Part shown: positions 1 through 64,000 of the stretch, piece after piece
How the letters are laid out: the number at the start of each line of letters is the position of its first letter
Numbering within the stretch: position 1 is the first letter of the stretch
DNA from: Bacillota bacterium
Lineage (GTDB): Bacteria; Bacillota; Sulfobacillia; JABLXB01
Length of the DNA: 64,000 nucleotides
Assembly (NCBI GenBank): GCA_013178305.1
Contig: JABLXB010000001.1
Location: 140,203 to 204,202 of the forward strand
Direction: 5' to 3'
Translations under genes and position numbers: made by a program
The notes under the pieces: generated by a model
What the model was told of the DNA's origin: nothing
What the model saw: the letters and a program-made list of their open reading frames with translations, nothing else
Database searches by the model: none

Positions 1-826
1 ACGTCCACCGTGCGCGAGTGGCGCTCACCCATGATGGTCAGCTTCCCGGCGGCGATGCGCCGCTCCCGCACGTCCCCGGCCGGGGTCCTGATGACCACCG
101 CTGAACGGTTGCCGATGAGCGCACGGGCTATGGGCACCACCGCTTTGGTTTCCTCGGGGCCCAGCCCAAATACGGTAGCAATGCCGTAAGGATTCGCCAG
201 CGTGGTGATTGCCGAACCCGGCGCGGAAACCTCGATGGCCGAGAGCATCCCTAGCGGAACCTTTTCGATAAGCCGCACCTCATCGACCACCGGAAGCGGC
301 TTCGAAAGCCGGTTGGCGATCAGCACACCGTCGTCGCGCTGGGCTATCACACCCTGAACATCTATGCCCCGAGCCAGGGCACGGTTGATCGCCTCAGCCG
401 CCACCGCGAAGTCCCAGCTGGCCGGGACTACCACGAGCACCTTCGTGCCCGGCGCCTGCAGCGAGAGGTCCGCGATCGGCGTGGTGAAGCCCGTGCCCAG
501 GCCCAGTCCCCCAGGAGTAGCGGGGTTGTGGCCGATCATCGTGGATTCGGTGATCACCGTTTCCGTGATGGTCTCCATGGCCACATCCCCGATGACTGGG
601 GTCGCCTCGTTGATGCGGATGAGGTCAAGATCCTTGAGCCCTAACCCCGCTTTGTCCAGGGCCTGACGAAGGGCGCTGAAGATTCCGTGCAGGTTCTGGC
701 GCGTTCCCTTGATCCCGGTGGTAGGGACCAGGCTGCTGGCCAAGAACTTTAAGCCATCAGCGCCGATCTCGGCCAGGGCAACCTCGGTTGTAGCATTTCC
801 TACGTCCACTCCGGCGAGGTGCCGCA
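1..826 (-). CDS. pduG: diol dehydratase reactivase large (alpha) subunit PduG/DdrA, 3'-truncated by the window edge
   Basis: Minus-strand translation from TTG at 826 (GGAGGT RBS 7 nt upstream) gives LRHLAGVDVGNATTEVALAE...VIGDVAMETITETVITESTMIGHNP...IARALIGNRSAVV, matching DhaF/PduG actin-like reactivase. The ORF runs off the left edge. Confidence 0.9.
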
Positions 827-875
827 AGGTATCTACCTCCAACACCCGACTGGACGCCAGGTGTCTCGCGTAGTC

Positions 876-1406
876 TCAAGCGCTGCGCAACCGGCCGCGC
901 CGCTCGTACACCTCGGCGGCCTCCCGCACCAGAGCCGCGTTCATGCTGGCGCCGTACTTCTGTTCGATCTCATCGGCAATGGCCAGGAGCTCCTGCTTGG
1001 TGGAACGATACGGCCGAAGGGCCCGGTAGATCTCGAGGATGCGCTCGTCGGGGATCCGCGTGAGCTCAGCGGCGCGCCGGAGGTTGCGGGCAAACTGGGG
1101 CCGGCCGGCTTTCTCGGCAATCCCTGCCTGCATCTCCAGCGTCTCGGGCGTGATGCGGACGTCCTGGGGAGTGATGTCGCCCTTGAGCACTGCCTCGAGC
1201 GTAATATCGGACAGCGGTTTGCCGTTAGGTGTCTTCACCAGTCCCGGGCGTTTAGTGGCCAGCGGGTAGTCGCGGGCGGGGTCCAGGCTGGGCTTGTTCA
1301 CCGCTCCTGCTGCGAAGGCCGGGGCGGACGCCTGGTTGGCCTGCACCGACTTGAGTACTTCCCGCACGATCTGTTCAATAAGACTCTCTTGCACCACATG
1401 CGTCAC
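876..1406 (-). CDS. pduE: B12-dependent propanediol/glycerol dehydratase small (gamma) subunit
   Basis: 176 aa, the typical small-subunit size and sequence. It directly follows the medium subunit gene and has a GGGGAGGTG RBS. Confidence 0.9.
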   Translation of the reverse strand: MTHVVQESLIEQIVREVLKSVQANQASAPAFAAGAVNKPSLDPARDYPLATKRPGLVKTPNGKPLSDITLEAVLKGDITPQDVRITPETLEMQAGIAEKAGRPQFARNLRRAAELTRIPDERILEIYRALRPYRSTKQELLAIADEIEQKYGASMNAALVREAAEVYERRGRLRSA

Positions 1407-1414
1407 CTCCCCTA

Positions 1415-2062
1415 TTAGAAGCTAACGGCAAGCTCAACCGGTTTCGCGTTGCGGTCTACGTGCTGGGTCTCCTTGATGTGAAGTACCGCCGCCACAGCCT
1501 GGTACTTGGGACGGGCCATCTGATCGTTCTCAGTAGGCACCGGGCTCGGGGAACCGCCCTTCGCGTACCGGGCCGCGTTCCGCCCAATTGCCCGGTAGGT
1601 CTCTGGCTTGAGCAGCGGGCACTGGGGGAACAGTTCGAGGTTGGAGAGCGGGTCGAGGTCCTTTTGGTGGATGACTGTAGTACCGCGGGACTGGATGCCA
1701 ATGCCGATGCCCGACCCGGAGAGCTTGGCGGCCGTGTGCGCAACAAAAGCCACGTCCGAAGTGTGCCGTACCCGGATTGCGCGTGCCCGCAGGCCTTCTT
1801 CCTCGATCCCGGCGATCATCTCGCGCAGGACGACGGCATGGGGAATCCCAAGGATCGTTTTTCTCTGGTGAAGCCCGAAAGCTGGCGCCAGGCCGATCAC
1901 CACCTCGTCACCCTTCGTCCCGCGCTGCGCCGGGCCCAGCTCCTTCTCACCTACCGGCGCGGGGGGGGCATCTGGCAACGAAGTCTTGGCCGGCCGCGCC
2001 TGTCCCATACTGGCCAGAACTTCTTCTACCACCTGGCGAACGAGCTGTTCGTTAATCTGCAT
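1415..2062 (-). CDS. pduD: propanediol/glycerol dehydratase medium (beta) subunit
   Basis: 215 aa, positioned between the large and small subunit genes; sequence typical of PduD/DhaB2. Confidence 0.9.
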
Positions 2063-2091
2063 ACCTTTCCACCCCTTTCTTCAGCCGGTTT

Positions 2092-3759
2092 TCAGCCAAT
2101 TTGATCCGGGCGCATGGCCCACGGGATGTTCTTGATCTCTTCCCAGCGCTCGGGTGAGAGGCGATAACCCGTGCCAGGGCCGGCGTAGTCGTTGGGATCG
2201 TTGATGGCGCTTCTCATAACAAAGTTCTTGTCGATGACCGCGGATGTGTGCAGGTAATCGCCCGACACGCGCTGCTTCAGCATCCCGAGCACGTTGTTCG
2301 CCACATCCTCAAAGCCGTTCTTGGCCAGGGCCTTCACGATGTCGAGGCCCGTGACAGGACCCTTGAAGAGCTCCTGAGCCGCCTTGAGGTCCTCCACCAC
2401 GTTACGCTCGGGCATCTCTTTGCTGCCGTGCGCATAGGTAGCCGCCTCAACCTCTTCGTCGGTAATTGGAGGCAGGCCAAGTTCCCTGAAGATCGCCTGA
2501 AGCGCCCGGGCCGCCTTGTTGCGGATGGCGATGACCTCTTCCTCGGAAACCGGACACAGGCCGCCGTCTACCATGAGGTCGCGCTGCAGTACCAGGTAAT
2601 CGTCATAGTCCTCGGCGTCGAAGTTGGAGCCGGCGAACATGTTATCGTAGTTCGGTACGGCGCTGTAACCCGAGAAGATGAGGTCAGTCCCGGGCAGGAA
2701 CTGCATCATTGTGCGGGCTGTCCGCCGGATATCGGAATGGCTGAAGGTCTGATCGTTGCCGGAGGCGACCTCCAGGTCGAGCATGGTGGTGATGAGGTTT
2801 TCGGCCAGCACCGCTCGGATGCCGCTGGGCACGGCGCCAGGCACGCCGATGCAGCTGATGGACCCGTTCTGCAGCCCCTGCACTCCGGCGCCCTTGGTGA
2901 TGTACACGCACTTGGCTTCGAGATAAAGCATTGATTTGCCCTCAGCGTAACCCATCTGAACCTCGGAGCCGGTCCCTGAGGTAAAGCGCATCTTGAGGCC
3001 ACGCGAAGCGTAAGCGGAGGCCAGGAATGCCTTCGACCAGGGCGTATCGTCGCCGTCGACGAACACATTCTCAGTGCCGTATACGGAGATGGTCTCCGCG
3101 TACGCCGTAAAGCCCTTCATGCCAAGCTGGAGTTCGGTTGCCTCTTCCAGCGCGCACTGGGTAAGGACGCCGCCCCGTCCTGTCTGCGAGCCGACGAGAA
3201 GGGCGAGGGCATTAAAGGGAGCATAGCGTACTACGCCCACCGTCGTCTCGAGCTCGTCGAACCCGCGGAAGGCGGCTTCGGCCCCCTCGGCGGCGATTTG
3301 TACAGGGTTGTCGCGCAGGCTGGTGACGTGGGCCTGGTTGCCGGGCGTCTTGCGGCAACGAACCTTCTGCAGGGCCATCATCATCTCAACCACGTTCATG
3401 TGGCCCAGGACCTCGCAGATCTTTGCCGGGGTCATGGCCGTGGTGAGCCTGACGATCTCGGAACGCGGCACGTTGACATCGACGATCATCCTGGCCAGTC
3501 CCTGAGAGTCCATGCCAACTACTTTTTCGGCCAGTTCCAAATTTATGGCGTGGTCGGCAATGAACTGTTCGATCATATCGAACTCGCTGCGCGGCTTCCC
3601 GTCCATCTCCACCACGCGGCCGTTTTCGATCCTGATGCTGGGTTTAGGATCGTTTGGGCCGTTCATGGCTACAAGACCCACGTCAGCCCACTCCTGCACG
3701 AAACCGTCCTGGTGGACCGGCCGCTCCTTCAAGACCTCGAAGCGCTTGGATCTGTTCAA
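2092..3759 (-). CDS. pduC: propanediol/glycerol dehydratase large (alpha) subunit, adenosylcobalamin-dependent
   Basis: 555 aa with a strong family-level match to PduC/DhaB1, e.g. segments RFTSGTGSEVQMGYAEGKSMLYLEAKC and SDIRRTARTMMQFLPGTDLIFSGY. Confidence 0.95.
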   Translation of the reverse strand: MNRSKRFEVLKERPVHQDGFVQEWADVGLVAMNGPNDPKPSIRIENGRVVEMDGKPRSEFDMIEQFIADHAINLELAEKVVGMDSQGLARMIVDVNVPRSEIVRLTTAMTPAKICEVLGHMNVVEMMMALQKVRCRKTPGNQAHVTSLRDNPVQIAAEGAEAAFRGFDELETTVGVVRYAPFNALALLVGSQTGRGGVLTQCALEEATELQLGMKGFTAYAETISVYGTENVFVDGDDTPWSKAFLASAYASRGLKMRFTSGTGSEVQMGYAEGKSMLYLEAKCVYITKGAGVQGLQNGSISCIGVPGAVPSGIRAVLAENLITTMLDLEVASGNDQTFSHSDIRRTARTMMQFLPGTDLIFSGYSAVPNYDNMFAGSNFDAEDYDDYLVLQRDLMVDGGLCPVSEEEVIAIRNKAARALQAIFRELGLPPITDEEVEAATYAHGSKEMPERNVVEDLKAAQELFKGPVTGLDIVKALAKNGFEDVANNVLGMLKQRVSGDYLHTSAVIDKNFVMRSAINDPNDYAGPGTGYRLSPERWEEIKNIPWAMRPDQIG

Positions 3760-3919
3760 GGATTATCCCTCCTTGCTCGGTAATCTCGCGCCCCCGCAAA
3801 GCGCCCGTTACGGCTGTCCCCCGTGGCATTCCCCCACAGCACAGGCGCGCCCACGCACGGTTTGCCCCGGCTCCTGGAGCGCCGGTCCAAGGCGCCGCGC
3901 GGGGAATACCACGGTAAAT

Positions 3920-4711
3920 TCAGATGTAGGGCTTGCCGGTAACGGAAGCGGGGGCTGCACCCAGGGACCCGAGGAGCTTCAGGCCCACTTCGCGGGCCGC
4001 TATAAGCGCCTGGCGTACAGCGCCCGAGTCGCCGCTGATGAAAAGGATGACCTCGTTGGAGAAGCTGGTGCCCTTGGCTGGACTGGCATAACCAATGGCA
4101 TCCACATTGGCCGCCTTGACTGCCGTATCGGCCATGACAACGCCGATTCCGGCTGGAGCGCCTACAGTGAGGCCGAAGGCCTTGCCGATGGGGGCGCTAA
4201 AGGCCTTATTGCAGGCGAAGCTGGCGCGCGCGGTGTACTGGAACTCCAGGTGGCCGGCGTCGTTGGCGTAAACATCCCCAAAAGTGCGCTCCAGCTCTTT
4301 AAGGGCTACTTCCACCGCCCGCCGGGCATCGCTCACCTCTTCAGCGCCGAAGATGATGAGGCTGCCGTGGCCCGCCCCACCTTTAGTGTCACGCGCCAGC
4401 TGGATGCTGACGATTTCCGTGTTGGTGGCCTTGACCGCCTCGTCGGCCGCCATGATCTGCGGGCCGGCTCCGGTGCGGCCGCTCAAAACGCCGATGGAAC
4501 GGTACCTGGGGTCGATTCCCATGCGCTCGTGCACAGCGGGGTCAACGTTGGCAATGACGAGACCGATGGTCTCCCCCAGCGCAGTGCCGACAAATTCCGT
4601 GATGTTGCACGCGAAAGCCTTGAGTGGGACGGCCGGTTGCGCGGCCGGCGCTGCGGCCTCGGCTTTCTTAAGGACTTCCTGGACGATCTTTTCGACCAGT
4701 TCATCTTTCAT
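3920..4711 (-). CDS. pduB: BMC shell protein with tandem BMC domains (PduB-type)
   Basis: 263 aa with tandem BMC-domain composition, in the canonical position between pduA and pduC. Confidence 0.9.
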   Translation of the reverse strand: MKDELVEKIVQEVLKKAEAAAPAAQPAVPLKAFACNITEFVGTALGETIGLVIANVDPAVHERMGIDPRYRSIGVLSGRTGAGPQIMAADEAVKATNTEIVSIQLARDTKGGAGHGSLIIFGAEEVSDARRAVEVALKELERTFGDVYANDAGHLEFQYTARASFACNKAFSAPIGKAFGLTVGAPAGIGVVMADTAVKAANVDAIGYASPAKGTSFSNEVILFISGDSGAVRQALIAAREVGLKLLGSLGAAPASVTGKPYI

Positions 4712-4760
4712 CAGTCATTCGCACCTCCGTGCTGGATTGAGGATCGGGGGGTGACGAGCC

Positions 4761-5036
4761 TTATCCTTTAGGGAGGATCTTCTCCGTATCGGTGTGGGGC
4801 CGCGGGATCACGTGGACGGAAACAACCTCGCCAACCTTCTGCGCCGCCGCAGCGCCAGCGTCCGTAGCCGCCTTGACAGCACCCACGTCACCGCGTACCA
4901 TCACCGTGACCAACCCGGAACCGATCTTCTCGTACCCGATGAGCGTAACGTTGGCTGCCTTCACCATAGCGTCGGCCGCCTCAATGGCCCCTACCAGGCC
5001 CTTCGTCTCCACCATTCCCAGGGCTTCCAGCGCCAT
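4761..5036 (-). CDS. pduA: BMC-H hexameric shell protein
   Basis: 91 aa beginning [30 protein letters not shown], the classic BMC-domain signature. Confidence 0.9.
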
Positions 5037-5070
5037 CCTGTCTGTACCTCCTTCTCAAAATACTCTGACT

Positions 5071-5565
5071 CTATCCGGAGCCCCCGTCTTTTCCCCTGTG
5101 CTCCTCACCCCCTCCGTGTGCTTTCCCAGGGCCTGCTCTGAACGATTCCAGGTTGGCTGCCAGAGCAGCCAGACCATAACCGGTGAGAGCCGAGACGGTA
5201 AAGTACGGTTCCTCAACCCCGGCCAGCGCCAGCTCCTCGCTCGCCGCCTTAAGGCTTGCGCCCGGTACGTCGGTCTTCGTGATAACGCCCAGCACCGGCC
5301 GGCAGAAGGAGGACGCAAAACCCGGGGGCGGGCGAAAATGCGGGCCGGCCGCGGCAGTTACCCACAGGACCACGTCCGCCTGCTGTGCGGTAACGAGAAG
5401 CGCCCGGTAGAAACGCGGGAGTTCCAGGTACTCGCCAGGCGTGTCCAGGGCAGCGCCCGTGCACTCGATCATCTGGGTCTTAGCGGCTTTGCCGCCACAA
5501 CCCACCAGGGCGCGTATCAGCGTGGTCTTTCCGGCGCCGCGCGGCCCCACAACCAGGTAGCGCAT
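5071..5565 (-). CDS. pduV: EutP/PduV family small GTPase
   Basis: P-loop GPRGAGKTT and an LDTPGEYLE motif, as in Salmonella PduV/EutP; about 160 aa. Confidence 0.75.
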   Translation of the reverse strand: MRYLVVGPRGAGKTTLIRALVGCGGKAAKTQMIECTGAALDTPGEYLELPRFYRALLVTAQQADVVLWVTAAAGPHFRPPPGFASSFCRPVLGVITKTDVPGASLKAASEELALAGVEEPYFTVSALTGYGLAALAANLESFRAGPGKAHGGGEEHRGKDGGSG

Positions 5566-5566
5566 C

Positions 5567-5908
5567 TCACGAGCGGGTCAGCGGCGCAGCCTGGAAGCCG
5601 AGCTCGTGGCTGAGGAAAGTCGTTGCCTCCCGCAGGGCCGTCTCCACCGCGCTCACCGGCCCCGTGACCACCAGGGACCCCGTGAAGCGATCCACAAAGC
5701 CCACCTCGACCGCCGCCATCTTGACCGCACGGTCCGCAGCGACAATCGCCGCTTCGCTCGGCGTTATTGTCATGATGCCGATGGCCTGCCCCGCCGTGAG
5801 ACCCAGCTTCTCCGCCAGATTCGATTGCGGGTGGGCGATCAGATGAGCCAGGGTCACCTGTTTGCCAGGTACGTACTCCTGGACGACGCGCGGCTTCTCT
5901 TCCGGCAC
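5567..5908 (-). CDS. pduU: circularly permuted BMC shell protein (PduU/EutS type)
   Basis: 113 aa containing [20 protein letters not shown] and [16 protein letters not shown], near-identical motifs to PduU. Confidence 0.8.
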
Positions 5909-6092
5909 GCCCTTGCCCCCTCAGATTCGAGCGCTTGTTGCTTCGCCCTATCCGATCCCGTTCCTTGAACGCTTTTTGCCGGAAGGCGATGCCATGTTGT
6001 CCTTTCTTTACAGGTTGGCAGGGGGCCTGAGGGTATGTCTTTCGTGGAAGCAAGAGGGGAAGAAGGTGGCGGGTACGTTCTTGCGCTTTCTC

Positions 6093-7739
6093 TTACTTTT
6101 TTTGCCCGTCGGTGGAGCCCCACAATTCCTCGCGGGCCGCGCGGAACCGCTGTTGCCGGTACTCGCCGGGGCTCATGCCGAAGTGACGGCGGAAGATGCG
6201 GCTGAAATAGTTGGCCTCGGCGTAGCCTACCCTCTCCGCGATGGCGGCCACCGTGTCGTTGGTCCGCGCGAGGAGCTTCTTGCCCTCTTCCAGGCGTAGC
6301 TGTGTCAAGTAGTCCATAAAGTTAACCCCCTCCTTTTCCTTGAAGAGACGGCTGAGGTGGAAAGGGCTAAGGTGAACCTTCTTGGCCACGTCCTCCAGGG
6401 AGACGGATTCGCGGAAGTGTTCGTTTATGTAGCACTTAGCTTGCCCTATAACCTCGTTTCGAACGGCCGCTTGGCTAGCCTGGACCGCCGCAAGGCACCG
6501 TTCCAGCACGGACCAGACCCACTCTTCCACGGCGCGCGCCGTCCGCGCCGCGGCAAGCTCCTCCAACGAGGCACGCTGCAGTGCCGCCAGCACCTCAGGT
6601 CCTGCCCCGCCTTCCATGGCCGCGCGCGTAAGTGCACCCGCGAGCTCTAACGAGTGGGCACGAATAATCTCGGCCTGGCCCGCTGCAGCCGTGCTGAACC
6701 TTTGCCATAGCTCGCGAAATGCAGCACGGGCAGGCTCGGCCTCGGCCAACCGCATGTTCTGCACCAGGCGCATCTCCAGCTGGTAGGGATAGTCTGTGAT
6801 CTCACCGCCGGAGCGCTCCAGATCAGAACTCACAACCACCTCGTCCGAGCCAAAGAAGCTCCCGTACTGAACGGCACGCTGCGCAGCGGCGTAGGAGAGA
6901 GGTACCTCGGCCAAGTCCGCACAGGTCGTTCCCACACCCACCGTGACCGTGCAGGGAGTGGATGACGCCACCTCCGCCCGCAGCTTTTCAGCGAGCTCCC
7001 GTCCCTCCCGATTACCGCCCGACACCTGCGCCAAAACCAGGAACGTGTCGCTCGCCATGGGGGTCACCAGGGCCTGGGCGCCATTCTGCGCAGTGCGGAG
7101 CAAAGCCTCGTAGACGTCTTTCTTGAGTACCTGACGTTCCACTTCGCGCCTGGCCCGGGTAGCAGCCGCAAAGTGGTCGATATCAACCAGGAGCACCTGG
7201 TAAGGGCCGGAGGTCAAACCGAGGAACCTGGCCCGTTCCTCCATCTGGGCCAGGTCCGTACTGCGGTCGCTCACCAGGTCCAGCACCAGGCCAGTAGTGA
7301 TTAAAGGCATCATCGCCTCCAGTTCCCGGCGTAGCCGCTTGTCTTCCTCCTCCCGAGCTGTAGCCTCCGCCAACTCAAGGCACATCTTGTCTACCACACG
7401 CAGGATTTCCTGGGGCCGTGCCGGTTTGAGCAGGTAATCACTGGCCCCCAGCTTCAGGGCTCGTTGTGCGAAGTCGAATTCGTCGTAGGCCGTCAGCACT
7501 ACCACCTTCAACCCCGGCGCAGCCTCCTTTAAGGCCCGGGTAGCCTCGAGCCCGCTCATCCCCGGCATCTGAATGTCCATGAATACAATGTCGGGCTTCA
7601 ATTCCCGGGCCAGATTGAGACCTACGCGCCCCGAGCCAGCCTGGCCTACCACCTTTACCTGGGGCCGCTCACGCTCCAGGATAAAACGGATGGCCTCGCA
7701 CTCCAGAGGTTCGTCGTCTATCAGAAGCATCTTGACCAT
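6093..7739 (-). CDS. two-component response regulator with a CheY receiver, a long linker and an AraC-type HTH output (YesN-like)
   Basis: N-terminal MVKMLLIDDEP...DIVFMDIQMPGMSGLE receiver. C-terminal LEDVAKKVHLSPFHLSRLFK...AAIAERVGYAEANYFSRIFRRHFGMSPGEY AraC HTH. Confidence 0.85.
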   Translation of the reverse strand: MVKMLLIDDEPLECEAIRFILERERPQVKVVGQAGSGRVGLNLARELKPDIVFMDIQMPGMSGLEATRALKEAAPGLKVVVLTAYDEFDFAQRALKLGASDYLLKPARPQEILRVVDKMCLELAEATAREEEDKRLRRELEAMMPLITTGLVLDLVSDRSTDLAQMEERARFLGLTSGPYQVLLVDIDHFAAATRARREVERQVLKKDVYEALLRTAQNGAQALVTPMASDTFLVLAQVSGGNREGRELAEKLRAEVASSTPCTVTVGVGTTCADLAEVPLSYAAAQRAVQYGSFFGSDEVVVSSDLERSGGEITDYPYQLEMRLVQNMRLAEAEPARAAFRELWQRFSTAAAGQAEIIRAHSLELAGALTRAAMEGGAGPEVLAALQRASLEELAAARTARAVEEWVWSVLERCLAAVQASQAAVRNEVIGQAKCYINEHFRESVSLEDVAKKVHLSPFHLSRLFKEKEGVNFMDYLTQLRLEEGKKLLARTNDTVAAIAERVGYAEANYFSRIFRRHFGMSPGEYRQQRFRAAREELWGSTDGQKK

Positions 7740-8990
7740 TCAGATTCCCGCCTTGGCCGGCCGGTAGGGTAGGGTAAGGGTGATCTTGGTACCCTCACCA
7801 AACCGGCTCTGCACGTCCCGGTGATACCCTGCCCCAAAGTAATACTGCAGACGTTGGTGCACGTTGCTCATCCCCAGGCCAGTAAGGTGGCTGCGGCCCG
7901 AACGCTTGGACTCAAGACGAATGACCTCCTCGACCACCGTGGGCGGCATGCCTAACCCATCGTCAGCCACCTCAATGCGCACTCCCTCGCCTTCGCGCAG
8001 AGCCCGGATAACAAGGTGGCCGCCTTCCTCTTTCGGTTCCAAGCCGTGGACGATGGCGTTTTCTACCAGGGGCTGCAATGTAAGAAGCGGGATTTCCGAG
8101 TCCAAGCAGCTCTCGTCAATGTCCAGATCCACCTGAATGCGGTCACGAAAACGCGTCTGCTGAATAAGAAGGTAATGCCGGATGTAGGCGATCTCGTCGC
8201 GGAGCGTAGCCACCTGTCCGACCTTGCGCAGGCTACCGCGGAGAAGCTCAGCCAGGGCAAAGACCACCTCCTGCGTCTTGGCTGCTCCTTCCAAGAGGGC
8301 CAGACGGCTAATTGTGTTCAGCGTGTTGAAAAGGAAGTGCGGGTTGATTTGCGACTGCAATGCCTTGAGTTCAGCATCCTTTAGGGCCTTTTCCAGCTCG
8401 GCACGCGCCTTGACTTCCTCCACCAGACGGATATTCTGTTCGTTGAGCTGCTGCTGCACCATGCTGGCCACGCCCTTTTCAGCTATGTAGTTTGCGATTG
8501 TATACATAAGCTGGGCAGAGGCCATTACCTTGGCAAATAACATGGTGGGGATGCCTTCCATGAGTTGTTTTGACTCGGGGATCTGCGCGATGTTTAGCCC
8601 GGGTTTGGCAATCCGGTCTAAAGTGGCCATGGTCTCTTCCTCGACGAGTACCTGGCCAGCCATAATGGACCCGAGGTACTGCCCGTTCACAACTATGGGG
8701 GCGGCCAGGTCAACGAGCCCCATGTGACAGCGGTAAATGTAGGGACGGCCCTCGCGCACCGCCTCCAGCCCTGCGTGGGCATCGGACTGCTCACAGCCCT
8801 CGCGCCCCTTGGGATACTGGCGAACCCGGGCACAAAACGGGCGGAAGTTACTGTACCGTACTATGGGCTTCCCCTGGAAATCCACAATAATTGACGCAAG
8901 CCCCGTGGCATCGGAAAAGCGGTCCTGAATCTCCTGCAGCACAGAGACATCTACTGCGTCGCGCAGGTAAAAATGGCGCTGTAGAGCCAT
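7740..8990 (-). CDS. sensor histidine kinase with an N-terminal PocR sensory domain and C-terminal His_kinase/HATPase_c (LytS/YesM type)
   Basis: The N-terminus (DFQGKPIVRYSNFRPFCARVRQ...GCEQSDAHAGLEAVREGRPYIYRCHMGLVDLAAPIVVNGQYLGSIMAGQV) resembles the PocR ligand-binding domain. The H-box is NPHFLFNTLNTI. The C-terminal ATPase carries DDGLGM and LTGLGMSNV motifs. Confidence 0.85.
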   Translation of the reverse strand: MALQRHFYLRDAVDVSVLQEIQDRFSDATGLASIIVDFQGKPIVRYSNFRPFCARVRQYPKGREGCEQSDAHAGLEAVREGRPYIYRCHMGLVDLAAPIVVNGQYLGSIMAGQVLVEEETMATLDRIAKPGLNIAQIPESKQLMEGIPTMLFAKVMASAQLMYTIANYIAEKGVASMVQQQLNEQNIRLVEEVKARAELEKALKDAELKALQSQINPHFLFNTLNTISRLALLEGAAKTQEVVFALAELLRGSLRKVGQVATLRDEIAYIRHYLLIQQTRFRDRIQVDLDIDESCLDSEIPLLTLQPLVENAIVHGLEPKEEGGHLVIRALREGEGVRIEVADDGLGMPPTVVEEVIRLESKRSGRSHLTGLGMSNVHQRLQYYFGAGYHRDVQSRFGEGTKITLTLPYRPAKAGI

Positions 8991-9558
8991 CCTTCCCCCT
9001 CCTTTGAGCCGTTCGCTGCCCTTGTCCGTTCCGCGATCGCTCCGAAGGATAGCACCTCTTACACTGCCCCGGCATTGCCGAGGACCCCGCAGGTTTCGCC
9101 GTGAGAGAAAACAGACGTGTTGACTGGTGATAGCGTGCCTCCGTTCGAGACAGCCGCGCGTTCCCTATCTAGCTAGGCCCCTGATGATCCTGCTCTCCGT
9201 ACTGTTTACCCTGGTCTGCAGCCCACTTCCGGGGGAATTGATCTGGATCGGCTATGAACTCGACTGCCTGCAGGCATTGCAGCTTTGCAGGCCACCTTTC
9301 ATGTCGAAAACCCGCCGAAAAATGCCGCTGGCCCATTAGGAGGCGAAAACCGCTACTCCAAGGTAACAGGTTGAATCCATTTGTCGGCCTTCATCCTTTT
9401 GCCCAAGAAGGTTTCCACTCCAGTCTAATAATTCCTTTGGGTACTCGCTTGTAGACGCCGGCGTCAATTCGTTGGCCCGGCAGGTTTATGATTTCACCGC
9501 GAAGAAAAGAACAGGCCGGTATCACTTCCAGACAGGTTACTTGGGGAGGAAAGTGACA

Positions 9559-10077
9559 ATGGAAGAATCTCTCAGCATTATTGCCCAGATGATGGCGGTC
9601 GCGGCCAGGACGGCACCCAAGGCCGCGGGCCAGGATTTCGTGACGATCAAGGTCGTGACGGGCGGCGACGTGCAACAGCTTGCGAACGCGATGGACGAAT
9701 TCGGCAAGGAATCGGGAAAGGCCAACTTCGACAGGGACGCGGCTAACGTGAGATCGTCACCAGCCGTGCTCCTGCTGGGGCTGAAGGACGCCAAGACACT
9801 CGGGCTGAACTGCGGCGCATGTGGGGTTTCGAAGTGCGCCGATCTGAAGAAGGTGGAAGGGCCCGAATTCGCCGGCGGGCTCTGCGCCTGGCGAATCATG
9901 GATCTCGGGATCGCGCTCGGCTCGGCCGCCAAGACCGCCAGCATCTTCAACGCGGACAACCGGATGATGTACCGCGCCGGCGTCGCCGCTCGCAGGATTG
10001 GAATGATAGACGCGGACGTCGTGGTGGGCATCCCGATTTCGGCGACGGGCAAGAGTATCTACTTCGACAGGAAGTAG
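9559..10077 (+). CDS. hypothetical cysteine-containing protein (LNCGACGVSKC motif), possibly a ferredoxin-like DUF
   Basis: ORF in the track; ATG at 9559 is preferred because of a GGGGAGGAAAGTGACA RBS. No confident family assignment. Confidence 0.45.
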   Translation: MEESLSIIAQMMAVAARTAPKAAGQDFVTIKVVTGGDVQQLANAMDEFGKESGKANFDRDAANVRSSPAVLLLGLKDAKTLGLNCGACGVSKCADLKKVEGPEFAGGLCAWRIMDLGIALGSAAKTASIFNADNRMMYRAGVAARRIGMIDADVVVGIPISATGKSIYFDRK

Positions 10078-10248
10078 TGTAAGAGCGGCAATCGTCACGG
10101 ATGACCGCGAGATCGTCAATGCGGCAGACGCGACGGGAGTCCAATTGCATAGGCTGCCGTAATGCCTGAGGGGCAGGGCTCAGTTCCAGCCCTGCCCCAT
10201 CACACCCAGTACGCTCAGAGGAGATCTCCAGAAGTATAAATTCACCTC

Positions 10249-11316
10249 CTATTGGAGCCTCGATATCAGTTCCTCGACCGAGGTCCCCTCCAAGCCCAAG
10301 GTTCGCAGGTTACGCCCCTCGGACCAGAGGTCGGTGCCCAACAGGTGAGAAACGAGGTGGATTACCGAGTCTATGATCGGAGTCGGCACACCCGCGATCC
10401 GGCCCATGGATGAATAGAAGACGAGACCCATGGGCACATCTTCGGTAAGGTACCGGTCGGTAAGGGTCTTGGGCCCTTTCATCTTGCGTCCGGCCTCGAT
10501 ACCTTCGTAACCAAACTGATCGATAAACACGCGCCCAACTTCTTCGGGTAATTCGCAATGGGGTTCGCCAAGGCCGAAAGCTTTCCTGACTTCCACCCGC
10601 TCCTGGTCCAGGGAACGCATGACTCTCCATACGGAGGGCGTCATTGCCTCCCTGTAGAGCCAGAACTCCCCCTGCGAGTATTCGATCCTGCTCGCGCTGA
10701 GCAGCGTCGGCACAGGGTGTATACAGGGATTGGTGTTATTGAGAGCGACGTCAAGTATGTTGTTTGCCGGGCACACTTCCGGATAGAGCCTCGCCAATAC
10801 CCTGCATGCTTTGTTGGTGCGGCTTGCAGGATACGCAGCGAATGGGTTAAAGACCGCGCGGATGTGGATTGCCACCTCATTCTGGTCCACCATCCTGGCT
10901 CCGTACGGGAGAGTGGACGTTTCACCTAAGGTGATGTCTTTCCTTATGCCCATCTCGGCCAATACCTTTCCGAACAGGTAAGAGCCGAAGCCCCCCGGAA
11001 GCAAGAACACGTATTGCCCGTCTTCAAGATATGGCCCGCACAGTCGCGCCATGGACTCCTGCGCGAAAGCGGGAACGATTACGAGGACGACTTCGGCTCC
11101 AGATAAAGCTTCCTGAGGGTTGTGGGTTGCAACGTGCAGCGGGGCCAAACCCTGCCGCCATATGCCGCTCAGCCTGAGTTGTTTCGTTTCCCGGATGGCT
11201 TTGAAAGACTCCTCGAACTGCGGCACCTGGAAGAGCCGCACCTCGTGACCGTCCAGCGCCATATGTGCGGCAGCGGCCACACCGCCGTGCCCTGCGCCGA
11301 GTATCGCTATCTTCAT
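10249..11316 (-). CDS. NAD(P)-dependent octopine/nopaline (opine) dehydrogenase family oxidoreductase, paralog 1
   Basis: N-terminal Rossmann motif MKIAILGAGHGGVAAA, a 355-aa length and a C-terminal domain typical of the Octopine_DH family; about 35% identical by eye to the 12740..13870 paralog. Confidence 0.75.
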   Translation of the reverse strand: MKIAILGAGHGGVAAAAHMALDGHEVRLFQVPQFEESFKAIRETKQLRLSGIWRQGLAPLHVATHNPQEALSGAEVVLVIVPAFAQESMARLCGPYLEDGQYVFLLPGGFGSYLFGKVLAEMGIRKDITLGETSTLPYGARMVDQNEVAIHIRAVFNPFAAYPASRTNKACRVLARLYPEVCPANNILDVALNNTNPCIHPVPTLLSASRIEYSQGEFWLYREAMTPSVWRVMRSLDQERVEVRKAFGLGEPHCELPEEVGRVFIDQFGYEGIEAGRKMKGPKTLTDRYLTEDVPMGLVFYSSMGRIAGVPTPIIDSVIHLVSHLLGTDLWSEGRNLRTLGLEGTSVEELISRLQ

Positions 11317-11345
11317 ACTTCTCCGCCTCCCTGCAGGCAGGATAG

Positions 11346-11390
11346 GCGCTACCCAATTCCATCTAACCAGGGATAGGGATTGGGTAGCGC
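11346..11390. other. perfect 12-bp inverted repeat (GCGCTACCCAAT / ATTGGGTAGCGC) with a 21-nt loop, between the membrane-protein gene and dehydrogenase 1
   Basis: Read directly from the sequence. No downstream U-tract on the transcribed (minus) strand, so it is not a canonical terminator. Confidence 0.5.
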
Positions 11391-11411
11391 GGGTTCATGT
11401 GGCTCACCGGG

Positions 11412-12548
11412 TTACTTGACCTCGAGGGTCTTGGAACGACCGATCTTGACCAACCCGATCGTCAGGACGGGAATCACATGAGCGACAAAGAATCCCCACG
11501 AAATAGACCCGTATCCTTTTGCGATGAGGTTGATCAGCCCGAACCTCGACATTCCGATGCTCAATACCGCCATTACCAGCGCAATGACGGCCCGCAGCGG
11601 GCTCGTCAAGGTCTGGCCCTTCTCACGAAGCGTTGCGGCCACGCGCTCGTTCACGCCGTGGATGAAGCCTATGCCGGTCTCTATCAGCGTCCCGAAGAGC
11701 GTAATCTCATAGGCTGCGAGGATTAGCACCGAGCCGAGCCTGGTCAGCGCGAAGAGAGCAGGTATCTCCGATTTGAGGATCTCCGGATAACCGCCAACCA
11801 CGACCACGTAGAAGAAGAATGCAGGCAGTATGGCTATGAGGGAGCTCAGGATACCGGAGACCACCGCTTCGCTGCGTTTCTCTATGCTGCCCAGGGTGAA
11901 CAGAACGGCAGGGATGCATCCAAGGTTGTAGAGTCCGTACTTAAATCCGGCCAGCGCCCAACCTGGTTTAACCTCACCCGTGCCAAAGGCCTGCGCTATC
12001 GAAGGGCCAAACTTCGACAGTCCCGCTACCAGGAAGACAATGTATACCGCATACAGCGCGAACGACCACCAGGACATATACGTTTCGATCGCTTTGCTTC
12101 CATAGTACGCGAGGAAGACCACCCCGACGAGCATGCCGACGACTCCGGCGAGATAGGGTATGCCGAACGTATCCCTCAGGATGGATCCGGACGCCGCTCC
12201 CACCACTGCGAGAACCAGGAACAGCAGGAGGATGTAGAGAACCTCGTACACGGGCCAAAACGGCCCCAATAGCTCTTTGAAGAACCCACGGTAGTCGTAC
12301 TGCTTGAAGACCCGGGCAAACTCGTACGAGGCCGAAAGGACGATAGCCCACATTGTGGCGGTGACCAGGAACATGCCCAGCAGACCGCCGATAGGACCAT
12401 AGTTGAGGAAGAACTCTACCAGCTCACGGCCTGTGCCATATCCACCGGCTATGACTACGGATTGAAAAACGAATCCGGGAAGCAGGTAGACGCGAAATAA
12501 TCTCGAGTCGAGGAACGCATTGAGACGGAACCCCTTGTTACCGGTCAT
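11412..12548 (-). CDS. polytopic membrane protein, permease-like (YkvI / amino-acid-transporter-like family suspected)
   Basis: 378 aa with about 10-11 hydrophobic segments. Family assignment is tentative. Confidence 0.6.
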   Translation of the reverse strand: MTGNKGFRLNAFLDSRLFRVYLLPGFVFQSVVIAGGYGTGRELVEFFLNYGPIGGLLGMFLVTATMWAIVLSASYEFARVFKQYDYRGFFKELLGPFWPVYEVLYILLLFLVLAVVGAASGSILRDTFGIPYLAGVVGMLVGVVFLAYYGSKAIETYMSWWSFALYAVYIVFLVAGLSKFGPSIAQAFGTGEVKPGWALAGFKYGLYNLGCIPAVLFTLGSIEKRSEAVVSGILSSLIAILPAFFFYVVVVGGYPEILKSEIPALFALTRLGSVLILAAYEITLFGTLIETGIGFIHGVNERVAATLREKGQTLTSPLRAVIALVMAVLSIGMSRFGLINLIAKGYGSISWGFFVAHVIPVLTIGLVKIGRSKTLEVK

Positions 12549-12687
12549 TCACGCACACCTCCTTGGGATTCTGGGGGTTCAGGGTTTTCCACCGGCCGGG
12601 GATCTGCCGAAAGGGTAAGGCAGACCTGATACTCACTCTCGTTCGTCAACCTCGGGCCGCTATCGGCAGATTACCCCGGCCTTCAGT

Positions 12688-12709
12688 TCTCCAGCGTGTC
12701 TCCAGCGTG
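12688..12709. repeat. exact tandem duplication of an 11-bp unit (TCTCCAGCGTG x2) in the intergenic region between dehydrogenase 2 and the permease gene
   Basis: Read directly from the sequence. Confidence 0.6.
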
Positions 12710-12739
12710 GGTCCTGTATCGTCTGGATACCTGAAACAC

Positions 12740-13870
12740 CTACATACCATCGACGTACTCGACGATCTGGCTCGGGGTCATGTCCGCAATACCCAGCTGC
12801 TTCAGTGTCCTACCCATCTGCCAGAAGTTCTGGTTACAGACTGCAGACCCTATGTACACGATGCTGTCGGTGACTGGAGTCGGCACGCCCAGTTTGTCAC
12901 CGAGCTGGGATACCGGCACCAACCCGAAGGGCAAGTCCTCCGTGATGTACCGGTCGTAGATAGTGTGAGGACCTGCGATGGAGGCGATGACTCCAGCCGT
13001 GTCGAATGGGGCCTGGAACGCCACGCCCATTATGCTGGTGGTCGCCCGGAAATCCCGATCCTCGTACTGCAGGACTTCCAGCCCCATGGCCTTGGCTACG
13101 CTCTCGACTTCGATGAAGATGTGACGGATGACCCTCGCTACGGCCTCCGTTATGCCCTCCCTGTACATGTTGAAATCCCCGCGGGAATACTGGATGCGTC
13201 CCGTATTAAGCAGGGACCCCGGTGGGTGAACGATCGGGTTCGGGTTGCAAAAGCCGGCGACAAGCACGTTACGGCACGGCTGGAGGCAGGGGTACGCCAA
13301 CTTCAGGACATCTACAATCTGCGCCGATTTCTTGCCCGGCAAGGAGGCCAGGAGTACAAGCGGGGCGGCGCAAAGGAGGTTCACGACTCCGGCCTCTTCC
13401 AGCCGTGTCCCGTAAGGCAAGGTATTTGCTTCCGCGATGGTAACATTCTTCTTGATACCGCTCTCCTTCAACAAGTGAGCCAGGCGCAGTGAACCGTAGT
13501 CACCAGCCCATACCACCACGGCCTGACCATCCCTGAGGTGAGGGAGGAGCTCCTTGAAGAAGGTATCGTGACCGGTGGCCGGGATAACCACGTTGATCCA
13601 CTCGACGCCTTCAAGAGCCTCCGCCATGTCGGTCGTGACCTTCGCGATCTTTGCCTTGCCGGTCCGTCCCATGCCCTTGAGCTCGATCGTCTTCGATTCG
13701 AGAACAGGCGCGAATTTGGGGCCTTTCGCGAACTCGGGCGTCTCGTACAGATGGACAGTGTAGCCAGCAAGCGTCAAATCCGCCGCCATCGTCTGGGCGC
13801 CGTTACCCCCGCCGAGAACGGCAATCGGTTTGTTTAACACCGCATCACTCCCTTTCCGAATAGTGGACAC
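12740..13870 (-). CDS. NAD(P)-dependent opine dehydrogenase family oxidoreductase, paralog 2
   Basis: Carries KPIAVLGGGNGAQ (Rossmann) and the same C-terminal domain as paralog 1. Start is GTG 13870 (AAGGA RBS) or the in-frame GTG at 13843 (AAGGGAG RBS). Confidence 0.75.
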   Translation of the reverse strand: MSTIRKGSDAVLNKPIAVLGGGNGAQTMAADLTLAGYTVHLYETPEFAKGPKFAPVLESKTIELKGMGRTGKAKIAKVTTDMAEALEGVEWINVVIPATGHDTFFKELLPHLRDGQAVVVWAGDYGSLRLAHLLKESGIKKNVTIAEANTLPYGTRLEEAGVVNLLCAAPLVLLASLPGKKSAQIVDVLKLAYPCLQPCRNVLVAGFCNPNPIVHPPGSLLNTGRIQYSRGDFNMYREGITEAVARVIRHIFIEVESVAKAMGLEVLQYEDRDFRATTSIMGVAFQAPFDTAGVIASIAGPHTIYDRYITEDLPFGLVPVSQLGDKLGVPTPVTDSIVYIGSAVCNQNFWQMGRTLKQLGIADMTPSQIVEYVDGM

Positions 13871-13896
13871 CCGAATCCTTACGTGTCAAACCCGAT

Positions 13897-13912
13897 TGCA
13901 AGGAGAATGCCA
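13897..13912 (-). promoter_or_regulatory. sigma-54 (-24/-12) promoter TGGCAT-TCTCC-TTGCA upstream of dehydrogenase paralog 2
   Basis: The minus strand reads TGGCATTCTCCTTGCA with GG and GC separated by exactly 10 nt. This is about 15-45 nt upstream of the candidate start codons. The adjacent gene encodes a sigma-54 activator. Confidence 0.6.
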
Positions 13913-14108
13913 TAAAAGGAATGCTGTAAGAAGCATGGTATTAACATGGTTGTGCAAGCACAACCGAATGAAAATCGAAGAAGGGGGTGTAACAGGTTGT
14001 TACAATCCCCTTCTTCATTCGCGTTCTTGAGTCGCTCGCGACCCAATGTAACCCCTTGTGACATGTCACGCGAACGTGTTACATAGGGCGTGATTCACCA
14101 GGCGTAAT

Positions 14109-15866
14109 TCAGTCTTCCAGCAGCCTATAGATGGTCTGGCGCGACACTCCCAACAGATTCGCGGCTCTCCTCTTATTGCCCCCTGTCAGTTTCAGCGTCT
14201 CCATGACCGCTTTCCTATTGGTATCCATTTGCTCCTTTTGGCTGATGAATTTACGTCCCGCAGGATGCAGTCCTGACACAAGCAAATCGTCCTCGGTGAT
14301 GTACTTCCCTTTACAGACGCAGAGAGCCCTGGATAGCGTGTTCTCCATCTCCCTGGCATTACCCGGCCAGCTGTGGAGCGACAACACCCTCCTGGCTTTG
14401 GGGTCTATTCCCTCTACCTCCTTGTTGATCGCTTTGCCCAGTTTCTTCAAGAAGGAATCGGCCAGAACCTGGATATCCTCTCTCCTCTCTCTCAGAGGAG
14501 GTATGCTAATATAAAGTACCTTAAGTCTGAAGTACAGGTCGGCCCGGAACTTCCCGTCCCTGACCATCTCTTCAAGGTCCCGGTTGGTTGCCGCGATTAC
14601 CCTGACATTAACGAAGAAGGGTTTACTTCCACCGATTCTGGTAATGCTCGTGGTTTCGAGAACCCTTAAGAGTTTGGCCTGCAAGTGGATCGGCATTTCG
14701 CTTACTTCATCGAGAAACAGGGTCCCACCGTTGGCGAGCTCGAACTTTCCTGGTTTGCCACCTTTTCTGGCGCCGGTGAATGCCCCCTCCTCGTAGCCAA
14801 ACAGCTCACTATCGATCAGTTCGTTGGGGAAGTTGGCACAGTTGACGGCAACAAAGGGCTCCGACTTCCGGGCGCTGTAATTGTGGATGGCCTGGGCAAA
14901 GAGCTCTTTACCGGTTCCACTCTCGCCCTGTATTAATATGTTCGCTGTACTCTGCGAAAAGGTTTTTGCCAGGGATATCCTCTCTTTTATTGCCGGGCTT
15001 TCGCCGATTATGTCGTCAAATCTGAACGTCGCTTCATACCCTGCAATGGTGTTGGCCAATTTCCGGGAACGTTTCATGCTTCTGAATATATCAATGGCGC
15101 CAATGATGTTCCCCGAGTCATCAAAGACGGGGTAACCGGAGTTATACAGATGCATCGCATTGCCTTTGAACTTCAAAAAATACTCATAATCCACGATGCT
15201 CGTTTTCTTATTCAGGATTTTGAGCAAGAAGGAATTCGTGACGAATTCGTCAATGCTTCTGCCTATGAATTCTTCCCGTGGCGTTTTTGTCATCTCGCAG
15301 CACATTTTGTTAACGTAAACGAATCTGCCGTCTTTATCGCACGCGGAGATTCCATCTTCAATATGATCAAGGAAGCGCACAAGGAGCTCATATTTCTTTT
15401 CGGCGTTGTACTTGTTAACCACTGCTGCAATGTCATTGATGTTCTTAGCGGTGTTCACCAGGAATTTTGGGATGTCGTCCTCTTCTTTGTCTGTTGCGAA
15501 GCACAAATAGTAATCTAAACCCTCTTCTTCCCCCGATTTATGATAAAAGTACAAGATGACCTTCCCAGGCTCATTTAAATCCCTGACGAATTTCGCGACT
15601 GTATCGGAATCAATCTTCGGCTTATACGATATGTCGAAGCATTTCCCTACCAATTCCTTCAACTGCGGTTTATCTTTAGCATGTACGGCAAGGATCGTGA
15701 AACTGCGGTCCAGGAGTAGAAGGCAAGAGTCTTTCCCACACATGGTCATGAGGCAGGATAGACCAAAACAGTCTGTCAATACGCGTCTTCCTGTATCAAT
15801 GGCCCTTTCCACAACATCCTTGGCTATCGCTGAGTAGAGAAATCGAATGACAACATCGTTGAGCAT
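14109..15866 (-). CDS. sigma-54-dependent transcriptional activator with N-terminal sensory/PAS region, AAA+ sigma-54 interaction domain and C-terminal Fis-type HTH (RocR-like)
   Basis: Contains GESGTGKELFAQAIH and GAFTGA sigma-54 interaction motifs. The C-terminal HTH reads RRAANLLGVSRQTIYRLL. The gene is about 45% GC against about 65% in its neighbours. Confidence 0.85.
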   Translation of the reverse strand: MLNDVVIRFLYSAIAKDVVERAIDTGRRVLTDCFGLSCLMTMCGKDSCLLLLDRSFTILAVHAKDKPQLKELVGKCFDISYKPKIDSDTVAKFVRDLNEPGKVILYFYHKSGEEEGLDYYLCFATDKEEDDIPKFLVNTAKNINDIAAVVNKYNAEKKYELLVRFLDHIEDGISACDKDGRFVYVNKMCCEMTKTPREEFIGRSIDEFVTNSFLLKILNKKTSIVDYEYFLKFKGNAMHLYNSGYPVFDDSGNIIGAIDIFRSMKRSRKLANTIAGYEATFRFDDIIGESPAIKERISLAKTFSQSTANILIQGESGTGKELFAQAIHNYSARKSEPFVAVNCANFPNELIDSELFGYEEGAFTGARKGGKPGKFELANGGTLFLDEVSEMPIHLQAKLLRVLETTSITRIGGSKPFFVNVRVIAATNRDLEEMVRDGKFRADLYFRLKVLYISIPPLRERREDIQVLADSFLKKLGKAINKEVEGIDPKARRVLSLHSWPGNAREMENTLSRALCVCKGKYITEDDLLVSGLHPAGRKFISQKEQMDTNRKAVMETLKLTGGNKRRAANLLGVSRQTIYRLLED

Positions 15867-16047
15867 AATAACCTCTCCCGGCTGAAGTGGGTGATTTGTG
15901 CTTCACTGGTGAGACCCTGCTATCCTTCTAGCAATCACTATGCTCATGATGAGTATGGGTCACATGGTAAACCGCCCCGTCAATCAAGCGGGGCGGCTGT
16001 GTTCTGAAACTGGCGGTTGTCGGCGCATGCCGGACTGTGGGGGTACT

Positions 16048-17262
16048 CTAGTTCTTCTCGAGGGACTTGACGATCTGCATCGTGTCCCGCGCAATCGCGA
16101 GTTCCTCGTTCGTGGGCACGACGAGCACCTTCACGCGAGAATCCGGCGTAGAGATCTCCTTTTCCCTGGCGGGGCTTTCGTTCAGCGCCTTGTCGACCTT
16201 GATCCCAAGGACGCTCAGCTTGGAGCATACGTGCCAGCGCACCAGCGTCGAATTCTCGCCGATCCCGCCGGTGAACACGAGCACGTCGAGCCCGTCCATC
16301 GCGGCTGCGTAGGCGCCGACGTATTTGCGCAGCCTGTAGCAGAAGATGTCGAACGCCCGTTTCCCGTTCTCGTTCCCCTCGAGCATCGCCAACTCGATGT
16401 CGCGCATGTCGTGGGATATCGCCGAAAGGCCCTTCATGCCGCTCCGCTTGTTGAGGAGGTCGTTCACTTCCTTGACCGACATCTTCAGGTCCACGACCAT
16501 GTGATAAGTCAGTGCGGGGTCGATGTCACCGCACCTGGTCCCCATCACCAGGCCCTCGAGCGGCGTATAGCCCATGCTCGTGTCGACGGACTTGCCGCCG
16601 TCGACGGCGGTGATACTGCACCCATTGCCGAGGTGCGCGGTTATGGTCTTGAGATCCGCCGGTTTCCTGCCGGCGATTGCCGCGGCGCGTTCGGAAACGT
16701 ACTTGTGCGATGTCCCGTGGAAGCCGTAGCGCCTGATCCTGTGCTCCGTGTACATTGAATAAGGTATGGGGTACAGAAAGGCGTGCGGCGGCATGGTGGT
16801 GTGGAACGCCGTGTCGAAAACCCCGCACTGCGGCACACCGGGCAACAGATGCTCGGCCGCCTCGATTCCGAGAAGGTTGGGCGGATTGTGCAACGGCGCA
16901 AGAGGTATGTTCTTCTCGAGGGCTTTCTTGACCGCTGGAGTAATCAGCATTGAACCCGCAAACTCCTCGGCGCCATGGACAACGCGGTGGCCCACGGCGT
17001 GTATCTCGGAAAGGCTCCTGACGGCCCCCACCTCGGGGTCCTGCATAGTGTCGAGGATGATCTTGATGGCGACCGAGTGGTTCTTGACCGGCAGCACGTC
17101 GCGCTTCTTCACGCCCCTCTGAGTCTGGTGTGACAGGATCCCGTCGTCCATACCCACGCGTTCGATCTGCCCCTTGCAGAGAACAGACTCATTCGTCATG
17201 TCCAACAACTGGTACTTGACGCTCGAGCTCCCGCAGTTCAGCACAAGCACGTTCATGTCCAT
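16048..17262 (-). CDS. pduW: acetate/propionate kinase (PduW/AckA)
   Basis: 404 aa beginning MDMNVLVLNCGSSSVKYQL, with VGHRVVHGAEEF and LVFTGGIGENS motifs; directly downstream of pduL. Confidence 0.85.
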   Translation of the reverse strand: MDMNVLVLNCGSSSVKYQLLDMTNESVLCKGQIERVGMDDGILSHQTQRGVKKRDVLPVKNHSVAIKIILDTMQDPEVGAVRSLSEIHAVGHRVVHGAEEFAGSMLITPAVKKALEKNIPLAPLHNPPNLLGIEAAEHLLPGVPQCGVFDTAFHTTMPPHAFLYPIPYSMYTEHRIRRYGFHGTSHKYVSERAAAIAGRKPADLKTITAHLGNGCSITAVDGGKSVDTSMGYTPLEGLVMGTRCGDIDPALTYHMVVDLKMSVKEVNDLLNKRSGMKGLSAISHDMRDIELAMLEGNENGKRAFDIFCYRLRKYVGAYAAAMDGLDVLVFTGGIGENSTLVRWHVCSKLSVLGIKVDKALNESPAREKEISTPDSRVKVLVVPTNEELAIARDTMQIVKSLEKN

Positions 17263-17305
17263 ACCTCCATACTCCGGATGTGTTGTGGGTTTGTCTGGTC
17301 CCGGG

Positions 17306-17944
17306 TCACTTGCATCCCATTACCAGGACGACCGTATCACCCGTGGACAGGAGGGCTGCGTTTGCCTCATCCGTGTCGATGTGACACTCGAGGGCGTACT
17401 TGGGGCTGACGCGAACCAGCACGTCGTCGAAGGTTGTCTTCCGATCACCCTTGTCGACTCGAATACTGACCACGTCCCCATCCTTGCACCCGAACCTTGC
17501 AGCCTCGGCTGGGCTCATGTGGATGTGGCGCATGGCCAGTATGCACCCTTCCTTGAGCCTGATCTCCCCTTTCGGGCCTTTCACAACGAGGCCCGCGGAA
17601 CCGTGAATACTGCCCGATTCCCGCAAGGGCGCCTCCACACCGAGCTTGAAGGCGTCGGACCTCGAGACCTCGATTTGAGTCTTGTCTCTGACCGGGCCCA
17701 TAACCCTGACGCCTTCGAAGGAACCCTTAGGACCGGCAATCGTTACGGTTTCAGCACAGGCATACTGGCCGGGCTGGCCCAGGTCGCGAAACTTCGTTAG
17801 CTCGTGGCCCTCGCCGAAGAGCGTGCAAAGATCGTGCTGGCTGAGGTGAATATGCCTGTTGGATACCCCTACAGGTATTCCCTGAGGGGGCGCCTGGTTG
17901 CTCAAGCGCTCAGCCTCCTTATAGAGTTTGCGCGGCGGTCGCAA
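17306..17944 (-). CDS. pduL: phosphate propanoyltransferase PduL
   Basis: 212 aa containing GIPVGVSNRHIHLSQHDL and a duplicated PduL fold (AMRHIHMSPAEAARFG). Confidence 0.85.
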   Translation of the reverse strand: MRPPRKLYKEAERLSNQAPPQGIPVGVSNRHIHLSQHDLCTLFGEGHELTKFRDLGQPGQYACAETVTIAGPKGSFEGVRVMGPVRDKTQIEVSRSDAFKLGVEAPLRESGSIHGSAGLVVKGPKGEIRLKEGCILAMRHIHMSPAEAARFGCKDGDVVSIRVDKGDRKTTFDDVLVRVSPKYALECHIDTDEANAALLSTGDTVVLVMGCK

Positions 17945-18157
17945 GAGCGTCTGCCGGCGCGTAAATACAGTACTGACTCTCGCCTATTCGCCGTATAAAC
18001 AAACATTTCCTTGCATCGCTGCATGGAAGAGTGATGCGACCACGTCAAGGCCATGGCCGGCGACCGGAGGTAGCCCCCCGATCGACAACTCGCAGGATAG
18101 CACTGGCCTTGCAGCGCGTCAAGCGCGCGCGGCCCCCTCCGCGGCCCGCCCTGGGGA

Positions 18158-18196
18158 ACCACAAACAGAACAGCCCGGCCGATTGAACCGGGCTGT
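18158..18196 (-). terminator. rho-independent terminator after carbamate kinase
   Basis: 9-bp stem ACAGCCCGG/CCGGGCTGT with a 9-nt loop, followed on the minus strand by TCTGTTTGT. Confidence 0.5.
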
Positions 18197-18242
18197 ATTC
18201 CGCGTTGGCCCTGTGCGATTTTACGAGGCCAGCCGATGGATC

Positions 18243-19193
18243 TCAGGCGCCCGTGACTACGCGCGTCCCCGCCTTCCCCTTCAGCGCTTCGACCGCCGTG
18301 TCCAGGGACGAGATGATGGCGATGCTGCCGCCGCCGGCGACGAACCTCCTGCACGCCTCCACCTTCGGTCCCATGCTCCCAGCCTTGAAATGACCCTCTT
18401 GCTGGTAGCGGACCACTTCGTCGAGGGTGACGAGGTCCAGGTTTGCCTGGTCGGGCTTTCGGAAGTTCAGGGCGACCTTGGGCACGTCGGTCAGTATCAG
18501 GAACACGTCCGCCCCTATGTCCGCGGCCAGTCTCTGCCCGCCGAGGTCCTTGTCGATCACGGCCTCCACGCCCACCAGGCGACCACCCTCATCCACGACG
18601 GGGATCCCGCCGCCTCCGTTGGCGATGACCACCGCGCCCGAGTTCACGAGCGACAGGATAACGTCCCTCTCGACTATCCTTATGGGGTCCGGAGACGGCA
18701 CAACCTTCCGCCACCCGCGACCCGCGTCCTCGATCCAGGTCTCGCCCTTCTCCCTCATTGCAGCGCGGGCCCTCTCCTCGGTATAGAAAGGCCCCACGGG
18801 CTTTGTGGGTTTGGCGAACGCGGGGTCGGACCGGCTGACGACCATCTGGGTGACAACCGTCACCACGGGCACGTTGACGCCCTCTCCGCGGAGTATGTTG
18901 GTCATGGACTGCTGGATCATGTAACCGATGAGACCCTGGCTTTCGGCGCCGCACACGTCGAGTGGCATGGCGGGCACCTGCCCGGACCCAGCCTCATTTT
19001 GGATGAGTATGTTGCCGACCTGGGGGCCGTTCCCGTGAGTTATGACCACGCGGCAGCCGTCCTTCATCATGGCCGCTACCTGCTCGCAGGTCTTCCTCAC
19101 GTTCTCGAGCTGCTCTGCGTACGTCCCCTTCTGGCCAGGCTGGAGTATTGCGTTACCACCGAGCGCTACTACGACCGTCTTACCGTGTGACAT
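18243..19193 (-). CDS. arcC: carbamate kinase
   Basis: 316 aa beginning MSHGKTVVVALGGNAI with a VITHGNGPQVG motif, typical carbamate kinase. Confidence 0.85.
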   Translation of the reverse strand: MSHGKTVVVALGGNAILQPGQKGTYAEQLENVRKTCEQVAAMMKDGCRVVITHGNGPQVGNILIQNEAGSGQVPAMPLDVCGAESQGLIGYMIQQSMTNILRGEGVNVPVVTVVTQMVVSRSDPAFAKPTKPVGPFYTEERARAAMREKGETWIEDAGRGWRKVVPSPDPIRIVERDVILSLVNSGAVVIANGGGGIPVVDEGGRLVGVEAVIDKDLGGQRLAADIGADVFLILTDVPKVALNFRKPDQANLDLVTLDEVVRYQQEGHFKAGSMGPKVEACRRFVAGGGSIAIISSLDTAVEALKGKAGTRVVTGA

Positions 19194-19373
19194 GCAGCGA
19201 CCTCCTCAACATCGCATATATATGCATGGGCCGTGACTGGAGATGAAACCCATGCTAATGCGCAGCGTTGGGGAGTTTCGCCATAAGTGGTTTCCATACC
19301 TTCATGCATATCCCACTGAGCGGAATTGCTTCCCGATAATTGCGCCTGCCGTCGCCCACTGCAGGCCGCCCGC

Positions 19374-19541
19374 TCACCTCTGCCTTATGTACCTCGTCGA
19401 GAGAAGGTAACCGGTTATCGCACCGGCCATGCAGCCCAGCACGGTGAGCCCTGGAAAACCGAAGAAGCGGATGGTAAACCTGCCCAGCAACGCCCCCGCA
19501 ATGGAGCCGAGGGTCACGAGAACGGCCCTGTTGGAGATCAT
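19374..19541 (-). CDS. small hydrophobic protein (55 aa), not in the ORF track
   Basis: ATG at 19541 with a GGAGG RBS 8 nt upstream. Translation is MISNRAVLVTLGSIAGALLGRFTIRFFGFPGLTVLGCMAGAITGYLLSTRYIRQR. It begins 20 nt after the copA stop. Confidence 0.3.
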   Translation of the reverse strand: MISNRAVLVTLGSIAGALLGRFTIRFFGFPGLTVLGCMAGAITGYLLSTRYIRQR

Positions 19542-19560
19542 CCCTGGCTTATCCTCCGTT

Positions 19561-21906
19561 TCAGCGGGACGGCCGCCGGAGCGTGCCCGAGGGGTTGTAT
19601 CGCCTGAGGCGCAGGGAGTTGGTCACCACCGACACGGAACTCGCCGCCATGGCCGCACCCGCGATTATCGGGCTCAGCTTGCCCAGCGCGGCCACGGGTA
19701 TTCCGACGGTATTGTATACGAACGCCCAGAAAAGGTTCTGCTTGATCGTCCTCATCGTCGCCCTGGACAGCCGGATGGCGCGGACAACGCCCCTCAGGTC
19801 CCCGCTTATCAGGGTGATCCCGGCAGCCTCCATGGCGACGTCCATCCCCGTCCCGATCGCGATGCCTATATCCGCGGTGGCCAGCGCGGGGGCGTCGTTT
19901 ATGCCGTCCCCCACCATGGCCACGATCTCGCCGCGGCGCTTGAGCTCCTCGACCTTACCCGCCTTGTCCCCGGGGAGCACCTCCGCGATGACCTCATCGA
20001 TCCCGGCCTGTGCCGCTATGGCGCGCGCGGTGCGGCGGTTGTCCCCCGTAAGCATCATCACCTTGACGCCCATCGAACGGAGTTCATCCACCGCGGCGCG
20101 GGCTTCGTCCTTCAGCGTGTCGGCCACGGCCACGACTCCGGCCGGCGCCCCGTCCATCGCGAGGACGATCGCGGTCTTGCCCTGCTCCTCGAGCGCGATC
20201 ACGTGGGGCTCGAGCGGTTCCATGCCTATCCCCGCATCGCGCATGAGCGCGCGATTACCCGCCAGCACCTGCCGCGCGGTGGCGTTTGACGAGACCGTCG
20301 CCCTGACGCCCTGGCCGGGTATGGCCACGAAGTCCACAGGTTCTCGAACCTCGATACCCTGTGAACGGGCGTATTCCACGATGGCTACCCCGAGCGGGTG
20401 CTCGGACCCCCGCTCCGCGGAGGCGGTAAGTTCGAGCAGTGTGGAGCGGTCCAGCGGTTCGAGCGTGACGACGTCCGTGACGGAAGGCTGCCCGCGTGTC
20501 AGAGTGCCGGTCTTGTCCAGCACCACGACCGTCACCTTGTGGGCGCGCTCCAGGTGCTCTCCTCCCCTGATGAGGATACCCATCTCCGCGCCGCGCCCTG
20601 TGCCCACCATTATCGCGGTCGGAGTGGCGAGACCCAGCGCGCACGGGCACGCGATCACGAGCACCGCGGTCATCGACAGCAGAGACCTCGTGACGTCCCC
20701 CGTCACGATGAACCACGCGACAAACGTCACCGCGGCAACGCCCAGGACCGCCGGAACGAAGTACGCCGCCACGGTATCGGCGATGCGCTGGATGGGGGCT
20801 TTCGACCCCTGCGCCTCCTCGACGAGGGCGATGATCCTGGCGAGCGCCGTGTCGCGGCCGACCTTTTGCGCTTCGAACGTAAACGAGCCGTGCTTGTTGA
20901 TAGTACCCCCGATTACCTCGCTCCCCGGTGACTTCTCGACGGGTATGCTCTCGCCGGTGAGCATGCTCTCGTCAACCGCGGAATGGCCGCTCACCACTAC
21001 CCCGTCGACAGGTATCCTCTCTCCCGGCCTCACAAGGACGTGGTCGCCCGGGCGCACCTCCTCGACCGGGACCTGCACCTCCTGGCCGCCCCTGATCACC
21101 GTCGCGCGGCGTGGCTGCAGGCCCATGAGCTTCTTTATCGCCTCCGAGGTGCGGCCCTTGGCGATCGCCTCCAGAAGCTTGCCCAGCACGACCAGCGTGA
21201 GTATCGTTGCGGACGCCTCGTAGTACATGTGGCCTTCGATGAAGAACGTGGTGGCCACGCTGTAGAAGTAGGCGGCCGACGTGCCCACTGCCACGAGCAC
21301 GTCCATGTTGGCGGCCCCGTGAATCAGGCTGAGCCATCCCCGCCTGTAGAACTGCCAGCCCACGATGCCCTGCACGAGGGTACCGAAGGCGAACTGCAGC
21401 CTGGCGTCCTCCAGGAAACGGAATACGTGGACGCCCAACAGGTGGCCGAACATCGGAAGAATCAAGGGGACCGTGAGAGCGGCCGAAAAAGCGAATGTCG
21501 CAGTCTGGATTCTGATCTCTCGCTCGCGCTCGGCCCGCTCGGCGTCGGCGGGGCTCCTCGACGGCTCTCCTGTCTCCCCGCGCGCCGCGGCGCCGGCCTC
21601 TCCCGAGGGCCGGTCCGCGTCCTGCGCCCTGTAGCCGAGCTTGCGCACCGACTCGAGCAGTGGCTCCAGCGGCGTGCCTGGCAAGACGTCTACCGAAGCC
21701 CGCTCTGTAGCGAGGTTGACCACCGCCCCGATCACGCCGGGCTGCCTGTTGAGCTCCTTTTCGATCCTCGCTGCGCAGGAAGCGCAGGACATCCCGCCTA
21801 GCAGGATGTTCAGCCGTTCCGTGCGCACCTTCGCCACGCCGGCCTCGCCGTCACGGACCACTTCGTCTCCGCCGGTTGTTGCGTGTGTGCGTTCCATACG
21901 GAACAC
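19561..21906 (-). CDS. copA: copper-translocating P1B-type ATPase
   Basis: N-terminal heavy-metal-associated motif [12 protein letters not shown], the CPC transmembrane motif, DKTGTLT phosphorylation site and a GDGINDAP hinge. Confidence 0.9.
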
Positions 21907-21971
21907 CCCCGAATGTTTGCGACCGGCCCGCTACGCGACTGCATCTGCGATTGCGCCAGGCCCCTGTTAGT

Positions 21972-21988
21972 ATACCCCCCATAGGTAT
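21972..21988. promoter_or_regulatory. CsoR-operator-like GC-rich inverted repeat ATACCCCCCATAGGTAT upstream of copA
   Basis: ATACC-N7-GGTAT pseudo-palindrome about 65-80 nt upstream of the copA start. It resembles known CsoR operators (e.g. B. subtilis copZA ATACCCTACGGGGGTAT). Confidence 0.35.
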
Positions 21989-22117
21989 TTCGCTTACATC
22001 TTACTCCACCGGAGCTCCGGAGTCAAATCCATCAGACAGCCCACCGCACCGCTTGTCGAACGGAAATGGTTGCGGACGCCGATGTGCGATGTATACTTAG
22101 ATGTAGGAGGTGGGCTC

Positions 22118-22387
22118 TTGGAGCGGATGGTGAGGAAACAACTATACATCACCTCGGAACACGAGTCGAAGCTGAAGTCAAAGTCGAGCGAGACCGGGGT
22201 GAGTGAGGGAGAAATCGTCAGGGAGGCACTGTCGAGATACCTGGACTCCTCCATTCCCCGGAAGCAAGGGCTCTCCAACTGGGAAGACGAGATGGCCTTC
22301 ATCAAGTCACTTCAAGCGAAGGGCCCAGTTCCCGGAGGCCGCACCTGGAAGAGGGAGGAACTCTATGACAGGCCCCGCACTGATTGA
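22118..22387 (+). CDS. vapB: ribbon-helix-helix (CopG-like) antitoxin of a VapBC pair
   Basis: The segment LYITSEHESKLKSKSSETGVSEGEIVREALSRYL fits an RHH fold. TTG 22118 lies after a GGAGGTG RBS. The ORF overlaps the PIN gene start by 23 nt. Confidence 0.55.
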   Translation: MERMVRKQLYITSEHESKLKSKSSETGVSEGEIVREALSRYLDSSIPRKQGLSNWEDEMAFIKSLQAKGPVPGGRTWKREELYDRPRTD

Positions 22388-22790
22388 CTCAAACATCCTG
22401 GTATACGCGTACGACCGATCGGAGATGGAGAGGAGCCTCGTGGCGAGTGACGTGATTAACAACCTCGCCCGGACCGGCTTGTTGATACTCAGTTCGCAGG
22501 TTCTTGCCGAGTTCTTCGTGGCGGCCACACGGCGTATTCGTCACCCGCTCACGGCGTCCGAGGCTACCCGGTCTGTCCTGCGCTACGCGGCCGACTTCCC
22601 CGTCGTAGCCATCACCGGGCCAATTGTGCGCGAGGCCCTTAGAGGAGTGGCGTCTTATGGTCTTAGCTACTGGGACGCTCAGGTGTGGGCCACGGCCCGG
22701 CTCAACCAGATTGAAACCATTGTTACGGAAGATGTGCCGTCGCAGGACGAGATCGAGGGGGTCAGGTATGAGAATCCATTCGAGCATTGA
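22365..22790 (+). CDS. vapC: PIN-domain toxin
   Basis: MTGPALIDSNILVYAYD ... TEDVPSQDE carries the characteristic PIN acidic residues. ATG 22365 has a GAGGGAGG RBS. Confidence 0.65.
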   Translation: MTGPALIDSNILVYAYDRSEMERSLVASDVINNLARTGLLILSSQVLAEFFVAATRRIRHPLTASEATRSVLRYAADFPVVAITGPIVREALRGVASYGLSYWDAQVWATARLNQIETIVTEDVPSQDEIEGVRYENPFEH

Positions 22791-22893
22791 CGACGGCCGG
22801 CGACCTCAGTGGCACGAAAAGAAGAGGGCGGCTCGGCTATCCCGCCCCCTCCTGGACCATGAGCCCCGCTTCAGTTTCCGGTGGACGAACCCC

Positions 22894-23718
22894 CTAGGTT
22901 GTACCTGATCCACTTGGCGCCTGAGCCGGAGGTTCCTCCTGGTCCTGCGCGGGGTCATCAGGGTACTCCTCGAGCGGCTGGTCCCCCACTACCACAGTAC
23001 CCGAGTCATTGTCGAAATCGACTTCGCAGCCGAGCGCCTGAGCGATGAACCTGAGGGGGATGACCGTCCTGCCGTTGATCGACTTCGGGGGGACGTCCAG
23101 CTCGACCGGCTGCTCATTCACCAGCGCGGTCCTCGTTTCGAGCTGCAACCTGACTACCGTGTCACCCTTGGAGATGACTACCGTGCGGGTCTCGGCCTGC
23201 CACTCGACCGTCGCGCCCAGCGCTTCGACGAGGGCACGGACGGGGACCAGCGTCCTGCCGTCCTTGATGACGGGCGGCACGTCGAACGAGGGCTTCTTCC
23301 CGTTGACGAACACTTTGAGCGACCGGTCACCTTTCTGCGTGTAGACCCTGTACATGTTCGTATACAGGTTACGGTTCCGCGGATCGATCTCGATCGCCTT
23401 TTGCAGCGCCTCGAGGGTTTGGGCGGTATCCCCGGCGTCCTCGTGCATCCGGGCAAGTTCTTTCAGCGCGTGAACGCTGTCCGGGTGCTCGGAGAGGTAC
23501 TTCTTTAGCCCCTCCAGGGCTGCGGCGCGGTTCACGGCCGCTTTGATCATCTCCTTCACCTGAGCACGATCCCTTGCCTTTTCCCGGTCCCTCTCCTGCG
23601 TCCTGTCCTGCTCCGCATCGGAGGAGTTGGTCTGCGGGGCCGCAGCTGCAGCCGACCCCGCAACCAACACGGTGACGAGTATCACCGCCAGCACCGCAAA
23701 GCCAGTCGTCCTCTTCAT
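22894..23718 (-). CDS. secreted protein with signal peptide, TPR-like helical region and a C-terminal copper-amine-oxidase N-terminal-like (stalk) domain; paralog A
   Basis: Start at MKRTTGFAVLAVILV (GAGGAGG RBS). The C-terminus SLKVFVNGKKPSFDVPPVIKDGRTLVPVRALVEALGATVEWQ is about 80% identical to the 24622..25681 product. Confidence 0.7.
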   Translation of the reverse strand: MKRTTGFAVLAVILVTVLVAGSAAAAAPQTNSSDAEQDRTQERDREKARDRAQVKEMIKAAVNRAAALEGLKKYLSEHPDSVHALKELARMHEDAGDTAQTLEALQKAIEIDPRNRNLYTNMYRVYTQKGDRSLKVFVNGKKPSFDVPPVIKDGRTLVPVRALVEALGATVEWQAETRTVVISKGDTVVRLQLETRTALVNEQPVELDVPPKSINGRTVIPLRFIAQALGCEVDFDNDSGTVVVGDQPLEEYPDDPAQDQEEPPAQAPSGSGTT

Positions 23719-23761
23719 AGTCCCATACCTCCTCGTTCTTGATCCCGGCGGTCTCACTCAT

Positions 23762-23794
23762 CTCATACGCGGAACCGATGATATTTTGGGGGGT
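23762..23794 (-). promoter_or_regulatory. SigI-type promoter (-35 ACCCCCC, 18-nt spacer, -10 CGTATGA) for paralog A
   Basis: The minus strand reads TACCCCCCAAAATATCATCGGTTCCGCGTATGAG, matching the SigI consensus of a poly-C -35 with a CGWA -10. Confidence 0.5.
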
Positions 23795-23827
23795 ACCCAC
23801 CGAAGCGCGCGGGCCCCATCGTATTGA
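23795..23827 (+). promoter_or_regulatory. SigI-type promoter (-35 ACCCACC, 18-nt spacer, -10 CGTATTGA) for sigI, back-to-back with the previous element
   Basis: ACCCACC GAAGCGCGCGGGCCCCAT CGTATTGA lies immediately upstream of the sigI RBS (GTGAGGGG). The leader would be very short. Confidence 0.35.
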
Positions 23828-23837
23828 TAGGTGAGGG

Positions 23838-24512
23838 GTGGGTGTGGAAGCTGGCCTGGGCACCGACATCTCGAGAATAAAGGAAGACAGGCGCCTGCGG
23901 GACTCCTTCCTGGAATCCCACCGGGAGTTCGTAAGGAGATACGCGTCGTTTGTGTCGCATCGCCCGTTAAATTGGGAGAACGATGACGAACTCAGCGTGG
24001 GCCTGATCGCCCTGAACGACGCGATAGACTCGTACGACCCGCGCGCCGGAGTGGGTTTCCTGAGCTACGCGAAGGTGCTCATACGTCGGCGCCTGATCGA
24101 CCAGTTCAGGAAATCGGCCGCGCTGGACGTCGAAGGGCCGCTGGAAGACGACATGCGGGTTGCCGCCCGGACCGCCCCGGATGATGAGGAAAGACTCGAG
24201 CGGGCGTACGAGATGTCGTGTTTCGAGCAGCGCATGGCGGAGTTCGGGATAACCCTGAACGATCTTGTAAGAAACTCTCCCAGTCACCGGCCGACCCGAC
24301 AGACGCTGATGCAGGTAGCGCTGGCGGCCTACAGGTGTCCGGAAATCGTGCAGCGACTGCGCACAACAGGGCAACTTCCACTGAAGGAGATCCAGATGAT
24401 AACGGGTTGCAGCCGGAAGGTGCTCGAAACCTGGCGCAAGTATCTAATCTCTCTCATCGTCATCCTCACCGAAGACGAGCTCGAAGGCACACGGGAGTTC
24501 ATATTTGGGTAG
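23838..24512 (+). CDS. sigI: RNA polymerase sigma factor SigI
   Basis: LIALNDAIDSYDPRAGVGFLSYAKVLIRRRLIDQFRK aligns with B. subtilis SigI region 2, and the length is right. Start is GTG 23838 or GTG 23844. Confidence 0.8.
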   Translation: MGVEAGLGTDISRIKEDRRLRDSFLESHREFVRRYASFVSHRPLNWENDDELSVGLIALNDAIDSYDPRAGVGFLSYAKVLIRRRLIDQFRKSAALDVEGPLEDDMRVAARTAPDDEERLERAYEMSCFEQRMAEFGITLNDLVRNSPSHRPTRQTLMQVALAAYRCPEIVQRLRTTGQLPLKEIQMITGCSRKVLETWRKYLISLIVILTEDELEGTREFIFG

Positions 24513-24621
24513 CCGTCGCAGGCGCAGGTGGGTCGTTCTGAAACCGCCAAAGCCCGGGCGTGCATGAAGAGGGCGGCGTCTTCACAGCCGCCGCCCTCTT
24601 CATGTTGCCCCCAATTCTGCG

Positions 24622-25681
24622 CTACTGCCCTTCGCCAACCATGACCATCCCTGACGCCCCGTCATAACTGATTTGATACTTCAGCGCCTCTCCAACGAAC
24701 CTCAGCGGGACTACAGTCCGGCCGTTCAACGACTCGGCTGGTACGTCCAGTTCCAGAGTCTTCCCGTTCACAAGGGCCGTCCTGGACTCCAGTTGCAGCC
24801 GGATCACCGTGTCACCTTTCGATATGATTACCTCGCGGGTCTGCGCCTGCCACTCCACGGTCGCCCCCAGCGCCTCGCTGACTGCCCTCACCGGGACAAG
24901 CGTCCTACCATCCTTGATGACGGGCGGCTGGTCGAAAGCCGGCCTCTTCCCGTTCACGAACACTTTCAGGGATTTCTCGCCCATCTTCGCATACAACCTT
25001 TGCATGTTCCTGTACAGGTTGTGGTTCTTAGGTTCAAAGGCAACCGCCTTCTCCAGAGCCTCTACTGCCTCGTCATCGTCCCCGTTTTCCTCATGGAGTG
25101 TGGCCAGGGCCTTCAGCGCCTCTTCGCTGTCCGCGTGCTCCTTGAGGTACGCCCGCAGCTGTTCCATCGCAGCCAGTCGATTGGCTACTGCGGTTTTAAG
25201 CATTCCCTCCACTTGCGCCTGCTCTTGTTCCTCTTCCTTTCCCTCCTTCAGATCCTCCAGCAGTTCCTTGGCTTCCTCCAGGCCGGGGTTCTCCTTTGCA
25301 TACTTCTCGGCATCTGCAATGGCCTCATCCAGATTGCCCGCCTTCGCCAGGGCCTCGATCGCCCTCAACCGTTCGCGGACGTTCTCCTGGAGCGTGGCCC
25401 ATTCCTTCTCGCGCTCACGCGCCTTTTCCGCTGCTTCCTCAGCTTCCTCGTCGACCTCACCGTCGTCCTCATCATGGGCGGCACCGTCGTCCTCATCATG
25501 GGCGGCATCGTCGTCCTCATCATGGGCGGCATCGTCGTCCTCATCATGGGCGGCATCGTCGTCCTCATCATGGGCGGCCTGAGGTTTGCCCAGCGCCTCC
25601 GCCGAGCATAACCCGTACGATCCAGCCATCGACGCCAGCAAGAGCACGCCTACGAGCACAAGTACAATCGCCTTCTTCATT
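24622..25681 (-). CDS. secreted protein with signal peptide, acidic His-containing tandem repeats, TPR-like region and a C-terminal copper-amine-oxidase N-terminal-like domain; paralog B
   Basis: Start at MKKAIVLVLVGVLLLASMAGSYG (perfect AAGGAGG RBS). Contains (AAHDEDDD)x5 and a C-terminus paralogous to 22894..23718. Confidence 0.7.
25461..25578. repeat. 24-bp tandem repeat, about 4.9 copies (CGTCGTCCTCATCATGGGCGGCAY), inside the paralog B gene
   Basis: Read directly. It encodes AAHDEDDD repeats on the minus strand. Confidence 0.85.
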
Positions 25682-25785
25682 TTCGTTGCCTCCTTGTGAA
25701 GACTGACTACGCCTTCCTGCCAGAAACCGAGATGCTTGAGCCATTCCGCCAGCCGGCTGAAATCGCTCACCGGTCTTTTGATAAA

Positions 25786-25818
25786 TAAATACGGATTGTA
25801 GGCGTTGAATTGGGGGGT
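25786..25818 (-). promoter_or_regulatory. SigI-type promoter (-35 ACCCCCC, 18-nt spacer, -10 CGTATTTA) for paralog B
   Basis: The minus strand reads ACCCCCCAATTCAACGCCTACAATCCGTATTTA, about 100 nt upstream of the start codon. Confidence 0.5.
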
Positions 25819-25851
25819 ACCCACCAATACGTTGCGGTCCCTTCGTATTAG
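25819..25851 (+). promoter_or_regulatory. SigI-type promoter (-35 ACCCACC, 18-nt spacer, -10 CGTATTAG) for rsgI
   Basis: ACCCACC AATACGTTGCGGTCCCTT CGTATTAG, followed by a GTGAGGGGG RBS and GTG 25868. Confidence 0.35.
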
Positions 25852-25867
25852 GAAGTGAGGGGGCAGC

Positions 25868-27175
25868 GTGTCTACGAGGCGCTGGACTGAAGAGGTGGCA
25901 GCGGTGCGCTACGACGACATTGGACCGGGTAAAGGGCTGGTCATCAAGGTTCAGGGTAGCGAGTATTACGTTGTGTCCAGGGATTGCCGCTACTTGCGAC
26001 TCAGAGTCCGTGGCGTCGCACCGCGTCCCGGTGACATCGTCTGGCTACCTGCGACTTATCCGTCCCTGGTTCGCATCGCCATCGCAGCCTCCGTCCTACT
26101 GGTGATTGCTCTGGGAACTGCGGCGGTTGCGCTTCAGCGACAACCTGTTGCCTATATCGCTCTCGACATTAACCCAAGCGTCGAGCTAGGGCTCAACCGC
26201 TGGGAGAGGGTTGTGACCACCCGGGCGTTTAACCACGAGGGTTCGCTGCTTCTCAACCAGGTCTCGCTCAATGGGACGGGCATGATCAGCCGTCCGGCAG
26301 GGGAAGCGCTTGCCTCCATCGTTGAAGCCGCTATTGAGCACGGGTTCCTGTCACGTGAAGAAGACAACGTTATTCAAGTCGCGCTGCTGGCCCGGGAACG
26401 CCATTCACAGGCAATGGAGGAAAGTCTGCGAGAGCAGGTAGCGACAGTCTTGGAAAAGCGCGACGTGTCAGCGTATCTCAAGGTAAGAAGGGCCAGCCTT
26501 GAAACGCGAGATGCGGCCCGGAAGGAGAATCTCACGGTGAACGCCCACCTGTTGAAGAAGGAGGTCCAGGCTCAAGGTCTGGGCTCCACCGTGGCGGACT
26601 GGAGCAGACCACCTAAGGAGATTATTCGGAAAGTGGGAACCGGGAGGCTCTTTGATGCTAACGAATTCATAGGACATCACAGGAGCCGTGAGGAGACCAC
26701 AGGTGGTGCAGGGACTCCTCCGGTGTCTCCCGCGAACAGCGTCGGGGAGCCGGGCGCCACCACGGAGCCGATTCACGGTCGCGATCGCGCCGGGAAGAAC
26801 GACCCGACGGTCCCGCGACGTTCGCCCAAGAGGCCCAGCGGCAGCAGCGGCACGGTCAGGACCGGGGTGAAGCCCGGCTCTCAACCTGAGGCGGGCGACG
26901 CCAATCGTAGCCCCGCCGCTGGCAATACCGATTCGGGGACAGGGACACCCGTAGCGCCATCAACGCCAGCGCCGACTCCGCACGCGCCAGAGCAGCTGCC
27001 TCCGGGGCAACCTCCAGCGGGACAGTCTCCGGCAGGGCCACAACAGGAAGACGGCAAAAGCACGAACCCGGAGGCCCCGTCCTGGGAATACGACGAGAAC
27101 GAGGAAGAAGAACCGCACGAGGATGAGGATAAGGATGACAGCCCGTCACGAAGAGGGAAACCGGGCGGCAATTGA
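25868..27175 (+). CDS. rsgI: anti-sigma-I factor RsgI (N-terminal RsgI_N domain, single TM, extracytoplasmic domain, then a long Pro/Gly/Ser/Thr-rich tail)
   Basis: N-terminus YDDIGPGKGLVIKVQGSEYYVVSRDCRYLRLRVRGVAPRPGDIVWL matches RsgI_N. The TM helix is LVRIAIAASVLLVIALGTAAVAL. The region after the TM helix begins YIALDINPSVELGLN. Confidence 0.75.
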   Translation: MSTRRWTEEVAAVRYDDIGPGKGLVIKVQGSEYYVVSRDCRYLRLRVRGVAPRPGDIVWLPATYPSLVRIAIAASVLLVIALGTAAVALQRQPVAYIALDINPSVELGLNRWERVVTTRAFNHEGSLLLNQVSLNGTGMISRPAGEALASIVEAAIEHGFLSREEDNVIQVALLARERHSQAMEESLREQVATVLEKRDVSAYLKVRRASLETRDAARKENLTVNAHLLKKEVQAQGLGSTVADWSRPPKEIIRKVGTGRLFDANEFIGHHRSREETTGGAGTPPVSPANSVGEPGATTEPIHGRDRAGKNDPTVPRRSPKRPSGSSGTVRTGVKPGSQPEAGDANRSPAAGNTDSGTGTPVAPSTPAPTPHAPEQLPPGQPPAGQSPAGPQQEDGKSTNPEAPSWEYDENEEEEPHEDEDKDDSPSRRGKPGGN

Positions 27176-27225
27176 GCAGCGCCCGGTTCCTATCTTACGC
27201 GACCCCTGCACGACGCACTGTGCGC

Positions 27226-27777
27226 CTACGCCATCGTGCGTGCCTCCCGGCCGGCGAATTCATATCCGGCGTCAAGCGCCTTCCTGTTCATCTCCAGCGC
27301 GCGCTCATTCGGCGAGTTCTCCTCGAGCGCCTTATAGAGCGCCCCCCTGTCGACCACGGACGTGAGCGCCGCCGCGACACCAACCATGACGACGTTGGCG
27401 ACCCGCGGGTCGCCGAGCGACGCTGCGATGTCATTGACCGGCACGCGAACGACCTTGATGTCCTCGCGGTCGACGGCCTTGCCCACCAGGGACGAGTTGA
27501 CCAGCAGGTAGCCGCCTGGAACGACTGCCCCCACGAACTTATCCAGCGACGGGGCGTTCATCACGACCGCCAGGTTGGGCCGGTTCACGATCGGCGAGCC
27601 TATCCCGGACGTCGACACCACGACCGAGCAATTGGCCGTGCCGCCCCGCATCTCGGGTCCGTAGGATGGGAGCCAGGTGGATTCCTTGCCCTCGAGCATG
27701 CCCGCGTAGGCCATGATCTTGCCCATGAACATCACGCCCTGCCCGCCGAATCCCGCGAAAACGAATTTCTCAAGCAC
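27226..27777 (-). CDS. korC: 2-oxoacid:ferredoxin oxidoreductase gamma subunit
   Basis: 183 aa beginning MLEKFVFAGFGGQGVMFMGKIMAY, the typical POR/KOR gamma N-terminus. Confidence 0.85.
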   Translation of the reverse strand: MLEKFVFAGFGGQGVMFMGKIMAYAGMLEGKESTWLPSYGPEMRGGTANCSVVVSTSGIGSPIVNRPNLAVVMNAPSLDKFVGAVVPGGYLLVNSSLVGKAVDREDIKVVRVPVNDIAASLGDPRVANVVMVGVAAALTSVVDRGALYKALEENSPNERALEMNRKALDAGYEFAGREARTMA

Positions 27778-28534
27778 TGGCGACCGCCTCCTCCGGCGTC
27801 TTCAGTTCGCCCATGGTGTAAAGAGGAAGCATGTTATCCTGCAGCCACTTGACGGCGTCCAGCGGACCCATGCCCCAGTTCGTCGGGCACGGCGACAGTA
27901 CGCTCACAAACGCGAAGCCCTGCCTCTTCATCTGCACCTCGAACGCCTTCTTGATCGCCTTCTTGGCCTGGATGATGTTCTTCGGGGTGTCCACGGAAAC
28001 CGACGCGACGTACGCCGCACCCTTGAGCGTCGCCAGGACCTGAGGCATGTCGATGGGGAACCCCGCGCTCGACACGTCGCGGCCGTACGGGGACGTGGTC
28101 GTTTTCTGGCCGGGCAATGTGGTTGGAGCCATCTGTCCGCCGGTCATCCCGTAAATGGCGTTGTTGACGAAGATGACGGTGATCTTCTCGCCGCGCGCGG
28201 CCGCATGCATGACCTCAGCGATGCCGATCGCGGCCAGGTCCCCGTCACCCTGGTAGGTGAACACGACGCGGTCCGGCAACGCCCGCTTGACTCCGGTCGC
28301 CACCGCGCATGCGCGGCCGTGCGCCGCGCTCTGCATGTCGCAGTTCATGTAGCTGCTTATCAGCACCGCGCAGCCCACCGGGGCCACGCCGATGGTGTCG
28401 CCCAGCACACCAAGTTCCTCGAGGCTTTCCGCAACGAGGCGGTGGATCACGCCGTGCCCGCAGCCCGGGCAGTAGTGGAACGGGACGCCGGTAAGCCCCT
28501 TTGTCCGAGAGAATACCTGCTTCTCAGACATCAC
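27770..28534 (-). CDS. korB: 2-oxoacid:ferredoxin oxidoreductase beta subunit (TPP-binding)
   Basis: Contains HYCPGCGHG and GDGDLAAIG motifs. Confidence 0.85.
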   Translation of the reverse strand: MMSEKQVFSRTKGLTGVPFHYCPGCGHGVIHRLVAESLEELGVLGDTIGVAPVGCAVLISSYMNCDMQSAAHGRACAVATGVKRALPDRVVFTYQGDGDLAAIGIAEVMHAAARGEKITVIFVNNAIYGMTGGQMAPTTLPGQKTTTSPYGRDVSSAGFPIDMPQVLATLKGAAYVASVSVDTPKNIIQAKKAIKKAFEVQMKRQGFAFVSVLSPCPTNWGMGPLDAVKWLQDNMLPLYTMGELKTPEEAVASA

Positions 28535-29628
28535 GCCGTCACCCCCTGCGCCTTCTTCGCCGGTATCTCGTCGAGCAGCGCAACTACCCTCTCAGCCACG
28601 TCCTCGGGGGACGGGGTGAACCCGCCTACCCGCCCGAAGAAGCGTACCGGTAGTCGCCCGTTGACCGCGAGCCTGACGTCCTCGACCATTTGCCCCATGC
28701 TGAGTTCCACCGCGAGGACCCCCCTCACGCTCGTGGGCAGTGATTGGAATGCCTTGCCGGGGAACGGCCACAACGTGATGGGCCTCAGCAGCCCCACCTT
28801 GAGCCCTGCGGCTCTCAGCTGCATTACCGCTTCGCGGCATATCCTGGCCGACGTGCCGAACGCCACCACCAGGGCCTCCGCGTCTTCAATCTGGAAGGTA
28901 TCCCAGCGCTGCTCTTCGGCCGTTATCTTCTCGTACTTCGCCTGCTCTCGCAGGCATATCGGCTCGAGCAGCTCTGGAGTAAGGCCCCAGCACTGCACGA
29001 TGTTCCGCTTCGCACCCGGACCACGCCTGCCGGTCCCGGTTGTCGCCCAGGGCTTTTCTGTCCTCACAGGTGAGGGCTCCTTGAAAACCACTCGCTCCAT
29101 CGTCTGGCCGATGATCCCGTCGCCCAGCAGTATTACGGGGAGCCGCCACCTGTCGGCGAGGTCAAACGCCTCCATCATGAGGTCGGCCGCCTCCTGAACC
29201 GATGCGGGGCCGAGCACTATGGGATGGTAATCCCCGTGGCCGCCGCCCTTCGTCGCCTGGAAGTAATCACCCTGGCTGGGGCCGAGTCCCCCGAGACCCG
29301 GGCCGGCGCGCTGGATGTTGACGACGACGCAGGGGAGTTCAGCCCCCGTGATATACGACAGCCCTTCCTGCTTGAGGCTTATCCCGGGGCCCGACGACGC
29401 GGTCATCACGCGGGCTCCGGACCCTGCCGCGCCGTAGACCATGTTGATGGCCGCGACTTCGCTCTCAGCCTGCAGGAACGTCCCCCCGACCTCAGGCATG
29501 CGCCGCGCGAGGTACTCGGCCAGCTCGCTCGACGGCGTAATGGGATACCCGAAGAACAGCCTGCACCCGGCCCTGATGGCAGCCTCGGCTATGGCCTCGT
29601 TGCCCTTCATGAAATACTGGTTTTCCAC
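28531..29628 (-). CDS. korA: 2-oxoacid:ferredoxin oxidoreductase alpha subunit
   Basis: 365 aa beginning MENQYFMKGNEAIAEAAIRAGCRLFFGYPITPSSE. Confidence 0.85.
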   Translation of the reverse strand: MENQYFMKGNEAIAEAAIRAGCRLFFGYPITPSSELAEYLARRMPEVGGTFLQAESEVAAINMVYGAAGSGARVMTASSGPGISLKQEGLSYITGAELPCVVVNIQRAGPGLGGLGPSQGDYFQATKGGGHGDYHPIVLGPASVQEAADLMMEAFDLADRWRLPVILLGDGIIGQTMERVVFKEPSPVRTEKPWATTGTGRRGPGAKRNIVQCWGLTPELLEPICLREQAKYEKITAEEQRWDTFQIEDAEALVVAFGTSARICREAVMQLRAAGLKVGLLRPITLWPFPGKAFQSLPTSVRGVLAVELSMGQMVEDVRLAVNGRLPVRFFGRVGGFTPSPEDVAERVVALLDEIPAKKAQGVTA

Positions 29629-29655
29629 AGCCTATCCTCCTTAACGCCGGCGGCG

Positions 29656-29883
29656 CTAGCGCCAGACCGATATCGCGACGTCGGGGCATACGAGCGCGCA
29701 CATGGCGCAACCCGTGCACTTATCCGGTTCCGCTACGGCCGCAGGGTAGTATCCCTTGCCGTTCGCGGCACGCGACTTGCCCAGGCACTTCCTGGGGCAA
29801 GCGACAACGCACAACTCGCATCCCTTACACGTCTCTACTGCAATCTCAACCCTGGCCAAGAAAGCTCCTCCTTCCTGCTCCAC
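29656..29883 (-). CDS. korD: 4Fe-4S ferredoxin (delta subunit of the oxidoreductase)
   Basis: 75 aa with two CxxCxxCxxxCP clusters ([12 protein letters not shown] and [12 protein letters not shown]). Confidence 0.8.
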
Positions 29884-29894
29884 CCCCCGCGGGG

Positions 29895-30860
29895 CTACTG
29901 TTTACTTCCGGACGAGAGGATGACGGCCAGCGCGAGCGACGCGGCCTTGTTCTCGGGCGTGTCCGCCCTCGAGTTCATCACGACCGGCTTCCGCGCCCCC
30001 ACGACGATGCCCGCCATGATCGCGCGGCCGAAATAAAGCATGCTCTTGCCGAGTATGTTCCCTGATTCAAGGTCCGGCGCGACCAGCACGTCCGCGCGCC
30101 CCGCCACCTCACCGGTGACGCCTTTCTGCGCGGCGGCCTCCGCGCTCACCGCAACGTCGAGGGCCAGCGGCCCATCCACGAAGGCCCCCTTGATCTGCCC
30201 CCTGTCCGCCATTTTGGCGATAGCCGCCGCATCCGTGGTCGCCTGCATCTCGGGGTTGACGACCTCGACCGCCGCGAGAATGGCAGCCCTGGGCTTCTGA
30301 TAGCCCAGACCCCTCGCCATGTCAATGGCGTTCTGCACGATCTCCACCTTCGTCTTGAGGTCGGGCGAAACGTTGATGCCCGCGTCGGTCACGAACACCA
30401 TCCGGTCGAACTCCGGCACGTCCATGGCTGCCACGTGGCTCAAGATCCGCCCCGTCCGAAGGCCTGTCTCGGGGTGAAGCACGGCTTTCATGAAGTCGGC
30501 GGTCTTGACCTGGCCCTTCATGAGGATGTGCGCCTTCCCGCTCGACACCAGCGAGGTCGCCATCTGGGCCGCCGCCGCGGGCGTCGGGGCATCCACGACC
30601 TCCATGCCGCGCAGGCTCAACCCGCCCTCGACAGCGAGATTTTCGATCTTCGCGACCTGCCCGAACAGTGTGGCTTCAACGCCGAACTCCTCGCGGCACA
30701 CCCTCACGGCGAGGATGGTGTCGTCATCCTCGGCACCGGCGACAGCGAGCCGCAGCGGCTCTCTGCTGAGGATCTCCCGGGCCTGCCTGGCGTACGACTC
30801 GAATCTCCTGAGGTTCAAACCCACGGACGTCCCCTCCCCATCAGCCTGACATACACTCAT
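29895..30860 (-). CDS. ptb: phosphate butyryl/acetyl-transferase (PTA_PTB family)
   Basis: About 310 aa with a typical Ptb C-terminus ([12 protein letters not shown]). A later in-frame GTG at about 30821 carries a GGGGAGGGG RBS and may be the true start. Confidence 0.75.
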
Positions 30861-31058
30861 GGCCGCGTCCAGAAGCTCCGGCTATCGCGTTCAGTGGGGC
30901 TGCACAAGACCGCCGGTTGGGTGGCGCTCTCAAACGCAGCCGCGCGTGGCGCAGTCTAGATCCAACACAGAATTCAGCAACCATTGGGGAAGATCCTTCA
31001 GGCAAAGGGGTGACTTGCCGTCAAATGTGGTTGGCCGACCCGCGAGTTCGGTCTGCTG

Positions 31059-31967
31059 TTACTCCCCGTGCGGGACCTGCCCACCGGCGATGGCTTTCAG
31101 CAGAGCGTCCTTTGCCTCACCCACAGTGAGGGGTACGCCGATATCCACCCCGGCGGCCTGCAGCCGGCTGAACAGGTCCACCAGCACCGGCAGTTGAAGG
31201 TTGGCCTCGGTCAGGACGTCCGGCCTCGAGAATATCTCGCGGGGCGTGCCGCGGGCCGCTATCCTGCCGCCGGCGATAACGTAGATGGTGTCCGCGAGCA
31301 GTGGGACACTGTCCACGTCGTGAGTAGTCATGATCACTGTAGTCCCCAGCCTGGAGTTGAACGAGTGCAACAGCGCCAGGATATCCCGGCGTGAGCGGGA
31401 GTCGAGCCCATCGAAGGGCTCGTCCAGTACGAGAATGTCCGGCTTCAGCACCATGGCCCCCGCGAGAGCGACCTTTTTCTTCTCACCGCCGCTGAGGTAG
31501 TGGGGGACCTTCTTGCTCAGGTGTCCGATGCCCACCGCATCGGTGATGGAGTCCACCATACCTCTTACCTCGGACACAGGAACTCCCTGGTTGCGCGGGC
31601 CGAACGCGACGTCGTCCCAGACCGTCGGCCCGATTATCTGCTCGTCGACGTCCTGGAGCACCACCCCGATGCGGCTCCGGATCCTGGCGAAATCCCGCGC
31701 GGGGTTGACGCCCAGCACCGTCACCTCACCCTCGACCGGCTTCAGCAGGCCGGTGATATGCATGAGGAGCGTGGTCTTACCCGACCCGTTGGGACCGAGC
31801 ACAACCACGCGTTCACTCTTGCGCACGACGAAGTCCAGCCCGCACAGCCGGACCTCGGTCCGGTCGGGGTAGACGTGAGTCAGGCACCGTATCGACACTA
31901 TTTCGTCCATCGCACATCCCGTTCCCGCCTGAATGGCTCCATACCTACCAGGCCCCCGCCCACTCAC
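31059..31967 (-). CDS. cbiO: ECF/cobalt ABC transporter ATP-binding protein
   Basis: Walker A GPNGSGKTT, signature LSGGEKKKVALA and Walker B ILVLDEP. The GTG start overlaps the cbiQ stop (GTGA); an alternative ATG at 31910 is possible. Confidence 0.8.
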   Translation of the reverse strand: MSGRGPGRYGAIQAGTGCAMDEIVSIRCLTHVYPDRTEVRLCGLDFVVRKSERVVVLGPNGSGKTTLLMHITGLLKPVEGEVTVLGVNPARDFARIRSRIGVVLQDVDEQIIGPTVWDDVAFGPRNQGVPVSEVRGMVDSITDAVGIGHLSKKVPHYLSGGEKKKVALAGAMVLKPDILVLDEPFDGLDSRSRRDILALLHSFNSRLGTTVIMTTHDVDSVPLLADTIYVIAGGRIAARGTPREIFSRPDVLTEANLQLPVLVDLFSRLQAAGVDIGVPLTVGEAKDALLKAIAGGQVPHGE

Positions 31968-32641
31968 AGCGTCCTTGCCAGGCAGAGCAGCGCGAGTCCC
32001 ACAATCACGGGCAACGCGTCGTACCGCGTGAGGCCGGCGACGTCACCGCGCCGCCTGTCACTCGAACTCCTGATGCCCGTGGCGTAGCCGCGCAGCACGA
32101 GTACCCTGTACGTCCTCTCGCTCAGGTCTATCGAGCGGATGAGCGCCGTGCCCAGCGCCGCCCCTATCGCCGACGGGCTGCGGGCCCCCTTCAACCTGAG
32201 CACCCTGCCCACGGCAGCCAGGCGGCCTGCCAGCAGGAAGAACGACCTGTACGTCATGTAGACTGAATCCGCCAGGATCCCCGGCAGGACGCGCTCAAGC
32301 ACGGAGTGCAGGCTCACGAACGTGGTCGTCCCCAGGAGGACGATCAACGCCGCGGCTGCGGAAACAGACCGGAGGACTCCCAGCACGGGGTCGCCGGTGG
32401 AGAACACCCATCCGAAGAAAGCCGGGTAGAGCAGCAGGTGGCCCATCCGCCCCGCCGGTATCCCCGCGGCCGCAGCGAGGCCCGCTACCGCGGCGAATAC
32501 AGCGGTAGCAGATCTCACGCCGGTCGAGAGGATAGCCGCCGCGACGCAAAGCGCCGCCATGGCGATCTTCGAGGTCGTCGACGCCCTGTGGATCACCGAA
32601 TTGCCGCTCGATGACAGGTAGTCCAGGTACGCTATGTCCAT
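31964..32641 (-). CDS. cbiQ: ECF transporter transmembrane (T) component
   Basis: 225-aa hydrophobic protein between cbiM and cbiO. Confidence 0.65.
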   Translation of the reverse strand: MDIAYLDYLSSSGNSVIHRASTTSKIAMAALCVAAAILSTGVRSATAVFAAVAGLAAAAGIPAGRMGHLLLYPAFFGWVFSTGDPVLGVLRSVSAAAALIVLLGTTTFVSLHSVLERVLPGILADSVYMTYRSFFLLAGRLAAVGRVLRLKGARSPSAIGAALGTALIRSIDLSERTYRVLVLRGYATGIRSSSDRRRGDVAGLTRYDALPVIVGLALLCLARTL

Positions 32642-32683
32642 CAGGTCATCTCACCGCCGGTTCCCTCCGGCAGTCTCCGGGAC

Positions 32684-33415
32684 TCAGCCCGCTCCGCGGT
32701 CGATCAGGTCGGGCCTCACCTTAACGAGGAACGCCAGGGTCACGGCCACGACGACCGACTCGAGAGCCGCGCCCGCCAGCCCGACTGGCAGGATGAGCGT
32801 CGCCCCCTCGCGCACCCTGTTCAGAAATCCCTCTTCCCCGTGCTCTTCGCCTTCGTGACCCGCGGCAGCGGTCTCGTGGGCGGCGTCGTGGACCTCTTCC
32901 CCTTCTTCGTGCCGGTGAGCGAGCTCGTGCGGGTCGAGTCCCGCCGCCGAGACGACACCCAACACAAGGCTTACCGATATCGCGACCGCCACCACGGTGG
33001 CGACCACAGCGGAGGGCGTCACGCCCAATCTCCGTCGGAGCAGGGAGAACACCGCCCAGCCAACGGCCGCTTCCGCGCCGAGGACGAGCGAGTTGATTCC
33101 GATGACCGTGACCCCGCCGTGGCCAATCAGGGCGAGCAGCAGGTTGACCACGAATGCGCACACCAGGGCGAGCGCGGGGCCCAGGATCACGCCCGCCAGC
33201 ACCCCGAGGTTGAGGTGTACTGGGAGCGGCCCGAGCGGCATGGACATCGCCACGAGCATGAACGCCCCCATGATCCCGATGATCGCGACCTTCTTGCGTA
33301 CGTCTTGCTTCCTCAACGACCACAGCGAAACCGACAGCGCCGCGGCCAGCAGCAGGAAGCCGCCGAACGCCATCCACATGGGAATGGAACCGTCGGGGAA
33401 ATGAAGGTGGCTCAC
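32684..33415 (-). CDS. cbiM: cobalt/nickel ECF substrate-capture component CbiM with a C-terminal His/Glu-rich segment and an extra CbiN-like TM segment
   Basis: From GTG 33415 the product starts MSHLHFPDGSIPMWMAF, a CbiM-type N-terminus. The His/Glu-rich segment is HELAHRHEEGEEVHDAAHETAAAGHEGEEHGEEG, followed by a terminal hydrophobic helix. Confidence 0.65.
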   Translation of the reverse strand: MSHLHFPDGSIPMWMAFGGFLLLAAALSVSLWSLRKQDVRKKVAIIGIMGAFMLVAMSMPLGPLPVHLNLGVLAGVILGPALALVCAFVVNLLLALIGHGGVTVIGINSLVLGAEAAVGWAVFSLLRRRLGVTPSAVVATVVAVAISVSLVLGVVSAAGLDPHELAHRHEEGEEVHDAAHETAAAGHEGEEHGEEGFLNRVREGATLILPVGLAGAALESVVVAVTLAFLVKVRPDLIDRGAG

Positions 33416-33852
33416 TTCCCGTCCTCCTCCACGAGTTCCTCGTTTCCGCAGCCTGCACAATACCCGAATGCCTCAAAACGGTGGCTCACCAGTCTGAACC
33501 GCACGGATGCCAGGGCCTGCTCGTCGAGGTGCACCGGGCATCCCGCGATCTCCTCCACCCGGCCGCAGCCGAGGCAGATCAGGTGATGGTGGTGCGACGC
33601 GTTGGCCTCGAACCTCGTCGGCTCCCCGCAGACCTCCACCTTGCCGATGAGCCCTTCCCCGGCCATCAGGCCGAGGTTCCGGTAAACGGTGGCCAGGTTT
33701 GTACCCTCGCACCTCTTGCGGACGCGCTGGTACACCTGCTCCGCGGTAAGGTGCTTCGAGGTCCCCACCAGCACCTCGAGGATCGCCCTCCGCTGCCGCG
33801 TCAGCTTGTAGCCCATGTCCGCGAGTTCGCGGGTCCTTTCAGTCCCACCCAT
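33412..33852 (-). CDS. Fur-family metalloregulator (Fur/Zur/Nur-like)
   Basis: YKLTRQRRAILEVL ... HHHHLICLGCG ... CAGCG aligns with the Fur family. Its stop overlaps the cbiM GTG (GTGA). Confidence 0.75.
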   Translation of the reverse strand: MGGTERTRELADMGYKLTRQRRAILEVLVGTSKHLTAEQVYQRVRKRCEGTNLATVYRNLGLMAGEGLIGKVEVCGEPTRFEANASHHHHLICLGCGRVEEIAGCPVHLDEQALASVRFRLVSHRFEAFGYCAGCGNEELVEEDGK

Positions 33853-33874
33853 GATATCACCGCCGCGGGCTTAT

Positions 33875-33900
33875 TTGCAGATACGAATCGTTTGCATTTA
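33875..33900. promoter_or_regulatory. AT-rich TTGCA-repeat element with a central ACGAATCGT palindrome next to a TATAAT-like -10, upstream of the fur-family gene
   Basis: Plus-strand TTTGCAGATACGAATCGTTTGCATTT. The minus strand reads CTATAATATAAATGCAAACGATTCGTATCTGCAAA about 25-50 nt upstream of the fur start. Confidence 0.3.
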
Positions 33901-34013
33901 TATTATAGAACCCCTGGTGGGAAAATGCTAACGATCTTGCCGGCCGTCAGCCTGGCGCGAGCGCGGTCCCGGGGCGCACGAATCGATCGCCCTCCGTGTC
34001 ACTGTCCCCTGTA

Positions 34014-34961
34014 TCAGTACCCCAGGTCTCGCTGTATGGCCCGCATCGCCTCCGCGGACCGGCGGAGGCCCTCCACCTCCCCCGCGGAAAGGGGTAGTTC
34101 GAGCGCGGTGGCGACGCCCGTCCTGTTCACGATGGACGGCAGGCTCAGGCATACTCCGGAGATCCCGTGCTGGCCGGTCAGCATCGTGGACACGGTCAGG
34201 ACCGAGTGCTCGTCCCTGAGCACGCTTTCGATGATCCTCCTCAGGGCGAAGGCGATCGCCCAGTACGTGGCGCCTTTCATATCAATAATGTGGTAAGCCG
34301 ATTCCCTGACGTTTCTGGCGATGTTCTCGCGGTCGACGTTGTCGCAACCCCTCGGGCAGGCGGGGCAGAACTCATCCAGGCGGGCGCCGGCTATGTTCGT
34401 GAGGCTCCACGCGGGGACCTCGGTGTCACCGTGCTCGCCGATTACGTAGGCGTGCACGTTGCGCGGGTCGACCCCGCAGTGGCCGCTCAGGAGGTAGCGG
34501 AACCGGGAAGAGTCCAGTACGGTGCCCGAACCCATTACGCGTGAGGGATCGCGCGTGGTGGTCAGGGCGGCAACGTGGGTCAACACGTCCACCGGGTTCG
34601 TCACCACGATCACCACCGCCTCGGGGGGCGCATGCCTGTCGATCTCCGACATGACCTCGCGCAGCACCGCGGCATTATCGCGCGACAGGTCCACGCGGGT
34701 CTCCCCTGGTTTCTGGTTCCGGCCGGCGGTGACGACTATGACGTCAGAACCCGAACAGCCCGAAATATCAGCCGAGTACACCCTTACCGGGCGGACGAAT
34801 GACGCCCCATGCGCGAGGTCGAGAGCCTGACCCTCCGCCCTGTCGGCGTTCTTGTCTATAAGGCAGATTTCCGACAGCAGCCCGCTCTCCATAAGCGCGA
34901 ATGCAGTGGCTGAACCTACCAGCCCAACGCCCACGATCGACACCTTCGCAGCCCCGTTCAT
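34014..34961 (-). CDS. ldh: L-lactate dehydrogenase
   Basis: 315 aa starting KVSIVGVGLVGSATAFAL, with a GEHGDTEVPAWS catalytic loop. Confidence 0.85.
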   Translation of the reverse strand: MNGAAKVSIVGVGLVGSATAFALMESGLLSEICLIDKNADRAEGQALDLAHGASFVRPVRVYSADISGCSGSDVIVVTAGRNQKPGETRVDLSRDNAAVLREVMSEIDRHAPPEAVVIVVTNPVDVLTHVAALTTTRDPSRVMGSGTVLDSSRFRYLLSGHCGVDPRNVHAYVIGEHGDTEVPAWSLTNIAGARLDEFCPACPRGCDNVDRENIARNVRESAYHIIDMKGATYWAIAFALRRIIESVLRDEHSVLTVSTMLTGQHGISGVCLSLPSIVNRTGVATALELPLSAGEVEGLRRSAEAMRAIQRDLGY

Positions 34962-35125
34962 TCAGACCCCCCAATCCATCGCACTCTCAACCAGATCATT
35001 CCCATTCTGAGCAGCGCCGATGCCGCGGCCGGATGCTGCCTTATGGTAACACTTGACGCCGACGCGCCATAGAATGTTGATGACGCACACGCTGCGCGCT
35101 GCTCGAATAGGAGGTGGGGGAGGCA

Positions 35126-35422
35126 GTGAGCATTAAGGAGCTATCCCTTGAACCCAGGGACGTTTCCCTTATCAAGGCACTCAGGCCGTTCAGCGGCCCG
35201 TTCGGACAGAAGCTGATCGATACGATCCTCGACATGAGCGCAATGCAGAGCGAGGGGAAAGACGTTCAGGTCCTGAGCCCCGTCTGGTTCTCCATCAAGC
35301 TCCAGGAAGTCGCCCAAAACGCGTTTTCCCTGTTCCTCATACTCATTTTGTTGCTCCTATCCACAGGCGGCTGGCCGGCTGACCCGCCGGCCGACGGGAC
35401 ACCCAAATCCAGGTTCTTCTGA
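35126..35422 (+). CDS. hypothetical small protein with a C-terminal hydrophobic segment
   Basis: ORF with GTG 35126 after a GGAGGTGGGGGAGG RBS. No recognisable family. Confidence 0.3.
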   Translation: MSIKELSLEPRDVSLIKALRPFSGPFGQKLIDTILDMSAMQSEGKDVQVLSPVWFSIKLQEVAQNAFSLFLILILLLLSTGGWPADPPADGTPKSRFF

Positions 35423-35454
35423 CGGCTATCGCGGGGAAAGGGGCTGGGCAATAG

Positions 35455-36666
35455 ATGGGCTTCACCGAAGGTAGTCTTCCCGAGGGGAAGATCTCCGCGG
35501 AGATCATGTCGGTACTTCCGCGGGTATGTGAGCGCCTGCCCGTTATAATCGAGCTTTCGTCCGATGCGGTCGCCCTTGACGCCATACCCGCCAAGCTGGA
35601 GGGTTTCGAGTTCAAGTGCGACCTCGCGATAATCAATGCGATCGCCGGTACCATATCGCCAGACCAGATACAATCGCTGGCGGCGAAGCCTTCAGTGTAC
35701 AAGGTGTATCCCGACAAGATGGTCCAGGCATGCCTCAACGTGGCCACGCCCGCGCTACGGGCCCACCTGATCCAGCAGCGCGGGACCACCGGCAAGAGCG
35801 TCACCGCGGCCGTCGTCGATACGGGGGTTCACCCCCATCCCGACCTCACGCGCCCCGAGAACAGGCTGGTGGCGTTCGCCGATTTCGTCGGCAAGAAAGG
35901 GTCCCCCTACGATGACAACGGTCACGGGACTCACGTCGCCGGCGAGATCGCGGGCAACGGCTACTCGTCGAACGGCAGATACAAGGGGATCGCTCCCGAG
36001 GCCAGGATAGCCGGAGTCAAGGTGCTCGACCAGAACGGAAAGGGACAGACGTCCACTGTGATCCAGGGTCTGGATTGGTGCCTCAAGAACAGGAGCAGGC
36101 ACAACATCAGGGTCGTGAACCTCTCCATGGGGTCGCCCGCCGGCTCACCTCCCCACGAGGACCCCCTGTGCAAGGCGGTCGAGAGGCTGTGGGACGCGGG
36201 GATAGTGGTACTCGTCGCGGCCGGCAACGACGGGCCGGCGGACAAGACCATCCTGAGCCCCGGAAACGACCCCAAGGTGATAACGATCGGGGCTATGGAC
36301 GACAAGAGGACGGTCGAGCGGAAGGACGACGCGATCGCCGATTTCTCCGCCAGGGGTCCAACGGCGGAGGGGCTGGCCAAACCCGACATTCTCGCCCCCG
36401 GTGTGGGGATCACCTCGCTCAAGGTGCCAAAGGGATCGCCGGGATTCAGGCTCCGCGGTTCCAGCAGGACTTACCAGGCGCTATCGGGGACCTCGATGGC
36501 CACATCCCTGGCGGCGGGCGTCGCAGTGTTGATGCTGGACCACGAACCCGGCCTCACACCGGACGAAGTGAAACAGCGGATGATGTCGTCTGCCGAAAAC
36601 CGTGGTTACGATGCGAACGTCCAGGGGCGCGGTTACATCGACGCCAACAAGGCGGTAAGACCCTAG
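35455..36666 (+). CDS. subtilisin-like serine peptidase (S8), no obvious signal peptide
   Basis: Catalytic triad motifs VVDTGV (Asp), HGTHVAGEIAG (His) and GTSMATSLAAG (Ser). Confidence 0.8.
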   Translation: MGFTEGSLPEGKISAEIMSVLPRVCERLPVIIELSSDAVALDAIPAKLEGFEFKCDLAIINAIAGTISPDQIQSLAAKPSVYKVYPDKMVQACLNVATPALRAHLIQQRGTTGKSVTAAVVDTGVHPHPDLTRPENRLVAFADFVGKKGSPYDDNGHGTHVAGEIAGNGYSSNGRYKGIAPEARIAGVKVLDQNGKGQTSTVIQGLDWCLKNRSRHNIRVVNLSMGSPAGSPPHEDPLCKAVERLWDAGIVVLVAAGNDGPADKTILSPGNDPKVITIGAMDDKRTVERKDDAIADFSARGPTAEGLAKPDILAPGVGITSLKVPKGSPGFRLRGSSRTYQALSGTSMATSLAAGVAVLMLDHEPGLTPDEVKQRMMSSAENRGYDANVQGRGYIDANKAVRP

Positions 36667-36709
36667 GTTAGGGCCGGACGATGACCGCGCAAGAATAGCA
36701 AGGAGGGGA

Positions 36710-37117
36710 TTGCGTGTGTCTTCACCGTTGTTCAGGATATCCATGCCGACCGGACTGACTCAGAAGAGCGCAGCGCCAGACCCTTGGGCGGGGTACCAGT
36801 TCTGGGTTTGGCCCTACGGCTGGAGGAAGACCCAGGCCAACGTGACCGTTGCCACCCCTCGGCACAGGATCGACCCACCGGCGCCCGCGACTTCCGCCCC
36901 GGCGCCTCATGCTCCTCCTGCGCCCACACCACCCCCTTCAGCCCCGGCGACCCCAACCTCGCCGGAGCGACCGGTCGAGAACGGGGCAGGGCATTTGTTT
37001 GAGCCGCCAATTCCTCCCCCGATGGGGGCGGGCGAAACCCCCGCGCAGGAAGTGCGCGCCAATCACGGTTCTCTCGTGTGGAAGATCCCGTCCAGGGGCA
37101 AGGGGGGTCACGATTGA
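36710..37117 (+). CDS. hypothetical proline-rich protein (uncertain)
   Basis: ORF in the track; it overlaps the next ORF in another frame. Low-complexity PAP repeats. Confidence 0.2.
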   Translation: MRVSSPLFRISMPTGLTQKSAAPDPWAGYQFWVWPYGWRKTQANVTVATPRHRIDPPAPATSAPAPHAPPAPTPPPSAPATPTSPERPVENGAGHLFEPPIPPPMGAGETPAQEVRANHGSLVWKIPSRGKGGHD

Positions 37118-37554
37118 AAACGCGACCGGGAGTTCAACAACAGGGTTCTCCCGCCGGGGCGTGGCCGGACCCGTACATGACCAGGGCAAACAAGATGCTG
37201 GTATACAGCAACCCTCACAACCAGCGGGTGGCCCCGGCGTGGCACAACAACAACGTGGTGCATTTCCTCGACCTGGGGGAAGTGGCCGTCGATCCAGGTG
37301 GAGCTGCCCTCAATCCGCTGTACTTCGTGATTACCGGTTTCGACCACGCGGGGACGCCCGTCCTGGTGCAAGGCCAGTACTGCATAGTCAGCCGCCTCCC
37401 CGGGGAGCCGGGCTACTCGCAGTTCTGCCGGGTGTGCTTCCTCGAGGCGCCCGCCATCTACATGCCCAACACCGTCAGGTCCGAGGAAGACGCAAAGGCG
37501 AGCGGCTACCCGATCCTCGAGACGGACATGGTCCTGTGCGCGCCGGTACTCTAG
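37078..37554 (+). CDS. hypothetical protein (uncertain start, possibly MTRANKMLVY at 37177)
   Basis: ORF in the track with no family assignment. Confidence 0.3.
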   Translation: MEDPVQGQGGSRLKTRPGVQQQGSPAGAWPDPYMTRANKMLVYSNPHNQRVAPAWHNNNVVHFLDLGEVAVDPGGAALNPLYFVITGFDHAGTPVLVQGQYCIVSRLPGEPGYSQFCRVCFLEAPAIYMPNTVRSEEDAKASGYPILETDMVLCAPVL

Positions 37555-37600
37555 TTCCCCGTAGCTCCGGCCCATCAGGCGGGCCGGCGGAGGTGGTCCG

Positions 37601-38446
37601 GTGGTTTTCGCGACGAGGTACCTCAGGTTGATGGACCCGCCCATGGTCGGGCCCGACGTCAGCCTCACCCAGGGGAGACTGAAAGCCCTCGGCATATACG
37701 AGGGAGAGATTAACGGGGTATTCGACGAGGCCACGGCCGAGGCCGTAAGGCGTTTCCAGCAACGGAACGGCCTGCGCGTTGACGGGATCGTGGGGCCGGA
37801 CACGTACAACGCCCTCCAGCTCGGGGAGGCCATCGATGTGTGGCAGTCACCGCGCACCGGACCGCGCATCTCGATAGACCTGGTGCGGCGCCGGCTTTTC
37901 CTTTATCGCGCAGGGGTGCTGCTGGAGACGTTCCCCGTCGCCATCGGGAAGCCGTCCACTCCGACTCCGCCTGGCAACTGGGTGATCGTTGATAAACAGG
38001 AGAACCCCGGAGGGGCGTTCGGCGCAAGGTGGATGCGGCTGAGCACGCGGTGGGGTGGGTACGGGATCCATGGCACGGACACCCCCGAGTCGATAGGCAG
38101 GGCGGTCAGCCACGGCTGCGTGCGCATGCTGAACGAGAACGTCATTACCGTGTACAATCAGGCGCCCCTCGGGACCAACGTCAAGATACAGGGCGAGGCC
38201 ATGACCGGCCGCATCCTCAGGATCGGCGTGGAGCCGGCCGACGACGTCCGCCTGGTCCAGGAGAGGCTCAAAGCCCTCGGATACTATCGCGGGGACGTGG
38301 ACGGATTCTACGGCCCGCTCACGGCGGGGGCCGTGATGGCGTTCCAGCGCGACCGCGGGCTCGACCCCGACGGCATAGTCGGGCCGGCCACGTACGAGGA
38401 ACTCGAGCTCGCCTGGGACCAGGCGACCGGCGACAGGAGGCCGTAA
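37601..38446 (+). CDS. L,D-transpeptidase (YkuD domain) flanked by two peptidoglycan-binding (PG_binding_1) domains
   Basis: Catalytic SHGCVRM motif and two GIVGPxTYxxLxL repeats. Confidence 0.75.
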   Translation: MVFATRYLRLMDPPMVGPDVSLTQGRLKALGIYEGEINGVFDEATAEAVRRFQQRNGLRVDGIVGPDTYNALQLGEAIDVWQSPRTGPRISIDLVRRRLFLYRAGVLLETFPVAIGKPSTPTPPGNWVIVDKQENPGGAFGARWMRLSTRWGGYGIHGTDTPESIGRAVSHGCVRMLNENVITVYNQAPLGTNVKIQGEAMTGRILRIGVEPADDVRLVQERLKALGYYRGDVDGFYGPLTAGAVMAFQRDRGLDPDGIVGPATYEELELAWDQATGDRRP

Positions 38447-38585
38447 GCCAACGGCCCGCGGCGGTCTCTCCGGACTGGCGTGTGGCGGCTATCTGCGGCC
38501 TGCAGCAGCGGCTTCCCGGCGGCACACCAACGGCGTGTGCCGCCCTGATTTTGCCCGGCATAAGATCTACGGGAGGTAGAGGGGG

Positions 38586-38897
38586 ATGGGTGATGGCTTC
38601 GCGGATATGATGCAGCAGTTCCAGGAGATACGGGCCGAGATGGAGAGGGTCAGGGAGGCGTTACGCGCCAAGACCATAGACGCCTCTTCGGGGCCCGTCA
38701 AGGTCACTATCAACGGGCACCAGGAGATTGTATCGGTATCGCTGACTCCCGAGTTCGCTCAGGACCCCCGCAGGCTGGAGGAATCCATCAAAGCGGCGGT
38801 AAACGACGCCATAATGAAGTCCCAGAACATGGTGGCCCGCGAAGTCGGCAGATTCATGGGGCCGGGATCAGTATTCGGGTGGACGGGGGGTATGTAG
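38586..38897 (+). CDS. ybaB: YbaB/EbfC family nucleoid-associated protein
   Basis: MMQQFQEIRAEMERVREAL ... GPVKVTINGHQEIVSVSL matches the YbaB fold. Confidence 0.7.
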   Translation: MGDGFADMMQQFQEIRAEMERVREALRAKTIDASSGPVKVTINGHQEIVSVSLTPEFAQDPRRLEESIKAAVNDAIMKSQNMVAREVGRFMGPGSVFGWTGGM

Positions 38898-38898
38898 A

Positions 38899-39363
38899 GT
38901 GGCTGACGGGGACGGCACCCTCATCGGGAGTCTCTCGAAGTTGATGGAAACGCCCGCGGGGCAGGGTATGGATTCGACTTCGTTCCTGTGCATGCTGGGC
39001 CTTCTAAACGTGCAGACGATCATGACGGTCGTCCAGAAGGCCACCGAAGAGCAGACGGTGGTTTCGGAGGCTGTCAAGAAGTCGGGGCCTGACGCCCAGT
39101 CGCTGGCGCAGGCGCTATCGGGGCTGCTCGCCGGCCAGGCGGGGCAGGGAGGTCAGGGGGGCCAGAAGATAAACCCCGCAACCCTCCTCAGCCTGGTAAA
39201 CGTGCTGGCAAGCCAGATGGAGAAGGGCGGGGCCCCTAAACAGGAGCAGAAGGCGGAAGAACCGGCGCTCCCAGCCAGATTGGAGCACAGGGGTGAAGTC
39301 CGCAGGGGGCAGGGGGACCCGGGGGCCGACCAGAGGGATGCGAAGGCGGCAAGCCAGAAATAG
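38899..39363 (+). CDS. hypothetical Gln/Gly-rich protein
   Basis: ORF in the track with a GTG start directly after the ybaB stop. Confidence 0.35.
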   Translation: MADGDGTLIGSLSKLMETPAGQGMDSTSFLCMLGLLNVQTIMTVVQKATEEQTVVSEAVKKSGPDAQSLAQALSGLLAGQAGQGGQGGQKINPATLLSLVNVLASQMEKGGAPKQEQKAEEPALPARLEHRGEVRRGQGDPGADQRDAKAASQK

Positions 39364-39470
39364 CAGGCGGCGCCCCGGGGCGCGTCCGGCAGATGATGTG
39401 GCTGATGCTTCTCCCGTCCTTCGCCCGCGCCCCGCGACCGTGCATGTAGACAGGCTGGAGGGAACGGCAC

Positions 39471-40406
39471 ATGCCGTCTAAGATTCGCCTGGGCCGGCCG
39501 AGGGTCGGCCTGGCCCTGGGTGGGGGTGGCATGCGCGGGGCCGCGCATATAGGGGTCCTCAAGGTGCTTGAAGAGGAAAACGTGCGGATCGACTACATCG
39601 CGGGGACGAGCGTCGGGAGCATCGTCGCCGCGCTGTACGCCTGCGGGTACCGCGCCGCCGACCTGGTGGACCTGACCGTTTCCCTCAAGTCAGAGGATAT
39701 CTTCGACTATACGTTCAGCTTCAGAAGAATTCTCGCCATGGCCGTGAAGGTGCTGTTCGACTACATGGCGGTCCCAACCGACTGGATGCCGAACCCGCCA
39801 ATGGGCCTGATAAAGGGCAGGCATCTCGAGAATTGGGTGCATCAGATGACCGGCGGGAAGACGTTCCGCGACACGGAGATCCCGCTGGCGATTATCGCCG
39901 TCGACATCGACACTGGCCGCCAGGTGGTGTTCGCATCCAATTCCGCCACGAAGGCGCTGGGCAGGTGCTACCCGTCCGCGCTGATGGCCGAGGACGAACC
40001 GCTCTCGCTGGCGGTGCGGGCAAGCAGTGCGATCCCGATCATCTTCCTGCCCCGGAAATACGCCGGGATGAACCTGGTCGACGGGGCGCTCCTGAACAAC
40101 GTGCCCGCCGACGCCCTCAAGGCCTGGGGGGCAGACGTCGTCATCGCCGTAGACCTGGAGTTCGCCAACCAGCGGGGCGCGCTCATCGACAACGCCGTCG
40201 AGGTGGTTATCCAGGCGATCGACATGATGGGCCAGGAGATCACCGACCTCAAGCTGGCCAAATACGCCGACGTCGTGGTGAGGCCGGACGTTTACGACGT
40301 CGGCCTCACCGACTTCCACCGGATCCCCGAACTCATACAACGTGGCGAACAGGCCACGCGCGAGGTCCTGCCCCAGATACGCCGGTTCATCCCCCCGTAC
40401 GCTTAG
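39471..40406 (+). CDS. patatin-like phospholipase
   Basis: GGGGMRGAAHIG oxyanion motif, GTSVGS nucleophile elbow and a DGA catalytic-dyad region. Confidence 0.8.
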   Translation: MPSKIRLGRPRVGLALGGGGMRGAAHIGVLKVLEEENVRIDYIAGTSVGSIVAALYACGYRAADLVDLTVSLKSEDIFDYTFSFRRILAMAVKVLFDYMAVPTDWMPNPPMGLIKGRHLENWVHQMTGGKTFRDTEIPLAIIAVDIDTGRQVVFASNSATKALGRCYPSALMAEDEPLSLAVRASSAIPIIFLPRKYAGMNLVDGALLNNVPADALKAWGADVVIAVDLEFANQRGALIDNAVEVVIQAIDMMGQEITDLKLAKYADVVVRPDVYDVGLTDFHRIPELIQRGEQATREVLPQIRRFIPPYA

Positions 40407-40563
40407 CCGCCACCCGGGGTGTCCCACCCGGCCGCCCGGCCCCCGCCGCCTCCGGAAGGAAAAGCGCCCAAGCGATAGAAAAGCGGTAGAAAAGCCAATA
40501 CGCCTCCTTCTCACGGAGGATAATAGAGCGTGTCCGGTCACAGGACGTCTTACGGGGGCGCTT

Positions 40564-41730
40564 ATGGAGGGAACTCGGGCGGAAATATACCTGGATAATG
40601 CCGCAACCACGCGTGCGAGCGCCGAAGTCGCCGCGGAGGTTTCGCGCTGCCTTCTGGAGGCATACGGAAACCCCTCTTCCCTGCACCCGAAAGGAATCGA
40701 GGCTGAAGAGGTGGTGGACAGGGCCGCCCGCGCCGTGGCTTCGGCGCTCGGCGGGGGCAAGAGCAACATCGTATTCACGTCCGGAGGCACCGAGGCGAAC
40801 AACCTCGCCATCTTCGGCGCGGTCTCCTGGCGCCGGCGGCCGGGAGCCAGGATAATCAGCAGTCGAATCGAGCACCCCTCGGTGTTCAACACGGTCAAGG
40901 AACTCGAGTCGCTGGGTTTTGAAGTCGTGTTCGCCGGTGTCGACCGCGACGGTGTTATAGACCTCGACGAGTTCCGGGGGCTACTTACGCCCGCCACGGT
41001 CCTGGTAAGCGTGATGCACGTCAACAACGAGACCGGCGCGGTGCAGCCACTGGACGCGATAGCGGCGGCGGTGCGCGCCTGTGACGGTAAACCCCTGCTG
41101 CACGTGGATGCCGTGCAGTCGCTCGGCCACGTCCCGTTCCGGCCCCAGGATTCAGGAGTCGACCTGGCCAGCGTCAGCGCGCATAAGGTGCACGGCCCCA
41201 AAGGGGTGGGCGCGCTCTGGATACGGGACGGCGTCCGGCTCCGGCCCATCATCTACGGGGGCGGACAGCAGCATTCCATCCGGAGCGGGACGGAGAACGT
41301 GCCGGGCATATCGGGGTTCGGGGTCGCTTGCTCGCAGATCGCCGCCGACCCGGGCTTCGCCGAGAGGGAGCTCGGGCCAATCCGCGAGACCCTGGCCAGG
41401 CGGATTGAATCCGAGATACCGGATGCCGCGCTGCTGAGCCCGCGCCACGGTGCGGCCCCACACATCCTGAACGTGGCGTTCCGCGGCGTCAAGGGCGAGG
41501 TCCTCGTGAGGATGCTGGGCTCCCGGGGCGTCCACGTCTCCACCGGCGCCGCGTGTTCCTCGCGCAAGGGCGAAACCAGCAGGGTGCTCGAGGCGATGGG
41601 AGTGCCCCGCGACCTCGCTGTGGGGTCGATAAGGCTGAGTCTCGGCAGGTACAACTCGCTCGCGGAGGTCGACACGGTCACCGGCCACTTGAAGGAGGTT
41701 GTGGCGGGACTCAGGGGGTTCCACAGGTAG
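40564..41730 (+). CDS. nifS: cysteine desulfurase (NifS/NifZ class)
   Basis: IYLDNAATT N-terminus and an SAHKVHGPKG PLP-lysine motif, upstream of thiI. Confidence 0.85.
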   Translation: MEGTRAEIYLDNAATTRASAEVAAEVSRCLLEAYGNPSSLHPKGIEAEEVVDRAARAVASALGGGKSNIVFTSGGTEANNLAIFGAVSWRRRPGARIISSRIEHPSVFNTVKELESLGFEVVFAGVDRDGVIDLDEFRGLLTPATVLVSVMHVNNETGAVQPLDAIAAAVRACDGKPLLHVDAVQSLGHVPFRPQDSGVDLASVSAHKVHGPKGVGALWIRDGVRLRPIIYGGGQQHSIRSGTENVPGISGFGVACSQIAADPGFAERELGPIRETLARRIESEIPDAALLSPRHGAAPHILNVAFRGVKGEVLVRMLGSRGVHVSTGAACSSRKGETSRVLEAMGVPRDLAVGSIRLSLGRYNSLAEVDTVTGHLKEVVAGLRGFHR

Positions 41731-41731
41731 A

Positions 41732-42898
41732 ATGGAGAACGGAGTTATACTGCTGCGGTACGGCGAGATCGGCCTCAAGGGCCGGAACAGGTCCTTTTTC
41801 GAAGACACCCTCGTGAGAAACGTGTCCTCCTCGCTAGGGGACATCCCATCCCGGGTCACGAACGAATACGGCCGTGTAATCGCCCGCGTCCCCTGCGGAG
41901 AATCCCGCGCAGCCGTCGAACGCTTGAAGCGCGTGTTCGGCGTCGTGTCGTTGAGCCCCGCGGTGAGGGTACCCCTCAGCATAGAAGCGATCGAGGAGGC
42001 GGCGTACGACGCCCTCTCCGCCGCGGCGCGCCCGCCGTTCACGTTTAGAGTGAGTGCCAGCCGCGCCAACAAACGCTTCCCTCTCACCTCACCCGAGATA
42101 AACCGCGCGGTCGGGGCCTACATCCTGGACCGGTTCGACGGTGGGGCCTCGGTGGATCTACGAGACCCGACGGCCACCGCGTGGGTCGAAGTGCGCAGCG
42201 ACGGGGCTTACGTATACTCGGAGGTGATACCCGGGCCCGGCGGCTTGCCGCTCGGTTCCAGCGGGAAGGGCCTGCTTCTCCTGTCGGGTGGCATCGACAG
42301 CCCCGTAGCAGGGTGGTACATGATGAAACGCGGCCTGCTCCTCGAGGCCCTGCATTTCTACAGCTTCCCATTCACTAGCGAGAAGTCGAAGCGTAAGGTC
42401 ATGGACCTCTGCGAAACGCTGTCGACGTGGGGCTCGCCCGTGGTGCTCCACGTATGCCCGTTCGGCGAAGTCCAGCAAGAGATCGGCCGGACGTGTCCCG
42501 ACGAGATGATCACCATAGTGATGCGCCGGATGATGCTGCGCATAGCGGAAAGGGTAGCCTTGAAGCAGGGCTGCCAGGCGCTGATTACGGGGGAGAGCGT
42601 CGGCCAGGTGGCCAGCCAGACCCTCGAGAGCATGGCCACCATCGGAAACGTCACGCGCATGACGATCCTCAGGCCGCTCTGTGGCCTGGACAAGACCGAG
42701 ATCATAGCCAGGGCGCGGGAGATCGGGACATTCGGCACATCGATCCAGCCATACGAGGACTGCTGCGCGCTGTTCGTTCCGAAGAACCCCCGGACGAAAC
42801 CCGGGCTCGAACAGGCCGAGTCCGCCGAGGGAGGGCTGGACGTTGAAGGACTTGTCAAGCAGGCCGTTGAACGGATAGAGACCATTACGCCGCAGTGA
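41732..42898 (+). CDS. thiI: tRNA 4-thiouridine synthase ThiI
   Basis: N-terminal THUMP region (LLRYGEIGLKGRNRSFFE) and PP-loop SGGIDSPVA. Confidence 0.85.
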   Translation: MENGVILLRYGEIGLKGRNRSFFEDTLVRNVSSSLGDIPSRVTNEYGRVIARVPCGESRAAVERLKRVFGVVSLSPAVRVPLSIEAIEEAAYDALSAAARPPFTFRVSASRANKRFPLTSPEINRAVGAYILDRFDGGASVDLRDPTATAWVEVRSDGAYVYSEVIPGPGGLPLGSSGKGLLLLSGGIDSPVAGWYMMKRGLLLEALHFYSFPFTSEKSKRKVMDLCETLSTWGSPVVLHVCPFGEVQQEIGRTCPDEMITIVMRRMMLRIAERVALKQGCQALITGESVGQVASQTLESMATIGNVTRMTILRPLCGLDKTEIIARAREIGTFGTSIQPYEDCCALFVPKNPRTKPGLEQAESAEGGLDVEGLVKQAVERIETITPQ

Positions 42899-42920
42899 TT
42901 ACTGAAGTGAGGTGTTTCGA

Positions 42921-43322
42921 GTGCCGGTGGAAACGGTACACATCCAGTGGAAGGGAGAGCATGCGCTCGAGTCCAGGTTGCCCTCCGGAAAGGTAATCAC
43001 CATCGATTCGGCCGGTCCGAAACCCCTGGAGATGGTCATCGCCAGCCTCGGTGGTTGCGCGGGTCTCACCGCGCTCGCGTTCGCCCAGAAGATGAGGTTA
43101 AACCTGACGAGGCTCGAGATCGAGGTGTCGGGGGACCTGGCCGACGGCAAAGTGCCGGCGATCAAGGGCGGGCGCCTGAAATACCGCCTCTGGGGGCCGG
43201 ACCTCCAGAAGGAGCAGGTCGAGAGACTCGTGGAGCTTTGCGAGAAATACTGCCCGGTCTACCAGACGCTGAAGCATGCGGGTCCCATAGAACACTCGTA
43301 CGAGATAAACCCGGCCTCCTGA
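42921..43322 (+). CDS. OsmC/Ohr family protein
   Basis: LEMVIASLGGCAGLT ... CEKYCPVYQTL, the two conserved Cys regions of OsmC. Confidence 0.7.
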   Translation: MPVETVHIQWKGEHALESRLPSGKVITIDSAGPKPLEMVIASLGGCAGLTALAFAQKMRLNLTRLEIEVSGDLADGKVPAIKGGRLKYRLWGPDLQKEQVERLVELCEKYCPVYQTLKHAGPIEHSYEINPAS

Positions 43323-43774
43323 ACGGGCCGGACATGGAGGCGCCCCGCAGTCACATGGCGGGCGGGCATTGGGGCGGGCGCTCCGGTGCACACTACCGTA
43401 CGGGTTCGAACTGGGGGTGTGTGCCGTGGCGTCTGAAGACTCGAAGGAGAGAATCAAGGCGGCCGAGGACCTTCACAAGCAGGCCGCTCGCAAGAGGATT
43501 AACCCATTCAAAACGCCTCCGAACGATCTCACCACCAAGGAAATGACCCCTCCGGAGGCGAAAGGGCAGGCCGCTCCAGACCTTCCCGTGTTCGGGCCGG
43601 AGGTTGAGGTAGAGCCGAAGCATTGATGAGTGAAAGGAAGCCCGGAGGGGCTTCCTTTCCTGGTGTCGGGCATTTTTGCTCGTGACTCCCGCCCGCGAAG
43701 CGGAATTACCCCGTCCGCCGCCGGACAACATAACCTTGACCATTCCACTTGACCATTCCAAAGGAGGTAGTCTC

Positions 43775-44221
43775 ATGTCGTTGTTCAGGTACGACCCCGG
43801 GCGGGAACTTGCGAGGCTACGGGACGAGATCGGCCGGTTCATCGAACCCTTCAGGACTACGGCGCGCGAAGCAGGTCCCTGGCAACCGTCGGTGGACCTG
43901 TTCGAGAGCGGTGACAGCATCGTGGTGCGGGCCGATCTACCAGGCATCGATCCAAAGGACGTGGACGTGAGGGTCACCGACAACGCGGTGTCCATCAGGG
44001 GTGACATACAGCGAGAGCAGCGTACGGACGAGGAGGGCTTCTACTACAGCGAGCGACAGTACGGCACCTTCTTCAGGTCAATCCCGCTGCCGAGACAGGT
44101 GAGGCCCGAGCAGTCGCGGGCGACCTATAGGAACGGGATTCTCGAGATCACGATGCCCAAAGAGAGCGACGGCAGGGGAAAAGGCCACAGATTGGAGATC
44201 GACGCCGGGCCATCGCACTAG
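43775..44221 (+). CDS. Hsp20/alpha-crystallin small heat-shock protein
   Basis: AAGGAGGT RBS. PSVDLFESGDSIVVRADLPGIDPKDVDVRV ... NGILEITMPK is a typical ACD. Confidence 0.85.
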   Translation: MSLFRYDPGRELARLRDEIGRFIEPFRTTAREAGPWQPSVDLFESGDSIVVRADLPGIDPKDVDVRVTDNAVSIRGDIQREQRTDEEGFYYSERQYGTFFRSIPLPRQVRPEQSRATYRNGILEITMPKESDGRGKGHRLEIDAGPSH

Positions 44222-44265
44222 GTGACCCTGGAGACGCACCAGGACAGCGAGGGGGAGGTGATATT

Positions 44266-44763
44266 ATGGCCCGGTTGACCGGAAACCCCGTGAGGGCGGT
44301 GGCAGTAGCGGTAGCGCTCTGCCTTGCGCTGGCGGCCGGGGGCTGTTCGGTTTCCCTCGGCGGTGGCCAGAAGCAGCAGTCGGAGGCGCAGGGCGGGGGC
44401 CAACAAGGTGGACAACAGGGGGCTCAGAGCGACCCCAAGATACAGGCCGCGATAAGGCAGGAGCTCCAGGCCGGCGAAGGCCGGAGGATCCTCGAGGAGG
44501 CAGTACGCGACACGAGGACTTCCATCACCATGGACGACCTGCTCAAATCGCCCAAAGGGCAGAAAATGATCCAGGATGAGCTGAAGAAGATAGTCTCGGC
44601 CCCGGAGATGCAGAAGACCCTGCAACAGCAGGTTTCGCAGTCCCTGCAGTCCCCCCAGGTTCAGGAGGCGATGCAGCGCGCCGTCAGAGATGCGCTGGTG
44701 AAATTGATACAGGGTGGCGCGGGTGCAGCAGGTGGCGCCAAAGGCGGCCAGCAAGGCAGTTGA
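44266..44763 (+). CDS. lipoprotein of unknown function (Gln/Gly-rich)
   Basis: Signal peptide with lipobox LAAGGC. Confidence 0.5.
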   Translation: MARLTGNPVRAVAVAVALCLALAAGGCSVSLGGGQKQQSEAQGGGQQGGQQGAQSDPKIQAAIRQELQAGEGRRILEEAVRDTRTSITMDDLLKSPKGQKMIQDELKKIVSAPEMQKTLQQQVSQSLQSPQVQEAMQRAVRDALVKLIQGGAGAAGGAKGGQQGS

Positions 44764-45069
44764 GGGGACCAGGACGGCCAGGGCGGTGGCGGCTCGAGCT
44801 GACGGGGGGCGCAAGCCCGGCGGAGGGCGCAGGGCGGAGACGCCCTGCGGTAAACTCGAAGCCGGTGGCATCCCGGAGTCAACTCTGCGTCATCTCGGTG
44901 GATTTATGTAACCATTCGGCGGTCAGTTACGTAATATGTAACCGTCGAAGTGGCGCGAGCCGCATGAACACCGAGTCTACCCTTGAGGTGCCAGGCCTCC
45001 CCATCCCCTCCGGGCCGGTGCCTCCCAGGCGGGGACCCTTGTAGGGCCCCGCCTTAATTCGCTCCGTGC

Positions 45070-45708
45070 TCAGGATAACCTTTCTGGCGGCTGTAGCAGC
45101 GCCTCAAGTTGGCCGAGGGCTCCGGTCAGGCGTCCTGTGAACTCCTCCAGTGACGTTACCCTGTCGACTCCCGGCATCTTGAGCCAGTCGTCCACCACCG
45201 CGCGGACGGCCGACAGCCGGCCGGCGGCTCCGGCCAGCTTTTCCTCATATGCGCGGACCCTTTCGGTGAGTTCACGCTGCCTGGTCCGGAGGACAGCCAG
45301 TTCACCGGATGCGGTCTTCCCGGTCAGGGCCATCTCCGCGAGGGTCGCGAGGCCGCTGAGGAACCCACTCAGCTCGAGCGAGTCCAGACTCGTAGCCGAC
45401 TTGAGGAACAAAGTGAGCGCCCTGAAGGCCGTATCGCCGTCACGCTCCGAGGTCACGGGCGCCGGCTCCTCCGTCGCCACCGGCGAGGCGTCCTCCCCAC
45501 CGGACCCTTTGTTCTGCTTCAACCTGTAGTACTTCCACCGCGCCGTCAGCCAGCTGATGCCGTTGTCGTCGGCGAACCCCTTCAGGGCCTCACTGACATT
45601 GGCTCCCGCCGCGAGGCGGCCTTGCACGTACTGCCACAGTTCGGCCTCTTTGCCGGCCTTCCAGCGGATACGTTTGGACGGCGCGCCCTCTGTCGCAAGC
45701 ATACTCAT
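45070..45708 (-). CDS. hypothetical protein with an N-terminal Myb/SANT-like motif (RsfA-like?) and C-terminal coiled coil
   Basis: The N-terminal W..W Myb-like pattern reads RIRWKAGKEAELWQYV ... ISWLTARWKYYRL. ATG 45708 has a GAGGTG RBS. Family call is tentative. Confidence 0.4.
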   Translation of the reverse strand: MSMLATEGAPSKRIRWKAGKEAELWQYVQGRLAAGANVSEALKGFADDNGISWLTARWKYYRLKQNKGSGGEDASPVATEEPAPVTSERDGDTAFRALTLFLKSATSLDSLELSGFLSGLATLAEMALTGKTASGELAVLRTRQRELTERVRAYEEKLAGAAGRLSAVRAVVDDWLKMPGVDRVTSLEEFTGRLTGALGQLEALLQPPERLS

Positions 45709-46123
45709 ACAGCACACCTCTCAGATTTTTGTATGATATGTAAGAATACCCACATGACAACCCGAATATGCCAACACTGGTCAATGTCTGGATCTTGGGG
45801 AACTAAACTCATCTACGGGTAGTCTCTACTGAAGTAAATCTACTGGCTGAATCGGCCATTCGTGACCGAGGTGGTTACTCGATGGAGGACAAGGTGGATC
45901 TCCCCCTCAGAAAGGCTGTGCGTGATGATTTCCGAATACCCGGGAGTCCCGGTAAAAGGCCTCGAGAACGTGGCAATTGTGTACGAATGGGTGGAGTGGG
46001 ATAGCTCGCTGAGAGTGTATTTGGAGGAAGAAGATAGCACCCAGTCGTTGCCTCTCCCGCGGGGGCCGTCTGGCTTCATTTGGTGACGAGCGGCGCCGAC
46101 TACGAAGTCATTGTGGGCAAAGA

Positions 46124-46158
46124 GTAATGGGGAGCCCGATTAGAGGGCTCTCCATTAC
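46124..46158 (+). other. 14-bp stem hairpin (GTAATGGGGAGCCC / GGGCTCTCCATTAC, 7-nt loop) followed by a weak T-run
   Basis: Read directly; possibly a terminator-like element in a low-GC intergenic stretch. Confidence 0.35.
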
Positions 46159-46379
46159 TCCATTTGCTTATGTCGTCAGAGTCTCAGGGTGGGCAGGCGC
46201 TCATCAACACGAGCAGCCGCCAGCGGGTCCCTTCGGAGCTGAAATAACGTCTCTTCACAGGAAGGGAACCGGCATGACTACTGCCAATCAATCGTCCTGA
46301 CGAGTCCGGGTCAAGGGGATCAGGCTAGGCAAACGTGAGTTCCTGCCGGTGTGGGGCGCCAGATCCCGCTGGCTCCGGT

Positions 46380-46616
46380 TCATCGCCTGCTTCGCATGAC
46401 GAGGAAAGCAAGGGTGTACACGACGGCGACGATTGCGTACGCGGGGATGACTATTACGGCAATGGTGAAGAATACGGGTTCTTCAACGTGTAGCAGGCCG
46501 CTAATGAGGTTATGCAGGACGACCGACCCGACCCATGCCACGCCGAGCGCGAGCACCCTGACTACATCCAGCCGGAGCCATCTGTTAAGGTTCCTGGAAC
46601 GGTCCACACGACCCAC
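46380..46616 (-). CDS. possible small membrane protein downstream of the BNR-repeat gene
   Basis: ORF with two hydrophobic stretches; no other support. Confidence 0.25.
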   Translation of the reverse strand: MGRVDRSRNLNRWLRLDVVRVLALGVAWVGSVVLHNLISGLLHVEEPVFFTIAVIVIPAYAIVAVVYTLAFLVMRSRR

Positions 46617-46641
46617 CCCCTGTACTGGCTGGGTTCGCCGG

Positions 46642-49600
46642 CTACTCGAGGTTCACTCTTGCCACCCAGGTTTGCACTCCAGTGCCCGGCTTCTGCGTTG
46701 CAAGCAGTATCCTGTCGCCCGAGAGAAACGCGCACGAGACTACCGCGGGATTGCCTATCTCACCGGCGATCGCACGCCAGGTTTTCCCCCAGTCGGTGCT
46801 GAGATGAATCCGGAAAAACCGCCCGTCCGGCAGGTGGTAGCCACCGAGTAACCAGCCTGCCCTTTCGCGGGAGACCGCGATAATTCTGAACCTCCGGTCT
46901 TCGATGTTCGCCGGAAAGCGCGTCTCGGAGACGGCGCGTCCCTCATATGACAGGGATAACCTGCCCAGGTAGATGCGGTCTGGACCGATGCCGCCCACCC
47001 GACAATCAGAAGTCTCCGGAAGACTCGACGTGAACCGGGTGAACGTCCGGCCGCCGTCACCCGACCGGTAGAACGCCGTAGTCGCGGCGGAATAGGCCAG
47101 GAATTCAGCCGCGCCGCCCGGGCCGGCGAGCAGCTGGATACTCATGAGAGATGGGCCCGGCAATCCTCTGCATGCCGCCCAGGTCCGGCCACCGTCGTTG
47201 CTGAAATATGCGCCAGATCTGCCCCCGGACCCGCTCATGATCCATCCCACCAGGACCAGGTTGTCGGGGTTGGACCCGCTGGCCGCCAGTTCCAGGCCCT
47301 TCAAGCCCCCGACCGAGTAGAGCACGTTCCCAAATTTGCCCGGCACCTCACCCGTTTCCTCCCACGTATCGCCCCCGTCAATCGTCCGCACTATGACAGC
47401 CAGCGATTCCCGCTCGGAGTGCTCCACAGAGATGCCGTATGCAACTCCCGCCTTTTCTCCGGCCAAAGGCGCGACTGCCCTGAGCTCGCAGAGGCCCCTC
47501 CCGGGTTCAACAATCCGTGAGGCCTCCCAGTTGAGCCCGTCGCTGCTGGCCATAATCCGGCCCATATCTTGCTTCATAAACGCGTGCGCGCCACTGGCAT
47601 ACACCCACGACCACGCGTACCTGCCCGGGACGGGTTGCCCCCTCGTCCACGTGAGCGGCAATGCGGGGCGTTCCGGCTCTCGCCCGCCCGGCCATTCCCC
47701 GGTGGCTGCGCCCGGATCCAACGGAAGTTCTTTCACCCAGATAATTCCCGCCCCGTTGGTGAGGACGAACACCCCGGTGCCCGGTGCAACAGACAGCCCC
47801 ACCACCTCTATTCCGGGGTTGAGGCCCGGGACTTCAAACCACGTGCCTCCGCGGTCGCGGGAATACCAAACGAGCCCACTGCGGTTACCCCTTAACAGGA
47901 CGAGTCCCTCCCGCCCGGGGTGAGCGACGATTTCGCACAGGTCTTCGTACCAGGGGACGCCCTTGGACCAGGGATAACCGGGATCCGACGGCTTCCACGT
48001 TTCCCCCGCGTCACTGGTAACCGATACGCCCCCGTCCGTGACTGCGTACGCATATCTCGCGTCGAATGGGTCCGCCGCAATTCTCCTTATGTAATGCCCG
48101 GACAACCCGCGGATGCTTGAAGCCCACGCAGCATCATCCGTGGTCTTGACCCACACGCCATCGGCGGTCCCCGCCCACACCGACCCGGAAGGACCGATTG
48201 CCACGTCCGTGACGCCGGTCCCCAAGAGCCCTGCGGGCGTGAACGTCTTGCCCCCGTCGCGGCTGACGTGGACGCCGCCGGCCGTCGATGGTCCCGCCAG
48301 AGCGACCCACAGCGTCCCGGGGCGGTGCGGGTCGAAGACCACGGCCGAGACACCCCCGTCGGGGAATGCCTCCAGCCGCGACCAGTGCATGCCCGCGTCC
48401 GAGCTGTGGTACAGGTCGCCGGCCCGTACCCAGGGGGTCAGGCACCCCCGGACAACAATTGCGAATACGGAGTCCGCATTTCCGGGGTCCTGGACGAGCC
48501 GCGCCACTTCCCATTCGGCGTCATCCGGGAATCCGGTTGGCGTCAGCCGTCCCCAGCGTCCATCGTCGCCGCGCCTCCAGAACTCCCTCGTAGGGGAGCA
48601 TGCGTAGCGGGGCATGCCACCGGGTGCGGCTGCGGTAGCGTATATCGTGGTGCACGCCAGGCCGTCGTCCAGCGAAACCCACGTGGCGCCTGAATCCGGA
48701 GATTTCCAGAGGTGATCGCCGCAGGCCAGGTAGATGTCTTGTCCATCGGAGCACACCGCGTGGGGAATCCCTGACGGTACGACCACCCGCCGCCATGAAG
48801 CGCCTCCATCGTCGCTGACGGCCGCCTCGCCGCCCTGTTCGGCGAGAACGAGAACTGAGCCGGCTGCCAAGACTGGAGCAACGTAGGGGTTCGGCGCAAT
48901 CCCGGGGTCGAGTTTGGCCCATGTCAGACCCCCGTCCCTGGTGGACCAGATGCCCTGAAGGCCGGCGGAGTACACAACACTGCCGTCCGGTGAGGCGGCG
49001 AAAGCGAGTACGCCCTCGACAGGCCCATAATTCCAGGTCCGGCCACCGTCGGTCGAGACCTTGACCCTGCCGGCGCCGCTTTCAACTCCAGAACACCCCG
49101 AGCCGAGCAGCAGGGCTCCCGTCCGCGGGTGGACTACGATGTCGCCCATCAGATAGCTCGCGACACTCGAACCCGTCCTCGCCCACGTCAGGCCACCGTC
49201 GGTGCTCCGGTAGAGCGTGACGGTGCTGCCGCCGATCATGCTACCCTCTGCATACGCCGCATAGGCCGTCTTGCCCGTGGGGTCGAACGTCATCGTAAAC
49301 AGGTCGGGAAGGCCCTTGACCCCCGTCCACGTTCGACCGCCGTCCGCGCTTCGATCGAGTCCATAGCCATTTGAGTAGAATACCACCTGTGGATTACTCG
49401 GGTTGACCGCCAGCATCTGTGGAAACCCGCCCTCCAGCCCAAGGTGCTCCCACGTCATACCTCTATCCGAGCTGACATACAGGCCGTTGTGAATAGTGGC
49501 GATGTAGACCCGCTCGCCCCCCGGTGTGGCGGCGATGCGCATCACCGTAGCCCCGAACGGACCCAGGTTCTCCCGGCCAAGCCTGGCGGCCATCTCGGGC

Positions 49601-50061
49601 GATAGGACCTTCACCAGGCCGACGCGCGCGTCGTACACGACCTCCGCGCCGCAGAGCCTGTATACCTCGGCGGGAACCATGACATCGTCGTTCCGCCAGG
49701 AGCATGGGTCCTTCAGCGTCAACGAGTTCCCGGACACCGTCACCGTCGAAGAGCCGGCCCGCACCACAACCCGGTTCAGGTCTCGTGTGGCCTCGGCCAT
49801 CCTGGTTTTCGGGTCAAGTTCGACCCGCCAGCCCATGGCCTCGAACACGGCTCTGGCTGGCAACATGATACTCAGCCAAGAACGCTCCGCCAGAGCCCCG
49901 GGCGCAAGCGGTTTCCCGTCCACCAGGACATGATGGAGTTCCAAGGCGGGTGCGGCCCACGCGGGCGCAGGCGACAAGCCGGCTATGCCAACAAGCAATG
50001 CCAGTACAAGCGCCAGCGCAATCCGGTTCTCGCGTCGCCGTGTTCTCAACACCTGACCCAC
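46642..50061 (-). CDS. large secreted protein (1139 aa): signal peptide, copper-amine-oxidase N-terminal-like domain, then about 16 BNR/Asp-box (S-x-D-x-G-x-T-W) beta-propeller repeats
   Basis: Repeats include SSDRGMTWEHL, SADGGRTWTGV, STDGGLTWART, STDGGRTWNYG, TRDGGLTWAKL, SDDGGASWRRV, SPDSGATWVSL and TIDGGDTWEET. GTG start with a GAAGGAG RBS, 4 nt after the upstream stop. Confidence 0.8.
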   Translation of the reverse strand: MGQVLRTRRRENRIALALVLALLVGIAGLSPAPAWAAPALELHHVLVDGKPLAPGALAERSWLSIMLPARAVFEAMGWRVELDPKTRMAEATRDLNRVVVRAGSSTVTVSGNSLTLKDPCSWRNDDVMVPAEVYRLCGAEVVYDARVGLVKVLSPEMAARLGRENLGPFGATVMRIAATPGGERVYIATIHNGLYVSSDRGMTWEHLGLEGGFPQMLAVNPSNPQVVFYSNGYGLDRSADGGRTWTGVKGLPDLFTMTFDPTGKTAYAAYAEGSMIGGSTVTLYRSTDGGLTWARTGSSVASYLMGDIVVHPRTGALLLGSGCSGVESGAGRVKVSTDGGRTWNYGPVEGVLAFAASPDGSVVYSAGLQGIWSTRDGGLTWAKLDPGIAPNPYVAPVLAAGSVLVLAEQGGEAAVSDDGGASWRRVVVPSGIPHAVCSDGQDIYLACGDHLWKSPDSGATWVSLDDGLACTTIYATAAAPGGMPRYACSPTREFWRRGDDGRWGRLTPTGFPDDAEWEVARLVQDPGNADSVFAIVVRGCLTPWVRAGDLYHSSDAGMHWSRLEAFPDGGVSAVVFDPHRPGTLWVALAGPSTAGGVHVSRDGGKTFTPAGLLGTGVTDVAIGPSGSVWAGTADGVWVKTTDDAAWASSIRGLSGHYIRRIAADPFDARYAYAVTDGGVSVTSDAGETWKPSDPGYPWSKGVPWYEDLCEIVAHPGREGLVLLRGNRSGLVWYSRDRGGTWFEVPGLNPGIEVVGLSVAPGTGVFVLTNGAGIIWVKELPLDPGAATGEWPGGREPERPALPLTWTRGQPVPGRYAWSWVYASGAHAFMKQDMGRIMASSDGLNWEASRIVEPGRGLCELRAVAPLAGEKAGVAYGISVEHSERESLAVIVRTIDGGDTWEETGEVPGKFGNVLYSVGGLKGLELAASGSNPDNLVLVGWIMSGSGGRSGAYFSNDGGRTWAACRGLPGPSLMSIQLLAGPGGAAEFLAYSAATTAFYRSGDGGRTFTRFTSSLPETSDCRVGGIGPDRIYLGRLSLSYEGRAVSETRFPANIEDRRFRIIAVSRERAGWLLGGYHLPDGRFFRIHLSTDWGKTWRAIAGEIGNPAVVSCAFLSGDRILLATQKPGTGVQTWVARVNLE

Positions 50062-50065
50062 TCCT

Positions 50066-50665
50066 TCACCGGCGAACGATGGGTAAAACGCGCCCGGTAT
50101 ACTTTATGTACTCCAGGTATTCGTCCCCGAAATGCTGGACCAGCATCTCTTCCTCCCTAGGCACCCGGTGGAAGTAAGCGGGCAGGTAAGTAACCAAACC
50201 GGCGAGGCCCGCGATCCAGTTTTGGAGGAGCAGCGGTTGTGCGAGGGCCCACAGCCAGTGTGCGGCGTAGATCGGGTGACGGATGTATCGATATACGCCG
50301 GTCGTCACCAGCTTCTGGCCCTCTATCAACTGTACCTTCGAGGACCAGTTCCTTCCGAGATCCGCGTGAGCCCGCCATAGTAGCCACAAACCCAGCGCAA
50401 ACACGGTCATACCGGCCAATCCCAGCGCCGTAACCGCAACCGGAGGCAAGCGCCAGTCGGCGAAGTCCAGCCACCGTGTGGCTATCTGAAGCACCGGTAA
50501 CAGCTGCATACCCACAAAGGTCAGAGGCATGACAACCCATTCGAAGGCTGTCGTCCGGTTCTCCCTCACCCTGTTCCGGATGTTTCGCTTCACGTGCGGC
50601 ATCCGGATCACGTAGGCCAGGATGATGTCAACCACGAACACCACCCGGAAAAAACTCGCCCCCAC
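50066..50665 (-). CDS. isoprenylcysteine carboxyl methyltransferase (ICMT/PEMT) family membrane methyltransferase
   Basis: GVYRYIRHPIYAAHWLW ... is the hallmark ICMT C-terminal motif; multi-TM. Confidence 0.75.
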   Translation of the reverse strand: MGASFFRVVFVVDIILAYVIRMPHVKRNIRNRVRENRTTAFEWVVMPLTFVGMQLLPVLQIATRWLDFADWRLPPVAVTALGLAGMTVFALGLWLLWRAHADLGRNWSSKVQLIEGQKLVTTGVYRYIRHPIYAAHWLWALAQPLLLQNWIAGLAGLVTYLPAYFHRVPREEEMLVQHFGDEYLEYIKYTGRVLPIVRR

Positions 50666-50926
50666 TCACAAATTCCACCTTTCCCTACGCCGGATCGCAT
50701 AACCCGGGGGCTTCGGGTGCGCCGTCACCGTATGACGCCCTGGCGCGAGACGTGCCCTCCCTGGGTTATCATTGCCAGCACCTTGATTTTACCACGGTGG
50801 AGCAGGCATAATCAGGCCACCCCGCAGGCCCTCATGGATGCCATTCGGGATGCGGGCTATACACCCGAGACAGCGTGAGCGAGATGTCATGAGCAAGCGC
50901 CCCGGGCCAGCCGGGGCGCTTCGGCA

Positions 50927-51610
50927 TCACCACACGCCGGGCAACAGCCTGTAGCGAACTCGCGCAGCGTAATCCTTGTAGCCGTCCAGTTCACGCTGCA
51001 ACGTGGCGTCCTCCAGGGCTGTCCTGAGAACCGTCAGCAATACCGTCGCTCCGGCCGGAACGAACGCCCATGCCGAGCCGAGGAGCAGAGGCGCGCCGAG
51101 TGTGAACATGACCATCCCCACGTAGCCGGGATGTCTCAAGTACCGGTACGGCCCCGCCGTGGCGACCTGGTGGCCGCGTTCTTTCTGAATGCGGACGACG
51201 CCCGCGAAGAACTTGTTGGAGACCATGGCCCAGCTGAAGACGCCATAGCCGGCTACGATCAGGCCTGCCCCTGCAAGGCGCGCTGAGAGGCTGGTTTCCG
51301 GTGTCCACCCAAACCTTTCGTCCAAACCGGCCACGACCCAAATCGCCATGGGTCCAATAAGGCTGACGAGCAGGGCAAGTACGCGGTCCCAACCCTTCGT
51401 CCCTTCCTTTGCTTCCGCGCGCTCAGCGATCAGCTCGGGGTGCCTCGGAAGGAGTACGAGCGAGTTCACCACGACGGTCAGGGCGTAGAGTGCGACGTGG
51501 GCCCACCCCCAGGTCCACGCGAGACGTCCGGCGGCCGCCATGAGGATTGCGGCCTGCATGACCGCGATCACGGCAATTTGCAGAAACCTCTTGAGTATCA
51601 GCCGGCTCAT
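50927..51610 (-). CDS. ICMT/PEMT family membrane methyltransferase, second paralog
   Basis: GPYRYLRHPGYVGMVMF motif; multi-TM. Confidence 0.75.
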   Translation of the reverse strand: MSRLILKRFLQIAVIAVMQAAILMAAAGRLAWTWGWAHVALYALTVVVNSLVLLPRHPELIAERAEAKEGTKGWDRVLALLVSLIGPMAIWVVAGLDERFGWTPETSLSARLAGAGLIVAGYGVFSWAMVSNKFFAGVVRIQKERGHQVATAGPYRYLRHPGYVGMVMFTLGAPLLLGSAWAFVPAGATVLLTVLRTALEDATLQRELDGYKDYAARVRYRLLPGVW

Positions 51611-51676
51611 GCGGATCCCTCCCCGGGTCGTTTCAGCGATCCGCCAGGTCTACTGACGGACCCCCAACCGGTGGTA

Positions 51677-51704
51677 GTATATACCAGCGGGACCGGTTTC
51701 TCAA
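51677..51704 (-). promoter_or_regulatory. sigma-A-like promoter TTGAGA-17-TATACT for the ICMT-ICMT-BNR operon
   Basis: The minus strand reads TTGAGAAACCGGTCCCGCTGGTATATACT, about 60-90 nt upstream of the ICMT2 start. Confidence 0.45.
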
Positions 51705-51716
51705 CCATGAACACTG

Positions 51717-54026
51717 TCAGGGGAGTTCACTTTCGATGATCTGGGAGAGGATCAGCACCTCGTCGTCCGGTACCTTGAGTTCGAAGCTGCTCTCGACGTG
51801 AGCCAGCGCGCACCGGACCTGCTGCGCCAGCAAGCCCTGCAAGTCGTCGGACCCGATGTGCCTCGATGTTGCCGCACCCTCGATGGAGCCCGAGGATTTA
51901 CGCGTTACGAGCCTCTCGAGCATGCAGGCCGTATGGACCATCAGGCGGACCCTCACTGCCTTGCTGAAACTCCTCCCGAGCCCGCTTTCCAGGGTTCGCA
52001 CAAACGTCTCGGCCTCCGAGAGCGCCTTGTGGGGGTTCAGGAAAACCATGCTGTCCAGTAGCGTGTCCATAGTCAGGCTGCCAGCCATTGAGAACTCGTA
52101 CGTGTCCATGCGGGCCGGGTCGAGTCCAAGCAAGTCCACGAGCTCTTTCAGCCCGTCTCCCATGACGAGGTCTTCAACCGGGATGAACGGTACTCCGGGA
52201 AGCCTCGGGTCCACGCTCCCGATAGCCGCGACCACGCCGCAGGGATTCAGGTATCCGGAATCCAGGAGTCTGTCTATACCGCGCTCACCACAACACACTA
52301 CCGACACACTATCGCCGAAAATGCTTCTCAGCGTGTCGCGGATCCTCGCCGCGGCGCCCTCCCCCGAGTAGCAGGTGGCGAGGATTACGGGCTTGCCGGC
52401 GGCCTGTCGCGACGCCTGGTACCCGGCGTATTCCCCCATTGCCGAGATGAGAAACCGCGTGAGGTAAACCATCTCCCTCGCCGGCATCTCAACCCCAAGG
52501 TCTTCCTCGAGCCCCCGAAGTACTGTCTCGGCGGCCGTACGCTGGGCCGGCGTGGCTGCGGCGGGGAATTCCTCAGCAGGGCCGGCAGAATCCAACCGGC
52601 CGATCGCAGCCGCGAGGTGAAGCGCGAGCCGGAGGTGGTGCGCCGAGTCGAACGTGACGCCGAGCAACCCCGAGGCGGACTCGAGTGCCCGGGTCGTCGC
52701 TCGCCTGATGTGGCCCGGGACCAGGTATTCCACGAGCCCAGCCGCGCCCGAACGGGCTTTCCGCTGCAGGGTGGAGCGGCCATCGGTCTCGAGATGCTCG
52801 ATGACGGATGAAAACGCCTCGTCCATCCTTGCGCCGCTATCCATCATCTGAGACAATTCGTTGAGGATGTTCCGCTGCGAGACGCCCTGCGGGAGGCCGG
52901 GCCTTACGGTTAGCGGCTCCGAGCCGTCGCCCGCGTCCCTGGCCGCACCGACGCAGACTACTCTCCTGCCCGCGCCCGACTTCAGCAGCGCTTTCGCGAC
53001 AGCGAGCTGGATCACGCTGCGCAGATGCCCCAGGTTGCCGTCGCCGCGGAAATCCACCCACCTGTCGAAGGTCACCTGATCGACCGAGACCGGCCTACCG
53101 AGGTGGTCGGCCTCCCTGGCCAGGAGGTGCCTGACGACCAGGACCCTTTCCCCCACCGACCAGTCACCGAACGCGGGCATGTTTATCAGCACGGGGACTC
53201 GCCTCAGGAACGTCTGGAGTAGGGCTGAGTCCGGAACCTCGGTGGTGCACGATATGATGGTCACGCCGGCGCGGCGCTCCTGCCGCGACTCCCCTACTCT
53301 ACGGTAGATCCCCGAGTCCATGAGCAGGAACAGCATTTCCTGGGCGGATGGCGGCAGGCGGTGAACCTCGTCTAGCAGGAGAATCCCGCCGTCGGCCCTC
53401 TCGATGAGTCCGGCGCGGTCGCTGTCCGCCCCGGTGAAAGCCCCCTTGACGTGGCCGAAAAGGTGGCTCGCGAGCAATTCCTCGTTCCTCGCGTATTCCG
53501 CGCAGTTGAACACGACGAGCGGGGCGCTGGGCGGCAGCGAACCGGATTGAACCGCGAAATCGTGCATAGCGTGGGCGAGCATCGTCTTGCCGGACCCCGT
53601 CGGCCCGGTGATAAGCGTGTGCAGCCCCCCTGGGTAGATCATCGCGGCCTTGGCCTTCTCGACGACTACCTGCAGCGTTCCGTCATATCCGATTATCTTC
53701 CGGAACGCCTCTGGCTGGTCGCTGTGGACACCGGGCCCGGACGTGCCCAGCTGCCGGGCGTGTCCGCCCGGGCTCGCCTGTTCACCCCGCGCCGCCGCGC
53801 CGGCAGCCTGATCCTTACCGGCTGCGGCCAGGTCAAACCTGACCGGTCGCCCCGCGGACTTTACGAGACTCCCTTCAGCACACAGCCGGTTGAGTTCGCG
53901 GCTCGCGTTTTCCCTCGAGATCCCGCAGCGTGCCGCCACCTCGACGGCGGTTACCCCGGAGAACCCCGGCCCCCCGCCTGCGCGCAATTCCGCTATCACG
54001 TTCGTTACCCTTTGCCTGCGCCTCAC
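51717..54026 (-). CDS. levR: LevR-type sigma-54-dependent PTS operon activator (HTH, AAA+ sigma-54 domain, PRD and EII-like regulation domains)
   Basis: GPTGSGKTMLAHAMH Walker A and GAFTGA sigma-54 contact motif; 769 aa with PRD-like repeats. Divergent from the mannose-family PTS operon. Confidence 0.85.
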   Translation of the reverse strand: MRRRQRVTNVIAELRAGGGPGFSGVTAVEVAARCGISRENASRELNRLCAEGSLVKSAGRPVRFDLAAAGKDQAAGAAARGEQASPGGHARQLGTSGPGVHSDQPEAFRKIIGYDGTLQVVVEKAKAAMIYPGGLHTLITGPTGSGKTMLAHAMHDFAVQSGSLPPSAPLVVFNCAEYARNEELLASHLFGHVKGAFTGADSDRAGLIERADGGILLLDEVHRLPPSAQEMLFLLMDSGIYRRVGESRQERRAGVTIISCTTEVPDSALLQTFLRRVPVLINMPAFGDWSVGERVLVVRHLLAREADHLGRPVSVDQVTFDRWVDFRGDGNLGHLRSVIQLAVAKALLKSGAGRRVVCVGAARDAGDGSEPLTVRPGLPQGVSQRNILNELSQMMDSGARMDEAFSSVIEHLETDGRSTLQRKARSGAAGLVEYLVPGHIRRATTRALESASGLLGVTFDSAHHLRLALHLAAAIGRLDSAGPAEEFPAAATPAQRTAAETVLRGLEEDLGVEMPAREMVYLTRFLISAMGEYAGYQASRQAAGKPVILATCYSGEGAAARIRDTLRSIFGDSVSVVCCGERGIDRLLDSGYLNPCGVVAAIGSVDPRLPGVPFIPVEDLVMGDGLKELVDLLGLDPARMDTYEFSMAGSLTMDTLLDSMVFLNPHKALSEAETFVRTLESGLGRSFSKAVRVRLMVHTACMLERLVTRKSSGSIEGAATSRHIGSDDLQGLLAQQVRCALAHVESSFELKVPDDEVLILSQIIESELP

Positions 54027-54092
54027 TCACACATCACCGCACACTCCCGCCGGACTGCGGACATCGCCCGGGGTCCTCGGATGACACACTAT

Positions 54093-54110
54093 CCGGCATG
54101 TCTCTTGCAA
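54093..54110 (+). promoter_or_regulatory. candidate sigma-54 promoter CGGCAT-GTCTC-TTGCA for the PTS operon (alternative: CGGCAC-TGTGC-CGGCA at 54257..54274)
   Basis: GG-N10-GC geometry with a consensus TTGCA -12 element. The second candidate has a better -24 and lies nearer the start. Confidence 0.35.
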
Positions 54111-54320
54111 CTGATACTCGTCAATACGTCGCACCGGCACGAGGAAGCCGCAGGCCTTCGAGTCTGCGTCGAGTTTACGCCGAGTTCACAGCGGGTTCAC
54201 GTCGTCCTTTGCGTTACTCTCAGCATAGCATTGTGCGCGGATGACACACAAGCATCCGGCACTGTGCCGGCACAGGCCGGGGCGCATGGCGAACCTTTGA
54301 CTCAGGGGTGAGGTCTTACG

Positions 54321-54728
54321 GTCAGCGTCGTCGTCGTCAGCCATGGACCGCTAGCGGGAGCGCTCGTCAAGAGCCTCCGCATGATCGCCGGACAGGTCCC
54401 GGTCCATGCGATCGAACTCGAACCTGGTGAGAATGGAGACAAGATACTCGGGGAGCTCGAGAGGATATCCTCAAACAGCCCGGACGGAACCCTCGTCCTG
54501 GTCGACGTCTTCGGTGGGACCCCGTTCAACGCGTCAATGCAGCTGATGCGCGGCCCGTCGGTCGAATGCGTTTCGGGAGTCAACCTCCCGATGCTGCTCG
54601 AAGTGGCAATGGCCCTTCAAGGCGGGACGGCGGACAGCCTCGATGCCCTGGCGCGGATGGCCGCGGAGTCGGGTAAGAACGGCATCAAGAACGCCCGTGA
54701 GAGTCTATCCCCGGCTGGGGGGAGGTGA
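54321..54728 (+). CDS. PTS mannose-family EIIA component; no canonical start codon upstream of the phospho-His
   Basis: In-frame translation gives (stop)GLTVSVVVVSHGPLAGALVKSLRMIAGQVPVHAIEL...VDVFGGTPFNAS, aligning with IIA-Man (IVIGTHG...). The first ATG/GTG/TTG in frame is ATG 54381, after the SHG His. A GGGGTGAGG RBS sits 7 nt before GTC 54321. Confidence 0.55.
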   Translation, partial: VSVVVVSHGPLAGALVKSLRMIAGQVPVHAIELEPGENGDKILGELERISSNSPDGTLVLVDVFGGTPFNASMQLMRGPSVECVSGVNLPMLLEVAMALQGGTADSLDALARMAAESGKNGIKNARESLSPAGGR

Positions 54729-54735
54729 AATCCGT

Positions 54736-55221
54736 TTGTTTTCTCTGGTACGTATCGACGACAGGCTTATACACGGGCAGGTCGTGACAATGTGGGTACG
54801 GCAGGTCAACGCCAACGAGATATGGGTCGTTGACGACACCGTGGCGGCCGACAGTTTCACCCAAAGCGTTCTGCAGATGGTGTGCCCCAAGGAGGTCGCG
54901 CTTTCGGTACTGTCCCTGGCAGGGGCGGCGGAGCAGCTGGCGGCGGCACAGGCCGCGTCAACACGAAGGCTCCTCGTACTGGTGAAGCGCCCCTCAGTGG
55001 TGCTGAAGCTGATGGACGCAGGGCTCAGATTGACGGAGGTCAATATCGGCGGAATGGGCGCAGGCCCTGGGCGCAAGGGCTTCTACAGGTCGGTTTCGGT
55101 CAGCCCGGAAGACGTGGCCGATCTGAGAGCGCTGACCGGGAGAGGGGTCCGTGTGTACATCCAGGGAATACCCACAGATCCGGTCTTCGATGTAGGTAGA
55201 GCGCTGGCCAACTGGCAGTAG
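54736..55221 (+). CDS. PTS mannose-family EIIB component
   Basis: From TTG 54736 (GGAGGTG RBS) the product starts MFSLVRIDDRLIHGQVVTMW, the classic IIB-Man N-terminus. Confidence 0.8.
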   Translation: MFSLVRIDDRLIHGQVVTMWVRQVNANEIWVVDDTVAADSFTQSVLQMVCPKEVALSVLSLAGAAEQLAAAQAASTRRLLVLVKRPSVVLKLMDAGLRLTEVNIGGMGAGPGRKGFYRSVSVSPEDVADLRALTGRGVRVYIQGIPTDPVFDVGRALANWQ

Positions 55222-55248
55222 CAGTCACAGACAAGGAGGTAAGTGAGG

Positions 55249-55992
55249 ATGTTTTTCCAAGCCGCCCTCGTAGCAATAATCACCTGGGTGGTCGCCACGT
55301 ACCTGCCCATGAGCGTGCGCTGGGCACTGTACTTCGGCGGCCCACTGATGGCAGGACTCATCGACGGTTTGATCTTCGGTAACGTCCCGCTCGGACTGCA
55401 AATCGGCGCCACGATCCAGATGGCTTACGTTGGTCTCGTGGCCGCGGGTGGAACGCTCCCCTCCGACCTGGCCCTCGCCGGTTACCTGGGAGTGGCGCTC
55501 GGGATCATCGCCAACGCCACCCCCGAGGTTGCGATGACACTGGCAGTCCCCCTCGGGCTGCTCGGGTTGCTCGCGTTTAACACCCGCATGACCCTGAACG
55601 CGTTCTGGGTGCACAAGGCCGACGAGTACGCCGAGAAGGGCGATACGCGCGGTATCATCCTGATGAACGTCGTGTGCTCGCAGATCTTTCCGTTCCTCGT
55701 GTATGTTCCGACCACCTTCCTCGCGATCTACTATGGTAGCGGCTGGGTAAACACGGCGCTCACGCAGCTCCCCAAGTGGCTCATCGATGCGCTCAAGGTC
55801 ACCGGCGGGCTGCTCCCCGCGCTCGGTCTCGGCATGCTCCTGAAGTTCCTGGCCAAGCCGGGCCTGATACCTTACCTGTTCCTGGGCTGGGTCATGGCCA
55901 CCTACCTCAAGATGGACGTAATGGCCGTGGCCATTGTCGGCGCGTGCATCGGTGCCTTAAGACTATACCGCGAACGCGAGAAGGCAGCGTAA
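55249..55992 (+). CDS. PTS mannose-family EIIC component
   Basis: AAGGAGGT RBS; about 248-aa polytopic membrane protein following EIIB. Confidence 0.8.
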   Translation: MFFQAALVAIITWVVATYLPMSVRWALYFGGPLMAGLIDGLIFGNVPLGLQIGATIQMAYVGLVAAGGTLPSDLALAGYLGVALGIIANATPEVAMTLAVPLGLLGLLAFNTRMTLNAFWVHKADEYAEKGDTRGIILMNVVCSQIFPFLVYVPTTFLAIYYGSGWVNTALTQLPKWLIDALKVTGGLLPALGLGMLLKFLAKPGLIPYLFLGWVMATYLKMDVMAVAIVGACIGALRLYREREKAA

Positions 55993-56007
55993 AGGGGGGT
56001 AATGAGG

Positions 56008-56823
56008 ATGACCGAAAGAAAGACGCTGGACAAAGTCACACTACGGAAGTCGTTCCTGTGCTGGCTATTCTTCCTGCAGACAAACTACAACTTCGAGCGC
56101 CTGCAGTCGCTCGGCATATGCCATTCCATGATTCCGGTGCTCACCAGGCTCTACCAGAAGAAAGAGGACCTGGTCGCCGCCCTGAAGCGTCACCTCACGT
56201 TCTTCAACACCGAACCCACGTGGGGCTCCATGATACCCGGCCTCTGCGCCGCCCTTGAAGAGGAGAGGGCTAACGACCAGCCGATATCGGACGAGATGAT
56301 CAACTCCCTCAAGACCGCGCTCATGGGGCCGCTGGCAGGCATCGGTGACACCATTACCCAGGGCCTGATGAAGACCGTCTTCCTCGCGATCGGCATCGAC
56401 CTCGCCATCAAGGGCAACGCGATGGGCCCCGTGATCTTCTTCCTTCTCATGAGCGGGTATGCCATCGGCGTGAGCTGGTTCATGTTCTACACCGGCTACA
56501 GGCTCGGCAAGAACGCGATACAGCAGATGCTCCAGAGCAACATCCTAGATCGGGTGACGTCGGCGCTGTCAGTGCTCGGGCTCATGGTGACCGGAGCGCT
56601 TGCCGCGGGCCGCGTAAGCCTCCAGACCCCGGTCAAGTTCACCATCGGGAAGACGGCGGTCGCGCTGCAGCCGATCCTGAACCAGATCATGCCCGGCCTG
56701 CTCGGGTTGGCGTTTCTCCTCATCGTGTGGCAGTGGCTGAGGAAGGGCGTCTCTCCGGTCAGGGTGATCGGCTACATCTTCGCGATCGGGTTCGCGTGCA
56801 GCCTGCTCAAGATACTGGCGTAG
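56008..56823 (+). CDS. PTS mannose-family EIID component
   Basis: SFLCWLFFLQTNYNFERLQSLGICHSMIPVL is a typical IID N-terminus. Confidence 0.85.
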   Translation: MTERKTLDKVTLRKSFLCWLFFLQTNYNFERLQSLGICHSMIPVLTRLYQKKEDLVAALKRHLTFFNTEPTWGSMIPGLCAALEEERANDQPISDEMINSLKTALMGPLAGIGDTITQGLMKTVFLAIGIDLAIKGNAMGPVIFFLLMSGYAIGVSWFMFYTGYRLGKNAIQQMLQSNILDRVTSALSVLGLMVTGALAAGRVSLQTPVKFTIGKTAVALQPILNQIMPGLLGLAFLLIVWQWLRKGVSPVRVIGYIFAIGFACSLLKILA

Positions 56824-56826
56824 GGA

Positions 56827-57630
56827 GTGAAGCGATTGGATTTCGGGAAAGTGTTCGGCACTGAGAAGCCCATCATAGGGCTGGTCCACCTCCCACCGCT
56901 GCCGGGGGCGCCAAAGTTCGAGGCTGGAACCAGGATGAAGGACCTGGTGAAGACGGCGGTCAAGGACGCGAAGGCTCTCAAGGAAGCCGGCTTTGACGCG
57001 ATGATCTTCGCCAACGAGGGTGACTACCCGTACTCCAACCCGGTCGGGCTCGAGACTGTGGCTGCGTACGCGCGTATAGCCACCGAAGTGATAGACAAGG
57101 TCAAGATGCCGTACGGCGTCGGCTGCCTGATCGACCCCAAGGCGACGTTCGCCCTCGCGAGAGCGCTCGACGCCCAGTTCGTCAGGACGTACATGTCCGG
57201 TGTGTTCGCCAGCCTGTTCGGACTCGAGGTGTTCAACCCAGGCGACATCGCGCGCTACATCAAGAGCATAGATGCGGGTTCGATCCCAATGTTCTTGAAC
57301 CTCACGCCGCACGCCGGCACATCACTCGACAAGCGCGAGTTCCTATCGCTGATAGACGGGGCCCTGTTCATGCTCGGGCCCGAGGTCGTGCTGATGCCAG
57401 GCCCGCGCGCGGGGCTCCCGCCGGACCTCGCGCTGCTCAAGGAGGCCAAGAAGAGATATCCCAAGGTGAAGATCATGGTCTCCAGCGGCGTAACTCCGGC
57501 CAACGTCAAAGAGGCGCTGGAGTACGGAGACGGCATACTCGTCGGGACCAACGTCAAAGTCGACGGCTACATCTTCAACCCGATCGACCCGGCGAGGTGC
57601 GAGGCGTTAATGAAAGCCGCGGGGCGGTAA
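56827..57630 (+). CDS. sgcQ: BtpA/SgcQ family TIM-barrel protein
   Basis: IIGLVHLPPLPGAP N-terminus and GADAMIFANEGD, typical of BtpA/SgcQ. Last gene of the PTS operon. Confidence 0.7.
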   Translation: MKRLDFGKVFGTEKPIIGLVHLPPLPGAPKFEAGTRMKDLVKTAVKDAKALKEAGFDAMIFANEGDYPYSNPVGLETVAAYARIATEVIDKVKMPYGVGCLIDPKATFALARALDAQFVRTYMSGVFASLFGLEVFNPGDIARYIKSIDAGSIPMFLNLTPHAGTSLDKREFLSLIDGALFMLGPEVVLMPGPRAGLPPDLALLKEAKKRYPKVKIMVSSGVTPANVKEALEYGDGILVGTNVKVDGYIFNPIDPARCEALMKAAGR

Positions 57631-57660
57631 CCTGCTCGGTAAGCTATGCTGAGTGTAATC

Positions 57661-57688
57661 GAAGCACCACGGTAGACCGTGGTGCTTC
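57661..57688 (+). terminator. hairpin after the PTS operon (12-bp perfect stem GAAGCACCACGG / CCGTGGTGCTTC, 4-nt loop)
   Basis: Read directly. The following tract (GTCACTTATGG) is only moderately U-rich. Confidence 0.4.
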
Positions 57689-57800
57689 GTCACTTATGGA
57701 AGCCGTAAGTATTGTCGTCTGTGCTCACAGGTGCGAGGGTAGAGATGGTGGGTGATTGCTAGGACTTCCAATTATGGTAGAATTGAATAGGGTGAGCGTT

Positions 57801-59090
57801 ATGAAAACTGACAAAACCCTACCTATTAGGAAATCATATGAATTCTTTCTGGAAAGACACAAGACGGGTATTCCTTTTACGCTTGAAGAGATTCAGTGTG
57901 CTACCGGGTGGCGTCGTAACACCGTCAGAACCTATGTGACAAAGAAATGGGACGGCTTTCTTACGAGGAACGGTGGGCAGTATGTCGTGGCACAGCCCTT
58001 GCCCTACACGGAAGAGGAGTACGTCCGCCTGATGTCTCAGAAGCAGGCCTTAAGCAGAGACCCGCGTAAACCGGACTTTCCCTTGGAAACCGAACGCTTA
58101 GTAGCAAAAGCAAGAGAAGCCGCGGTGCTAGCCCTCGATATCTATAATCGCCCGGGAACGCTGTTCCGAACGCAGGGTTTCATCGTAATGATGGTTATCG
58201 CTTGGACCGCTCTGTTTCATGCTGTTTTTGAGAAACGAGGCATATCGTACATATACGAGAAAGATGGCTCCCCGGTAGTTGTAGATGGCGACCCCAAGGC
58301 ATGGGGCATTGGGGATTGTATGGATCGCTATTTCGGCTCGTCGAATTCGCCCATAAGGCGCAACCTCGATTTCATCATCGGACTCCGGAACAAGATCGAA
58401 CACAGGTATGTTCCAGCAATCGATCCACACGTAGGAGGCGAGTGTCAGGCGCTTTTGATGAACTTCGATGACCTGCTTACGAGCGAATTTGGCGACTACT
58501 ACGCCCTGCGAGAAACCATGTCTGTGCCTCTCCAAACCTCGACTATCCGCCCGCAAGGACAGATGGAAGCCATGAAGCGGTTTCAAGGTAAGCAATATGA
58601 TGAGATCAAGGACTACATTGACGGTTTCAGAGCGGAACTGCCGACCGAAGTCTATCAGGATCCTCGATTCAGTTTTCGAGTCTACCTGGTGCCGCGAATT
58701 GGCAATCACGAGAGTTCGTCGGACCTAGCGATCGAGTTCCTGAAGTACGATCCCTCTAACCCGGAATTCCTTGACGTTACCAGGAAAATCGCACTCATAC
58801 GGGATCGCAGAGTGGAGGTTCTGAACCGAGGAAAATTCCGGCCGTCAACTGTCGCTCAGATAGTCGCGAAGAAGATCGGCCGCCCGTTCAGCATACATAA
58901 CCACACGCAAGCTTGGAAGCTCTTCGGCGTAAGGAAACCGGGCGAAGATCCGGCAGGGTGCAAAACGGAGTACTGTCAGTTTGACGAGCCTCACAGCGAC
59001 TATATCTACACGCAAAAGTGGATAGATTTCCTGGTCCTCAAACTGTCCGACGAGCAGGAATACAATCGGGTCGTCTCCTTCAAGTGGTGA
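57801..59090 (+). CDS. hypothetical protein in an AT-rich island; the central region contains an Abi/HEPN-like R-x4-H motif (GLRNKIEHRY)
   Basis: ATG 57801 with an AGGGTGAG RBS. About 50% GC against about 65% in flanks. Motif RNKIEHR, followed by conserved acidic/aromatic residues. Confidence 0.6.
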   Translation: MKTDKTLPIRKSYEFFLERHKTGIPFTLEEIQCATGWRRNTVRTYVTKKWDGFLTRNGGQYVVAQPLPYTEEEYVRLMSQKQALSRDPRKPDFPLETERLVAKAREAAVLALDIYNRPGTLFRTQGFIVMMVIAWTALFHAVFEKRGISYIYEKDGSPVVVDGDPKAWGIGDCMDRYFGSSNSPIRRNLDFIIGLRNKIEHRYVPAIDPHVGGECQALLMNFDDLLTSEFGDYYALRETMSVPLQTSTIRPQGQMEAMKRFQGKQYDEIKDYIDGFRAELPTEVYQDPRFSFRVYLVPRIGNHESSSDLAIEFLKYDPSNPEFLDVTRKIALIRDRRVEVLNRGKFRPSTVAQIVAKKIGRPFSIHNHTQAWKLFGVRKPGEDPAGCKTEYCQFDEPHSDYIYTQKWIDFLVLKLSDEQEYNRVVSFKW

Positions 59091-59156
59091 AGCGGACGCA
59101 CACACCCGTGAGCCGAGCGGTAACGGGGTAGTAGCGTGGGAGGGGCCGGCAAACAA

Positions 59157-59459
59157 ATGGACGATATCTCGGTTCGACGATGGCTTAGAGAAAACGGCTA
59201 CGAAGATGTTGCAGAAATGATAGACGCTGTCATCGCTGAATGGCAGGCTGCTGGAAACAAGACCAGACGCAACTGGTGGTTGGTCTTGGCTGGCGGCAGG
59301 AACGGAAAACCACGGAGAATAATGGGGCGGGTATTCCCGGTACTAAAGGTTGCCCAAGTCAGACAGGGCATCCCGGTCACATCCAACGCCATCTCACGGA
59401 CAGTTGACGAGAAAGCCCCCAGGATTAAGCCGACTAACCGCTGGCCGAAACCGAAGTAG
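59157..59459 (+). CDS. hypothetical small basic protein in the same AT-rich island
   Basis: ORF in the track (59136 frame) with Arg/Lys/Trp-rich composition. It lies in the same low-GC stretch. Confidence 0.35.
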   Translation: MDDISVRRWLRENGYEDVAEMIDAVIAEWQAAGNKTRRNWWLVLAGGRNGKPRRIMGRVFPVLKVAQVRQGIPVTSNAISRTVDEKAPRIKPTNRWPKPK

Positions 59460-59510
59460 ACCATTGTCAGGAGTCCGGACTCTTCTAGGTCTTCCTAGTC
59501 ATACAACTTT

Positions 59511-60527
59511 CTACGGCTTCACCATTAGGCATCCGACGAACCCCTTGATGCTGTTGTTGATGAACGACACTTCCCGCGCCTTGACGCCCCCCGCAAACCG
59601 GTGAAACATCTCGAGGTGCCTGTCTTCGTTCAGCAGGTTCCTGAACACGGCGGAGATGGTCTCGTCAGGCGAAGCGCCGGCGGTACGCTGCTCGTCCAGC
59701 GTCCGTGCGGCCACCGACTTCCACAGCCCAAGCTGCTTCCTGTGGAGGTCCATCAGAAACCCGGGCCTCCTCGAATACCCGAAGTGACCGTAGCACATGA
59801 CCGAAGCCTCATGGTTCCGCAGCTCCTCCACCGACCGCACGCTCACGTCGTAGAAAAACCTCGGGGGGGTCGCCGGCCTGATGTACGGGAGGAAGTCCTC
59901 GCCGTCCTCCTCAGGCGGGCCGCCCCCTTCCCACGTGTATAGCCCGAGCGCCTCCCCCGCGAACATTACCTTCTCGTCCCCGAGGTCGTAGATGAACGAG
60001 AAGTGATGGGGCGCGTGGCCCGGCGTTTCAATCACCCGGAGGCCTTCCACGGAGGAGCCGTCAGGCCGGAGGTTACCCGCCGGGACCGGAGCTATCGGGC
60101 CGTACGCACTCGCCAGTTCCCGCAGCGTTTGAATGCTCGCCTGCATGAGCCGGGATGGCTCGATCAGGTGCGGGTGGCCCTTGGGGTGGGCGATGACCAT
60201 CGCCTCCGGGTGGTACGCCAGGAAATCGCCGAGACCGCCCATGTGGTCGATGTGCGCGTGGGTCAGCAAGACGTAGTCGACCCGGTTCACGCCCAGAGCC
60301 TTCAGACCGGAAACGAGGTCCGGCACCGTCGCGGCAGGGCCGACGTCAACAACGGTGTTCTTACCCCTCGCGGCGTCGACGATGACCCACGGGGTTATGA
60401 AATGGTCAAGCCCAGGTACTACCGGCGGCATATCGAGCCTGTAGAGGGCTCCTCCCCGTGTCTCCAAAACCTCGACTGCGGACGGCAGGCCTGCCGTGGT
60501 CCGGAATTGACTGTTCACGAAATCCAC
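59511..60527 (-). CDS. MBL-fold metallo-hydrolase
   Basis: VLLTHAHIDHMGG is the HxHxDH zinc motif; 338 aa. Confidence 0.8.
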   Translation of the reverse strand: MDFVNSQFRTTAGLPSAVEVLETRGGALYRLDMPPVVPGLDHFITPWVIVDAARGKNTVVDVGPAATVPDLVSGLKALGVNRVDYVLLTHAHIDHMGGLGDFLAYHPEAMVIAHPKGHPHLIEPSRLMQASIQTLRELASAYGPIAPVPAGNLRPDGSSVEGLRVIETPGHAPHHFSFIYDLGDEKVMFAGEALGLYTWEGGGPPEEDGEDFLPYIRPATPPRFFYDVSVRSVEELRNHEASVMCYGHFGYSRRPGFLMDLHRKQLGLWKSVAARTLDEQRTAGASPDETISAVFRNLLNEDRHLEMFHRFAGGVKAREVSFINNSIKGFVGCLMVKP

Positions 60528-60648
60528 CTCTCATCGATCTAGGCCCTACATCCCTATTCGACGGCAATTCCCCGCCCCTCCTGTGACCGGCAGACGGGGT
60601 CACCGTCGTTCCGTTCTCGTCCGTGTAGGAAAAAAGCCCTGAACTCCT

Positions 60649-60943
60649 TCATCCTCGTGAAGCGCCGGTTCTGGATAATGGTTCTGTCGCCTTCCAGCGC
60701 GCACCGGCCGCGCACGCCTCAAGGCACAGCCAGCATTTCTCCGGGCAGAGGTCCTCCTCGCACAATGGGTCCGGCTCGAGCGGCAGGCCGGTGATGATCG
60801 AGACGAGATCGACGCGGTTCCCGTACTTGGGGGTTATGCCAAGGGAGTTCTTGCCCGGCACGCCAAGCCCGGCCACTGCCGCGGCGTGGCGATGTTTCCC
60901 TGGGGGTGGGCAACCTGGACTGCGGCCATGCTACACCCTCCAC
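60649..60943 (-). pseudogene. remnant of an epoxyqueuosine-reductase (QueG) / reductive-dehalogenase-like Fe-S gene, fragmented over two frames
   Basis: The fragment GKNSLGITPKYGNRVDLVSIITGLPLEPDPLCEEDLCPEKCWLCLEACAAG resembles the QueG/RdhA C-terminal GKNSL...CxxCxxCxxxCP region. Only about 100 codons survive and there is no room for a full-length gene. Confidence 0.3.
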
Positions 60944-61090
60944 GGCATCCAGTCAATGAGGGTGTTCTTTGCCTGTGATGTTCTTTGCCATGCTCGCCTT
61001 CCGTCCCTCAATTGATGCGCTCCAGAACTCGCTCTTCACGGACATGTTTCTCAGGGGGAACAATGTCGAAAAGGGACGCTACGCAGGAAG

Positions 61091-61807
61091 TTATGGGCCC
61101 TGATCTGACAGCAGCTTCCGTGCGGTTCTCACGCTCCTGTCCCACAACTCGCCAAAACGGCGCTGCCACTCCCGTGAGACCGAGGAGATGGCAATCCCCC
61201 GTGCATGCAACTCCGCCACCTTGTCGCTATCCGGGATGCACATCAGTACCGGAAGCCCTTTGGCCTGGCAGTAGTCCAGTGGTTCGCGAGTCCCCAGGTC
61301 GTACCGGTTAACCACAACACCGTACGGCATGCCGAGCGGCCTGAGCATCTCCAGAGCGTTGGTCAGGTCATTCAAACCGGATGGCGTTGCCTCAATCACC
61401 AGAATGCAGAATTGACACCCCTTGACCGATTCAACGGCGGGCTCCGATACCCCGCCAGGGCAATCGAGGACTGTGGCGTCGCCCGTCCACGATGATTCCT
61501 TGATCTGCCTTATCAACAGCGACGGCGCCGCTTGGCCCGGAGTCAGCCTGCCCTGCACAATCGCTATGCCGGATCGAACCCCCCGGCATATCTCACCTAT
61601 TCTTCTCGGGGTACAGTCCGGCGCTGGCACTACAACATCACGCATAACCTCCCAGGCCGGGTTCATGAGTAAATGGACGGCCGGGTTCTCCACATTGCAG
61701 TCAACGAGGCAGATCGGCAGTCCGCGCATGCCCAGCGCCACGGCTATGTTTACAGCAACAGTCGTTTTCCCAGCCCGATCCCGACCGCCCGCAACGCAGA
61801 CCCTCAC
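61091..61807 (-). CDS. MinD/ParA/CooC-superfamily P-loop ATPase
   Basis: Walker A VAGGRDRAGKTTVAVNIAVAL; 238 aa. Confidence 0.6.
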   Translation of the reverse strand: MRVCVAGGRDRAGKTTVAVNIAVALGMRGLPICLVDCNVENPAVHLLMNPAWEVMRDVVVPAPDCTPRRIGEICRGVRSGIAIVQGRLTPGQAAPSLLIRQIKESSWTGDATVLDCPGGVSEPAVESVKGCQFCILVIEATPSGLNDLTNALEMLRPLGMPYGVVVNRYDLGTREPLDYCQAKGLPVLMCIPDSDKVAELHARGIAISSVSREWQRRFGELWDRSVRTARKLLSDQGP

Positions 61808-61926
61808 GGCCCCTCACCTCGCAAACCGGGGCGGGCCGCCATGTGCCCGGCAGCCTGCCCGCGTTTTACCCCGTCTTTCTTCCAGATGGAGCCGCACCTG
61901 CCGCACGGTATCGCGCATGCCGTTCG

Positions 61927-62451
61927 CTACACCGACCTGCGCCGGACCCAGACCCTCAGGGCGGGAGCCCAGAGAGAGTGAACGGCGGCGCCCAACCCCC
62001 TCCTCATGCTTACATCCTCGTCTTCGATGACCTGAACATCCATGAAACCTGCGGACAGGTCCGGGCCCAGACCGGTAACCTCGACCAGCATCCGGGGAAG
62101 GGCGCCATTTATCCTGGAGACGATGGATTCAAGCGCCGCCGTGCGGCATGCGACGCTGACTATCAACACCACGGGGAACGACGCGGACCCACAATCGTTC
62201 CCTTCCAGACCCAGGACGTAAGCTTCGCTGATGTTCCCATCCAGTGCCGCCACGGAATCCGCCAGATTATGCGCGCACGAGTAGGCGAAGTATCCCAGGG
62301 CCCACTCGTCATGAGCCGCCAGCCTGGAAAGAAGCGCATCCACGCCGGCGCAACCCGCCTTCTCGACCGCAAACTGCAGGCCTTGCCTGACCGCTGCCTC
62401 TACGATGCCTTCCACGTTGATCGAAACCACATTCTCCAATGGAATTGCCAT
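61927..62451 (-). CDS. hypothetical Cys-containing protein
   Basis: ORF in the track downstream of the MinD-like gene; no confident family. Confidence 0.4.
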   Translation of the reverse strand: MAIPLENVVSINVEGIVEAAVRQGLQFAVEKAGCAGVDALLSRLAAHDEWALGYFAYSCAHNLADSVAALDGNISEAYVLGLEGNDCGSASFPVVLIVSVACRTAALESIVSRINGALPRMLVEVTGLGPDLSAGFMDVQVIEDEDVSMRRGLGAAVHSLWAPALRVWVRRRSV

Positions 62452-62476
62452 CGATCTCCAACCTCCTCATCAACAC

Positions 62477-63748
62477 TCAAGCAGCCAGGGAGAAGCGGGC
62501 AAGGGCCGCTTCGGCCACTCTCTTTATCCCGAGCATGTAGGCCGCTATTCGCAAGGAACATCCCATTTCGCTCGAGACGGCCCAAACCTCACCGCAGGCC
62601 TTTCCCATCAGGTCCTCGAGCCTCGCCATTACGTCACCGAGCGACCATTGCAGGCACTGAAGGTTCTGGACCCATTCGAAATAAGACACCATCACCCCGC
62701 CGGCATTAGCCAGAATGTCAGGGACAACGACTACGCCCTTGCCATTCAGGATTTCGTCGGCACCAAAGGTAGTGGGGCCATTTGCTCCCTCGACAATGAT
62801 CCTGGCTCTCACGTCGCCGGCGTTGGATTCCGTTAATTGGGCCTCAACCGCCGCAGGGATGAGTACGTCGACGTCCAGGGTAAGGATCTCATCCCCTGTG
62901 ATCTGGCGGACGCCCGCTGATTCATACCCCTCCAGTAACCCGGATGTCGTACTCGACACGTAGCCCAAAAGATCCGGGATATCGAAACCTCCCTTGAGAT
63001 AAATGGCCTCCGAGACATCGCTCACTGCAACGATCCTGCAACCGGCATCGTGAAGGAACTTCGCCGCCCACGACCCAACCTTGCCGAAGCCCTGGATTGC
63101 CACCGTACACCCTGCGGGGTTCTTCCCTGCCCTGCGGAGCGCGTGCAGTGCGACAGACGCGACGCCGCGCCCGGTTGCCTCTCTTCGCCCATGTGAACCG
63201 CCCAGCACCAACGGCTTGCCCGTAACGCTCGCCCGTGACCAGACGGCTCCGCCCTGAGCCAGTTCATCGACGATCCAGGACATGACTCTCTCATCCGTAT
63301 TCACGTCTGGAGCAGGAATATCCACCTGAGGCCCGATGAGTGGACCCATCATTCTCGCATAGTTCCTGGTCAATTGCTCCAGTTCAGGTTTCGACATACT
63401 CCTGGGGTCACAGGAAATGCCACCTTTGGCTCCTCCATAGGGTAGGCCGACTACGGAGCATTTCCATGTCATTAGCGCGGCAAGAGCCCTTACCTCGTCC
63501 AGGTCCACACTGACGTGATACCTGATCCCCCCCTTGTAGGGGCCCCGAACGCTGGAGTGCTGCACGCGATAACCCTGGAATGTCCTCAGAGTCCCATCGT
63601 CCATGACAACGGGGACTGTGACTGCGACCTCCCTCTCCGGGGAGGCGAGGAGGGTACGGAGACCCGGATCGAGCCCCAATTTTGTGACGGCGCTCTCATA
63701 AGCCAGGTTGACGCTTTCCATAAGGGCATTACCAGCCAGACCGATCAC
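62477..63748 (-). CDS. gdhA: Glu/Leu/Phe/Val dehydrogenase family (glutamate dehydrogenase-like)
   Basis: Catalytic-lysine region LPYGGAKGG and Rossmann motif GFGKVGSWAA; 423 aa. Confidence 0.85.
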   Translation of the reverse strand: MIGLAGNALMESVNLAYESAVTKLGLDPGLRTLLASPEREVAVTVPVVMDDGTLRTFQGYRVQHSSVRGPYKGGIRYHVSVDLDEVRALAALMTWKCSVVGLPYGGAKGGISCDPRSMSKPELEQLTRNYARMMGPLIGPQVDIPAPDVNTDERVMSWIVDELAQGGAVWSRASVTGKPLVLGGSHGRREATGRGVASVALHALRRAGKNPAGCTVAIQGFGKVGSWAAKFLHDAGCRIVAVSDVSEAIYLKGGFDIPDLLGYVSSTTSGLLEGYESAGVRQITGDEILTLDVDVLIPAAVEAQLTESNAGDVRARIIVEGANGPTTFGADEILNGKGVVVVPDILANAGGVMVSYFEWVQNLQCLQWSLGDVMARLEDLMGKACGEVWAVSSEMGCSLRIAAYMLGIKRVAEAALARFSLAA

Positions 63749-64000
63749 CCCCGACCTGTGACGTCAATGAAACCGGTTCCGGTCCAATAATAACGGCAGG
63801 ACCGTGAAAACCGCATAAAAAGGCCACGGGTCGACGTAAAAAAGGCGTGAAAAACCGGGAAATGAGGAAAGGAATCTGGTGGTGGACAGGCTCAGGCGGT
63901 GCTGGGCGCGGCAAAGGAGTACCCGATGCCAGGGCTCGATAGAATGATCCTGGGGTTTGAAGGATCAACCTCGATTTTCAGCCGGAGGTGGCGAATGTAC

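Follow-up and report, generated by a model that had tools for sequence, protein, structure and literature searches.

How is an anti-sigma factor gene transcribed when it no longer follows the gene of its sigma factor? SigI and RsgI, studied as sensors of envelope stress and of polysaccharides, are encoded in a near-universal layout, a translationally coupled and autoregulated operon. In 54 of the 55 comparison loci for which both genes were located, no more than 150 nt, in either direction, separate the sigI stop from the start of rsgI (median −18). In the window (the whole stretch of DNA analyzed, 64,000 nt), the gap between sigI and rsgI is 1355 nt (1392 nt in the comparison with the other loci) and the canonical bicistronic operon is absent; a hairpin, a gene on the opposite strand (parB), and a repeated sequence block (module 2) lie between the two genes. 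A sequence-only reading of this DNA had proposed that a pair of SigI-type promoters, arranged back-to-back, is present twice in the locus, with the second copy facing rsgI and parB. Judged by its fit to the SigI consensus and its footprint in relatives, this proposal appears to hold computationally, and module 2 (25785–25852) is probably a working duplicate of a compact pair of divergent promoters that are predicted to depend on SigI. The features of the locus are, by position in the window:

22816–22852, minus strand: hairpin after parA that resembles a terminator, with a GC stem of 12 bp and then UUUU (from the fold of 22795–22893, minus strand)
22894–23718, minus strand: parA, secreted protein with signal peptide, TPR repeats and Cu_amine_oxidN1 "stalk" domain, 274 aa, short architecture
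23761–23828, both strands: module 1, predicted back-to-back SigI-type promoter pair (from pattern matches and conservation)
23794–23766, minus strand: module 1 half facing parA, −35 ACCCCC at 23794..23789, −10 CGTA at 23769..23766, predicted transcription start site (TSS) 23755
23795–23823, plus strand: module 1 half facing sigI, −35 ACCCAC at 23795–23800, −10 CGTA at 23820–23823, predicted TSS 23834
23844–24512, plus strand: sigI, 222 aa, GTG start, NCBIfam SigI models (best 8e-55)
24563–24604, between the convergent sigI and parB: hairpin, a 19-bp, 95% complementary, GC-rich inverted repeat
24622–25680, minus strand: parB, paralogous secreted TPR and Cu_amine_oxidN1 protein, 352 aa, long architecture, ATG at 25680
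25785–25852, both strands: module 2, predicted back-to-back SigI-type promoter pair (from the repeat, pattern matches, and conservation)
25818–25790, minus strand: module 2 half facing parB, −35 ACCCCC at 25818..25813, −10 CGTA at 25793..25790, predicted TSS 25779, 99-nt leader
25819–25847, plus strand: module 2 half facing rsgI, −35 ACCCAC at 25819–25824, −10 CGTA at 25844–25847, predicted TSS 25858
25857–25870, plus strand: ribosome-binding site (RBS) and start of rsgI, GAGGGG at 25857–25862 and GTG at 25868
25868–27175, plus strand: rsgI, 435 aa, GTG start, RsgI_N-like region, transmembrane segment, RsgI_M, low-complexity tail

The gene identities on which the proposal relied were borne out. 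The product of sigI combines Sigma-70 region 2 (Pfam Sigma70_r2, 4.9e-9) with the SigI-specific C-terminal domain; SigI models account for all of its top ten matches in NCBIfam (8e-55 to 1e-29), and in the PDB it matched SigI6 (2.8e-25, residues 10–219) and SigI1 (2.5e-21) of C. thermocellum. The NCBIfam scores stay under the curated cut-offs (185.9 vs 244), which counts against the preferred interpretation. In C. thermocellum SigI6, R97, R98, D101, and R104 read C-14 and G-13 of the promoter, and H171 and R172 are the minor-groove residues (PMC10575876); all six have identical counterparts in the alignment with the window's SigI (numbering as in PMC10575876). RsgI has the three parts expected of an RsgI protein, that is, an RsgI_N region, one transmembrane segment (LVRIAIAASVLLVIALGTAAVAL), and the SEA-like RsgI_M domain (1.3e-23; 84.5 bits vs a cut-off of 25.3), and it ends in a P/G/S/T/E-rich tail of low complexity and about 165 aa. 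The RsgI_N match is weak (0.0026; 18 bits, under the cut-off of 25), yet orthologues still align from KGLVIKV onward. ParA and ParB are TPR and Cu_amine_oxidN1 paralogues (PF07833, 1.3e-40 plus TPR families for ParA, and 5.2e-38 for ParB) with the same domain set; the N-terminal part of ParB is longer and contains repeats that derive from a 24-nt tandem repeat at 25430–25573. All four genes, sigI (P0001), rsgI, parA, and parB (P0043), have models identical to database proteins that come from a single contig, and the database model of rsgI (P0042) starts at 25868.

The two ends of the gap between sigI and rsgI are both unusual. SigI of the window terminates right after the conserved FIFG, whereas every relative carries 5–13 more residues that reach or overlap the rsgI start. 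The 109-nt region that follows (24513–24621) has a predicted folding energy of −59.9 kcal/mol (plus strand, z = −5.9; minus strand, z = −3.9), and the hairpin inside it (24563–24604), which is without a clear U-run and was missed by a simple terminator scan, is likely a two-way transcription stop. The hairpins after parA and after parB have the 12-mer GAAGAGGGCGGC in common. At the other end, the N-termini of orthologous RsgI proteins align from V13, which corresponds to GTG 25904 and is preceded by an RBS of its own (GAGGTGG); RsgI would thus either carry a 12-residue N-terminal extension or be translated from a 46-nt leader.

Directly upstream of rsgI, a repeat search paired 25810–25862 with 23786–23838 (53 nt, 75% identity, offset 2024). 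The block does, therefore, recur 2 kb away where it had been reported, but to call the copies almost identical was an overstatement. The identical stretches are TTGGGGGGTACCCACC (16 nt), TCGTATT, and GTGAGGGG; the core of the module is GGGGGGTACCCACC, with TACG and CGTA on either side at N18. Module 2 was correctly read as ACCCCCC-N18-CGTATTTA on the minus strand (25818..25786) and as ACCCACC-N18-CGTATTAG on the plus strand (25819–25851), followed there by the RBS GAGGGG and GTG 25868. This RBS and start codon stand in the same register as the start of sigI, with an offset of 58 relative to the beginning of the block in both copies. The two −35 elements of module 2 abut and form the imperfect palindrome GGGGGGT/ACCCACC; the hexamers (25813–25818 and 25819–25824) have centers 6 bp apart, which would put the two on more or less opposite sides of the DNA helix. 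TSSs were predicted by setting the C of CGWA at −14 (C-14 G-13 W-12 A-11, PMC10575876). The two predicted starts of module 2 are 79 bp apart, and the one on the minus strand, 99 nt from the parB ATG, agrees with the 100 nt given earlier. On the plus strand, the predicted TSSs fall inside the Shine–Dalgarno sequence, and the resulting 10-nt leaders are unusually short (those of C. thermocellum sigI genes measure 16–61 nt; PMC4711584), which was counted against the preferred interpretation.

For Bacillales, the SigI promoter consensus has been compiled as ACCCCC--AA-N15-CGAA----T, whereas clostridial SigI promoters use CGWA (PMC4711584, consensus in Table 1), which occupies −14 to −11 in the RPo–SigI structures (PMC10575876). 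Arranged in this register, the half-sites of module 1 read ACCCCC-CA-AA-N15-CGTA (parA) and ACCCAC-CG-AA-N15-CGTA (sigI), and those of module 2 ACCCCC-CA-AT-N15-CGTA (parB) and ACCCAC-CA-AT-N15-CGTA (rsgI). In both modules, the −35 hexamer agrees with ACCCCC at six of six positions in the minus halves and at five of six in the plus halves. That the plus strand has ACCCAC rather than ACCCCC was held against the preferred interpretation; ACCCAC is also found upstream of sigI in five other loci (L030, L031, L041, L061, and L067). The extended −35, two bases past the hexamer, is AA in both directions in module 1 and AT in both directions in module 2, its first A being present in all four half-sites. 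The 15-nt spacing from there to the −10 is kept in all four, as well as in the related loci L002, L005, L006, L091, and L092, and the −10 fits CGWA, as CGTA, in every half-site. The T four bases past the −10 is present in two of the four (module 1 plus and module 2 minus), and is replaced by A in the minus half of module 1 and by G in the plus half of module 2. The AT of module 2 and the T missing from two half-sites were likewise counted against the preferred interpretation, as was the lack of a U-run in the hairpin between sigI and parB.

Matches of this quality are rare in the window. The pattern ACCCNCC-N16-20-CGTA occurred six times in the 64 kb, with 0.73 expected, and four of the six are the half-sites described here. 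The fixed-spacing pattern derived from the literature, ACCCNCNNA-N16-CGWA, had four matches, all of them here (0.16 expected), and none of 100 shuffled sequences contained four or more; with one mismatch allowed (CGTA as −10), just three more matches appeared in the window, which is the chance level. A chance origin of the half-sites in the window is excluded. A structured RNA or riboswitch in the repeat was considered as well and rejected: Rfam gave no match over the intergenic regions at E ≤ 1, and the module and its leaders fold no better than shuffled sequences (z = −1.3, −1.8, +0.7, and +0.5).

A check proposed with the sequence-only reading, the comparison with related loci, was run. The closest relatives of the window's SigI are few and lie on short NCBI, Logan, and ENA contigs; a scan of GTDB genomes yielded no relative closer than 47% SigI identity. 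L002, L006/L007, L091, and L092 have the module before sigI, with a par gene on its other side that is transcribed away from it, and L005 has the plus half:

L092, SigI 81% over the part present: short par gene, module, sigI, transcribed outward from the module
L005, SigI 79–80%: contig begins at the plus −35 (ACCCACCGAA-N15-CGTA), plus half only; sigI and rsgI overlap (ATGA)
L091 (the same as L001), SigI 60%: par gene divergent from overlapping sigI–rsgI across the module, then PTA_PTB, HlyIII, and an ECF transporter
L002, SigI 59%: HMA-ATPase, then par gene divergent from sigI across the module
L006/L007, SigI 57%: par gene divergent from sigI across the module, rsgI 8 nt after sigI

The core GGGGGGTACCCACC and TACG/CGTA at N18 are invariant in L002, L006/L007, and L091, whereas the spacers differ. 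The halves of L092 read ACCCAC-CG-AA-N15-CGTA (plus) and ACCTCC-CT-AA-N15-CGTA (minus, with one change in the −35). With 26 of the module's 68 positions designated beforehand as motif positions, on the basis of the published consensus, pairwise identity was 22–25 of 26 (85–96%) at these positions and 13–21 of 42 (31–50%) elsewhere, copy 1 versus copy 2 included (Fisher p between 3e-4 and 3e-7). The two copies in the window agree at 22 of the 26 motif positions and at 17 of the other 42 (spacers: 9 of 18 identical on the plus side, 5 of 18 on the minus side), the same pattern as between orthologues. The earlier statement that conservation extends beyond the boxes was, thus, mistaken, the remainder of the module being no better preserved than between orthologues. 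Changes outside the motif are close to saturation while the boxes are kept, a pattern that points to selection acting on copy 2 and not to recent copying.

Farther away, among sigI loci from 80 GTDB genomes, a single ACCCCC/ACCCAC...CGWA site is often found upstream of sigI; a second site on the opposite strand lies 70–130 bp off in L030, L041, and L059, and about 210 bp off in L023. Half-sites that abut as a palindrome occur in the close family only. Par-type genes adjoin sigI–rsgI in many of the distant loci, with a SigI-type site upstream in L003/L008, L011, L027, and L052, which makes them a recurrent candidate member of the SigI regulon. JGI metagenomes contained no match to the full two-sided pattern; the one-sided pattern matched three contigs there, none of which carries a SigI, RsgI, or Par homologue, and these matches were, for that reason, regarded as chance. 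A homologue search with full-length RsgI returned only the query itself, as its low-complexity tail swamped the word index.

The first alternative to a functional second module is that module 2 is a decaying relic of duplication, in which case only module 1, or only the half facing parB, would work, and rsgI would be transcribed from an unrecognized promoter or by read-through. Module 2 is indeed further from the consensus than module 1 (AT for AA both ways, G for T after the plus −10), but a relic should decay evenly, and the differences between the copies avoid the consensus positions just as they do among functional orthologous modules. The divergence of ParB and RsgI is old (see below), so time for erosion would have been ample. 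Since the orthologous rsgI start is GTG 25904 with its own RBS, the module-derived RBS and GTG are possibly vestigial, which would suit a relic. Against a relic, no sigma-70-like promoter was found in 22700–27400, and transcripts reading through from sigI would have to pass the 19-bp GC-rich hairpin and then 1.06 kb in which parB lies antisense. This alternative is considered unlikely.

A second alternative is very improbable, namely that a dimeric DNA-binding regulator of both divergent genes uses the palindrome GGGGGGTACCCACC as its operator and the CGTA motifs are incidental. It draws on a perfect 8-bp palindrome in the core (GGGTACCC), invariant in five modules; in L092, however, the palindrome is degraded (AGGGAGGTACCCACC) while both CGTA spacings are intact, and all full modules have TACG and CGTA unchanged, each at a distance of exactly N18, even though the 18-nt spacers vary. 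Nor is a palindrome required at distant sigI loci, which have a half-site in one orientation, or two that are 70–130 bp apart. In both sequence and spacing, each half agrees with a SigI consensus that was derived by experiment (PMC4711584). As the C-terminal domain of SigI resembles winged-helix repressors that bind palindromes (PMC10575876), a repressor could still share the site with SigI.

Assuming that module 2 is a functional promoter pair, where did it come from? The sequence-only reading had the module duplicated along with the gene for the secreted protein. A duplication is still likely, but a unit of module and par gene is too simple, as ParB is no recent copy of ParA and RsgI is discordant with SigI. 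ParA is closest to P0046, the Par protein divergent from sigI in L092 (72% overall, 76% over ungapped columns), with which it has the short architecture and an acidic C-terminal tail in common. ParB is equidistant (55–56%) from ParA, P0046, and P0045, and retains the ancestral long architecture, with the long N-terminal region also present in P0045 (L091) and P0047 (L002). ParB grouped with ParA and P0046 in only 23 of 500 neighbor-joining bootstrap replicates, and ParB as a recent tandem copy of parA was rejected, because ParA pairs with P0046 and ParB falls outside. For the sigma and anti-sigma factors, the window and L005 are 80% identical (76% in nucleotides) in SigI and 44% (56.5%) in RsgI, whereas L001 and L006, taken as a control, are 76% (74%) in SigI and 57% (69%) in RsgI. 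The RsgI values of the window against L005 are not above those against L001 or L006.

The phylogenetic discordance of ParB with ParA, and of RsgI with SigI, suggests an old paralogous cassette with reciprocal loss, and the duplicated unit was, on these comparisons, probably the whole par–promoter–sigI–rsgI cassette. An old tandem duplication of this cassette would have occurred in place; the left cassette (A) would then have lost rsgI, its SigI being cut right after FIFG, and the right one (B) would have lost sigI, the RBS and GTG of which would have become joined to rsgI, 12 codons ahead of its native start. RsgI of L005 would, on this duplication–loss account, be a paralogue of RsgI in the window. 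Duplication and loss is the simplest history that seems to fit the facts, gathered as they are from a few relatives on short contigs; the full version, in which reciprocal loss left SigI and RsgI as partners from different cassettes, with one copy of the palindromic two-way SigI promoter for each, is put forward tentatively, as one possible outcome. The main alternative for the discordance of ParB and RsgI is unequal rates of evolution. Traces of sigI in 25871–25903 or of rsgI in 24513–24621 were searched for; both stretches are too short, and no convincing similarity was seen. Finally, that the split layout is an artefact of assembly, joining the loci of two related populations, is scarcely credible: the source is a metagenome-assembled genome and the left and right blocks do differ in phylogenetic affinity, but a join at homology would yield a colinear par–sigI–rsgI locus with a switch point and not a tandem layout with truncated sigI, hairpin, complete extra gene, and second module, an assembler would hardly be misled by exact repeats that reach no more than 16 nt between the two blocks, and the contig is 1.14 Mb long, with both flanks syntenic with relatives (left, HMA-ATPase as in L002; right, PTA_PTB and ECF transporter as in L091).

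With two functional modules, the locus could work as follows. Each half-site would be recognized independently by the SigI holoenzyme and transcribed outward; bound to module 2 in one orientation, the holoenzyme would start at ∼25858 into rsgI, and in the other at ∼25779 into parB. Module 1 would likewise serve sigI from ∼23834 and parA from ∼23755. sigI, rsgI, parA, and parB would, then, be four transcription units autoregulated by SigI, as opposed to the usual par gene divergent from sigI–rsgI. Positive feedback (through sigI) and negative feedback (through rsgI) would be retained, and the ratio of sigma to anti-sigma factor would be set by two promoters and two RBSs, no longer by translational coupling. 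The TSSs, the dependence on SigI, and termination at the hairpin are all predictions from sequence. Whether both directions can be used simultaneously is uncertain, as the two RNA polymerases would share the upstream zone from −40 to −55. The C-terminal domain of SigI binds DNA like winged-helix regulators or repressors do on palindromes (PMC10575876, section 7), so that the imperfect palindrome might conceivably hold two holoenzymes; it is equally possible that they compete for the shared zone. As for the signal, an intrinsically disordered region of B. subtilis RsgI is reported to sense gaps in the cell wall (PMC9732909); given the RsgI_M domain and long low-complexity tail of the window's RsgI, an envelope-related signal would be a reasonable guess by analogy.

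The locus offers a natural variant in which sigI and rsgI are separate, predicted SigI-controlled units, usable for probing sigma:anti-sigma stoichiometry, and a very compact divergent SigI-type promoter that is conserved across a small uncultured lineage of Bacillota. Secreted TPR/"stalk"-domain proteins, as a recurrent candidate SigI target in Clostridia-like genomes, provide a lead on a common, uncharacterized domain family. Should reciprocal loss have happened, a sigma/anti-sigma operon would have been uncoupled naturally into two feedback arms, and two SigI holoenzymes might sit on abutting −35 sites, akin to a dimeric winged-helix regulator on its palindrome. None of this overturns the current understanding; it extends a known system, and would appeal to those working on sigma-I factors and on the evolution of sigma/anti-sigma modules.

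How far the arrangement is new can be judged from its relation to known ones. A limited text search of the literature, which is weak evidence, gave nothing relevant on SigI with bidirectional or divergent promoters or with proteins containing the copper amine oxidase N-terminal domain. Within that scope, no description was found of the abutting palindromic two-way form, of two copies of it in one locus, of sigI and rsgI set apart by a complete target gene on the opposite strand, or of an apparently mosaic origin of the pair. Beck and Warren are said to have defined the classical categories of divergent (back-to-back) bacterial promoters, and bidirectional promoters with a symmetric −10 were reportedly described by Warman et al. 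in 2021. Like divergent bacterial promoters generally, the modules would consist of two outward-facing promoters in a short intergenic region with central sequence symmetry; unlike in the symmetric −10 promoters, the symmetry does not reside in a shared −10; it comes from −35 elements that abut and belong to an alternative sigma factor.

The promoter type itself is known. The sigI–rsgI promoter is autoregulated in B. subtilis and other Bacillales (Tseng and Shaw, as compiled in PMC4711584), and the modules resemble this promoter in the −35 hexamer, an A/T extended −35 (the AA of the consensus in module 1, AT in module 2), the exact 15-nt spacing, the CGWA −10, and the position directly upstream of sigI, which implies positive autoregulation. 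They differ from it in that the promoters are paired back-to-back, with −35 elements abutting as a palindrome; in that the −10 is CGTA instead of CGAA and the plus −35 is ACCCAC; and in that the module is present twice, the second copy apparently facing rsgI alone on the plus strand. In common with the sigma-I promoters of C. thermocellum and the cryo-EM structures of RPo–SigI1 and RPo–SigI6 (PMC6056542, PMC10575876), they have a CGWA −10, read at −14 to −11, and an A/T-rich minor-groove element 3′ of the specificity region, the contact residues for which are conserved here. The cellulosome promoters of that organism have a strong AAA(A) tract, a 13–14-nt spacing, and varied specificity regions, as opposed to the C-rich −35 of the Bacillales type seen here, and their targets are cellulosome components, whereas the candidate targets here are secreted TPR/stalk-domain proteins. 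That rsgI can have its own sigma-I-dependent promoter is likewise known already, from C. thermocellum rsgI5, the predicted promoter of which was active with sigma-I6 in a B. subtilis host (PMC4711584). As with sigI5/rsgI5, the anti-sigma gene of the window is not translationally coupled to sigI and has a predicted promoter of its own. However, sigI5 and rsgI5 are adjacent, with 97 nt between them (PMC4711584), whereas an opposite-strand gene, a hairpin, and a bidirectional module separate the two genes here, and, unlike that of rsgI5, the rsgI promoter of the window is a paralogous copy of the sigI promoter.

The plus-strand leaders predicted for sigI and rsgI (window 23834-23844 and 25858-25868, respectively) would comprise only 10 nt, with the predicted transcripts starting within the Shine-Dalgarno sequence (AGGGG...). 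The distance from CGTA to the G-rich ribosome-binding site (RBS), 13 nt, is kept in the sigI loci of the relatives L002, L005, and L006. For rsgI, there are two candidate start codons, GTG at 25868 and GTG at 25904 (25868-25903 being the stretch from the first up to the second). The former employs the RBS that came with the sigI-type module; the latter matches the start of the orthologues and has an RBS of its own, GAGGTGG.

The following features lie in or near the two paralogous genes for secreted stalk-domain proteins, parA and parB:

22819-22830 and 24566-24577, same orientation in both: 12-mer GAAGAGGGCGGC in the hairpins 3′ of parA and parB
25430-25573, minus strand: four to five 24-nt head-to-tail repeats inside parB
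22070-22790, plus strand: two overlapping small ORFs between an HMA-type P-type ATPase gene and parA

As the 12-mer is common to both hairpins, the old duplication, i.e., that proposed for the whole par-promoter-sigI-rsgI cassette, may have taken in the terminator. The 24-nt units encode an acidic, histidine-containing stretch (AAHDEDDD-type repeat) immediately C-terminal of the ParB signal peptide; this stretch is absent from ParA and all relatives. The second small ORF encodes a PIN-domain protein (PF01850, 2.9e-11) and the first gave no match in the Pfam search; together they resemble a VapBC-type toxin-antitoxin pair. This pair looks inserted in the window because the ATPase gene directly adjoins par in L002; in the more distant L003, a VapB/PIN pair instead lies immediately 3′ of rsgI.

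Two outward-facing SigI-type sites are also present upstream of sigI in Desulforamulus aeronauticus (L030), a Desulfotomaculum MAG (L041), Clostridium sediminicola (L059), and L023. In these distant genomes, 70-210 bp separate the two sites, which abut in the window modules. Thus, judged from these sites, divergent SigI control beside sigI may be more widespread than its palindromic form. In Dethiobacter, Neomoorella, Desulfotomaculum, and other Bacillota (L009, L010, L011, L027, L028, L042, L044, L052, and L067), TPR/Cu_amine_oxidN1 (stalk-domain) genes are repeatedly found a few kb or less from sigI-rsgI, variously oriented and some with SigI-type promoter matches. The association seems to be conserved.

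One further feature concerns the C-terminal part of RsgI, which is extracellular:

26680-27175, plus strand: P/G/S/T/E-rich low-complexity tail (RsgI residues ~270-435)

This tail swamped the word-based homologue search with RsgI, and no recognisable sensor domain was found in residues ~270-435. By analogy, it may be an intrinsically disordered region with a sensing role, similar to the one reported for B. subtilis RsgI (PMC9732909).

Follow-up and report, generated by a model that had tools for sequence, protein, structure and literature searches.

How is a gene translated when its reading frame is intact and the codon at which translation should begin appears to be missing? The question is raised by a PTS gene encoding an EIIA-Man protein (hereafter IIA) in the 64-kb stretch of DNA analysed here, to which we refer, at its full length, as the window. 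Inspection of the IIA frame, and comparison of the locus with independent assemblies, with a diverged sister lineage and with database homologues, lead us to propose that the EIIA-Man gene is intact and is probably translated from the near-cognate ACG codon at 54318-54320.

The IIA reading frame and its surroundings

The region in question (54300-54360) reads ACTCAGGGGTGAGGTCTTACGGTCAGCGTCGTCGTCGTCAGCCATGGACCGCTAGCGGGA. Within it, the IIA frame runs TGA (54309-54311) GGT CTT ACG (54318) GTC (54321) AGC GTC GTC GTC GTC AGC CAT (54342) GGA CCG CTA GCG GGA, which translates from the stop codon onwards as GLTVSVVVVSHGPLAG. Read codon by codon from TGA 54309 to CAT 54342, the codon of the phosphorylatable histidine, the frame contains no ATG, GTG or TTG, in agreement with the claim of an earlier, sequence-only reading of this DNA that no canonical start precedes the histidine; this absence is a deterministic observation in which chance is not at issue. 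The same reading had placed the GTG at 54308-54310 in the -1 frame relative to IIA, and this is indeed where it lies. The earliest canonical codon in frame is ATG 54381, Met22 if ACG is counted as codon 1, and the product called from it by automatic gene callers (P0001/P0243) has 115 aa and is devoid of the histidine.

The frame was also said to encode a conserved IIA N-terminus, inclusive of an SHG motif, and profile and structure comparisons bear this out. IIA matches the family profile PF03610 (3e-19; 69.7 bits for a cut-off of 21.4) as well as TIGR00824 (5.6e-23; 81 bits, which is under the 98-bit subfamily cut-off), positions 1-112 of the latter corresponding to IIA residues 1-108 and the ACG codon to profile position 1. 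The match to the E. coli IIA-Man structure 1PDO (1.2e-17) spans IIA residues 1-127 and likewise begins at residue 1. Counted from ACG, SHG occupies residues 8-10, aligns with the THG of ManX, in keeping with its identification as the phospho-histidine site, and is invariant in the alignment of homologues.

Directly 3' of IIA lie the genes for IIB, IIC and IID (PF03830, PF03609 and PF03613), in an order that is shared by the L010 and L012 assemblies described below; the IIB protein of the window is NPV69207.1. The divergently encoded regulator matches the Pfam families Sigma54_activat (4e-39) and PRD (2e-11) and, at 2e-109 but under its cut-off, the NCBIfam model DagR. With an adjacent activator carrying sigma-54-interaction and PRD domains and a -24/-12 promoter-like element upstream, the operon is of the LevR type. 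The element, CGGCATGTCTCTTGCA, is kept as TGGGCATGAATCTTGCT in L010/L011 and is the probable promoter of the operon, which would imply a 5' UTR of ~195 nt; promoter-like sigma-54 matches show no enrichment in the window as a whole (4 found, 2.8 expected). The longest ORFs of IIC and IID begin at GTG 55243 and ATG 56002, each only 3 nt past its Shine-Dalgarno (SD) core, and ATG 55249 (at 9 nt) and ATG 56008 (at 8 nt) are the likelier starts in that they fit the spacing rule better.

A number of other features of the operon's upstream region and of the window at large deserve mention. A direct repeat, GGATGACACAC, is found at 54079-54089, just 5' of the sigma-54 promoter, and again at 54239-54249, 160 nt downstream in the 5' UTR, where another promoter-like sequence, CCGGCACTGTGCCGGCA (54256-54272), comes after it. 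In strain L009 the substitution C54257T turns part of CCGGCACTGTGCCGGCA into a perfect TGGCAC, and in L010/L011 a GACGACACACAA box is retained ~85 nt before the start while the second promoter is not. The repeat and CCGGCACTGTGCCGGCA could be a duplicated promoter or operator. Elsewhere, a perfect sigma-54 consensus, TGGCATTCTCCTTGCA (13897-13912, minus strand), lies just upstream of a minus-strand gene ending at ~13885 and probably marks a second sigma-54-dependent unit in the window. Between 14001 and 16000, an interval that spans a 585-aa minus-strand ORF (14109-15866), the GC content falls to 0.487, compared to ~0.62 elsewhere; this interval may be horizontally acquired DNA.

The locus is represented in several other assemblies. 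One of them (L012, run SRR6186653) matches the window without a difference over 6.3 kb (100% identity). A different strain from a different run (L009, SRR22746119) departs from the window at 8 of 1456 nt (99.45% identity). Of these mismatches, the 5' UTR carries three and IIB one; the other four fall in IIA, where three are synonymous and one exchanges Leu for Ile, and the segment from the SD to the histidine codon is free of them. L010 (SRR21993103) and L011 (SRR6986903) represent a second lineage with ~70% nucleotide identity to the window (63% and 77% protein identity for IIA and IIB, respectively), in which the LevR-like gene, IIA, IIB and IIC are arranged as in the window. Their start region reads GGAGGTGA AGC CAA ACG GTT AGC (G/A)TT GTT ATA GCA AGC CAT GGA; it has no canonical start before the histidine and, as in the window, consists of an in-frame TGA inside the SD, 6 nt, ACG and GTY. 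Searches of GTDB species genomes, of 5.8 billion proteins (queried with both IIA and IIB) and of JGI metagenome contigs yielded no further members of the clade, of which two lineages only are thus known. The next relatives share 49% identity or less and reside in non-orthologous operons. The coordinates of all these features are compiled in Table 1.

Table 1. Features of the IIA operon and of the IIA start region, in window coordinates.
Feature	Position	Strand	Remarks
LevR/DagR-like sigma-54-dependent activator with PRD, 769 aa	51717..54026	-	Divergent from the IIA operon
Sigma-54 -24/-12 promoter-like element CGGCATGTCTCTTGCA	54094..54109	+	One mismatch to TGGCAY-N5-TTGCW
Shine-Dalgarno GGGGTGA (GGAGGTGA in L010/L011)	54305..54311	+	Last three bases are the in-frame TGA closing the upstream frame
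Proposed EIIA-Man CDS	54318..54728	+	136 codons plus TGA; domain matches; pN/pS 0.31 relative to L010
ACG, proposed initiation codon (codon 1)	54318..54320	+	Identical in the window, L009, L012, L010 and L011
GTC, conserved Val2 (GTT in L010/L011)	54321..54323	+	Candidate start of the sequence-only reading
CAT, phosphorylatable His	54342..54344	+	His9 from ACG, His10 of E. coli ManX; alignment to 1PDO/1VRC
ATG, first canonical in-frame start (Met22)	54381..54383	+	Choice of the gene callers; CTG in L010/L011, hence unconserved
EIIB, sorbose/mannose family	54736..55221	+	TTG start 10 nt past GGAGG core
EIIC (to 55992) and EIID (56002/56008 to 56823)	55249..56823	+	Same operon as IIA
BtpA/SgcQ-family gene	56827-57630		Next after EIID, same operon

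Homologous starts, ribosome-binding site and selection

Where the IIA protein should begin can be read from its homologues. In 66 of the 102 database homologues with a recognizable [STGAC]HG motif the histidine is residue 9, and ACG lies 8 codons before CAT. The nearest homologues of full length (P0003, P0004 and P0008, of the MVGIVIVSHG type) have their Met1 where the frame has the Thr of ACG, and GTC/GTT corresponds to the second residue, a conserved Val or Ile in homologues of this type. When IIA starts were compared, ACG was recovered in the sister lineage, and GTG or ATG at the homologous codon in the nearest outgroups; ACG thus stands at the homologous start position and departs from ATG by one base. 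In E. coli ManX, the histidine is residue 10, and alignment to this protein puts Met one codon further upstream, at CTT in the window and CAA in L010, codons that appear neither plausible nor conserved as starts. Shortening of the protein ahead of the histidine was seen among 120 database homologues in two gene calls only, which are the two IIA calls that a protein search retrieved from this clade, both truncated at the N-terminus; everything else in the protein database was no closer to IIA than 45% identity. A canonical start precedes the histidine in each of 23 distant EIIA-Man loci, all those where it was located by the motif search (a 24th locus, L008, was left out as a false motif match); the lack of such a start is therefore specific to this clade.

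The ribosome-binding site points to the same codon. The aligned SD block is invariant across all lineages, and its GGGGTGA register is both the best in pairing with the anti-SD and the sole one retained in the diverged lineage. Measured from the GGAGG-core position, ACG lies at 9 nt, GTC at 12 nt and CTT (CAA in L010) at 6 nt in all three distinct sequences. Among the 34 genes of the window with an unambiguous SD and a canonical start, spacing is 7-10 nt in 27 and 12 nt in a single one; the 9 nt found for ACG in all lineages is thus a functional spacing. The sequence-only reading had described a ribosome-binding site, GGGGTGAGG, 7 nt before GTC. A weaker GAGGT register does exist there in the window, whereas the conserved, best-pairing register leaves GTC at 12 nt.

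Comparison of the window with L010 by the Nei-Gojobori method revealed saturation of synonymous sites in both IIA and IIB (pS 0.72-0.79) and a pN/pS ratio of 0.31 for IIA overall. In IIA codons 1-21, from ACG to just before ATG 54381, pN is 0.185 and pS 0.54 (ratio 0.34); from codon 22 to the end, the values are 0.235 and 0.76 (ratio 0.31). N-terminal codons that differ synonymously only include GTC/GTT (three times), GGA/GGT and CTC/CTG. As judged from these substitution patterns, the 21 codons that precede the first canonical ATG are shown to be under protein-level purifying selection like the rest of the gene. No stop or frameshift interrupts IIA in any of the 5 assemblies, and polymorphism within each lineage is mostly synonymous (three synonymous changes and one Leu-to-Ile between the window and L009; three synonymous and two non-synonymous changes between L010 and L011). 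Neither relaxed selection (pN/pS near 1) nor an accumulation of stops and frameshifts, as expected of a pseudogene, is apparent. The internal starts chosen by gene callers are not homologous to one another, the ATG of the window being CTG in L010 and the GTG of L010 being GCC in the window. A short IIA beginning at ATG 54381 was considered and rejected: it would lack the histidine and beta-strand 1, its start codon is CTG in L010, and it has no usable SD, the best SD-like match (GGGAG) being weak (score 12) and 19 nt away, beyond functional range.

The 6-nt spacer between the SD and ACG differs at 4 of 6 positions between the two lineages (GGTCTT and AGCCAA), and ACG is unchanged. With two lineages known, the conservation of the triplet is suggestive and statistically not strong, the chance of its retention at saturation being ~3-6% by our own estimate. 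We also note a 20-nt block, AGCCATGGACCGCTAGCGGG (54339-54358, codons S H G P L A G), that does not vary between the two lineages although synonymous sites are saturated, and that includes a 10-nt palindrome, CCGCTAGCGG, and an out-of-frame mini-ORF, ATG GAC CGC TAG, that lacks an SD. The block was dismissed as a special element; a run of 6 identical codons is non-significant given the 46% codon identity at conserved residues.

Proposed initiation at ACG and its alternatives

Taken on the spacing to the histidine, the alignment with Met1, the spacing to the SD and the invariance of ACG beside a varying spacer, ACG is to be preferred over GTC as the initiation codon. According to the scheme that we propose, the change of an ancestral ATG or GTG to ACG would predate the divergence of the two known lineages, both of which would have kept the codon. 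With a good SD at the usual distance of 9 nt, ACG would come to lie in the ribosomal P site and be read there by the ordinary initiator fMet-tRNA, whose anticodon, CAU, mismatches it at the middle position; proofreading by IF3 would cut the frequency of initiation to roughly 1% of that at AUG. The shared sigma-54/LevR-controlled transcript would consequently yield far less IIA than IIB, IIC and IID. Use of ACG as the start, insertion of Met at it and selection for the resulting low IIA output are steps that we infer from comparative sequence data. Phosphorylation feedback on B. subtilis LevR is established, and the low IIA level may be kept by selection, e.g., for the tuning of IIA/IIB phosphorylation feedback onto the LevR-type regulator.

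Experimental precedent for such initiation comes from E. coli, where CAT reporters read with native tRNA-fMet yielded 48 and 78 units from ACG and 7314 and 7838 from AUG, i.e., ~0.7-1% (PMC3643588), and where Met was the N-terminal residue of GFP initiated at ACG (bioRxiv 10.1101/063800). Few near-cognates are as weak as ACG in this organism. AUG-to-ACG changes serve routinely as start-codon knock-outs, and ACG is absent from the Table 11 list of seven start codons. A literature search for natural bacterial ACG starts returned eukaryotic, viral and organellar cases only. When every strong SD in the 64-kb window was screened for orphan SDs before coding ORFs, no other ACG 5' end came to light, and on present evidence the ACG start would seem to be gene-specific rather than part of a genome-wide change in initiation rules. 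The window contains no tRNA genes, no Rfam family matches 53950-54450 at E<=1, and in no lineage do the 86 nt around the start fold more stably than shuffled sequences (z = +0.9, -0.4 and +0.35).

Foremost among the alternatives is a silenced gene, in which an ATG-to-ACG change abolished the start, IIA is essentially unmade, and the transporter is either dead or served by an EIIA-Man encoded elsewhere, the ORF being as yet undecayed. The ~0.7-1% of AUG initiation afforded by ACG in E. coli (PMC3643588), the experimental use of AUG-to-ACG changes to abolish starts and the fact that gene callers do not recognize the full IIA ORF would all accord with this scenario, which we nevertheless regard as unlikely. 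The same ACG occurs in two lineages at synonymous saturation, ahead of an ORF free of stops and frameshifts whose low pN/pS extends to the 21 codons that precede any canonical start; both lineages have kept the SD, at a spacing that is functional; and IIB, IIC, IID and the regulator are intact. Silencing in the common ancestor is disfavoured because the selection pattern and the intact ORF persist in both lineages, and the argument from selection could be evaded only if the same T-to-C change had recently removed the start in each lineage independently. A related proposal of the sequence-only reading, inactivation of IIA by mutation of a GTG start to GTC, is rejected on account of the purifying selection on an ORF without stops or frameshifts and of the identity of GTC/GTT as codon 2: as it corresponds to the conserved Val/Ile2, position 54321 was never a GTG. 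Non-canonical initiation, which that reading also entertained, is on the contrary supported, with the amendment that homology and SD spacing make ACG 54318, and not GTC 54321, the most likely codon. Initiation at GTC itself (GTT in the sister lineage) has in our view a small chance of being correct. In its favour, the weaker GAGG(T) register at 54310-54314 lies 7 nt before GTC, in the window only, and GUY has two bases in common with GUG; against it, the initiator anticodon would have to tolerate two mismatches with GUC or GUU, L010/L011 (GAAGCC) lack the GAGG register, the conserved SD imposes the 12-nt spacing encountered in 1 of 34 window genes, and the codon is accounted for as Val2, homologues having Val or Ile right after the start.

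Recoding, either through a start at the -1-frame GTG 54308 with a prfB-like +1 shift within the next four codons or through read-through of the TGA by an upstream ORF, is extremely improbable. Although the GTG overlaps the TGA (G-TGA) in both lineages, and its frame in L010/L011 stops after five codons (GTG AAG CCA AAC GGT TAG) over IIA codons 2-3, loosely like a stop-stimulated +1 site, this GTG lies within the SD and has none of its own at usable spacing; in the window its frame runs on for 40 codons, past the supposed shift site, before it meets a stop. No slippery motif is common to the two lineages, whose four codons between the GTG and the junction are different, and re-pairing from GGU to GUU/GUC would be poor. 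Of the three hallmarks of a prfB-like frameshift, namely an RBS of its own, a conserved slippery codon and a stimulatory stop, the last is found, in L010/L011 only. As to read-through, L010 has no in-frame canonical start with an SD upstream of the TGA, and TGA is the normal IIA stop codon in both lineages. The chance that a sequencing or assembly artefact, be it a wrong start-codon base or a 1-nt indel, explains the locus is negligible. The source is a metagenome-assembled genome, and single-base errors do happen; the error that had earlier been put forward as a third possibility can nevertheless be rejected because independent runs and strains and a diverged lineage show the same start region, L012 and the separately sequenced L009 being base-identical to the window here and the two further runs of L010/L011 displaying the same stop-N6-ACG-GTY design. 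Finally, ACG might be an efficient start in this clade, owing to C-to-U editing at 54319 or to a variant of IF3 or of the initiator tRNA that relaxes discrimination; this we hold to be very improbable. The likely CTG start of IIB in L010/L011 and the possible one of the gene at 63739 are a faint hint of relaxed stringency.

The observations on these two genes are as follows. In L010 (2615-2641) and L011 (1260-1286), the codon that matches the IIB start of the window, TTG 54736, is CTG, 10 nt past GGAGG; the next canonical codon, a TTG, lies at 19 nt from the SD, and a protein begun there would have only 2 residues ahead of the conserved RIDD motif. On these grounds, IIB of L010/L011 probably starts at CTG, in which case two consecutive genes of the operon may use non-standard starts. 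The window gene 62477-63763 (minus strand) has a strong SD, GGGGGTGATC, with CTG 63739 located 8 nt on (63730-63760). The only canonical codon nearby, GTG 63748, sits within the SD, a layout similar to that at IIA, and CTG 63739 is a possible start of this gene.

Relation to known systems and significance

Near-cognate starts are known to throttle bacterial expression, as do the AUU codons of E. coli infC and pcnB, and CUG, AUU, AUC and AUA belong to the starts of Table 11. As in infC and pcnB, a good SD is followed in IIA by a single-mismatch codon that occupies the homologous start position and that, to judge from the two known lineages, has been kept in evolution, and reading by normal initiator tRNA, disfavour by IF3 and low output are proposed here for ACG. 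Unlike these genes, its codon has the mismatch in the middle position and falls outside Table 11, and the autoregulatory logic of infC has no evident equivalent at IIA. The ACG reporters of E. coli (PMC3643588; bioRxiv 10.1101/063800) share the codon and provide the mechanistic precedent (native tRNA-fMet, N-terminal Met, ~0.7-1%), whereas they are engineered constructs in a proteobacterium and IIA is a native gene of an uncultured Bacillota lineage. In plant organelles, genomic ACG starts are restored to AUG by C-to-U RNA editing (e.g., PMC12548569, PMC2430205). The resemblance to IIA lies in a genomic ACG exactly at the conserved start of an intact, selected gene; the difference lies in the PPR-DYW factors that organellar editing requires. 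Bacteria are not known to possess a C-to-U mRNA editing system. Editing at the IIA ACG is a formal possibility only, and nothing in the data points to it.

At the protein level, IIA resembles the IIA domain of E. coli ManX (1PDO/1VRC) in its fold, with an N-terminal beta-strand followed by the phospho-histidine, and the locus resembles the sigma-54-dependent Lev system of B. subtilis (LevR) in its IIA-IIB-IIC-IID operon, its divergent sigma-54 activator with PRD and its -24/-12 promoter. It differs from both in that IIA has no canonical start, that a BtpA/SgcQ-family gene follows and that the regulator is DagR-like under the NCBIfam cut-off. Two features recall prfB, an SD near the site and a 0-frame stop over the junction, the latter confined to L010/L011; the upstream frame has no usable start, no slippery codon is conserved and the window lineage has no stop there.

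Annotation pipelines accept ATG, GTG and TTG and, rarely, CTG, ATT, ATC and ATA as starts, with the result that IIA is either cut to 115-117 aa without its active-site histidine or dropped; in protein clusters, NCBI-sourced members are present for IIB and none for IIA. The gene is in this respect a clean test case for the prediction of starts by homology and SD spacing as opposed to a fixed codon list. The scope of the finding is narrow, covering one gene in two uncultured lineages. Near-cognate start codons are already known, and ACG is not an accepted bacterial start. If confirmed, the ACG of IIA would be a natural, evolutionarily maintained bacterial start at a codon otherwise treated as a null allele, and would also demonstrate translational throttling of IIA in a LevR/sigma-54-regulated PTS in which IIA/IIB phosphorylation feeds back on the regulator.

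What the first reader, a model, noticed from the sequence alone, without database searches (positions are those of the whole stretch)
57640..59470. AT-rich two-gene island with an Abi/HEPN-like protein inserted between the PTS operon terminator and an MBL hydrolase gene
The stretch 57.7-59.5 kb is about 50% GC in a 65% GC genome and sits exactly between a hairpin terminator (57661-57688) and a 12-bp palindrome (GAGTCCGGACTC at 59471-59482). It encodes a 429-aa protein plus a 100-aa Arg/Lys/Trp-rich protein. The large protein has a probable N-terminal nucleic-acid-binding region and a central R-N-K-I-E-H-R segment. That segment is the R-x4-H signature of HEPN RNase domains as seen in Abi-type abortive-infection proteins and toxin modules. 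A horizontally acquired HEPN-type toxin/defence or abortive-infection gene pair with no annotated relatives nearby is the most plausible reading, and it is the best candidate in this window for an undescribed system.
Basis: partly seen in the sequence, partly recalled or inferred. Interest (0 to 1): 0.75.

Follow-up and report, generated by a model that had tools for sequence, protein, structure and literature searches.

The report
HEPN defence gene with small partner
A small foreign-looking insert carries a predicted HEPN-type defence nuclease from an already catalogued family, plus a conserved, unnamed 100-residue partner protein; in other microbes this pair almost always travels with a DNA methyltransferase, which is missing here.

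Summary
A 1.85-kb stretch of 52% GC (window 61.8%) lies between the BtpA/PTS operon and a convergent MBL gene. It encodes a 429-aa protein (A) and a 100-aa basic, Trp-rich protein (B).

The new part is B. It has no Pfam, PDB or fold match, and only 197 cluster representatives among 1.84 billion. It follows only "long" (winged-helix) A genes (15/30 versus 0/48, p = 4e-8). Elsewhere it is fused to Dam-class methyltransferases, a defence ATPase and a SIR2-STAND protein.

In relatives A-B is co-inherited with a Dam methyltransferase, usually with a type II restriction enzyme as well. Neither occurs anywhere in this 64-kb window.

Best reading: an orphaned two-gene defence cassette, a new variant of a known kind. 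The mechanism is inferred, not shown.

The parts
57660..57689 (+). Perfect 14-bp-stem hairpin just after the BtpA stop (57630). Probably the terminator of the PTS/BtpA operon. It marks the left edge of the low-GC insert.
   Evidence: It is the only 14-bp perfect stem in the window, at -25 kcal/mol, with no T-tract. Nucleotide homology to a 77%-identical relative (L149) stops at window 57632.
57756..57783 (+). Promoter-like site TTGCTA-16 nt-TAGAAT with a TG extension. It is followed by the ribosome-binding-like GGGTGAG (57790-57796) and the ATG of gene A.
   Evidence: Consensus scan: 4 sites found against 1.5 expected in the region, so this is only suggestive. Sequence read directly.
57801..59090 (+). 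Gene A, 429 aa. A long-form DUF3644/PDC-S19 protein made of a winged helix, a HEPN domain and a C-terminal domain.
   Evidence: Pfam PF12358 E 4.3e-50. PADLOC PDC-S19 E 7.6e-115 over residues 95-424. 725 homologues at E<=1e-3, full-length at 48-63% identity. AF2 model mean pLDDT 83.
57801..57995 (+). A residues 1-65: N-terminal winged helix-turn-helix. It is present only in the 'long' form of the family.
   Evidence: The model has three helices plus a beta-hairpin at pLDDT around 90. Foldseek local matches to the SelB winged helix (prob 1.0, 60 columns, 2.7 A), IscR and BrxR, none significant as whole-protein E-values. The E. coli 042 DUF3644 protein shares this domain.
58083..58640 (+). A residues 95-280: HEPN domain (Pfam DUF3644).
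58386..58403 (+). Codons for R196-N-K-I-E-H201, the R-x4-H HEPN catalytic motif.
   Evidence: In 70 long and short relatives R196 is 99% conserved, N197 90% (D 7%) and H201 99%. The motif histidine is required for HEC-08 defence (bioRxiv 10.1101/2024.01.29.577857).
58641..59087 (+). A residues 281-429: conserved C-terminal domain of unknown fold. It has a beta-hairpin and a helix-helix-hairpin-helix unit. H368, C392, W407 and L411 are invariant, and C/H387 and H398 are possible metal ligands.
   Evidence: Conservation. Residues 295-341 have pLDDT below 50. The domain is covered by the PDC-S19 model. It cannot be aligned to the C-terminal domain of the E. coli 042 protein, for which a restriction-endonuclease fold was proposed.
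59157..59459 (+). Gene B, 100 aa, pI 11.1, five Trp. It belongs to a small unnamed family with motifs WLRENGY and TRRNWW. GGAGG lies at 59139-59143.
59471..59482 (.). The 12-bp palindrome GAGTCCGGACTC between the B stop and the MBL stop. It is listed only because the finding used it as a border, and it is probably not functional.
   Evidence: There are 30 such palindromes in the window against about 16 expected. The fold is weak, -6.5 kcal/mol.

Best explanation
This is a horizontally acquired two-gene defence cassette against mobile DNA or phage.

Gene A encodes the effector. It is a long-form member of the DUF3644 / EC042_2821 HEPN family (PADLOC candidate PDC-S19). It has an N-terminal winged helix, a HEPN nuclease domain with an intact R196-N-x3-H201 site, and a conserved C-terminal domain (H368, C392, W407).

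Gene B encodes a 100-residue, very basic, Trp-rich protein of a small unnamed family.

Shown here:
- the fold and motif of A;
- the conservation of the A-B pair;
- B's restriction to winged-helix forms of A;
- B's fusion elsewhere to DNA methyltransferases and defence effectors;
- co-inheritance of A, B and a Dam-class methyltransferase, usually with a type II restriction enzyme, in other genomes;
- absence of such a methyltransferase and restriction enzyme from this 64-kb window.

Inferred:
- B and the winged helix bind nucleic acid, and either position or license A or control its expression.
- On invasion, the HEPN site cuts RNA, and the C-terminal domain possibly acts on DNA. The result would be aborted infection or loss of the invading element, as reported for the DUF3644 proteins HEC-08 (phage) and Ishtar (plasmid RP4).
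- In relatives the cassette acts as a second layer beside a restriction-modification system. Here it is an orphan that either works alone or relies on a methyltransferase encoded elsewhere in the genome.
For: Identity of A:
- Family and fold.
- Motif conservation.
- HEPN status of DUF3644 and its occurrence in restriction-modification operons, with a winged helix 'in some': Anantharaman 2013.
- Tested DUF3644 relatives: HEC-08, where the motif histidine is essential, and Ishtar, which causes plasmid loss.

The A-B pair:
- B lies 15-50 nt downstream of A, or overlaps it, in 15 of 30 long-form species-level loci and in 0 of 48 short-form loci (p = 3.6e-8).
- Three of the four closest relatives examined (57-62% identical) also have B.

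Link to a methyltransferase:
- A Dam-class methyltransferase occurs in 18/30 long-form loci and 0/48 short-form loci (p = 4e-10).
- The methyltransferase is fused to A in Kentron.
- L009 and L021 carry five-gene operons with overlapping stop and start codons.
- Pairwise identities correlate across loci: A-B r = 0.85, A-M 0.74, B-M 0.85, each Mantel p = 2e-4.

B fusions:
- B is fused to Dam methyltransferases, to a PDC-M56A ATPase and to SIR2-STAND.

Foreign origin:
- GC and GC3 are distinct from the neighbours.
- Homology to a relative ends at the BtpA stop.
- An independent assembly of the same organism shows the same intact cassette.
- Relatives lie in defence islands, plasmids and phage satellites.
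Against: - No experiment exists for this subfamily. PDC-S19 is only a candidate, and I found no paper that tests it.
- Foldseek of the whole model and a profile search against PDB sequences gave nothing significant.
- B has no recognisable fold, so its role is a guess.
- The usual methyltransferase and restriction partners are absent here. That could mean a decaying remnant.
- Another 48%-GC region in the window holds an ordinary regulator gene, so low GC alone is weak evidence.
- No mobility gene, tRNA or flanking repeat marks an insertion.
- I could not compare A with the Ishtar2 sequence.
Confidence: 0.62

Rival explanations
1. A(+B) is the restriction-like component of a methylation-dependent self/non-self system. 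The Dam-class methyltransferase protects the host DNA, and A, targeted by its winged helix and by B, attacks unmodified incoming DNA or its transcripts. In this genome the cognate methyltransferase would be encoded outside the 64-kb window.
For: - A, B and the Dam methyltransferase stay linked whatever the gene order or strand.
- The methyltransferase and A are fused in one polypeptide in Kentron, as in fused restriction-modification enzymes.
- Some loci have A-B-M with no separate restriction gene: L017, L027, L034, L141 and L142.
- B is fused to methyltransferases, and in L145 a Dam-B fusion is paired with a small PDDEXK_11 gene.
- The E. coli 042 long form sits beside a methyltransferase of a different family.
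- Ishtar proteins cause plasmid loss, which suggests a DNA-level outcome.
Against: - About a third of long-form loci, and all 48 short-form loci, have no adjacent methyltransferase.
- No methyltransferase lies in this window, and GATC is not depleted.
- HEPN domains are RNases in every characterised case.
- The restriction-endonuclease fold proposed for the EC042_2821 C-terminal domain cannot be transferred to this C-terminal domain.
Confidence: 0.2
2. The pair is a decaying remnant. It was originally part of a four- to five-gene cassette (regulator, A, B, Dam methyltransferase, type II restriction enzyme). The methyltransferase and restriction genes were deleted, and A-B persists without a function.
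For: - 18 of 20 B-positive loci elsewhere keep a Dam methyltransferase within about 3 kb, and the closest relatives all do.
- The B stop is only 51 nt from the MBL stop, which leaves no room for more genes.
- B elsewhere seems tied to methyltransferases, including a probable C5 methyltransferase in a viral contig.
Against: - Both reading frames are intact and keep every invariant residue of their families.
- A promoter-like site and ribosome-binding sites are present.
- Stand-alone long and short forms are common, and one short-form type is experimentally active as a single gene.
- L013 also has A-B without a Dam methyltransferase.
Confidence: 0.12
3. A-B is a toxin-antitoxin pair. A is a HEPN RNase toxin and B is its proteic antitoxin, stabilising the island or aborting infection when B is degraded.
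For: - It is a compact two-gene operon with a HEPN protein.
- A-B identities co-vary, r = 0.85.
Against: - B is not an MNT nucleotidyltransferase and matches no antitoxin family.
- Half of the long forms and all short forms lack B.
- B lies downstream of A rather than upstream.
- B occurs without A, fused to or next to methyltransferases and other effectors.
Confidence: 0.1
4. It is an ordinary host gene pair, for example a regulator of the neighbouring PTS/BtpA operon.
For: Same strand as the PTS operon, and A has a winged helix.
Against: - A strong hairpin and a separate promoter-like site separate it from the operon.
- Its composition is foreign.
- A relative with the same PTS/BtpA genes lacks A after BtpA.
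- Homologues are scattered over bacterial and archaeal phyla, next to defence genes.
Confidence: 0.02

Closest known systems
PADLOC candidate PDC-S19 (single-gene phage defence candidate; DUF3644 proteins)
   Same: The best PDC-S19 model matches A at E 7.6e-115 over residues 95-424, which covers the HEPN domain and the C-terminal domain.
   Different: The model starts at residue 95. The 94-residue winged-helix N-terminus and the partner gene B are outside the definition of a single-gene candidate. I found no paper that names or tests PDC-S19.
EC042_2821 family of the HEPN superfamily (Anantharaman et al. 2013, PMC3710099)
   Same: That paper equates the family with DUF3644, classes it as HEPN with a conserved R-x4-6-H, and notes fusion to a winged helix 'in some' and occurrence in restriction-modification operons. 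The E. coli 042 DUF3644 protein aligns to A residues 1-222 (27% identity, E 2e-20) and sits beside a DNA methyltransferase and an integrase at ssrA.
   Different: The C-terminal domains do not align (BLASTP finds nothing; hhalign probability 0.35). The methyltransferase there is PF01555, not Dam-class. No B homologue is in that locus.
Ishtar (ist1/ist2) anti-plasmid proteins of Acinetobacter baumannii (bioRxiv 10.64898/2026.07.06.735840)
   Same: They have a HEPN domain (DUF4145 or DUF3644) followed by a C-terminal beta/alpha domain of unknown function. Their distribution is patchy, in variable regions, integrons and satellites.
   Different: They are described as stand-alone single genes with an N-terminal HEPN domain, with no winged helix, no partner and no methyltransferase link. 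I could not obtain the sequences, so relatedness beyond the Pfam name is untested.
HEC-08 (bioRxiv 10.1101/2024.01.29.577857)
   Same: It has an N-terminal DUF3644 HEPN domain, is embedded in another defence system, was shown to be anti-phage, and needs the motif histidine.
   Different: Its C-terminus is a set of zinc-finger-like domains. A gave no HEC-08 hit in PADLOC at E<=1, although other HEC models of that release did match other proteins.
PrrC / RloC anticodon nucleases
   Same: They are HEPN nucleases whose genes are embedded in restriction-modification loci and act as a second line when restriction is countered (Anantharaman 2013 table; established knowledge). In relatives, A-B is likewise embedded beside a Dam methyltransferase and a type II restriction enzyme.
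   Different: A has no ABC-ATPase domain. The partner system is type II rather than type Ic. In this window there is no restriction-modification system at all.
Controller (C) proteins and DNA-binding regulatory domains of type II methyltransferases (comparison for B only)
   Same: They are small basic proteins encoded inside restriction-modification operons, or fused to the methyltransferase, as B is.
   Different: B has no Xre/HTH_3 signature and no Pfam hit, and its model has no fold match. B is also fused to a defence ATPase and to SIR2-STAND. Several relatives already carry a separate small HTH gene upstream of A.

Membership tests
HEPN superfamily | Four-helix up-and-down bundle fold | tested here: met
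HEPN superfamily | R-x4-6-H motif with a polar residue after R | tested here: met
   The motif is R196-N-K-I-E-H201. In 70 relatives R is 99% conserved, N/D 97% and H 99%.
HEPN superfamily | Metal-independent RNase activity | not testable with these tools
   This needs biochemistry.
Pfam DUF3644 (PF12358) / EC042_2821 family | Profile match above the curated cut-off | tested here: met
   170.3 bits against a cut-off of 27.6, over residues 99-279. The match to the E. coli 042 member is 27% identity at E 2e-20 over residues 1-222.
Pfam DUF3644 (PF12358) / EC042_2821 family | C-terminal restriction-endonuclease-fold domain (EC042_2821_CTD of Anantharaman 2013) | tested here: inconclusive
   BLASTP finds no C-terminal alignment to the E. 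coli 042 protein, and hhalign of the C-terminal profile gives probability 0.35. The model is of low confidence at residues 295-341.
PADLOC PDC-S19 | Match to the PDC-S19 profile | tested here: met
   PDLC04950 E 7.6e-115 over residues 95-424. Seven further PDC-S19 models also match.
PADLOC PDC-S19 | Single-gene system with defence activity | not testable with these tools
   It is only a candidate, and no paper in the library names it. Here the gene has a conserved partner.
Ishtar (Ist1/Ist2) | Sequence relatedness to ist1/ist2 and anti-plasmid activity | not testable with these tools
   The sequences (ACT42K_09795, ACT42V_03045) are not in any collection available here. Only the architecture could be compared.
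HEC-08 | Match to the HEC-08 profile; C-terminal zinc-finger-like array | tested here: not met
   No HEC-08 model appears among the PADLOC hits at E<=1. The C-terminal architecture differs. I am assuming, not certain, that HEC-08 models are in this PADLOC release. HEC-01, HEC-02 and HEC-06 are.
HEPN-MNT toxin-antitoxin | Adjacent MNT nucleotidyltransferase antitoxin | tested here: not met
   B has no Pfam, NCBIfam or PADLOC match at E<=1 and only two weak PHROGs matches (E 0.16, 0.39), and no fold match.
Abi families (AbiD/F, AbiJ, AbiU2, AbiV and others) | Profile match to an Abi family | tested here: not met
   Only DUF3644 and PDC-S19 were matched in Pfam and PADLOC at E<=1, apart from a 12.7-bit DUF3489 hit.
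PrrC/RloC | N-terminal ABC-type ATPase fused to the HEPN domain | tested here: not met
   No ATPase domain. The N-terminus is a 65-residue winged helix.
Type II restriction-modification system (with A as the restriction component) | Cognate methyltransferase encoded next to the nuclease | tested here: not met
   In the window, six-frame hmmsearch found no Dam-class gene at E<=1, and no ORF of 150 aa or more carries [DNS]PP[YFW]. The feature is met in 18/30 long-form relatives. The rest of the genome was not available.

The most novel reading that the evidence does not exclude
Long-form A, B and a Dam-class methyltransferase form a distinct, undescribed multi-gene immune system. In it B is a new small DNA-binding domain, possibly one that reads methylation state. 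Its four invariant tryptophans, and its fusions to methyltransferases of two classes and to SIR2-STAND and ATPase effectors, would fit such a reader or adaptor. B would couple the methylation status of DNA to a HEPN nuclease. The orphan A-B in this window would then show either that the effector half can work with a methyltransferase supplied in trans, or that it has become methylation-independent.
Probability: 0.2. Interest if true: 0.75.

Novelty: new variant of a known kind. Interest (0 to 1): 0.5.

Why it matters
HEPN nucleases are common effectors of bacterial immunity. The DUF3644 branch has only just begun to be tested, as HEC-08 against phage and Ishtar against plasmids.

This work shows that a large, cross-phylum sub-branch differs from the catalogued single-gene form in three ways:
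- it has an extra winged helix;
- it has a dedicated small partner protein with no known family or fold;
- it is tightly co-inherited with a Dam-class methyltransferase, usually inside a type II restriction-modification operon.

If the partner links DNA methylation or DNA recognition to HEPN activation, it would give a concrete, testable example of how a restriction-modification system and an RNase-type backup are wired together. It would also name a new adaptor domain that is reused in SIR2-STAND and ATPase defence proteins.

For this particular window the practical message is modest. The gene is a member of a known candidate defence family, and it is here in an unusual orphan state.

Tried and rejected
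- **Profile searches against PDB sequences.** The A family profile and the B family profile both found nothing meaningful.
- **hhalign between domains.** I compared B with A, with A's N-terminal domain, with the associated restriction enzyme and with the Dam methyltransferase. I also compared A's N-terminal and C-terminal domains with the restriction enzyme. All probabilities were below 1%. B is therefore not a copy of any of these, and A does not share a recognition domain with the restriction enzyme.
- **Transfer of the restriction-endonuclease fold.** The C-terminal domain of A does not align to the E. coli 042 protein. I dropped the restriction-endonuclease label for this protein.
- **Insertion signatures.** No flanking direct repeats, no tRNA, and no integrase or transposase next to the island.
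- **Empty-site test.** A metagenome scan with the MBL protein found at best a 69%-identical relative with no synteny. The BtpA search found one 83%-identical relative on a 2.5-kb contig. There, homology ends at the BtpA stop and no A gene follows within 690 nt, but the MBL gene is not there either. This is consistent with insertion but is not proof.
- **Contig index.** The exact A protein is not in it. The BtpA look-up later recovered an independent assembly with the identical arrangement.
- **GATC avoidance.** Tested as a trace of a Dam-linked restriction system. Observed/expected is 0.91, which is unremarkable.
- **The palindrome as an island border.** Chance-level.
- **Small genes upstream of A in relatives.** They are of several unrelated kinds (HTH_26, excisionase-like HTH, Cys-rich), so they are not part of a conserved core.
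- **Unknown B-fusion proteins.** P0152, P0155, P0222, P0226, P0264 and P0280 gave no Pfam, PADLOC or PDB identification.
Full report
**1. What is in the sequence**

Between the stop of a BtpA-family gene (57630) and the stop of a convergent metallo-beta-lactamase-fold gene (59511) lie two same-strand ORFs:
- A, 57801..59090, 429 aa.
- B, 59157..59459, 100 aa.

Pfam confirms the flanks. Upstream are a LevR-like sigma-54 activator, PTS mannose/sorbose IIB, IIC and IID genes, and BtpA. Downstream is a Lactamase_B gene.

The stretch 57640-59470 is 52.0% GC against 61.8% for the window. That is 2.9 sd below same-size windows. Third-position GC is 0.60 against 0.83-0.88 in the adjacent genes. One other region (13851-15681, 48%) is lower still.

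The hairpin at 57660-57689 is the only 14-bp perfect stem in the window (-25 kcal/mol), but it has no T-tract. The 12-bp palindrome at 59471 carries no information, because the window has 30 of them.

A promoter-like site with an extended -10 (57756-57783) and a GGGTGAG ribosome-binding-like site precede the ATG of A. GGAGG precedes B. I found no tRNA, flanking repeats or mobility genes.

**2. Gene A**

A matches Pfam DUF3644 (E 4.3e-50, residues 99-279) and the PADLOC candidate PDC-S19 (E 7.6e-115, residues 95-424). It has no NCBIfam name and one PHROG of unknown function.

Anantharaman et al. 2013 placed DUF3644 in the HEPN superfamily as the EC042_2821 family. They noted a winged helix 'in some' and occurrence in restriction-modification operons.

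An AlphaFold2 model built on 45 homologues (mean pLDDT 83) shows four parts:
- a three-helix plus hairpin winged helix (residues 1-65);
- a helical domain (95-280);
- a poorly predicted beta-hairpin region (295-341);
- a C-terminal helix-helix-hairpin-helix unit.

In 70 long and short relatives R196 and H201 are 99% conserved and N197 is 90% conserved. In the C-terminal domain H368, C392, W407 and L411 are invariant.

The restriction-endonuclease fold that the 2013 paper proposed for the C-terminus of EC042_2821 cannot be carried over. The E. coli 042 protein aligns to A only over residues 1-222 (27% identity, E 2e-20), and the C-termini do not align.

**3. Distribution of the A family**

The A family is large. 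There are 725 hits at E<=1e-3 among word-index candidates, and the top 120 are full-length at 49-63% identity.

It is scattered over Bacillota, Bacteroidota, Chloroflexota, Myxococcota, Planctomycetota, CPR bacteria and archaea. It also occurs on 29 plasmids and, in distant short form, near the integrase end of many Streptococcus phage satellites.

Two forms exist:
- a short form of about 330-380 aa that starts at the HEPN domain;
- a long form of about 430 aa with the winged helix.

The PDC-S19 profile covers only the short-form part.

**4. Gene B**

B has no hit in Pfam, NCBIfam or PADLOC, and only two weak PHROGs matches (E 0.16, 0.39). A profile search against PDB sequences also finds nothing meaningful.

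B is nevertheless a real, conserved protein. Homologues share 47-66% identity, with invariant W9, W29, W40, W41, Y15 and the TRRNWW motif.

The family is tiny, with 197 cluster representatives at E<=1e-3 among 1.84 billion.

In 78 species-level loci, B lies directly downstream of A in 15 of 30 long-form loci and in none of 48 short-form loci (Fisher p = 3.6e-8). Three of the four closest relatives of the window's A that I examined (57-62% identity) also have it. The 'gene pair' is therefore genuine, and it is tied to the winged-helix form.

**5. The wider cassette in relatives**

A Dam-class (D12, PF02086/TIGR00571) methyltransferase lies within about 3 kb in 18 of 30 long-form loci and in 0 of 48 short-form loci (p = 4e-10).

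It is usually followed by a protein of about 430 aa that PADLOC calls a type II restriction enzyme. That protein carries Pfam DUF6996, DUF6997 and DUF7226.

In L009 and L021 the order is small HTH, A, B, methyltransferase, restriction enzyme, with stop and start codons overlapping by 4-11 nt. In other loci the methyltransferase and restriction pair is divergent or convergent but still adjacent.

In Candidatus Kentron the methyltransferase is fused to the N-terminus of a long-form A, and B follows.

Pairwise identities of A, B, M and R correlate across loci: A-B 0.85, A-M 0.74, B-M 0.85 (Mantel p = 2e-4 for these three), and M-R 0.95. The genes are therefore inherited as a unit.

Neighbours include type I restriction-modification, TIR, SLATT plus reverse transcriptase, GmrSD and integrase genes. 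The E. coli 042 long form sits next to an integrase at ssrA and a PF01555 methyltransferase.

**6. B without A**

B also occurs in other settings:
- fused to Dam-class methyltransferases at either end (P0138, P0143, P0179, P0183, P0228);
- fused to a PDC-M56A AAA_21 ATPase (P0185);
- fused to a SIR2 plus STAND NTPase protein (P0229);
- fused to several proteins I could not identify.

In L145 a 129-aa PDDEXK_11 gene abuts a methyltransferase-B fusion.

In the single viral contig that has B, the next ORF carries C5-methyltransferase motifs (DLFSGSGS, PPC, ENV). Its best, weak PDB matches are cytosine methyltransferases at E 0.04. This is suggestive only.

B therefore behaves as a mobile module that accompanies DNA methyltransferases and defence effectors. 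A nucleic-acid-binding or adaptor/regulator role is the simplest inference, but nothing here shows it.

**7. What is unusual in this window**

There is no Dam-class methyltransferase anywhere in the 64 kb (tblastn and six-frame hmmsearch at E<=1). No ORF of 150 aa or more carries an N6A/N4C catalytic motif. There is no homologue of the associated restriction enzyme.

Among B-positive loci with enough flank, 18 of 20 have the methyltransferase. The exceptions are L013, where a GmrSD-type enzyme follows, and this window.

Both genes are intact here. An independent assembly of the same organism shows the same arrangement.

A relative whose PTS/BtpA genes are 77% identical in nucleotides loses homology exactly at the BtpA stop and has no A gene in the next 690 nt. 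This fits insertion but does not prove it, because the MBL gene is not there either.

**8. Mechanism**

Shown:
- the fold, motif and domain order of A;
- the conservation of the A-B pair;
- co-inheritance with a methyltransferase and restriction system elsewhere;
- the absence of those partners here.

Inferred: A is a nuclease effector. Its HEPN site most likely cuts RNA, as in all characterised HEPN enzymes. The motif histidine is essential in the DUF3644 protein HEC-08. DUF3644/DUF4145 Ishtar proteins cause rapid plasmid loss with little killing. The winged helix and B most plausibly bind nucleic acid, and either guide or license A or regulate the operon.

In relatives the cassette looks like a second layer wired to a type II restriction-modification system, in the way PrrC is wired to EcoprrI. 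Alternatively it may be a restriction-like activity that shares the Dam methyltransferase for self-protection. The methyltransferase-A fusion, and the loci with A-B-M but no separate restriction gene, speak for the second option. The many methyltransferase-free loci speak against it being obligatory.

**9. Comparison, novelty and verdict**

A is a member of a known, catalogued candidate defence family: HEPN, DUF3644, EC042_2821 and PDC-S19. It is not an Abi, MNT-paired, PrrC-type or, as far as PADLOC shows, HEC-08 protein.

I found three features described nowhere in the searchable literature:
- the partner family B;
- B's strict association with the winged-helix form of A;
- the co-inherited Dam-class methyltransferase.

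I therefore rate this a new variant of a known kind, of moderate interest (0.5). Its claim of an undescribed system holds only for the partner and the wiring, not for the HEPN protein itself.

Noticed in passing
window 13851-15681 (gene 14109-15866, minus strand): This is the lowest-GC stretch of the whole window, 48% against 62%. It holds a sigma-54-dependent activator with PAS, AAA+ and HTH_8 domains. It may be another acquired gene, or it may simply show that low GC alone is a weak island marker here.
   Followed up: partly
window, whole: CTAG is strongly under-represented (27 seen, 62 expected, O/E 0.44), while GATC is normal at 0.91.
   Followed up: no
P0185, P0229, P0138, P0143, P0179, P0183, P0228 (proteins found with the B profile): The B domain is fused to Dam-class methyltransferases at either end, to a PDC-M56A AAA_21 ATPase, and to a SIR2 plus STAND-NTPase protein. 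It behaves as a mobile module of defence and methylation systems, yet has no Pfam family.
   Followed up: partly
L083 8001-10145 and 10150-10452 (Candidatus Kentron; proteins P0046, P0049): A Dam-class methyltransferase is fused to the N-terminus of a long-form DUF3644 protein (714-729 aa). A B homologue lies directly downstream.
   Followed up: partly
L009 5762-9779 and L021 3637-7670: Five-gene operons: small HTH, A, B, Dam methyltransferase and a restriction enzyme of about 430 aa. Stop and start codons overlap by 4-11 nt. The restriction enzyme consists of three Pfam domains of unknown function (DUF6996, DUF6997, DUF7226) that no paper in the library mentions.
   Followed up: partly
L145 4607-6221: A 129-aa PDDEXK_11 gene abuts a Dam methyltransferase-B fusion, with no A gene nearby. 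This is a possible minimal restriction-modification pair that uses the B domain.
   Followed up: no
L148 2086-3212 (IMG/VR viral contig): A B homologue is followed, with overlap, by an ORF carrying C5-cytosine-methyltransferase motifs. The PDB matches are weak (E 0.04). No A, Dam methyltransferase or restriction enzyme is in the locus.
   Followed up: partly
L147 21914-25802 (E. coli 042, NC_017626.1 3011913-3015801): The E. coli 042 DUF3644 protein, by position the founding member EC042_2821, lies directly after an integrase at the ssrA tmRNA gene. It is next to a PF01555 DNA methyltransferase, inside an element with MobQ relaxase and TraD genes.
   Followed up: partly
L013 7229-9907: This is the only other A-B locus without a Dam methyltransferase. 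There the pair is followed by a GmrSD-type (type IV, HEC-06/Orf5-like) restriction enzyme.
   Followed up: no
L149 (Logan SRR6986903 contig) against window 55835-57632: A relative shares the PTS IID and BtpA genes at 77% nucleotide identity but has only about 52% GC in those genes, against about 61% here. This is a large compositional shift between fairly close relatives.
   Followed up: no
Phage collection hits H27-H40 (Streptococcus satellite phages, about 1.5-2.5 kb from the record start): Distant short-form relatives of A (21-24% identity) occupy the same position near one end of many Streptococcus phage satellites. They are annotated as hypothetical.
   Followed up: no
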